A DNA stretch of 20,000 bases from an uncultured virus (IMG/VR IMGVR_UViG_3300009481_005157) (lineage: Duplodnaviria > Heunggongvirae > Uroviricota > Caudoviricetes). The translations under genes and the position numbers were made by a program. The stretch is taken from the IMG/VR virus record IMGVR_UViG_3300009481_005157; one strand, written 5' to 3'. The stretch's first letter is position 1. Every line of letters begins with the position of its first letter. The notes under the pieces were generated by a model, which worked only from the letters and a program-made list of their open reading frames with translations, made no database searches and was not told where the DNA came from. Of the stretch, positions 1 through 20,000 are shown one piece after another.

Positions 1-3000
1 AGCTTGCATTCCTTCAGTGATCGCTGCTTCCTTCTTCGCGTCGGCCACCTGCGTGCTTTCTTGTTGAGACGCATGTACATAAGTGGCCATATCATCTGCG
101 TATGCTCCTTCGGCCTTCTTCTCCTGTTCCTTTTTGGCCTGTTCTTGCTCTTGTTTTCTCGCGTCCAGTTCTGCCGGGATGGTTATATTCTGCTGGGAAG
201 CCGCACCGGCCATCGCGCCTGCCGCCTCTTCGTCTGACAACTCGCCTCCACCTCCGGATGCGCCCTGTTCTTCAGCCGATTGCTTGGCTCCTGAAGCCCC
301 ATCTGCTAGACCCTCTAGCTCATCACCAGACTTTTTGCCCCATTTGTCTATTTTCTGTAAAGCAATAACCGTTGCGATAGCAATAGCAACCATTGCTGTG
401 AAAGCACTGACAGCTCTCTCAGCGGCTATAGTGATATTTGCTTGAGCATCAGATGCTTCTAAGCTCTTGTCTCCAAACTGGGATATGATACCATTAAGGC
501 CAGCGATAGCTGCCGAGAAAATCATTAGGCTGTTGCCCAAGCCGCCCATCATGCCGCCAACCCCTCCACCAGCGTTGAGCCGTTGGACTGCGCCACCCTT
601 AGCAAACCCTTGCACGCCCTTTTTGTTCATGCGGTTGAGATTAGAGGCACCTATAGAGGCTGCCGCTTTCTTGTTAAGAACGAACTCGCCCGGAGTTAGA
701 AGGGCGGGTACAGTGTCAGAAGCCGCGCCACCAGAAGCGAACTTTTTTGCCCCCGGCGCCGGTTTGGCAGATTTAATGAACCTTTTGTCAATGAATCTGT
801 CATAGTTTTCACCATCCATCTCGCCTACGAACTTTTTGGCGATAGCTGTATACTCAGTACCCTTGGCCTCCGGTTTTCCGTCAGCAGCTCTGACGTTTTT
901 AGAAATTTCTCCATATAAAAGTTCAAGTCTATTTCTTGCATTTTTGTCGATATGTGGAAAGTCTAATCTCGCTCCTCCACCTGCAAGCGGAGCACCAGTC
1001 ACTTTACTTGTCAGACCTTCGTTAACATAGCCAGACACTGTGGCAACGGCGTCACTTTTTAGGCTTAGTAAATTATCCTCAAGAGATGTCTTAGCTTTTT
1101 CCTTGTCAACATAGATTTTATTGCTTTTTTTGGTAATTGCTTCAACTGCCTCAGAAGCAAAACTGTCGTCAATAGCTTTCCTTAAGCCGTCCGATGAGGC
1201 TTCCTTAACCGCTTTATTGACGGTGCTAGTGACCTTTGAGTCTCCGTCGCCAAGAATAAGCCCCCGAAGCTTGCCGTTGATACCGATCCTGATCGATTCA
1301 GCAATATCACTTTTCTCTAAGGTGGAGTCATCTATGGCTTTTTTTATTTCCGATTCCGCTTGTTGCTTGCCTACCTTATTTTGTTTTGCGAGATTATCTC
1401 GAAGCTTTGTGCTTATTTTACCACCCTTGATAATTGGTGACTTATCAGACATGTTGATCACGTTAGCGAAATTTGGGCCACCTGCTGTAATTAGCGCTTC
1501 TTGCTGCTTCGCACCCGTCATAGATCCGAGTGTAGCCTCTTTGGTTTGTGCGAGTTGCGGTTGAGCAACATTTGCCATTCCACGCAATTTGGCAATAGCT
1601 TTAGGGTTGGAGATATGACCAAAGGCAGTCTTTTCCTTTGCTACACCGCTTCTGTCATCACCCTCGCTTGGCCTTAAAAAGAATCCAGCCAACCTGTCAT
1701 CTTGAAGTTGTACAACTGCCCCGCCACTAGCATAGCCCTTGGCGTTCATCTTGGAGAGGTTATTGGTCCCAAGCTTTTTAACGCTACTCTTTCTTATTAC
1801 AAACTCGCCCGGTTGTAGCATCGCGGGCACAGTATCTCGACTTCCGGTGCCGGGTACCACACCTCCTCTTGCGAAAGCCATGATCTTGCCGCCTTGAGCC
1901 TTGCCCTGAACACCCTTGATCGCTGAACCAATGCCCCTGCCAAAACCTCCTATGGCTCCAGCAAACTTGAATGCCGCTAATCCAGCCAAGAGTGGCAACA
2001 GTGGTTTGAGGGCATCAGCAACAGAGATAAGAGCATTTGCCAAGTTAAGGGCGGTCTTGACCATAGCTTGAAAAGCAGTGGTTTCTGAAATGCTACGAAT
2101 TAATGCGAGAAACTCTTCTTTGGTTTTCTGTATCTGAACAGCGAGAGCCTGTTGCGCAGTAGCTGCGTCTTTATCTAAACTGGAGGCACCAGCTATGGCG
2201 GCTTGCCTAGCTCTTTCAGCAGTCTCAAATTCCTGCAAAAGAGGAATAACCTTACCAATTTGACGGAAGCCACCAAGCTCTTCAGCAATCTGAATAAACT
2301 TTAAATCACCAGCGGGAACATCCGCCAGAGCCTTGCTCAGTCTTTTTACAGCTTCAAACGGACCAACAAATTTACCGTTCAGGTCTGTGAGGTTAACACC
2401 TAGATCTTTAAGGTACTGAATGGTCGCAGGTCTTTGAATACGCGTAAGAATAGTACGCAAACCTGTAGCAATGGATTCTGCACTTTCACGAGTCGTAGCA
2501 CGAATAGATGTGAAAAGGCCCAAGAATTCATTGAGATCGCCACCAGCAGCTTTAAAGACACCACCAGTACGACGAATAGCACCAATAAGGTCGCCAGACT
2601 CAACAGCAAACTGGCCCGCAACGGCATTGATAGCACCAAGCTGATCTTTTAGCTTGCCAACTCCTTGCCCAAACTGAGCCAGAATAGCAACAGCACCTTC
2701 AGCGGTTTTATTGATGTCTTCAAAGGTAGGCGCAAGAGTAGTCTTAGCAAGAGCGTCTAAAGCAACCTTGAGATCATTCGCTTGGATACCGGCCTGAGCT
2801 AAGATTCTGGTAGCACCCAGAAGTTCCTTGGAAGAAGTGCCAAGGCTGGTAGCGAGGCGGGTTATCTCTTGATTTAGCCCCTTAAGGCTGGCAACACTTT
2901 TACCTGTCACCTGAGATATCTTGACAATCTCGCGCTGGAAGTCTATGGCTTCACTGGTAGCATTAGCCATAGTATTAGTAAACAGGCTGACAGCCCTACT

Positions 3001-3246
3001 AGCTACCGTGAATGCGGCGAACCGCTTCAACGCCAGCCCAAAGGATTTACCCATATTATGAGCTGCGCTGGTAGCTTGATTGGTAGCTGCCGTTACCTGT
3101 TTAATTTGCTTCGTGGCTTTTGTGGCACCAGTAACCTGTACAGGCACAGAAATACCCTTTAGCTGCGCCTGCATTTGCCGCACAACTTGCTGGGTATTGG
3201 TAGGTGCCTGTAGTTTTAATTGTGCAGTCAGTACAAATTTAGACAT
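1..3246 (-). CDS. Tape measure protein, TP901-like core, 3'-partial (>1082 aa)
   Basis: Hand translation from ATG at 3246 (MSKFVLTAQLKLQAPTNTQQVVRQMQAQLKG...) stays open to base 1, so the ORF track misses it. It has an Ala/Leu-rich helical TMP core (DFQREIVKISQVTG...LAQAG...NAVAGQFAVESGDL...TTRESAESIATGLRTILTRI...LGVNL), hydrophobic segments and two GG...DTVPAxLxPGEFV motifs typical of TMPs. It lies downstream of the tail-tube and chaperone-like genes. Confidence 0.92.
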   Translation of the reverse strand, partial: MSKFVLTAQLKLQAPTNTQQVVRQMQAQLKGISVPVQVTGATKATKQIKQVTAATNQATSAAHNMGKSFGLALKRFAAFTVASRAVSLFTNTMANATSEAIDFQREIVKISQVTGKSVASLKGLNQEITRLATSLGTSSKELLGATRILAQAGIQANDLKVALDALAKTTLAPTFEDINKTAEGAVAILAQFGQGVGKLKDQLGAINAVAGQFAVESGDLIGAIRRTGGVFKAAGGDLNEFLGLFTSIRATTRESAESIATGLRTILTRIQRPATIQYLKDLGVNLTDLNGKFVGPFEAVKRLSKALADVPAGDLKFIQIAEELGGFRQIGKVIPLLQEFETAERARQAAIAGASSLDKDAATAQQALAVQIQKTKEEFLALIRSISETTAFQAMVKTALNLANALISVADALKPLLPLLAGLAAFKFAGAIGGFGRGIGSAIKGVQGKAQGGKIMAFARGGVVPGTGSRDTVPAMLQPGEFVIRKSSVKKLGTNNLSKMNAKGYASGGAVVQLQDDRLAGFFLRPSEGDDRSGVAKEKTAFGHISNPKAIAKLRGMANVAQPQLAQTKEATLGSMTGAKQQEALITAGGPNFANVINMSDKSPIIKGGKISTKLRDNLAKQNKVGKQQAESEIKKAIDDSTLEKSDIAESIRIGINGKLRGLILGDGDSKVTSTVNKAVKEASSDGLRKAIDDSFASEAVEAITKKSNKIYVDKEKAKTSLEDNLLSLKSDAVATVSGYVNEGLTSKVTGAPLAGGGARLDFPHIDKNARNRLELLYGEISKNVRAADGKPEAKGTEYTAIAKKFVGEMDGENYDRFIDKRFIKSAKPAPGAKKFASGGAASDTVPALLTPGEFVLNKKAAASIGASNLNRMNKKGVQGFAKGGAVQRLNAGGGVGGMMGGLGNSLMIFSAAIAGLNGIISQFGDKSLEASDAQANITIAAERAVSAFTAMVAIAIATVIALQKIDKWGKKSGDELEGLADGASGAKQSAEEQGASGGGGELSDEEAAGAMAGAASQQNITIPAELDARKQEQEQAKKEQEKKAEGAYADDMATYVHASQQESTQVADAKKEAAITEGMQA
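592..741 (-). repeat. TMP internal module, copy 2 (FASGGAASDTVPALLTPGEFVLNKKAAASIGASNLNRMNKKGVQGFAKGG)
   Basis: Aligns to copy 1 at 1720-1875 at protein level. The DNA also shares aactcgcccgg. Confidence 0.9.
1720..1875 (-). repeat. TMP internal module, copy 1 (FARGGVVPGTGSRDTVPAMLQPGEFVIRKSSVKKLGTNNLSKMNAKGYASGG)
   Basis: Direct translation; aligns to copy 2 at 592-741. Confidence 0.9.
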
Positions 3247-3280
3247 TTGATCTCTCTAAAATAATTGACTACACTCTCCG

Positions 3281-4132
3281 CTAGCTCTCCGTGGCGTCAG
3301 TTGCTTTTGTAGTTTTCTTTCTGGTCGTGGTTCTTTTCTTCTTTGGCTCAAGGTCGTTGTCGTAATCCACCAAGATGTAATTGCCATCTTCGTCCAGAGG
3401 AACCCCATCGGCATCGACCCTATTACCATCATCATCTAGAAAGTGACCAAGCTCATTTATGATCCTCCCCTCAGAATCGACGGTTGTCCCCTCGGAATTT
3501 ACGAGATTTCCCTCTACATCCGTTAGATTGAACATCGACAACCATTTATTTTCAGGCAGGTTCTTCTCGAAATCTGAGTCAAGATTATAGAGAATATTGC
3601 CTAACATGGATGCTGCTGCAAAGGCAATGCTGTCGTTGCTCTTTGTATTGTAGTCTTCCACACTATTATACACTCTTTTGTCGGAATCTTTAAAAAATGT
3701 ACAGGTAGCTACGAAGTAGTCAAACCTAGCGTTATCTGACAAGGCTTCAGCGGTATTTTCCTCTAAACCAAGCCTTTCTGAGATAAGCTCTCTAAGCTCA
3801 ATTCTAAGTTTACGCATCTCTAGGGCTAAATCCTTGCCCTCAGACACCTTTGGTCTTTTGCCGCCTTTTCCACGATAGAGGGTCTTCTCAAGATCAGTGA
3901 TCTCCTTACTGATGTCGCCCTCCTTGTCACTTTTGCTTTTATTCCAAATTCCCCTCTCTTCCATCAGGGTTTTAAGCTCTTTTTTTGTAATGATGTTATC
4001 CCTAATGCACTCATTCCAGCGTTTTGCCCTGTGAATGTCTGCTTTTGAGATAATCTCATTTGAAGGTTTAACTACGTAAATAGAAACCTTATCCCCATTA
4101 TCTAGTGTTACTTCTTGTTGTTGATTAGTCAT
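3281..4132 (-). CDS. Putative tail assembly chaperone-like protein (283 aa), paralog of 4500-5543
   Basis: Immediately upstream of the TMP. Helical and charged, with C-terminal 7-aa (D/N)xxG repeats and a basic tail. Function inferred from gene position. Confidence 0.5.
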   Translation of the reverse strand: MTNQQQEVTLDNGDKVSIYVVKPSNEIISKADIHRAKRWNECIRDNIITKKELKTLMEERGIWNKSKSDKEGDISKEITDLEKTLYRGKGGKRPKVSEGKDLALEMRKLRIELRELISERLGLEENTAEALSDNARFDYFVATCTFFKDSDKRVYNSVEDYNTKSNDSIAFAAASMLGNILYNLDSDFEKNLPENKWLSMFNLTDVEGNLVNSEGTTVDSEGRIINELGHFLDDDGNRVDADGVPLDEDGNYILVDYDNDLEPKKKRTTTRKKTTKATDATES

Positions 4133-4136
4133 ATTC

Positions 4137-4496
4137 CTAGTCCTCCTTAGTCTTAACTGGTATATTAATAGAGTATTTTAGCCACTTGACATCATACTGG
4201 TTTAATTCCGCATCTACATTTCTAGCCTGAGTATTACCTTTGTCTAATATTTCAGACCTAACCTTTTGAAATGTGTCATGCATTATCTTCTGCTCTGGCG
4301 ACAGATCCCCTCCGTCTTTATTTGTCCATAAAAAAGAAAAGTGTTCTTCGAGGGAACTAAGCGCCCCTATCATCGTGGTTTCAACCTTCTTTTTTAATAT
4401 TTTAGAGAGTCTAAATTTAGAGTCAGTCTTGTATCTTTCGTCTCTCTGGGCCTTGTATTCTTTCTGACTTCTGATCAATTCATTAAAGTCTTCCAT
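4137..4496 (-). CDS. Hypothetical phage protein (119 aa) in the tail chaperone region
   Basis: ORF separated by only 3-4 nt from both neighbours, with natural protein composition. No motif recognised. Confidence 0.75.
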   Translation of the reverse strand: MEDFNELIRSQKEYKAQRDERYKTDSKFRLSKILKKKVETTMIGALSSLEEHFSFLWTNKDGGDLSPEQKIMHDTFQKVRSEILDKGNTQARNVDAELNQYDVKWLKYSINIPVKTKED

Positions 4497-4499
4497 CTT

Positions 4500-5543
4500 T
4501 TATCTCCTAAATTTCTGTTTATATTGTTCGTTGCTCATCCTTTGTATTTCCAATTGCTTATCCAGCAACTGGTGGTCTTGAAGCGATCCCGCCTCCTGAA
4601 TTTGCTGCATCCTTTTTTCCTTTACTCTCCTTGAGTGGAAAGTATTAGCAGCGTCGATCTTTTTGGCCTCTTCCTTGTTATCAGTGAATACAAAAATCTC
4701 CTGTGAATTGGATATCTTTGAGTTGCTCGTCATGTCTTCCACTTCTGATACTAGCCTCTGCTTCTCTTGTTTCTTTCTTTGGATAATGAACCAGCCGTCA
4801 AGTAGATCATCATCCTTTAGGACATCCTCACCGGGGCACTCCTGCGATTCCTGAACATTATCATACATCCTAGACCAAATAGATATATTTCTTTGATCAA
4901 AAGTAATTTCTCTTTCTGGGCAATTGTAAAATAGCTTTTGTCCAGTATCTTGGTTCATAAGCCATACTGTGCGGAAAGGCTCTGTCCTAGAAAGCTCTCT
5001 CACATCTTGTTCGGATAAAAAGCTTCTTGATAAGGCAGTCCAAACTTTTGTGCCATCAATTGCTGAAAAATCACAAGGCTCACTGCCTAAAAAAGTGCAA
5101 CGCTTGATTTGCTCTAGGCATTTTTTTGTAAATGCCACACCCTCGCAGGTGTTCTCAAACATAGCATCTTTTTTGTTTTTCTGATCTACTATCGCCCTCT
5201 CTGTTGCCCTAAGATAGAGCCTAGCGGTTTCTCTCACTTCTTGCTTGTGTTTATTTTCAAACATTTGGACCTTAAGCTTTTCAATGTTGCTTTCTAGATC
5301 CTCAAGTTTTTTGTCGTCCTCTTCTGTCCAAAACTCCTTTTCGTACATCCAAAAAAGCATATCCTCATGCGTCATTACATCTTGCATAAAAGCTTCATCA
5401 TACGCTTCCTTGTAGGCATGATTTATAAAAAACTCGTCTTCCGCTGTGGGCGATAGAACCTTGAGCTTGAATTTCTCGTGGTCTAAAAAGTAAATACCAG
5501 TTCTAAGTCTAGATACAAAATACTCCCGCTCATGTTGCAGCAT
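4500..5543 (-). CDS. Putative tail assembly chaperone-like protein (~347 aa), paralog of 3281-4132 with a C-terminal extension
   Basis: First long gene after the tail tube. Start placed at ATG 5543 (GAGGT 8 nt upstream) rather than 5558. The N-terminal ~150 aa align to the 283-aa protein. Confidence 0.5.
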   Translation of the reverse strand: MLQHEREYFVSRLRTGIYFLDHEKFKLKVLSPTAEDEFFINHAYKEAYDEAFMQDVMTHEDMLFWMYEKEFWTEEDDKKLEDLESNIEKLKVQMFENKHKQEVRETARLYLRATERAIVDQKNKKDAMFENTCEGVAFTKKCLEQIKRCTFLGSEPCDFSAIDGTKVWTALSRSFLSEQDVRELSRTEPFRTVWLMNQDTGQKLFYNCPEREITFDQRNISIWSRMYDNVQESQECPGEDVLKDDDLLDGWFIIQRKKQEKQRLVSEVEDMTSNSKISNSQEIFVFTDNKEEAKKIDAANTFHSRRVKEKRMQQIQEAGSLQDHQLLDKQLEIQRMSNEQYKQKFRR

Positions 5544-5587
5544 AATCGCTAACCTCATGGCGGGAGCATATATATTTCATAATAAAG

Positions 5588-5699
5588 TCCTTTCCTGAAC
5601 CCGTTCTGCACTCGCTTTCCTAGTTTAGCTATCGCACGTTACGGGTTTCATCCAGTAGTAGTCAATTCCTACTACTATGAAGTTGGTTCTTCGTCAACT
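5588..5699 (-). ncRNA. Candidate structured RNA or leader: three adjacent hairpins with five GGA motifs
   Basis: Inverted repeats: aacccgt 5598-5604 / acgggtt 5641-5647 (inner tgc/gca and gct/agc pairs); agtagtag 5654-5661 / ctactact 5669-5676, extendable by ttcat/atgaa; agttg 5681-5685 / caact 5695-5699. This is the largest non-coding gap in the window. Confidence 0.45.
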
Positions 5700-5710
5700 A
5701 ATTTTCAAGT

Positions 5711-6901
5711 CTAGTCCTGATAGAATGTTCCGGTCGGGAACGTTGCAAGTGCATCTGCACCATTAAGTTCCTTAAGAACACCAAAGCCAATATATTTATT
5801 ATGGGAGTAATCTTGAACATCAAGCTCGTTGAAGTTCGTGTAACTGTAGCTACAGGTAGCATTACCACCAGTGGCGTCACCTCCACCATAACTCACGCTT
5901 GCGAGACGGTTTTTCTGACCTAAGTCAAAGGCATATCCAGCTCTGGTACACAAGAAGATATTTTCTTGAGATGTGTTATTACCAGAAGCATCAGTGTTGT
6001 TAAGATCCGGATCTCCAAACTCATAAGCATTTACAAAGTCACCAGACGTTGTAATAGCTTCAATCTCGCAGGTAACTTCGATTGGGAAGGTAGCTGGACG
6101 AGCGTATGGCGTTTTTCTACCAAGTTCCAAAATGTCTTCACGAGAGAAGTCAGTACTGACACTGAAGCTCTGAATGTGAACCCTGTTGTTACCAGTGCTG
6201 TTGTTGAAGGCATTTCCATAGCCGGAACCAAGAACGCCTTCGATACTTGTTGGAAGCATCGAGCCAGAGACGAATACATCTTCACGCTGTTGAATACCAC
6301 CAGAAGCGGTGATCGAACCACCGGGATGACCAGAAGTCAAAGCCGCTGGGAAGTCATTTCCGTCAAAGGCGTCAACCGCTGTGGCATTAAGCTTCTGATT
6401 AGCTACCAACCACTGCTTGTTATTACCAACTAGAGTGACAGATTCTGTCATACTTCCATCAGTCGGAACAGTATAGGAAATTGAGCTGATATACATACCA
6501 GACATGTAAACTTCAGCTTCTGCGGATGCGTTACCAGCACTAACGTTATTATGTGCGTCTGAGAAGATACCAAGTCTGACATCGCACCTAGACTTGGATC
6601 GTCCCACAAGACCTGAACCGGCGGGTGAGCCGTCAAGACCGTGAACACTAGCTAGGTGGTAGATCAGTGGCGATCCATCAAGAACTTTCTCCAACGTCAC
6701 CTCAACGTCGGGAGTACCTTCGATGTTTTCATAAATTTCGATCTGGCCAAGCTCAAAAGCCTGTTCCAAGTTGAAAGTGGTGTTTATGCCGACACTCTGG
6801 AGACCATGCACCATCTCAGCGGCGGTGACATTGCCACCATCCCCGTGACCGTGTATGCCAACAGCTTGTGTTGCATAAAATATTCTATCATTTAATGACA
6901 T
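5711..6901 (-). CDS. Major tail (tube) protein-like, tandem duplicated domain (396 aa)
   Basis: Located between the terminator-like and chaperone/TMP genes, with a strong SD (GAGGAG) and its own upstream motif. Beta-rich and acidic, with two QS...ELG...EVTxE segments resembling tail-tube folds. Confidence 0.7.
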   Translation of the reverse strand: MSLNDRIFYATQAVGIHGHGDGGNVTAAEMVHGLQSVGINTTFNLEQAFELGQIEIYENIEGTPDVEVTLEKVLDGSPLIYHLASVHGLDGSPAGSGLVGRSKSRCDVRLGIFSDAHNNVSAGNASAEAEVYMSGMYISSISYTVPTDGSMTESVTLVGNNKQWLVANQKLNATAVDAFDGNDFPAALTSGHPGGSITASGGIQQREDVFVSGSMLPTSIEGVLGSGYGNAFNNSTGNNRVHIQSFSVSTDFSREDILELGRKTPYARPATFPIEVTCEIEAITTSGDFVNAYEFGDPDLNNTDASGNNTSQENIFLCTRAGYAFDLGQKNRLASVSYGGGDATGGNATCSYSYTNFNELDVQDYSHNKYIGFGVLKELNGADALATFPTGTFYQD

Positions 6902-6934
6902 TTTTCTCTCCTCTAATGGAAAAAAGATTTTCTA

Positions 6935-6956
6935 TTAATTTATACACGAAAAACTT
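6935..6956 (-). promoter_or_regulatory. Putative phage late promoter AAGTTTTTcGTGTATAAAT
   Basis: Lies mostly in the gap upstream of the tail tube gene. Nearly identical to the motif at 16779-16800. Confidence 0.6.
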
Positions 6957-7947
6957 AAATATTTGATTTTATCAGCTCTGCGGTCATCCTCACGACGCCT
7001 CCAAAGACGTTGGAATCTACCATTTCCATCTGTTGGACGGAAGCTTTTGTGAGCCTCATTTTCCCCCCAAAAAACTGCTCCACTAAATCGGGATATCGAA
7101 GGGCACTTGGGGCGGGTACACCTCTATGATCTATAGGGAATTTACTGTTAGCATTTATCTTATTGCTATCGAACAGACACAGTGTTTTATCATTTTGCAA
7201 TGAAACTATATCTATTAGTTTATTCCTAGTGTATTCATCCTCTGCTATACAGTGGAAGATAACGTCTTGCCTTATCCATTGTCCACCGCCAAGCTGATAT
7301 CCCTGAAAAGTCCTGTTTGGAACAACTTCTACTGCTATCATAGGCAATTGAACCTTAGCCTCTTGTGGTACATTTACATCACCCTTTTCGTTTGTAAAGA
7401 AACCAGCGGCGAGGCTTAGGCTTTTTGTTTGTATTTCTTTTACCCAAGGTAAGTTATTCGCATAAACGACATTTATATACTTGTAGCTGTGCTCCGCCTG
7501 AACTTTTGACCCCGTGGGTATTGGGGAGTCAAAAACAATCCTTCCATTGAAGTAATCTACGTGGTGTGCGTAACTCCCCGTTGTGTCAGAGGCGTGAAAT
7601 GTGTCATCCACCCAAACCCCGGATATTCCGGGTTTTTCGTGGTTTGAACCAATAATCGGATTGTGGTATCCATCTACTCCGGAAATTCCACTTTGCCACA
7701 CCCAGTTTTCCCTAAATCCTTCCCAGACTTGACCTGCGGTAAAATTTTCGTTCTTAGAAAGTCTAAGTTTACTGTAGTCTTGGGAGTCTGGTGATTGCTC
7801 TCCTAACGTGCTGTTAAAGTAATTGTTCTTTTCAAGTAATGACCAGTCAAAGAACTCCACCAAGTTGTCTTGAATGTCATTGCTTGTTGTGTGTTGGTGT
7901 ACAGAGGTAAACCCCTTTAATGGTACGTGATATTTTGATATTCCCAT
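6955..7947 (-). CDS. Putative tail terminator / tail completion protein (330 aa)
   Basis: Directly upstream of the tail tube. C-terminal LPMIAVEV...YQLGG...DVIFHCIAEDEYTRNKLIDIV resembles tail-terminator folds, and there is an extra N-terminal beta domain. Confidence 0.55.
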   Translation of the reverse strand: MGISKYHVPLKGFTSVHQHTTSNDIQDNLVEFFDWSLLEKNNYFNSTLGEQSPDSQDYSKLRLSKNENFTAGQVWEGFRENWVWQSGISGVDGYHNPIIGSNHEKPGISGVWVDDTFHASDTTGSYAHHVDYFNGRIVFDSPIPTGSKVQAEHSYKYINVVYANNLPWVKEIQTKSLSLAAGFFTNEKGDVNVPQEAKVQLPMIAVEVVPNRTFQGYQLGGGQWIRQDVIFHCIAEDEYTRNKLIDIVSLQNDKTLCLFDSNKINANSKFPIDHRGVPAPSALRYPDLVEQFFGGKMRLTKASVQQMEMVDSNVFGGVVRMTAELIKSNI

Positions 7948-7951
7948 GTGT

Positions 7952-8581
7952 CTACACCAAGAGATTGCTTAGTACTGTTGATATTTGCTTATCTTTTCCT
8001 TGAAAAATCCTTGTTATAAAGTTGTCTTCTGTAGTACCTGAGAACTGTGGGGGAACTCTAAATCCCCCTCCTAAATCCATCGTTCCTCCACCGGATCTAC
8101 CAAGATTCGATGCCTCGTACTGAAAACCCATAACTACTATAGCGTCACCCTTAGTCAGTAGCCAGTCTAACCAATGGAGGTCAGTTCCAGTTTCAGTTAA
8201 TTGGTGCCCCTCTGATAATGACAACAGATTGGCTAGTGATTTCTCTTGAAAGTTGAATTCAACATATCCTTGAAATTTCTCATTTATTGCCTTAATTTTG
8301 ACGTTCATGGAGTCTGCAACAGCTTGTGATATGGCATTGGCAGCCATTCCGGGTTCTCCGGGAGGTAAGCCAAATAGGGCATTTAAGCTACCAAAACCAC
8401 CTTGATCTAGGACGCTCTGCATCTCTGGGGAATTATACACCCAATCTCTGACCAAGCTTTTGAACCTCGTAGATGTCCTACCCGAATTACTTTTGATTCT
8501 TTTATTTACTTCTGTGGCTATTGCCCTGTATATTTTCTGTGGAATCCGATCTATTCCTGTTAGCTCGACTTGGATTGTCAT
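7952..8581 (-). CDS. Putative neck / tail completion protein (209 aa)
   Basis: Sits between the head-closure-like and terminator-like genes, with an ATGA overlap to the upstream gene. Function from gene order only. Confidence 0.45.
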   Translation of the reverse strand: MTIQVELTGIDRIPQKIYRAIATEVNKRIKSNSGRTSTRFKSLVRDWVYNSPEMQSVLDQGGFGSLNALFGLPPGEPGMAANAISQAVADSMNVKIKAINEKFQGYVEFNFQEKSLANLLSLSEGHQLTETGTDLHWLDWLLTKGDAIVVMGFQYEASNLGRSGGGTMDLGGGFRVPPQFSGTTEDNFITRIFQGKDKQISTVLSNLLV

Positions 8582-9060
8582 ACACTACGCTCCCAAAAAC
8601 AGCCGAAGTACCTACTTTGTTTTAGCCCCATAGGAAACGGTTCGCCAAAAGTTTTGAATCTCATTTCTCTATAGTCTTTTATATCTTTGTGAACTATAAG
8701 CTCCTTAGCTTTGAAAATCTTGGGGAGATCCGTGGCATAAAAAATAGTTTGGATAGAGTTGTCTGGGATTACCAAATCGCCACCAACTTTAGTCCAGCTT
8801 TTGCTATCCCAATATACTTTGAGCTTTATATCCTCTGTTTTCTCAACCTCTCGAAAGACTTTGTTTTGTCTTTTGTAGTTATCTTGAGGTCTTCTGTGAG
8901 CATTAACAGAATGATTGCTAGATAAATTGTTGAAGCTATTAGATATTTCCTCTACCTTGTCTATATATACTAATTGACATGTGACACCAAATATATTAAA
9001 TGTGGAGTCAACAACGTCATAGTATTTATCAAAAACGCTTTCAGGGATATTGATGGGCAT
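8578..9060 (-). CDS. Putative head-closure (stopper) protein (160 aa)
   Basis: Size, N-terminal helix followed by FGVTCQLVY and a beta-rich body, and position in the neck module. Confidence 0.5.
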   Translation of the reverse strand: MPINIPESVFDKYYDVVDSTFNIFGVTCQLVYIDKVEEISNSFNNLSSNHSVNAHRRPQDNYKRQNKVFREVEKTEDIKLKVYWDSKSWTKVGGDLVIPDNSIQTIFYATDLPKIFKAKELIVHKDIKDYREMRFKTFGEPFPMGLKQSRYFGCFWERSV

Positions 9061-9257
9061 TAGCTAGCTCCACCGCCATAGTGTTCATCAAAACGGGTAT
9101 TGAGTCTAGAATAGTGCGTTCCGGAAGCAACAAATTGGTTGACTTCAGGATCTATCTTTCTGTTAGTAATACCTCCCGTTTCTTGAACTGAGACGACGAC
9201 GCTGCCGTTTTTAATGTCAGTCGAAGACTTAGCTTTTATGACTATTTCATCGGGCAT
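9060..9257 (-). CDS. Small hypothetical virion-region protein (~65 aa)
   Basis: ATG at 9257 preceded by GGAGAG (preferred over TTG 9269). Its stop overlaps the next start (TAATG). Confidence 0.7.
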   Translation of the reverse strand: MPDEIVIKAKSSTDIKNGSVVVSVQETGGITNRKIDPEVNQFVASGTHYSRLNTRFDEHYGGGAS

Positions 9258-9318
9258 TTTTCTCTCCAATAATGAAAAATTTAAAACTATCTAAGGTTAT
9301 ACTTTGTGGGAATAATGA

Positions 9319-12300
9319 TTAAACATTTATCATGGCTGCTGTTTGACGCTTCCACCTACTACCGTCGTAATACCAGAGGTAGTGCTGGTAGATGCAAACC
9401 ACGCCCACGGCGCGTTTAATCTCTTGACCGTTGGACAAGAAGAGTTGTCGTGAAGCGCCGGAATTGGCTGATGAGGCTGCGACGGGGAGTTGCAAGAACC
9501 CATGCGAATTAACAATGGTGTTAGTTTTTCCGGTATTGTCCGTCCCAGCCTGTATCTGGTCAGTGGTATCTGCGCTGGAGTGCATTTCCGTCTTGATATT
9601 TACCGTAGTGTTACTGGTAGCTGCTACATTGAGCATGTCACCATTAAAGTCGCTTACGCTAGATGGCGTTTTCCCTAGGCGGGTGTTGTCGCCATACGCA
9701 TAGAAGCTTTCACCCAAGGTGACTGTATATTCGTCCGGGGAAACGGGGGCGCTGCTGATCCAGTCTGTGCGGCCACGGGCATAGGCAGCTGACTCGGAAC
9801 TATGAATGATAACAATAGCTCTTTTAAGAGGTTTAATGTTACCAGCATGGGAACCTATAAACGTATTATATGAACCTGAACCCTCTTGACCAGCAGCATA
9901 TCCAAGAAAAATGTTATGTGTGTTACCCCAAGGGATATCAGAGCCGTGGCGTTGTCCAGCGTAACTACCAAGGTGTACACTGTTTTTTGTACCAGAAGAG
10001 TACGCGGTGGTGAATGCACCAATCGAGACATTATTTTCGGAACCAGAACTAGCAACGCCAGCAGACACGCCAATAAAGATGCCATCTTTCGTGCCTTGGG
10101 TTCCAGTTGCAGCATACTTACCAATAGAAACATCCTCGTGAGAGTCATAAGCTCCACGACCGGCGTTGTAGCCGATGGAAATAGTAGTGTCAGGCTGTTG
10201 GGCTTCTCTACCTGCGTCTGCACCAATAGCGATGTTATAGCCTTTAGAAAATTGTCTGTATCCAGCTCTTGAACCCAGATATATTTCGTGAACACCTCTT
10301 AGTGTAGAGGAGTTAATTCTGCCGCTAGATTCGTAACCGGCATCAACCCCCATCATATTGGCTTGATGCATACCGCTGGCACTATGACCGGCTTGCCACC
10401 CAATCGCGTTCACATATAATCCGCTGTGGGCATGGCCTGCACGATAGCCTATTAAGTTCATACCAACACAACCAGACTCTAATGCAGAGCCAGCTTCGTA
10501 GCCCATGAAGTTACTGTAGTCAGACCCACTAGATGCCGCACCGTTTCGATAGCCTATGCCATTTACAAAGGCTCCGCTGGCGTTGATTAGCGCACTGACC
10601 CCTATAGCATTACCGTAGGGTAGGTGGGATGAAAAAGCACCGGCGTTGTAACCAAGGAAGTTAGTGAAACTGACACCGCTAGAAGAACGTCCGGCTCCAT
10701 ACCCGATCATATTTGAATAAAAAACGCCACTAATTTGTGCTCCAGCGAGGCGCCCAAGCATGTTGGACCAATGCCCCTGAACTGCACCCGAACCCGCAGA
10801 ATGGCCTATGGCGTTCACACCGCCGATACCGTTTGCTCCGTGCAATGCGCTATTACCTATAAAGCAGTTCTGGTTGGCCGAAAAGGCTCCAAAAGCGGCA
10901 TTATCGCCAAAGCCAAAGTTATAAGCCATGCCGGAAGCTCTGACGGCGGTTCTGGCGCCAACAAAATGGTTCATGTGGAGGTTGTGCGATCCGCTACCGG
11001 TGTGCCAACCGATTAACGTGGTGGCCATCATATCCTTAGAGTCCATCCCGGCAGCATGACCTATAAAGGTACATCCGGAAGACTTAAAGCCTGACCCACC
11101 GGCATCACTACCGATAAATACGCCTTCATAGGTCTGATTGGAAGTCCCTCGCCAGTAACCTCGATTCGGACCAGCATTCGTACCAATTCTAACACCGTCA
11201 CGATACGGGAATATGAGATGACTCAATTGGCCAGAACCATTAATGTCCATATGTATGTCGTTGCCAACCTTAGTGAGGCCACTTCCCGCATTTAGTGTGA
11301 TGCCCGGAGAGCCGCTAGAGGAAACATGTTCCTGAACATATCTCACGACAGCTTTAGTGGTTGGCACGATAGAGTCTGAAAGCTGGGAAGCTCCATCGAT
11401 CCTTTCACCAGATGTCGCAATGGATGCTGGGTTGAGGTGGTGGTCTACAGACACCTTGCCAAATAGATCACCAGATAGCGCTATAAGTTGCTGATCATGC
11501 AACTTAGTGATGCCAGAGACAGCCGCTGCAACTCCAGAGACCTTCATGCCCGAAGCATTGATCATATTTGTGGAATTTGAGAATCTATTTGTGTAGTCCG
11601 AAACCAATAGGCCGGACAATGCGGTGGGATCGATTAATACGGTGTTTGACCCGGCATGATAACTTGTGTTAATACCGCTTACGCCGGAGATAATTATGGC
11701 TTCATCGCTACCAATCAGATCCGTAGGACCAACGCCGCTATCACTAACGCCCAGCTTAAAGCCATTGTAAGTTCCACCTCCGCTGCTTCCGCCAGCGGCG
11801 TCTACGTATGCTTTTACGGCGGATGCTGTTGGGATAAGCAAGTCGGTGTGATTGGTGGTAAGCCCCTCGGAGGCAGTAACAATGGTGGCCGCTTGGAAGT
11901 TGGATACGGTGAGGTTGCTTAACCTGTAATCAAAGACTCCGGACATGTGGTTGCCGGAAGCGTAGATTTCGTCTCTAAGGAAATTACCTGACAGCGAGAT
12001 TAGGCCGGAAGCCCTTTCGGATAATAGGTCACCGGAAGCATTTGTAAAGTTAAGGGCGAACCCTGATACTAGAACACCAGAGTCTACTATCTTATCCAGC
12101 AAGAAGTTGCCAGAGTTAATGACGGCCCCACTAACTCCGTCAATTTTGCCCTGAAGGACTCCAGAGAGAGCATCGGGGCTGACAATCAAGTTGTTGGTTG
12201 AGGGGATGTATTTTGTTACGATTCCACTAACACCACTTATAGTAAGCAGTTCGTTGCTACCTACTGCGTCTACGCTAGTACCCGGATGGTGGAATTTCCA

Positions 12301-14253
12301 GCCAGCATATCCTGCCGCTGAATTATTGATGGTATACTCAAGCACCCCAGATAAACCGGATGCATCAATGTTAAGCTCTAATACATTATTTGTTGTACCG
12401 CTACCATATACTGATATACCTTGAACACCACTAAAGCCTATTTCGTCTGCCTGATGAATAAGATCAGTAACATAGTTGCCGTCAGAACCGGCATTTCCAG
12501 AGTCGATTGCTCCGATTTTAAACATGTTGCCAATTGCAAACGTTTGGCCAGCTTCGAGAAGAGATAGTCCACTACCTGCTCTATAGGCACCGCTGACAGC
12601 AGAGCCATCATTGAATATCATGCCACTCGCAGTTATGCCAAGCTTTTCGTTATTTGATGTTGCTGCTGTCCATGTATTAGTAGCGTTACGCCAAGTCCAT
12701 TTCTTATCGCCTGTATCTACCGCTCCAGTTCCAGACGATCTTACTACGAGACCACCGTCGTCAACAAGGTGATCTGCGTTGGCGGAGGAATCATTGCCAC
12801 TAGTGGAAGCTAGCTCTAGTTGCTTATCCTGTATAGTAACATTAGTACTGTCGTTATACGTTGTGGTACCTTTAACAAAAAGATTACCGCTAACAGTTAC
12901 GTCATTACCAAAGTAGGAGTTTGTCCTAGCGAAAACGCCACCGCTAGAGTGTACACTACCGTTAAGGGTGGTGTATATATCGCCATCAATAAATACATTT
13001 CCGCTAACCCCAGCATTCCCATCGAAAACATCCAGAGTATAATTAGGAGCAGTTGTGCCTATACCCAATCTACCGCCAGTATATCTAAGGCGATCACTGT
13101 AAGTTATTACGCCGCTCTCTTTGTATAGGGAGATGGTTCCCTCTCCGAGTGTGGCTGGGTTGATGCCAACCATAGCTTTATCTTGAACGACATATAGGCT
13201 TGATAGGTCTGGAATATCTTCCAGTGTCAAGAATCTAAATGTTGGGTAATCTGGGCTACAGCCTGCATCTTCACATCCGCTAGGTGGGCCGGAATAGATC
13301 GTACCCTTTTCTTGTTTTAGTGAGCATATTCTTTCATTTACAATACCGCTCAAGTAGAATATAGCATTAGTACCTGTGGTACCATCAAGTTCATTTCTAA
13401 AGAAGGGTTCTAGCTGACGACCGCCGGAGGCTGTTTTTGTGTTGTCCTGCGGTAACGGCTGACCACCTGAGAAGTAGACGCCTGAACCTCCACCAAAAAA
13501 TCCAGAAGCTCTAACTTGAGAATAACCGCGATCTCCACCAACATCGATGGCGAACTGCGGATTTGTCTGCGATATACCTAGATTAGATCGCTCATCAGAC
13601 CACATCATATCAGCATCATAATTGAGAAGCTGTTCGCTACCCCAGAAGGCAACGCCACTAGTCTGTGGCTCTCTGTACCCACTTATGCCATACCCTGTAA
13701 ATACAGAATACTTGCCCGGATAGGTTACATAGACTTCTTTGATGCCAAAATCTGGGAAGTCAAAAGGCTGTCCCGAAGCTACATAGTTGACACCACTAAG
13801 GCCTGCTGGTTTTGCATGGCCATTGTGGTTATTTGGCATGTAGAATGTGACGCCGTGGTACCCAGAGAAGGTGTGGGTATGAACGCTGGTTGCCCCAGCC
13901 ACAGCCATAGCGGCAGACTTCGTTAGGTACAGCGGATAGAAATAGCCCTGCTGCCCCTTTGTGGGACCGCTAGCGCTGTCACCATTTAGGTAGTATGGTC
14001 CAGAATCGAGGGCTGAACTTCTTAGGGGGAATCTGGTAAGTTCGTTGTCAGATCCATTCTGTCGATACTCACCAGAACCAACCTCATAATTAGTACCGTC
14101 TGTCGCCGCATAGTAAACGACATCGCCATACTGATAATAATCCCCAAAGGGGCTAAAGCCCGCAAGCTCTCCATCGAGAACAAACGCTCCCTGCCCCTTG
14201 GTATGAGAAAGTTCTTTTATTCTGTCTGATAGTATAACTATGTCGGAGTTCAT
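9319..14253 (-). CDS. Large fibre/spike-like virion protein (1644 aa) with SG-rich shaft and YadA-head-like beta-roll repeats
   Basis: N-terminal DRIKE...GF...YY...EVGSG...LTR...KEVYVTYP phage structural domain; LGIGTTAPNYTLDV fibre motif; PTxxAVxxYV motifs; more than 20 (N)xx(I/L)GxxAG repeats of about 16-17 aa in the C-terminal third; ends LWYYDGSRWK. Confidence 0.8.
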   Translation of the reverse strand: MNSDIVILSDRIKELSHTKGQGAFVLDGELAGFSPFGDYYQYGDVVYYAATDGTNYEVGSGEYRQNGSDNELTRFPLRSSALDSGPYYLNGDSASGPTKGQQGYFYPLYLTKSAAMAVAGATSVHTHTFSGYHGVTFYMPNNHNGHAKPAGLSGVNYVASGQPFDFPDFGIKEVYVTYPGKYSVFTGYGISGYREPQTSGVAFWGSEQLLNYDADMMWSDERSNLGISQTNPQFAIDVGGDRGYSQVRASGFFGGGSGVYFSGGQPLPQDNTKTASGGRQLEPFFRNELDGTTGTNAIFYLSGIVNERICSLKQEKGTIYSGPPSGCEDAGCSPDYPTFRFLTLEDIPDLSSLYVVQDKAMVGINPATLGEGTISLYKESGVITYSDRLRYTGGRLGIGTTAPNYTLDVFDGNAGVSGNVFIDGDIYTTLNGSVHSSGGVFARTNSYFGNDVTVSGNLFVKGTTTYNDSTNVTIQDKQLELASTSGNDSSANADHLVDDGGLVVRSSGTGAVDTGDKKWTWRNATNTWTAATSNNEKLGITASGMIFNDGSAVSGAYRAGSGLSLLEAGQTFAIGNMFKIGAIDSGNAGSDGNYVTDLIHQADEIGFSGVQGISVYGSGTTNNVLELNIDASGLSGVLEYTINNSAAGYAGWKFHHPGTSVDAVGSNELLTISGVSGIVTKYIPSTNNLIVSPDALSGVLQGKIDGVSGAVINSGNFLLDKIVDSGVLVSGFALNFTNASGDLLSERASGLISLSGNFLRDEIYASGNHMSGVFDYRLSNLTVSNFQAATIVTASEGLTTNHTDLLIPTASAVKAYVDAAGGSSGGGTYNGFKLGVSDSGVGPTDLIGSDEAIIISGVSGINTSYHAGSNTVLIDPTALSGLLVSDYTNRFSNSTNMINASGMKVSGVAAAVSGITKLHDQQLIALSGDLFGKVSVDHHLNPASIATSGERIDGASQLSDSIVPTTKAVVRYVQEHVSSSGSPGITLNAGSGLTKVGNDIHMDINGSGQLSHLIFPYRDGVRIGTNAGPNRGYWRGTSNQTYEGVFIGSDAGGSGFKSSGCTFIGHAAGMDSKDMMATTLIGWHTGSGSHNLHMNHFVGARTAVRASGMAYNFGFGDNAAFGAFSANQNCFIGNSALHGANGIGGVNAIGHSAGSGAVQGHWSNMLGRLAGAQISGVFYSNMIGYGAGRSSSGVSFTNFLGYNAGAFSSHLPYGNAIGVSALINASGAFVNGIGYRNGAASSGSDYSNFMGYEAGSALESGCVGMNLIGYRAGHAHSGLYVNAIGWQAGHSASGMHQANMMGVDAGYESSGRINSSTLRGVHEIYLGSRAGYRQFSKGYNIAIGADAGREAQQPDTTISIGYNAGRGAYDSHEDVSIGKYAATGTQGTKDGIFIGVSAGVASSGSENNVSIGAFTTAYSSGTKNSVHLGSYAGQRHGSDIPWGNTHNIFLGYAAGQEGSGSYNTFIGSHAGNIKPLKRAIVIIHSSESAAYARGRTDWISSAPVSPDEYTVTLGESFYAYGDNTRLGKTPSSVSDFNGDMLNVAATSNTTVNIKTEMHSSADTTDQIQAGTDNTGKTNTIVNSHGFLQLPVAASSANSGASRQLFLSNGQEIKRAVGVVCIYQHYLWYYDGSRWKRQTAAMINV
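9841..11195 (-). repeat. Degenerate protein-level tandem repeats Nx(I/L/M)GxxAG in the fibre protein
   Basis: Examples: SNMLGRLAG, SNMIGYGAG, TNFLGYNAG, SNFMGYEAG, MNLIGYRAG, VNAIGWQAG, NIAIGADAG, NIFLGYAAG, NTFIGSHAG. Confidence 0.85.
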
Positions 14254-14272
14254 TTTAAACCCTTATAAAGAA

Positions 14273-15268
14273 TTAACCATTTTCGCTATAGTTTGAGGCT
14301 ACTGACATTATCGGAGCAACACCAGAGGATTCGCCTTGCTCGTAACCGTAGGCAACAAAGTCGCATATCTCAGCGTCTGCGTAGCCACCGGCTTCTGTTT
14401 TAATCACGTAAGTGACGGATCTAGGATTGTCCGCATCGTCGGCACCACTGTTACCCTCTCTGAGTACAAGGCCAACGGTGTTTACCGTCATATCTTCCTT
14501 ACTTCCGGATGTTGAGGTTCCGTGACTAGTTCCTATTGCGACATAGTTATTATTATCAAATACACCAGAATTAAATGTTATCTTCAGCTTTCCGGGGGCT
14601 AGCCTCTGGATGCCACTAATATTATGCCAAGATCTAATTTGCGGCAGGTTGACGGTTCCGTCTCCGCTGGCATTGAAGTTGCACCAAGCTTTTGCTCCTA
14701 CCTTGCCATTTGCTATGCTGGAGCCATCACCAAACCTCAAGGTTCCCGATGTGTATATTTCTTGTTCGTGACCCATTACCGGGACAAACCTAAAGCCAAT
14801 GTCACTGTAGCCAGACGCGTTGATCCAATTGTCGTGTCTCACAGGCATGTTGCCATTTAAGACGTTGTTAGCTTCACCAACACCATTTATGTGGTAGTAC
14901 TGAGTGTGGGGGTGCGCAACCGCCAGATTATCCAACTGATTGTGATTTATACCCCAAGGGCCGGGATATGGAACTGTCTGGATAACGGTAGTGTCGCCAT
15001 TTGGAGCGTTGGGAAATTTGATTCCCGATTCCATGATGAGCTTACCGCCGACATCGTTCACAGTCCTGCCGGTCGCTGCTACAGTCACATTATTGAAGAA
15101 TGGAAATTCAGTTTCTGTATCTCCACTGGCAACAATCTTGTTTATGGAGAACGCTGTGTCTTCCATATTATGACGAACATCGTCTGCTGATATCAAACCA
15201 GCATTGTTGTCCGCTAAATCTAAGCTGATGCTGGCTATCAAATCGCCAGAACTTTTCATATTAGGCAT
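14273..15268 (-). CDS. Short fibre / decoration-like virion protein (331 aa)
   Basis: N-terminal LADNNAGLISADDVR motif and a central HxHTQY. The C-terminal AKAWCNFN...IRSWHNISGIQRLAPGKLKITF...NNNYV domain resembles the AKAWVNF-type fibre tip domain. Confidence 0.6.
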   Translation of the reverse strand: MPNMKSSGDLIASISLDLADNNAGLISADDVRHNMEDTAFSINKIVASGDTETEFPFFNNVTVAATGRTVNDVGGKLIMESGIKFPNAPNGDTTVIQTVPYPGPWGINHNQLDNLAVAHPHTQYYHINGVGEANNVLNGNMPVRHDNWINASGYSDIGFRFVPVMGHEQEIYTSGTLRFGDGSSIANGKVGAKAWCNFNASGDGTVNLPQIRSWHNISGIQRLAPGKLKITFNSGVFDNNNYVAIGTSHGTSTSGSKEDMTVNTVGLVLREGNSGADDADNPRSVTYVIKTEAGGYADAEICDFVAYGYEQGESSGVAPIMSVASNYSENG

Positions 15269-15280
15269 TTAAATTCTCCC

Positions 15281-15799
15281 TTAATAATCAAAATATCCAC
15301 CGGACCTATGGTCTGAATAGTTTCTGGCTATGCCATGTGAACCGGGACTATATGGGCCGAGTATAGACTGTCCAACAACGCCGTTACCGGCCCTGTATTC
15401 TAGTAGTGAGTGTTCGTATTTATCACAAAGATCTTTATATAAGACTGTTAATGTCTGAGTAACCCCACGTAAATCAATTGCTGATGGGCCATCTTTGATT
15501 GAAATCGCGTTTCCAGACTCTTTTCTGATTTCGCTTCCAATTATTATACACGCTGCTCGCAAACATGTCAAAGCTATAAAAGGATTGTCTTTAGTTCCGG
15601 AATCAGTGGGGTCTGGGGACAGGTTACAGGATTCTACATTAATCTCATAGGTATTTGTGAAATCCACGTTCATGGTCATCAGCTGGGCGGCAACCAGAAG
15701 CGTGGTTTCTATTCTTTGTGGTGTAAAAGTGTAGTTTGCGGGATCAACATCATTAATTAGATGTCGGACCACTGTTGACATTTGACCTTGCCAAGACAT
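15281..15799 (-). CDS. Putative head-tail adaptor (connector) protein (172 aa)
   Basis: N-terminal VRHLINDVD...YTF...I motif, helical body, a beta-hairpin (ISIKDGPSAIDL) and a final helix, matching the layout of gp6/gp15-like adaptors. Confidence 0.6.
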   Translation of the reverse strand: MSWQGQMSTVVRHLINDVDPANYTFTPQRIETTLLVAAQLMTMNVDFTNTYEINVESCNLSPDPTDSGTKDNPFIALTCLRAACIIIGSEIRKESGNAISIKDGPSAIDLRGVTQTLTVLYKDLCDKYEHSLLEYRAGNGVVGQSILGPYSPGSHGIARNYSDHRSGGYFDY

Positions 15800-15807
15800 A
15801 AAATCAC

Positions 15808-16122
15808 CTATATATTACTATGGACTTTAAAGGAGTGTATATCAGTGTAATAAGTTCCGCTGGGGACTACGACCTTTGCTTGAAGTTTGTAAAGTCCAGC
15901 TTCGTCTAGATCACCCGCTAGGGTATCATAATACATGACTCCAGAAATACCAAAATCTTGAAGTGTCGCATTCCTGTTTATCACCGCGTCACTTGGTTTT
16001 CTGAAGCTGATCTGGTGGATGGTAGAACCGCCAACCCCAGAAATATTGACAAGGTTTCCATCATCCTTGACGGTAATCAAAAACCTAGTCCCTATATCGT
16101 CTTGATGAATTTCACTAGCCAT
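15808..16122 (-). CDS. Small beta-sandwich structural protein, BppU N-terminal-like (104 aa)
   Basis: IHQDDIGTRFLITVKD...VNIS...FRKPS...G..YY...GDLDEAGLYKLQAKV pattern of BppU_N-like domains. Confidence 0.6.
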   Translation of the reverse strand: MASEIHQDDIGTRFLITVKDDGNLVNISGVGGSTIHQISFRKPSDAVINRNATLQDFGISGVMYYDTLAGDLDEAGLYKLQAKVVVPSGTYYTDIHSFKVHSNI

Positions 16123-16126
16123 TTAA

Positions 16127-16249
16127 TTACCTTATTAAATCTATTGGTAAAACTCTTTGGACATTGAGGCCGACCTCGAACAATACCCCTTCTATGACGA
16201 GGGTCGCCGGGGTTGACGTTTGAATATTCAGTGATACTTGTACTGTCAT
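16127..16249 (-). CDS. Small ORF missed by the track (40 aa, MTVQVSLNIQTSTPATLVIEGVLFEVGLNVQRVLPIDLIR)
   Basis: ATGA overlap with the upstream small ORF, stop 4 nt before the next ATG, and it fills the gap exactly. Confidence 0.7.
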   Translation of the reverse strand: MTVQVSLNIQTSTPATLVIEGVLFEVGLNVQRVLPIDLIR

Positions 16250-16383
16250 TTTTGCAGACTCAGTGTAACGTCAACAACGTGTTGTAGGCTTAATGTCAGG
16301 GATACAATTTCCCCATTGCTCCTGTTTAGCATTTCGCTAGAAGAAGAATGGGGGAGTTCTGATATTGCTATATATCCAAACAT
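16246..16383 (-). CDS. Small ORF missed by the track (45 aa, MFGYIAISELPHSSSSEMLNRSNGEIVSLTLSLQHVVDVTLSLQK)
   Basis: ATG 1 nt after the upstream stop. MFGxxxxSExPxS resembles an N-terminal motif of phage structural proteins. Confidence 0.7.
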   Translation of the reverse strand: MFGYIAISELPHSSSSEMLNRSNGEIVSLTLSLQHVVDVTLSLQK

Positions 16384-16384
16384 A

Positions 16385-16747
16385 TTATAACTGTGGATCG
16401 CTAATGTCTAAGTCAACTGCTGCGACTGCGGCTTCCGCTGCTTGCCGTCTAGCAGCCTGAACCTCGTAGCTTTTGACATTTTCAGTCAGGAATTCTCTGA
16501 CTACTCTATTGACGAACTGAGGGATAGTCTCTGGATTGTCAATATACTCTATCTGAGCTGGATCTGGTATCAGTGAGGGATTTTCTGCATCATCCGGCTG
16601 TGATGGATCAAAGTCAGGATTCGCCACCGTAGCATCCGGGTCGTAGTCTGGGTTGGGGACTTGAGTGGGTCTATTGTAATTGGCTGCAACAGCACCTAAA
16701 ACTCTATCCACATCTGCATCCGCAATTTCTATCGAAAATTGTGCCAT
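16385..16747 (-). CDS. Hypothetical acidic protein with NPD(Y/F)DP repeats (120 aa)
   Basis: GGAG SD; first gene after the GTGTATAA motif; Pro/Asp-rich insert between helical ends. Confidence 0.8.
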   Translation of the reverse strand: MAQFSIEIADADVDRVLGAVAANYNRPTQVPNPDYDPDATVANPDFDPSQPDDAENPSLIPDPAQIEYIDNPETIPQFVNRVVREFLTENVKSYEVQAARRQAAEAAVAAVDLDISDPQL

Positions 16748-16778
16748 TTTAGTTCTCCAAAAAGGGGTGATGTACTGG

Positions 16779-16800
16779 TATATTATACACTAAAAAACTT
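16779..16800 (-). promoter_or_regulatory. Putative phage late promoter AAGTTTTTTaGTGTATAATA
   Basis: Intergenic, at the head of the structural operon. Matches the motif at 6935-6956, and no TTGACA-like -35 is seen at canonical spacing. Confidence 0.6.
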
Positions 16801-16822
16801 TAAACTCAGGATTTAGCTAACT

Positions 16823-17860
16823 CTACCTATCTTCTGACTCTAATCTAATTATGTCCTCAATTACGGCTGTCTCCATTTTATCAGTAGGCTTTAATTTGAA
16901 AAAATCTTTTGCATTCGCATCTCTTCTGAATGTGGAGGCTCTATTTCTATGGCCTAGCACTTCTAGGGTGCAGAGTGTTCTTAGGCATTTTTTACATGTG
17001 GTGCAGTTGTATTGTTGGTCTTTATTGGTGTGACAGACTCTTAGGAAGTCTAGGCATCTGATATCATGTTTGGTTATAAATTTTACTTTATCCGTCCTGC
17101 TTAGGTCTCCATCATGCCTGATCTTGAAGAAGCTGGAAGAATAGTACTTGTCCAACCAGAAGTGAGAACCCCACCTGAAGTCATCATCCGATTTAAACGT
17201 GCTTGGTATCATGAAATGATTAAATGTATTTGAGAGGCAGTAGGCAACGTTGAATATACCTACACCGTGAAGATAATGCCCCCAGTCAAAACCCTCGCCA
17301 TGATTGACCTCCTTTTTAAGATCTGTCTCGCACAGTATTAACTTCTTACCATACAATCTAGATGCTTCCTCTAATTTTGCCAAAGTCTCGTCTAGCAGCG
17401 TGGTTAAATGTTTCCTGATATCAAAGCCTACTACAAATATAATGCTATCTATGGTGTCAATATTGGTGTAAAGCGTGTAAAAGCTATCTACCCCCATAGT
17501 AAACGATGCAAAACTCTTACTCTCTTTGACTTGCGATTCTAGCTCTGTAGAAGGAGCTTTAATCTCCAACTTAAAGTCCTTTCTGTTGTGCCATCTATTG
17601 AACGTGGATAATAAATTTTGTACATTCTCTAAAAATTTTGTATCGACCCCTACCTCCGTCTCAATGCTTCTTCCGGTAAGTATGCAGTGTGGTATGAATA
17701 CGCTGATTAACCCCTCCACCCCCGTGTATAGATTATCAATTCTTGATAAAAACTTATTTGTGAATGAGTGTTTTTGATCGTCATATAAGTACTCATACGT
17801 AATTTGGCTAGAGAACTTATTGGTTTTGACGATTGGTTTTAGTATCTGAATTTTACTCAC
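16823..17860 (-). CDS. PP-loop (adenine nucleotide alpha-hydrolase-like) enzyme with Cys4 motif, probably glycan-modifying (345 aa)
   Basis: FTMGVDSFYTL (variant of FSGGxDS), GFDI, WGSH, R..KV, and RVC-x9-CxxCxKCLRT. Confidence 0.65.
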   Translation of the reverse strand: MSKIQILKPIVKTNKFSSQITYEYLYDDQKHSFTNKFLSRIDNLYTGVEGLISVFIPHCILTGRSIETEVGVDTKFLENVQNLLSTFNRWHNRKDFKLEIKAPSTELESQVKESKSFASFTMGVDSFYTLYTNIDTIDSIIFVVGFDIRKHLTTLLDETLAKLEEASRLYGKKLILCETDLKKEVNHGEGFDWGHYLHGVGIFNVAYCLSNTFNHFMIPSTFKSDDDFRWGSHFWLDKYYSSSFFKIRHDGDLSRTDKVKFITKHDIRCLDFLRVCHTNKDQQYNCTTCKKCLRTLCTLEVLGHRNRASTFRRDANAKDFFKLKPTDKMETAVIEDIIRLESEDR

Positions 17861-18582
17861 TATACGCTTAACTCATCAGTATACAGACATCCAAGGGCTT
17901 CAAGGTATTCGTCAAACATAGTCTTGTTTTTGTGATAATATACGGGTAGCAAAGTGACATCTGCTTTCATGGCGATACCACAGATAGCAAAATGAAGCCT
18001 GTCCGTAGTGATGCGATTGAATTGTGCGGCATATTCCCAATACTCTTCTGGGGTATGGCAGAACGATGCTGGATCTTTTCTTTGTTCTCTTGGTATATAA
18101 ATAAATACGCTTTCATTGGTTCTTCTGAGGAATGTTTCATCGCCAGATTTTTTACAGTCTATTTCTGGGAAATCGAATCCTAGGGCTAGGTCAGGTATTA
18201 TTTCACCCTTTCCGATTATGTCCCTGCTCTTAGACTCCCTGAAAAATAATCTCTCAAAAGGTAACTCCTCTTTTCTGAATACCGATTGTGGTAACATCCA
18301 GCAGGGTATTCCAGATTGATACGCTTTTTTTCTTATAGCTTCACATTTTGGGTATCCTACATTACCTCCGGCAAAAAGTAATAGCTTATCGCAGGTGGGT
18401 ATTGGATTTTCGGCCAATGGATTTACTGTGAAGTGATCTACTCCAAATTCGTCACAAAGCTGTCTGGTAGCTAAGTATAGTAGATCGTCGCCAACGTTTC
18501 CTATTCCGTCCACTATTCCAACCCGAAGCCCCTTTAACTCGTCGAAAATTGGGGCGAACAGATTTATGTCAAGCAATCTCAC
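17860..18582 (-). CDS. Polysaccharide pyruvyl transferase-like protein (240 aa)
   Basis: GNVGDDLL, FAGGN, PQS, FRExxS, PDLA, TDRLHFAI and YHK motifs in the order seen in the PS_pyruv_trans family. Confidence 0.85.
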   Translation of the reverse strand: MRLLDINLFAPIFDELKGLRVGIVDGIGNVGDDLLYLATRQLCDEFGVDHFTVNPLAENPIPTCDKLLLFAGGNVGYPKCEAIRKKAYQSGIPCWMLPQSVFRKEELPFERLFFRESKSRDIIGKGEIIPDLALGFDFPEIDCKKSGDETFLRRTNESVFIYIPREQRKDPASFCHTPEEYWEYAAQFNRITTDRLHFAICGIAMKADVTLLPVYYHKNKTMFDEYLEALGCLYTDELSV

Positions 18583-19136
18583 TTTTCATATCCCCCTTCG
18601 TCGAAGTCGCTGTAATGCATATGATATATTATTTCTTTGTGTCTTTCGCTTAGTTTAAAATCGCTGTCGTCTGACTTGTTGCTGTGTGGAAATTCATACT
18701 CTTCGTTAAATAGAGATAAATCTCTAAGTTCCTGCTCTATGTTCTCAACCTTTATGAGTTTATCGTATCGGTAAAGTTTTGTGACTGGAAACTGTATCTG
18801 TTGCTTGGAATGAACGAGAAACCAGTGATCGAAATCGAGGTTGCTATCATATTTCAAATGCTCTTTCCATTGGCTAACCACTCTGGAGTAAGGATTTCTT
18901 ATTGGTAGTATTCTTGTGTATTCTGTAGCAGTTTCCGGAAGCCAGTTAGTATGTCCTAGAGATGGCAGGTGATCGAAACTCTTGGCGTCACCGTGAAAAT
19001 AAGGCACTGGTCCTTGCACAAAAATAAATTTTTCTTTTCCAGATATCCTATTACTAGTCAGGTAATTGGCGATTGAGGTGCTATAATTTTTAAAGGGTTG
19101 CCAAATTATAATCCTCTTTCCCTTATTAATTAACAT
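18579..19136 (-). CDS. Sulfotransferase family 2-like protein (185 aa)
   Basis: PFKNYSTSI (degenerate IPKTGxTS 5'-PSB), IRNPYSRVVSQW (3'-PB), IKVENI, PHSNKS and YSDF..GY. Confidence 0.75.
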   Translation of the reverse strand: MLINKGKRIIIWQPFKNYSTSIANYLTSNRISGKEKFIFVQGPVPYFHGDAKSFDHLPSLGHTNWLPETATEYTRILPIRNPYSRVVSQWKEHLKYDSNLDFDHWFLVHSKQQIQFPVTKLYRYDKLIKVENIEQELRDLSLFNEEYEFPHSNKSDDSDFKLSERHKEIIYHMHYSDFDEGGYEK

Positions 19137-19929
19137 AACTTTCCTTCCAGTTCGGTCTAAATCTCTCTATATGGGAATCCTGCGGTTCTGGTGGCGGCGG
19201 ATAAAGTATTGAATACTCTTGATTTACCAGTCTTTTTAACAGGTCTAATCTGTAACTAATCGGTTTAGATCCATTGAGGTGGATAAAATAAGCGTCCTCT
19301 ATCTTACTCCAAAAATCTGAATCAATAAACTCTAGGTTGTATCTCCAGTCTATCATTTCAAACTCGTCGTCTTCCAAGTTTAGCAGTAGGTAGTCCTGAT
19401 CAAAGCACCATCTTTTGGGATAAAATGAGGGTGGTTGTGAATATCTGTGCGCTAACCTTTTGGGGAACAACATAACACCCCCGTTCGGTTGAAGGTCTCT
19501 ATTGTTTTTAGCTAAATGCGGATATTCGTTTAAGGCTTTTTTTCTTTCCGATATTATACCTTTAAAAAGAGAGTCGTAAGAAGACTTAATTATGTTCCAC
19601 TCGTTGGCGAAGCAAACTTTATCCGATGCTAGCTCTTCATATATATTTGGGCAATCTTTTTTAACAACCACATCACAATCAAGGTACAATGTATGTTCGT
19701 ATTTTTCAATGACCTGTTTTAACCTGTACTTGTTGGACATCGGCCAGTCTGGAGCCTGATCTCCAGTTAGCTCTATATAATCGGCATTACATCTGCGAGC
19801 ATAGCCTAGTATATTATCTCTGGTAATGTCAAGCTGATCCATTGCCTCTTTATTTGCAGGTATAACACATATTGCTAAATCTGATTCTTTTTCAGGAAGC
19901 CTGTCAACCAGTTTTATTCGACAGGTCAT
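19126..19929 (-). CDS. GT-A glycosyltransferase (GT8/GT34-like, ~267 aa)
   Basis: YARRCNADY, NKY, YLDCD (DxD), NGGVML, DQDYL, YN and YFIHLNG. Start is either 19929 (ATGA overlap with the upstream gene) or 19938. Confidence 0.85.
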   Translation of the reverse strand: MTCRIKLVDRLPEKESDLAICVIPANKEAMDQLDITRDNILGYARRCNADYIELTGDQAPDWPMSNKYRLKQVIEKYEHTLYLDCDVVVKKDCPNIYEELASDKVCFANEWNIIKSSYDSLFKGIISERKKALNEYPHLAKNNRDLQPNGGVMLFPKRLAHRYSQPPSFYPKRWCFDQDYLLLNLEDDEFEMIDWRYNLEFIDSDFWSKIEDAYFIHLNGSKPISYRLDLLKRLVNQEYSILYPPPPEPQDSHIERFRPNWKESYVN

Positions 19930-20000
19930 CTGCTCCATTTTTTCTCCTCCGGGCAGACCACAAGCTTTCCGCTCTTCTCTCTTATTTTAGCCGCTTCGGG
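19926..20000 (-). CDS. C-terminal fragment of an upstream gene (...PEAAKIREKSGKLVVCPEEKKWSR*)
   Basis: Open frame from the window edge to a TGA that overlaps the GT ATG (ATGA). Only 24 aa are visible. Confidence 0.5.
   Translation of the reverse strand, partial: PEAAKIREKSGKLVVCPEEKKWSR

Follow-up and report, generated by a model that had tools for sequence, protein, structure and literature searches.

The tape measure gene and its slot

The left end of the window – the whole 20,000-nucleotide stretch of DNA analysed here – carries a minus-strand gene for a tape measure protein (TMP). Proteins of this kind are known to act as rulers and channel formers and to carry cell-wall enzymes. As full-length relatives of this one run to 2041–2651 aa, the window contains less than half of it. 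The features on which the discussion turns are the following:

1..3246, minus strand: TMP gene, first 1082 codons (ORF list, translation; 3′ end beyond the left window edge, no stop inside the window)
2311..2871, minus strand: PhageMin_Tail domain (PF10145), residues 126–312 (Pfam)
1723..1872, minus strand: first copy of the GG..DTVPAxLxPGEFV..K..G...L..MN motif, residues 459–508, left border of the slot (translation; phrog_35029 match at 459–508; regular-expression match at residue 471)
739..1719, minus strand: TMP-specific cassette, residues 510–836, 327 residues (homologues in TMPs only; alignments A1 and A2; AlphaFold)
811..1065, minus strand: 85-residue signature module, residues 728–812 (module HMM, conservation counts)
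592..735, minus strand: second copy of the motif, DTVPALLTPGEFV, residues 838–885, right border of the slot (translation, regular expression)

The initial annotation had named a TMP as the carrier of its proposed cargo, and this identity is upheld: the host protein is a member of PF10145, with a Pfam match at E 7e-24 and 85.2 bits against a cut-off of 33.2. The translation also matches eight TMP PHROGs, its N-terminus (MSKFVLTAQL) is the family consensus in an alignment with 21 full-length relatives, and the sources of the relatives label them TP901 family tape measure. In the translation, hydrophobic segments rich in glycine come after the second PGEFV motif, and a Pfam scan of 33 full-length relatives gave Gly-zipper matches further downstream in two of them.

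The motif that borders the slot takes the form (S/T/R)DTVPA(L/M)L(T/Q)PGEFV, followed by about 25 more residues. In related TMPs, its first copy lies at about residue 465 and the next copy 146–551 residues away; the content of the slot varies between 133 and 538 aa. The module ends 13–80 aa before the border motif in 37 of 51 TMPs, with a median of 27 aa. With its content so variable and the module usually close before the motif, the cassette behaves as a modular insert. A literature search on the PGEFV motif returned no phage-tail paper, judged by title, and no description of the slot-border motif.

The cassette begins with an N-terminal β meander (containing GFFLRP), continues with a variable helical insert (approximately residues 564–645), a β hairpin and four helices, and closes with the signature module. 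Within the latter, a G.hFE[GAS] helix is followed by a Gly-rich loop, the FDFP string, a helix, an h..(D/E)xK strand and a helix with a lysine. As judged from the alignments, residues 728–812 form the conserved core of a domain of about 330 residues (510–836) that is built into the slot of the TMP.

A conserved set of charged residues

What had drawn attention to this region was a stretch at 742..1065 (TMP residues 728–835, minus strand), in which the initial annotation discerned a PD-(D/E)xK nuclease-like motif. All four strings named there belong to the minus-strand reading frame of the ORF at 1..3246 – AVATVSGYVNEGLTSKVTG at residues 733–751, GARLDFP at 758–764, VRAADGKPEAK at 785–795 and YTAIAKKFV at 799–807 – and the codon coordinates given for E743, D762, D789-G-K791 and E793-A-K795 are all exact:

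1018..1020, minus strand: E743, in the middle of helix 732–750 (kept in 63/63 module copies)
961..963, minus strand: D762 of FDFP (kept in 62/63, one E; adjoins an isolated β bridge in the model)
874..882, minus strand: D789-G-K791, inside predicted strand 787–794 (alignments, AlphaFold model)
862..870, minus strand: E793-A-K795, an alternative ExK (varies freely among aligned cassettes)
832..834, minus strand: K805, in the helix after the DxK strand (kept in 60/63)

K805 was not singled out at the time, yet it falls within the YTAIAKKFV helix that was.

The bare E/D/(D/E)xK motif is at chance level. The regular expression E..D..[DE]xK matches 26% of the 108-residue windows of the TMP, compared with 29% (sd 10%) in shuffles (n = 200), so that conservation and structure must serve as the test.

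Two alignments were used for conservation: A1, with 23 cassette sequences, and A2, with the window piece and 21 full-length relatives. Their invariant or near-invariant columns are G739, E743, G744, T750, G751, A752, G756, D762, L774, D789, K791 and K805; the residue types are limited to G, E, T, A, D, L and K, with no His, Cys or Ser, which fits a carboxylate-plus-lysine chemistry. When A1 is joined by three IMG/VR loci (26 cassettes), the counts are 25/25 for E743 and for D762, 24/24 for D or E at 789, 24/25 for K791 and 24/24 for K805. The alternative E793-x-K795 is variable among the same 26 aligned cassettes, and this part of the original proposal falls away.

A profile of the module (residues 728–812) reached 38 tape measures in a first pass, and a module HMM taken through four rounds on 721 sequences reached 51 of 93 TMPs plus 16 loci; with four loci that duplicate a neighbouring locus left out, this makes 63 non-redundant module copies, whose identity to the copy in the window ranges from 13 to 77% (median 26%). 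E743 is present in all 63, D762 in 62 (the exception being an E) and K805 in 60. Position 789 holds D in 54 copies, E in seven, K in one and a gap in one (D or E in 61 of 63), while K791 is kept in 61, with one T and one gap; the residue between them may be A, G, V, I, L, T or F. The ordered, conserved E..D..(D/E)xK feature of the PD-(D/E)xK superfamily is present in this set, and the alternation of D and E at 789, next to a varied middle residue, resembles at the sequence level a (D/E)-h-K strand motif.

Conservation of the E/D/D/K residues in homologues, which had been put forward as a check on the idea, is thus near-absolute. Four of the six residues named earlier are among the five invariant charged positions, in a region with 27 D/E/K residues (P = 0.004 for a random pick). 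The caution that the resemblance might be due to chance holds for the bare motif and fails for its conservation, which across 63 copies goes far beyond chance. To judge from these counts, the E/D/(D/E)xK/K805 set is a genuine conserved site under strong constraint and, since the pattern is kept in some sixty distant relatives, the acid–acid–acid–lysine stretch is probably a working site.

Four TMPs with short slots (P0018, P0045, P0038 and P0019) lie beyond the reach of the HMM; FE..D..ExK strings, with a shorter spacing from D to ExK, can be made out in them by eye.

Distribution among tape measure proteins

Searches for relatives of the cassette led back to tape measure proteins. A word-indexed search with residues 520–900 returned 80 proteins, mostly through short-motif matches, whereas HMMER with residues 510–836 over 1.84 billion representatives gave 16 matches (nine of them below 1e-10), all TMP-length proteins or fragments. 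Looking for longer proteins with A1 yielded two, among results crowded by chance words, and a related-locus search with a single cassette protein as the query found no relative. Among cultured phages, 20 records were matched by tblastn, none spanning residues 547–1082. No stand-alone cassette homologue of 68–608 aa was found except for one fragment at the end of a 1.8-kb contig. A PDB sequence search with the whole TMP and with the A1 profile gave nothing relevant, and the ESM Atlas, searched without structure comparison, gave clusters that were all TMP-like or unnamed, scoring at most 0.85. Among the sequences searched, the signature module therefore appears to be confined to tape measure proteins.

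One relative with the same cassette, P0085, also has a DnaJ J-domain at residues 1506–1565 (Pfam, E 1.4e-18), which suggests that parts of such tape measures act in the cytoplasm.

Family and profile comparisons

Family libraries gave no support to a nuclease identity: the 23 cassette sequences, compared with Pfam, NCBIfam and PHROGs at E values up to 10 or 0.1, had no match to the cassette, nuclease or otherwise, and Pfam found no nuclease family in the 33 full-length relatives. For Mrr_cat (PF04471), this means that neither the 33 relatives nor, at E up to 10, the 23 cassettes had a Pfam match; for the RecB/Cas4-type PDDEXK_1 (PF12705), there was likewise no Pfam match, and hhalign gave P 0.24–0.49 with a profile of eight sequences. 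Weak single-member matches to HAN_nuclease (E 0.2) and ICEA (E 0.07, in P0059) are no better than chance and were set aside, as was the slot of P0031 and P0043 as another nuclease family, a resemblance seen by eye with no Pfam match.

For more sensitive comparison with hhalign, profiles were built from genome matches to Mrr_cat (31 sequences), YraN (16), VRR_NUC (2), Uma2 (14) and PDDEXK_1 (8), with Response_reg (17) and Thioredoxin (12) as controls, some rows of which may be antisense frames. Mrr_cat was the best of the seven families for the module profile, at P 0.027–0.035, the others lying at 0.24–0.67. At a permissive threshold, the module and Mrr_cat aligned collinearly, pairing FE with FE, FDF with GiD and DaK with QaK. 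The power of the method on these profiles was limited – among ten true nuclease–nuclease pairs, it detected only Mrr_cat with YraN (P 3e-5) – and its noise considerable, as the unrelated pair of Mrr_cat and Response_reg reached P 0.0014. The likeness of the module to Mrr_cat is suggestive in form and numerically within noise, that is, not significant.

In its layout, the module shares with the PD-(D/E)xK superfamily, and with Mrr_cat in particular, the order of a helix with E, then D, then a strand with (D/E)xK, then a helix; as in Mrr_cat, the helix starts with an FE dipeptide and the residue after the K is basic. Unlike Mrr_cat, it sits within a 327-residue domain with extra N-terminal strands, found in tape measures only, and it has no significant sequence or profile match and no fold match.

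Predicted structure

AlphaFold2, supplied with A1, predicted the cassette (510–836) with a mean pLDDT of 85.1 and a pTM of 0.74, the pLDDT being 84–94 over residues 730–830; adding 509 to the numbering of the model gives TMP residues. Its N-terminal part has four short strands, a variable helical insert (55–136) and a long hairpin (143–155). Four helices follow, the last of which (223–241) holds E234, corresponding to E743. After this E helix come a Gly-rich coil, a single bridge residue (254) adjoining D253, which corresponds to D762, and a helix (259–269). Strand 278–285 then holds D280-G-K282, helix 287–302 holds K296 (that is, K805), and a last strand spans 315–319. The order of elements in the model is α1 .. 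(D) .. β3–α2–β4.

The canonical restriction-endonuclease-like core is α-β-β-β-α-β. From this the model departs in that D762 stands on a lone bridge, no β1 comes after the E helix, and D and DxK are separated by a helix. The proposed order of helix with E, D, strand with DxK and helix is therefore reproduced in part: the E helix, the DxK strand and the next helix are there in the model, but the D does not head a real strand. Nor is a β-β-β meander seen in region 728–835 of the AlphaFold model. A second model, of residues 650–836 alone, lost its strands and had a pLDDT of 74, which shows that the sheet depends on the N-terminal strands.

Fold searches gave a similar answer. With the cassette model, Foldseek against the PDB returned unrelated chains at a best E of 0.44, and with the 650–836 model a best E of 2.0; BFVD, searched with the cassette model, gave a best E of 0.43. 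Six fold searches, among them Foldseek, VIA-align and BFVD, listed no restriction-endonuclease, lysozyme or other enzyme fold. AlphaFold followed by Foldseek had been the recommended route to a nuclease fold, and none is among the matches listed; these lists are saturated by helical hairpins, so that a weak core match could remain.

What the conserved site might be

The claim of an injected nuclease fares unevenly against this evidence: the conserved site and the tape measure as its carrier stand, whereas neither a nuclease family nor a restriction-endonuclease fold has come to light. Even so, three carboxylates and a lysine, D/E alternation on a strand and a near-invariant set free of His, Cys and Ser fit PD-(D/E)xK better than the alternatives. 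We therefore put forward, tentatively, that the invariant set is a PD-(D/E)xK-like, metal-dependent phosphodiesterase active site – a plausible reading, unproven, and one in which we place less than even confidence.

A doubtful but serious alternative is that the module is conserved without being catalytic, its charged residues keeping the domain together through a buried salt-bridge or ion-binding network. Its role could then lie in refolding after ejection, in docking to the tail tube, to chaperone or to hub proteins, or in binding to a host envelope or membrane protein. The distribution of the cassette agrees with this, as the 16 HMMER matches and the one fragment of stand-alone size, from the 1.8-kb contig, place it in TMPs only and always in the same slot, adjoining the PGEFV motif; the fold has no enzyme match, and the invariant G739, G744, G751 and G756 suggest tight packing. 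Yet five invariant charged residues at a median identity of 26% would be unusual for a purely structural role, and the alternation of D and E at 789 points to a need for a carboxylate as such. The span of slot lengths, too, implies that the cassette body answers to no fixed structural requirement, yet the signature persists.

Enzymes carried by tape measures are usually cell-envelope hydrolases. It is nonetheless unlikely that the cassette is a new peptidoglycan or polysaccharide hydrolase, with E743 and D762 as acid and base. Conserved aromatic residues beside D762 (FDFP) would suit such an enzyme, and no recognised cell-wall hydrolase occurs elsewhere in the TMP of the 33 relatives, which leaves that role unfilled. 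There are also parallels: the TMP-position protein of phage phiEcoM-GJ1 has an SLT domain, and PMC6116005 counts TMPs among the tail proteins with virion-associated lysin domains, citing TM4, T5 and phiIPLA35. On the other side, no lysozyme-like, SLT or peptidase family was matched in Pfam, nor such a fold in lists filled by helical hairpins; the invariant K791 and K805 are unexpected for a glycosidase; and E743 lies in the middle of a helix in the model. The resemblance to mycobacteriophage TM4, T5 pb2 and phiIPLA35, as presented in PMC6116005, lies in a catalytic-looking domain inside the tape measure that is delivered on ejection; the difference is that theirs are recognisably muralytic, whereas the cassette has no such family or fold and has two invariant lysines.

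Less probable by some way is a membrane-active element, in which the Gly-rich amphipathic E743 helix (SGF.FEG....TGA...GG) would insert into, or perturb, the host membrane when the TMP is expelled. Small and hydrophobic residues abound in this helix, glycine occupying positions 739, 744, 751 and 756; the Gly-rich segments after the second PGEFV motif and the downstream Gly-zipper matches in two relatives are in keeping with the idea, and a reference that PMC6116005 cites speaks in its title of fusogenic activity of the T5 tape measure. This would, however, leave the invariant D762, D/E789, K791 and K805 – all outside the helix – unaccounted for, and the model packs the helix into a confidently predicted globular domain. 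That the motif is a chance resemblance devoid of functional meaning is hardly credible, for although its bare pattern is as frequent in shuffles as in the TMP, near-absolute conservation and the coincidence of the named residues with the invariant ones contradict it.

A precedent in a tape measure position

For the nuclease reading, the closest parallel is found in Escherichia phage phiEcoM-GJ1 (EF460875), where a 1239-residue protein (ABR68774) occupies the TMP position, after the sheath, the tube and two small genes. Pfam identifies in it a YqaJ domain at 459–591 (E 3.8e-11, 43.9 bits against a threshold of 22) as well as the SLT domain mentioned above, at 1045–1149. YqaJ is a family of PD-(D/E)xK-type exonucleases. 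The protein thus has a nuclease-superfamily domain at a distance from the N-terminus similar to that of the slot here; unlike the cassette, which matches nothing, its YqaJ domain passes the Pfam threshold. It contains neither a PGEFV motif nor a match to the module HMM, which makes it an analogue with no detectable homology. As an analogy, it offers a checked precedent for a nuclease domain in a TMP-position protein. If the cassette, too, is a nuclease, this protein and the J-domain of P0085 would together cast the tape measure as a general carrier of enzymes with a cytoplasmic role.

A literature search combining tape measure with restriction endonuclease-like returned no paper on the subject, judged by title; in PMC6965579, a tape measure protein and a nuclease domain co-occur incidentally.

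How a tape measure nuclease would work

If the site is of the PD-(D/E)xK type, the three carboxylates (E743, D762 and D/E789) would hold Mg2+, and the lysine would activate water or position the phosphate. A folded domain has no place inside the tail tube, where the tape measure is extended; folding, and with it activity, would have to wait until the tape measure has been expelled ahead of the DNA. The expulsion would put a preformed nuclease – or, at the least, a module that binds nucleic acids – at the site of entry. The fold class, metal binding, nuclease activity, timing of folding and substrate are all things that we infer, and host DNA, RNA or defence systems as the target are pure conjecture. 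A nuclease adjoining the phage's own DNA would, moreover, need a way of sparing it, which counts against this reading.

The fullest version of the proposal is accordingly also its more doubtful one. It holds that the cassette might be a sequence-orphan branch of the restriction-endonuclease-like nucleases, confined to TMPs and housed in a standard slot between two DTVPAxLTPGEFV motifs, which would pass down the tail in an unfolded state, before the genome, and turn into an active nuclease just as the DNA enters.

Implications for tailed phages

Even if it is not a nuclease, the module defines a new domain family, found in at least 51 of 93 tape measures and represented in none of Pfam, NCBIfam and PHROGs. 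The slot that it occupies is modular, with a highly conserved motif as its border, and its five invariant charged residues offer a direct handle for mutagenesis. If it is a nuclease, many uncultured, largely marine phages would introduce a finished enzyme that cuts DNA or RNA into the cell along with the genome, before the expression of any phage gene – with a bearing on the shut-off of the host, defence and counter-defence, and the handling of DNA ends at entry.

Distribution of the PGEFV motif

The cassette of the tape measure protein (residues 510–836), which includes the putative nuclease-like signature, lies between two copies of a motif that reads (S/T/R)DTVPA(L/M)L(T/Q)PGEFV and continues for about 25 residues:

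1723–1872, minus strand: PGEFV motif, first copy
592–735, minus strand: PGEFV motif, second copy

Most of the 93 tape measure proteins compared carry one to three copies each. The back-translated motif pattern is matched, among the matches listed, by more than 143 stretches in IMG/VR and by more than 122 in prokaryote genomes, the latter including many from Nostoc and other cyanobacteria, from Burkholderiales and from others. A PDB search with the motif returned no match, and among the papers listed by a literature search for 'PGEFV' none concerns phages, judged by title.

Directly after the second copy, at residues ~890–965 (352–579, minus strand), there are a Gly/Met-rich stretch and two hydrophobic segments; the segments – from the translation, by eye – look membrane-spanning.

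The slot between motif copies

In related tape measure proteins (P0005–P0062), the first motif falls at about residue 465, and the distance to the next copy is 146–551 residues. One loose similarity cluster takes in 43 of the 50 slot sequences from these relatives. Judged from sequence comparison, the slot looks like a modular insert site in which a single domain occurs in longer and shorter forms.

Other genes in the window

Upstream of the tape measure gene lies a long open reading frame (ORF), and further along are three adjacent ones:

9319–14253, minus strand: 1644-residue ORF
17860–19938, minus strand: three ORFs matching polysaccharide pyruvyl transferase, sulfotransferase and (weakly) glycosyltransferase family 8

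The 1644-residue ORF has no match in Pfam or PHROG; of the 18 window ORFs scanned, 13 lack a Pfam match and 15 a PHROG match. Of the three adjacent ORFs, one matches polysaccharide pyruvyl transferase with an E-value of 1e-8 and another sulfotransferase with an E-value of 1e-5; the similarity of the third to glycosyltransferase family 8 is weak. By these similarities they are predicted sugar-modifying genes, and they share the orientation of the tail genes.

YqaJ, SLT and J-domains in other tape measure or tape-measure-position proteins

Escherichia phage phiEcoM-GJ1 (EF460875) encodes the following protein, which is labelled 'putative tail fiber' in its record and occupies the tape-measure position:

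18232–21951 of EF460875: 1239-residue protein with YqaJ and SLT domains

Outside the window, the 2651-residue tape measure protein P0085 – a relative that has the cassette in common with the window's protein – contains a Pfam DnaJ J-domain (residues 1506–1565, E = 1.4e-18). We know of no earlier description of a J-domain inside a tape measure protein; its presence in P0085 suggests that host Hsp70 is recruited at DNA entry.
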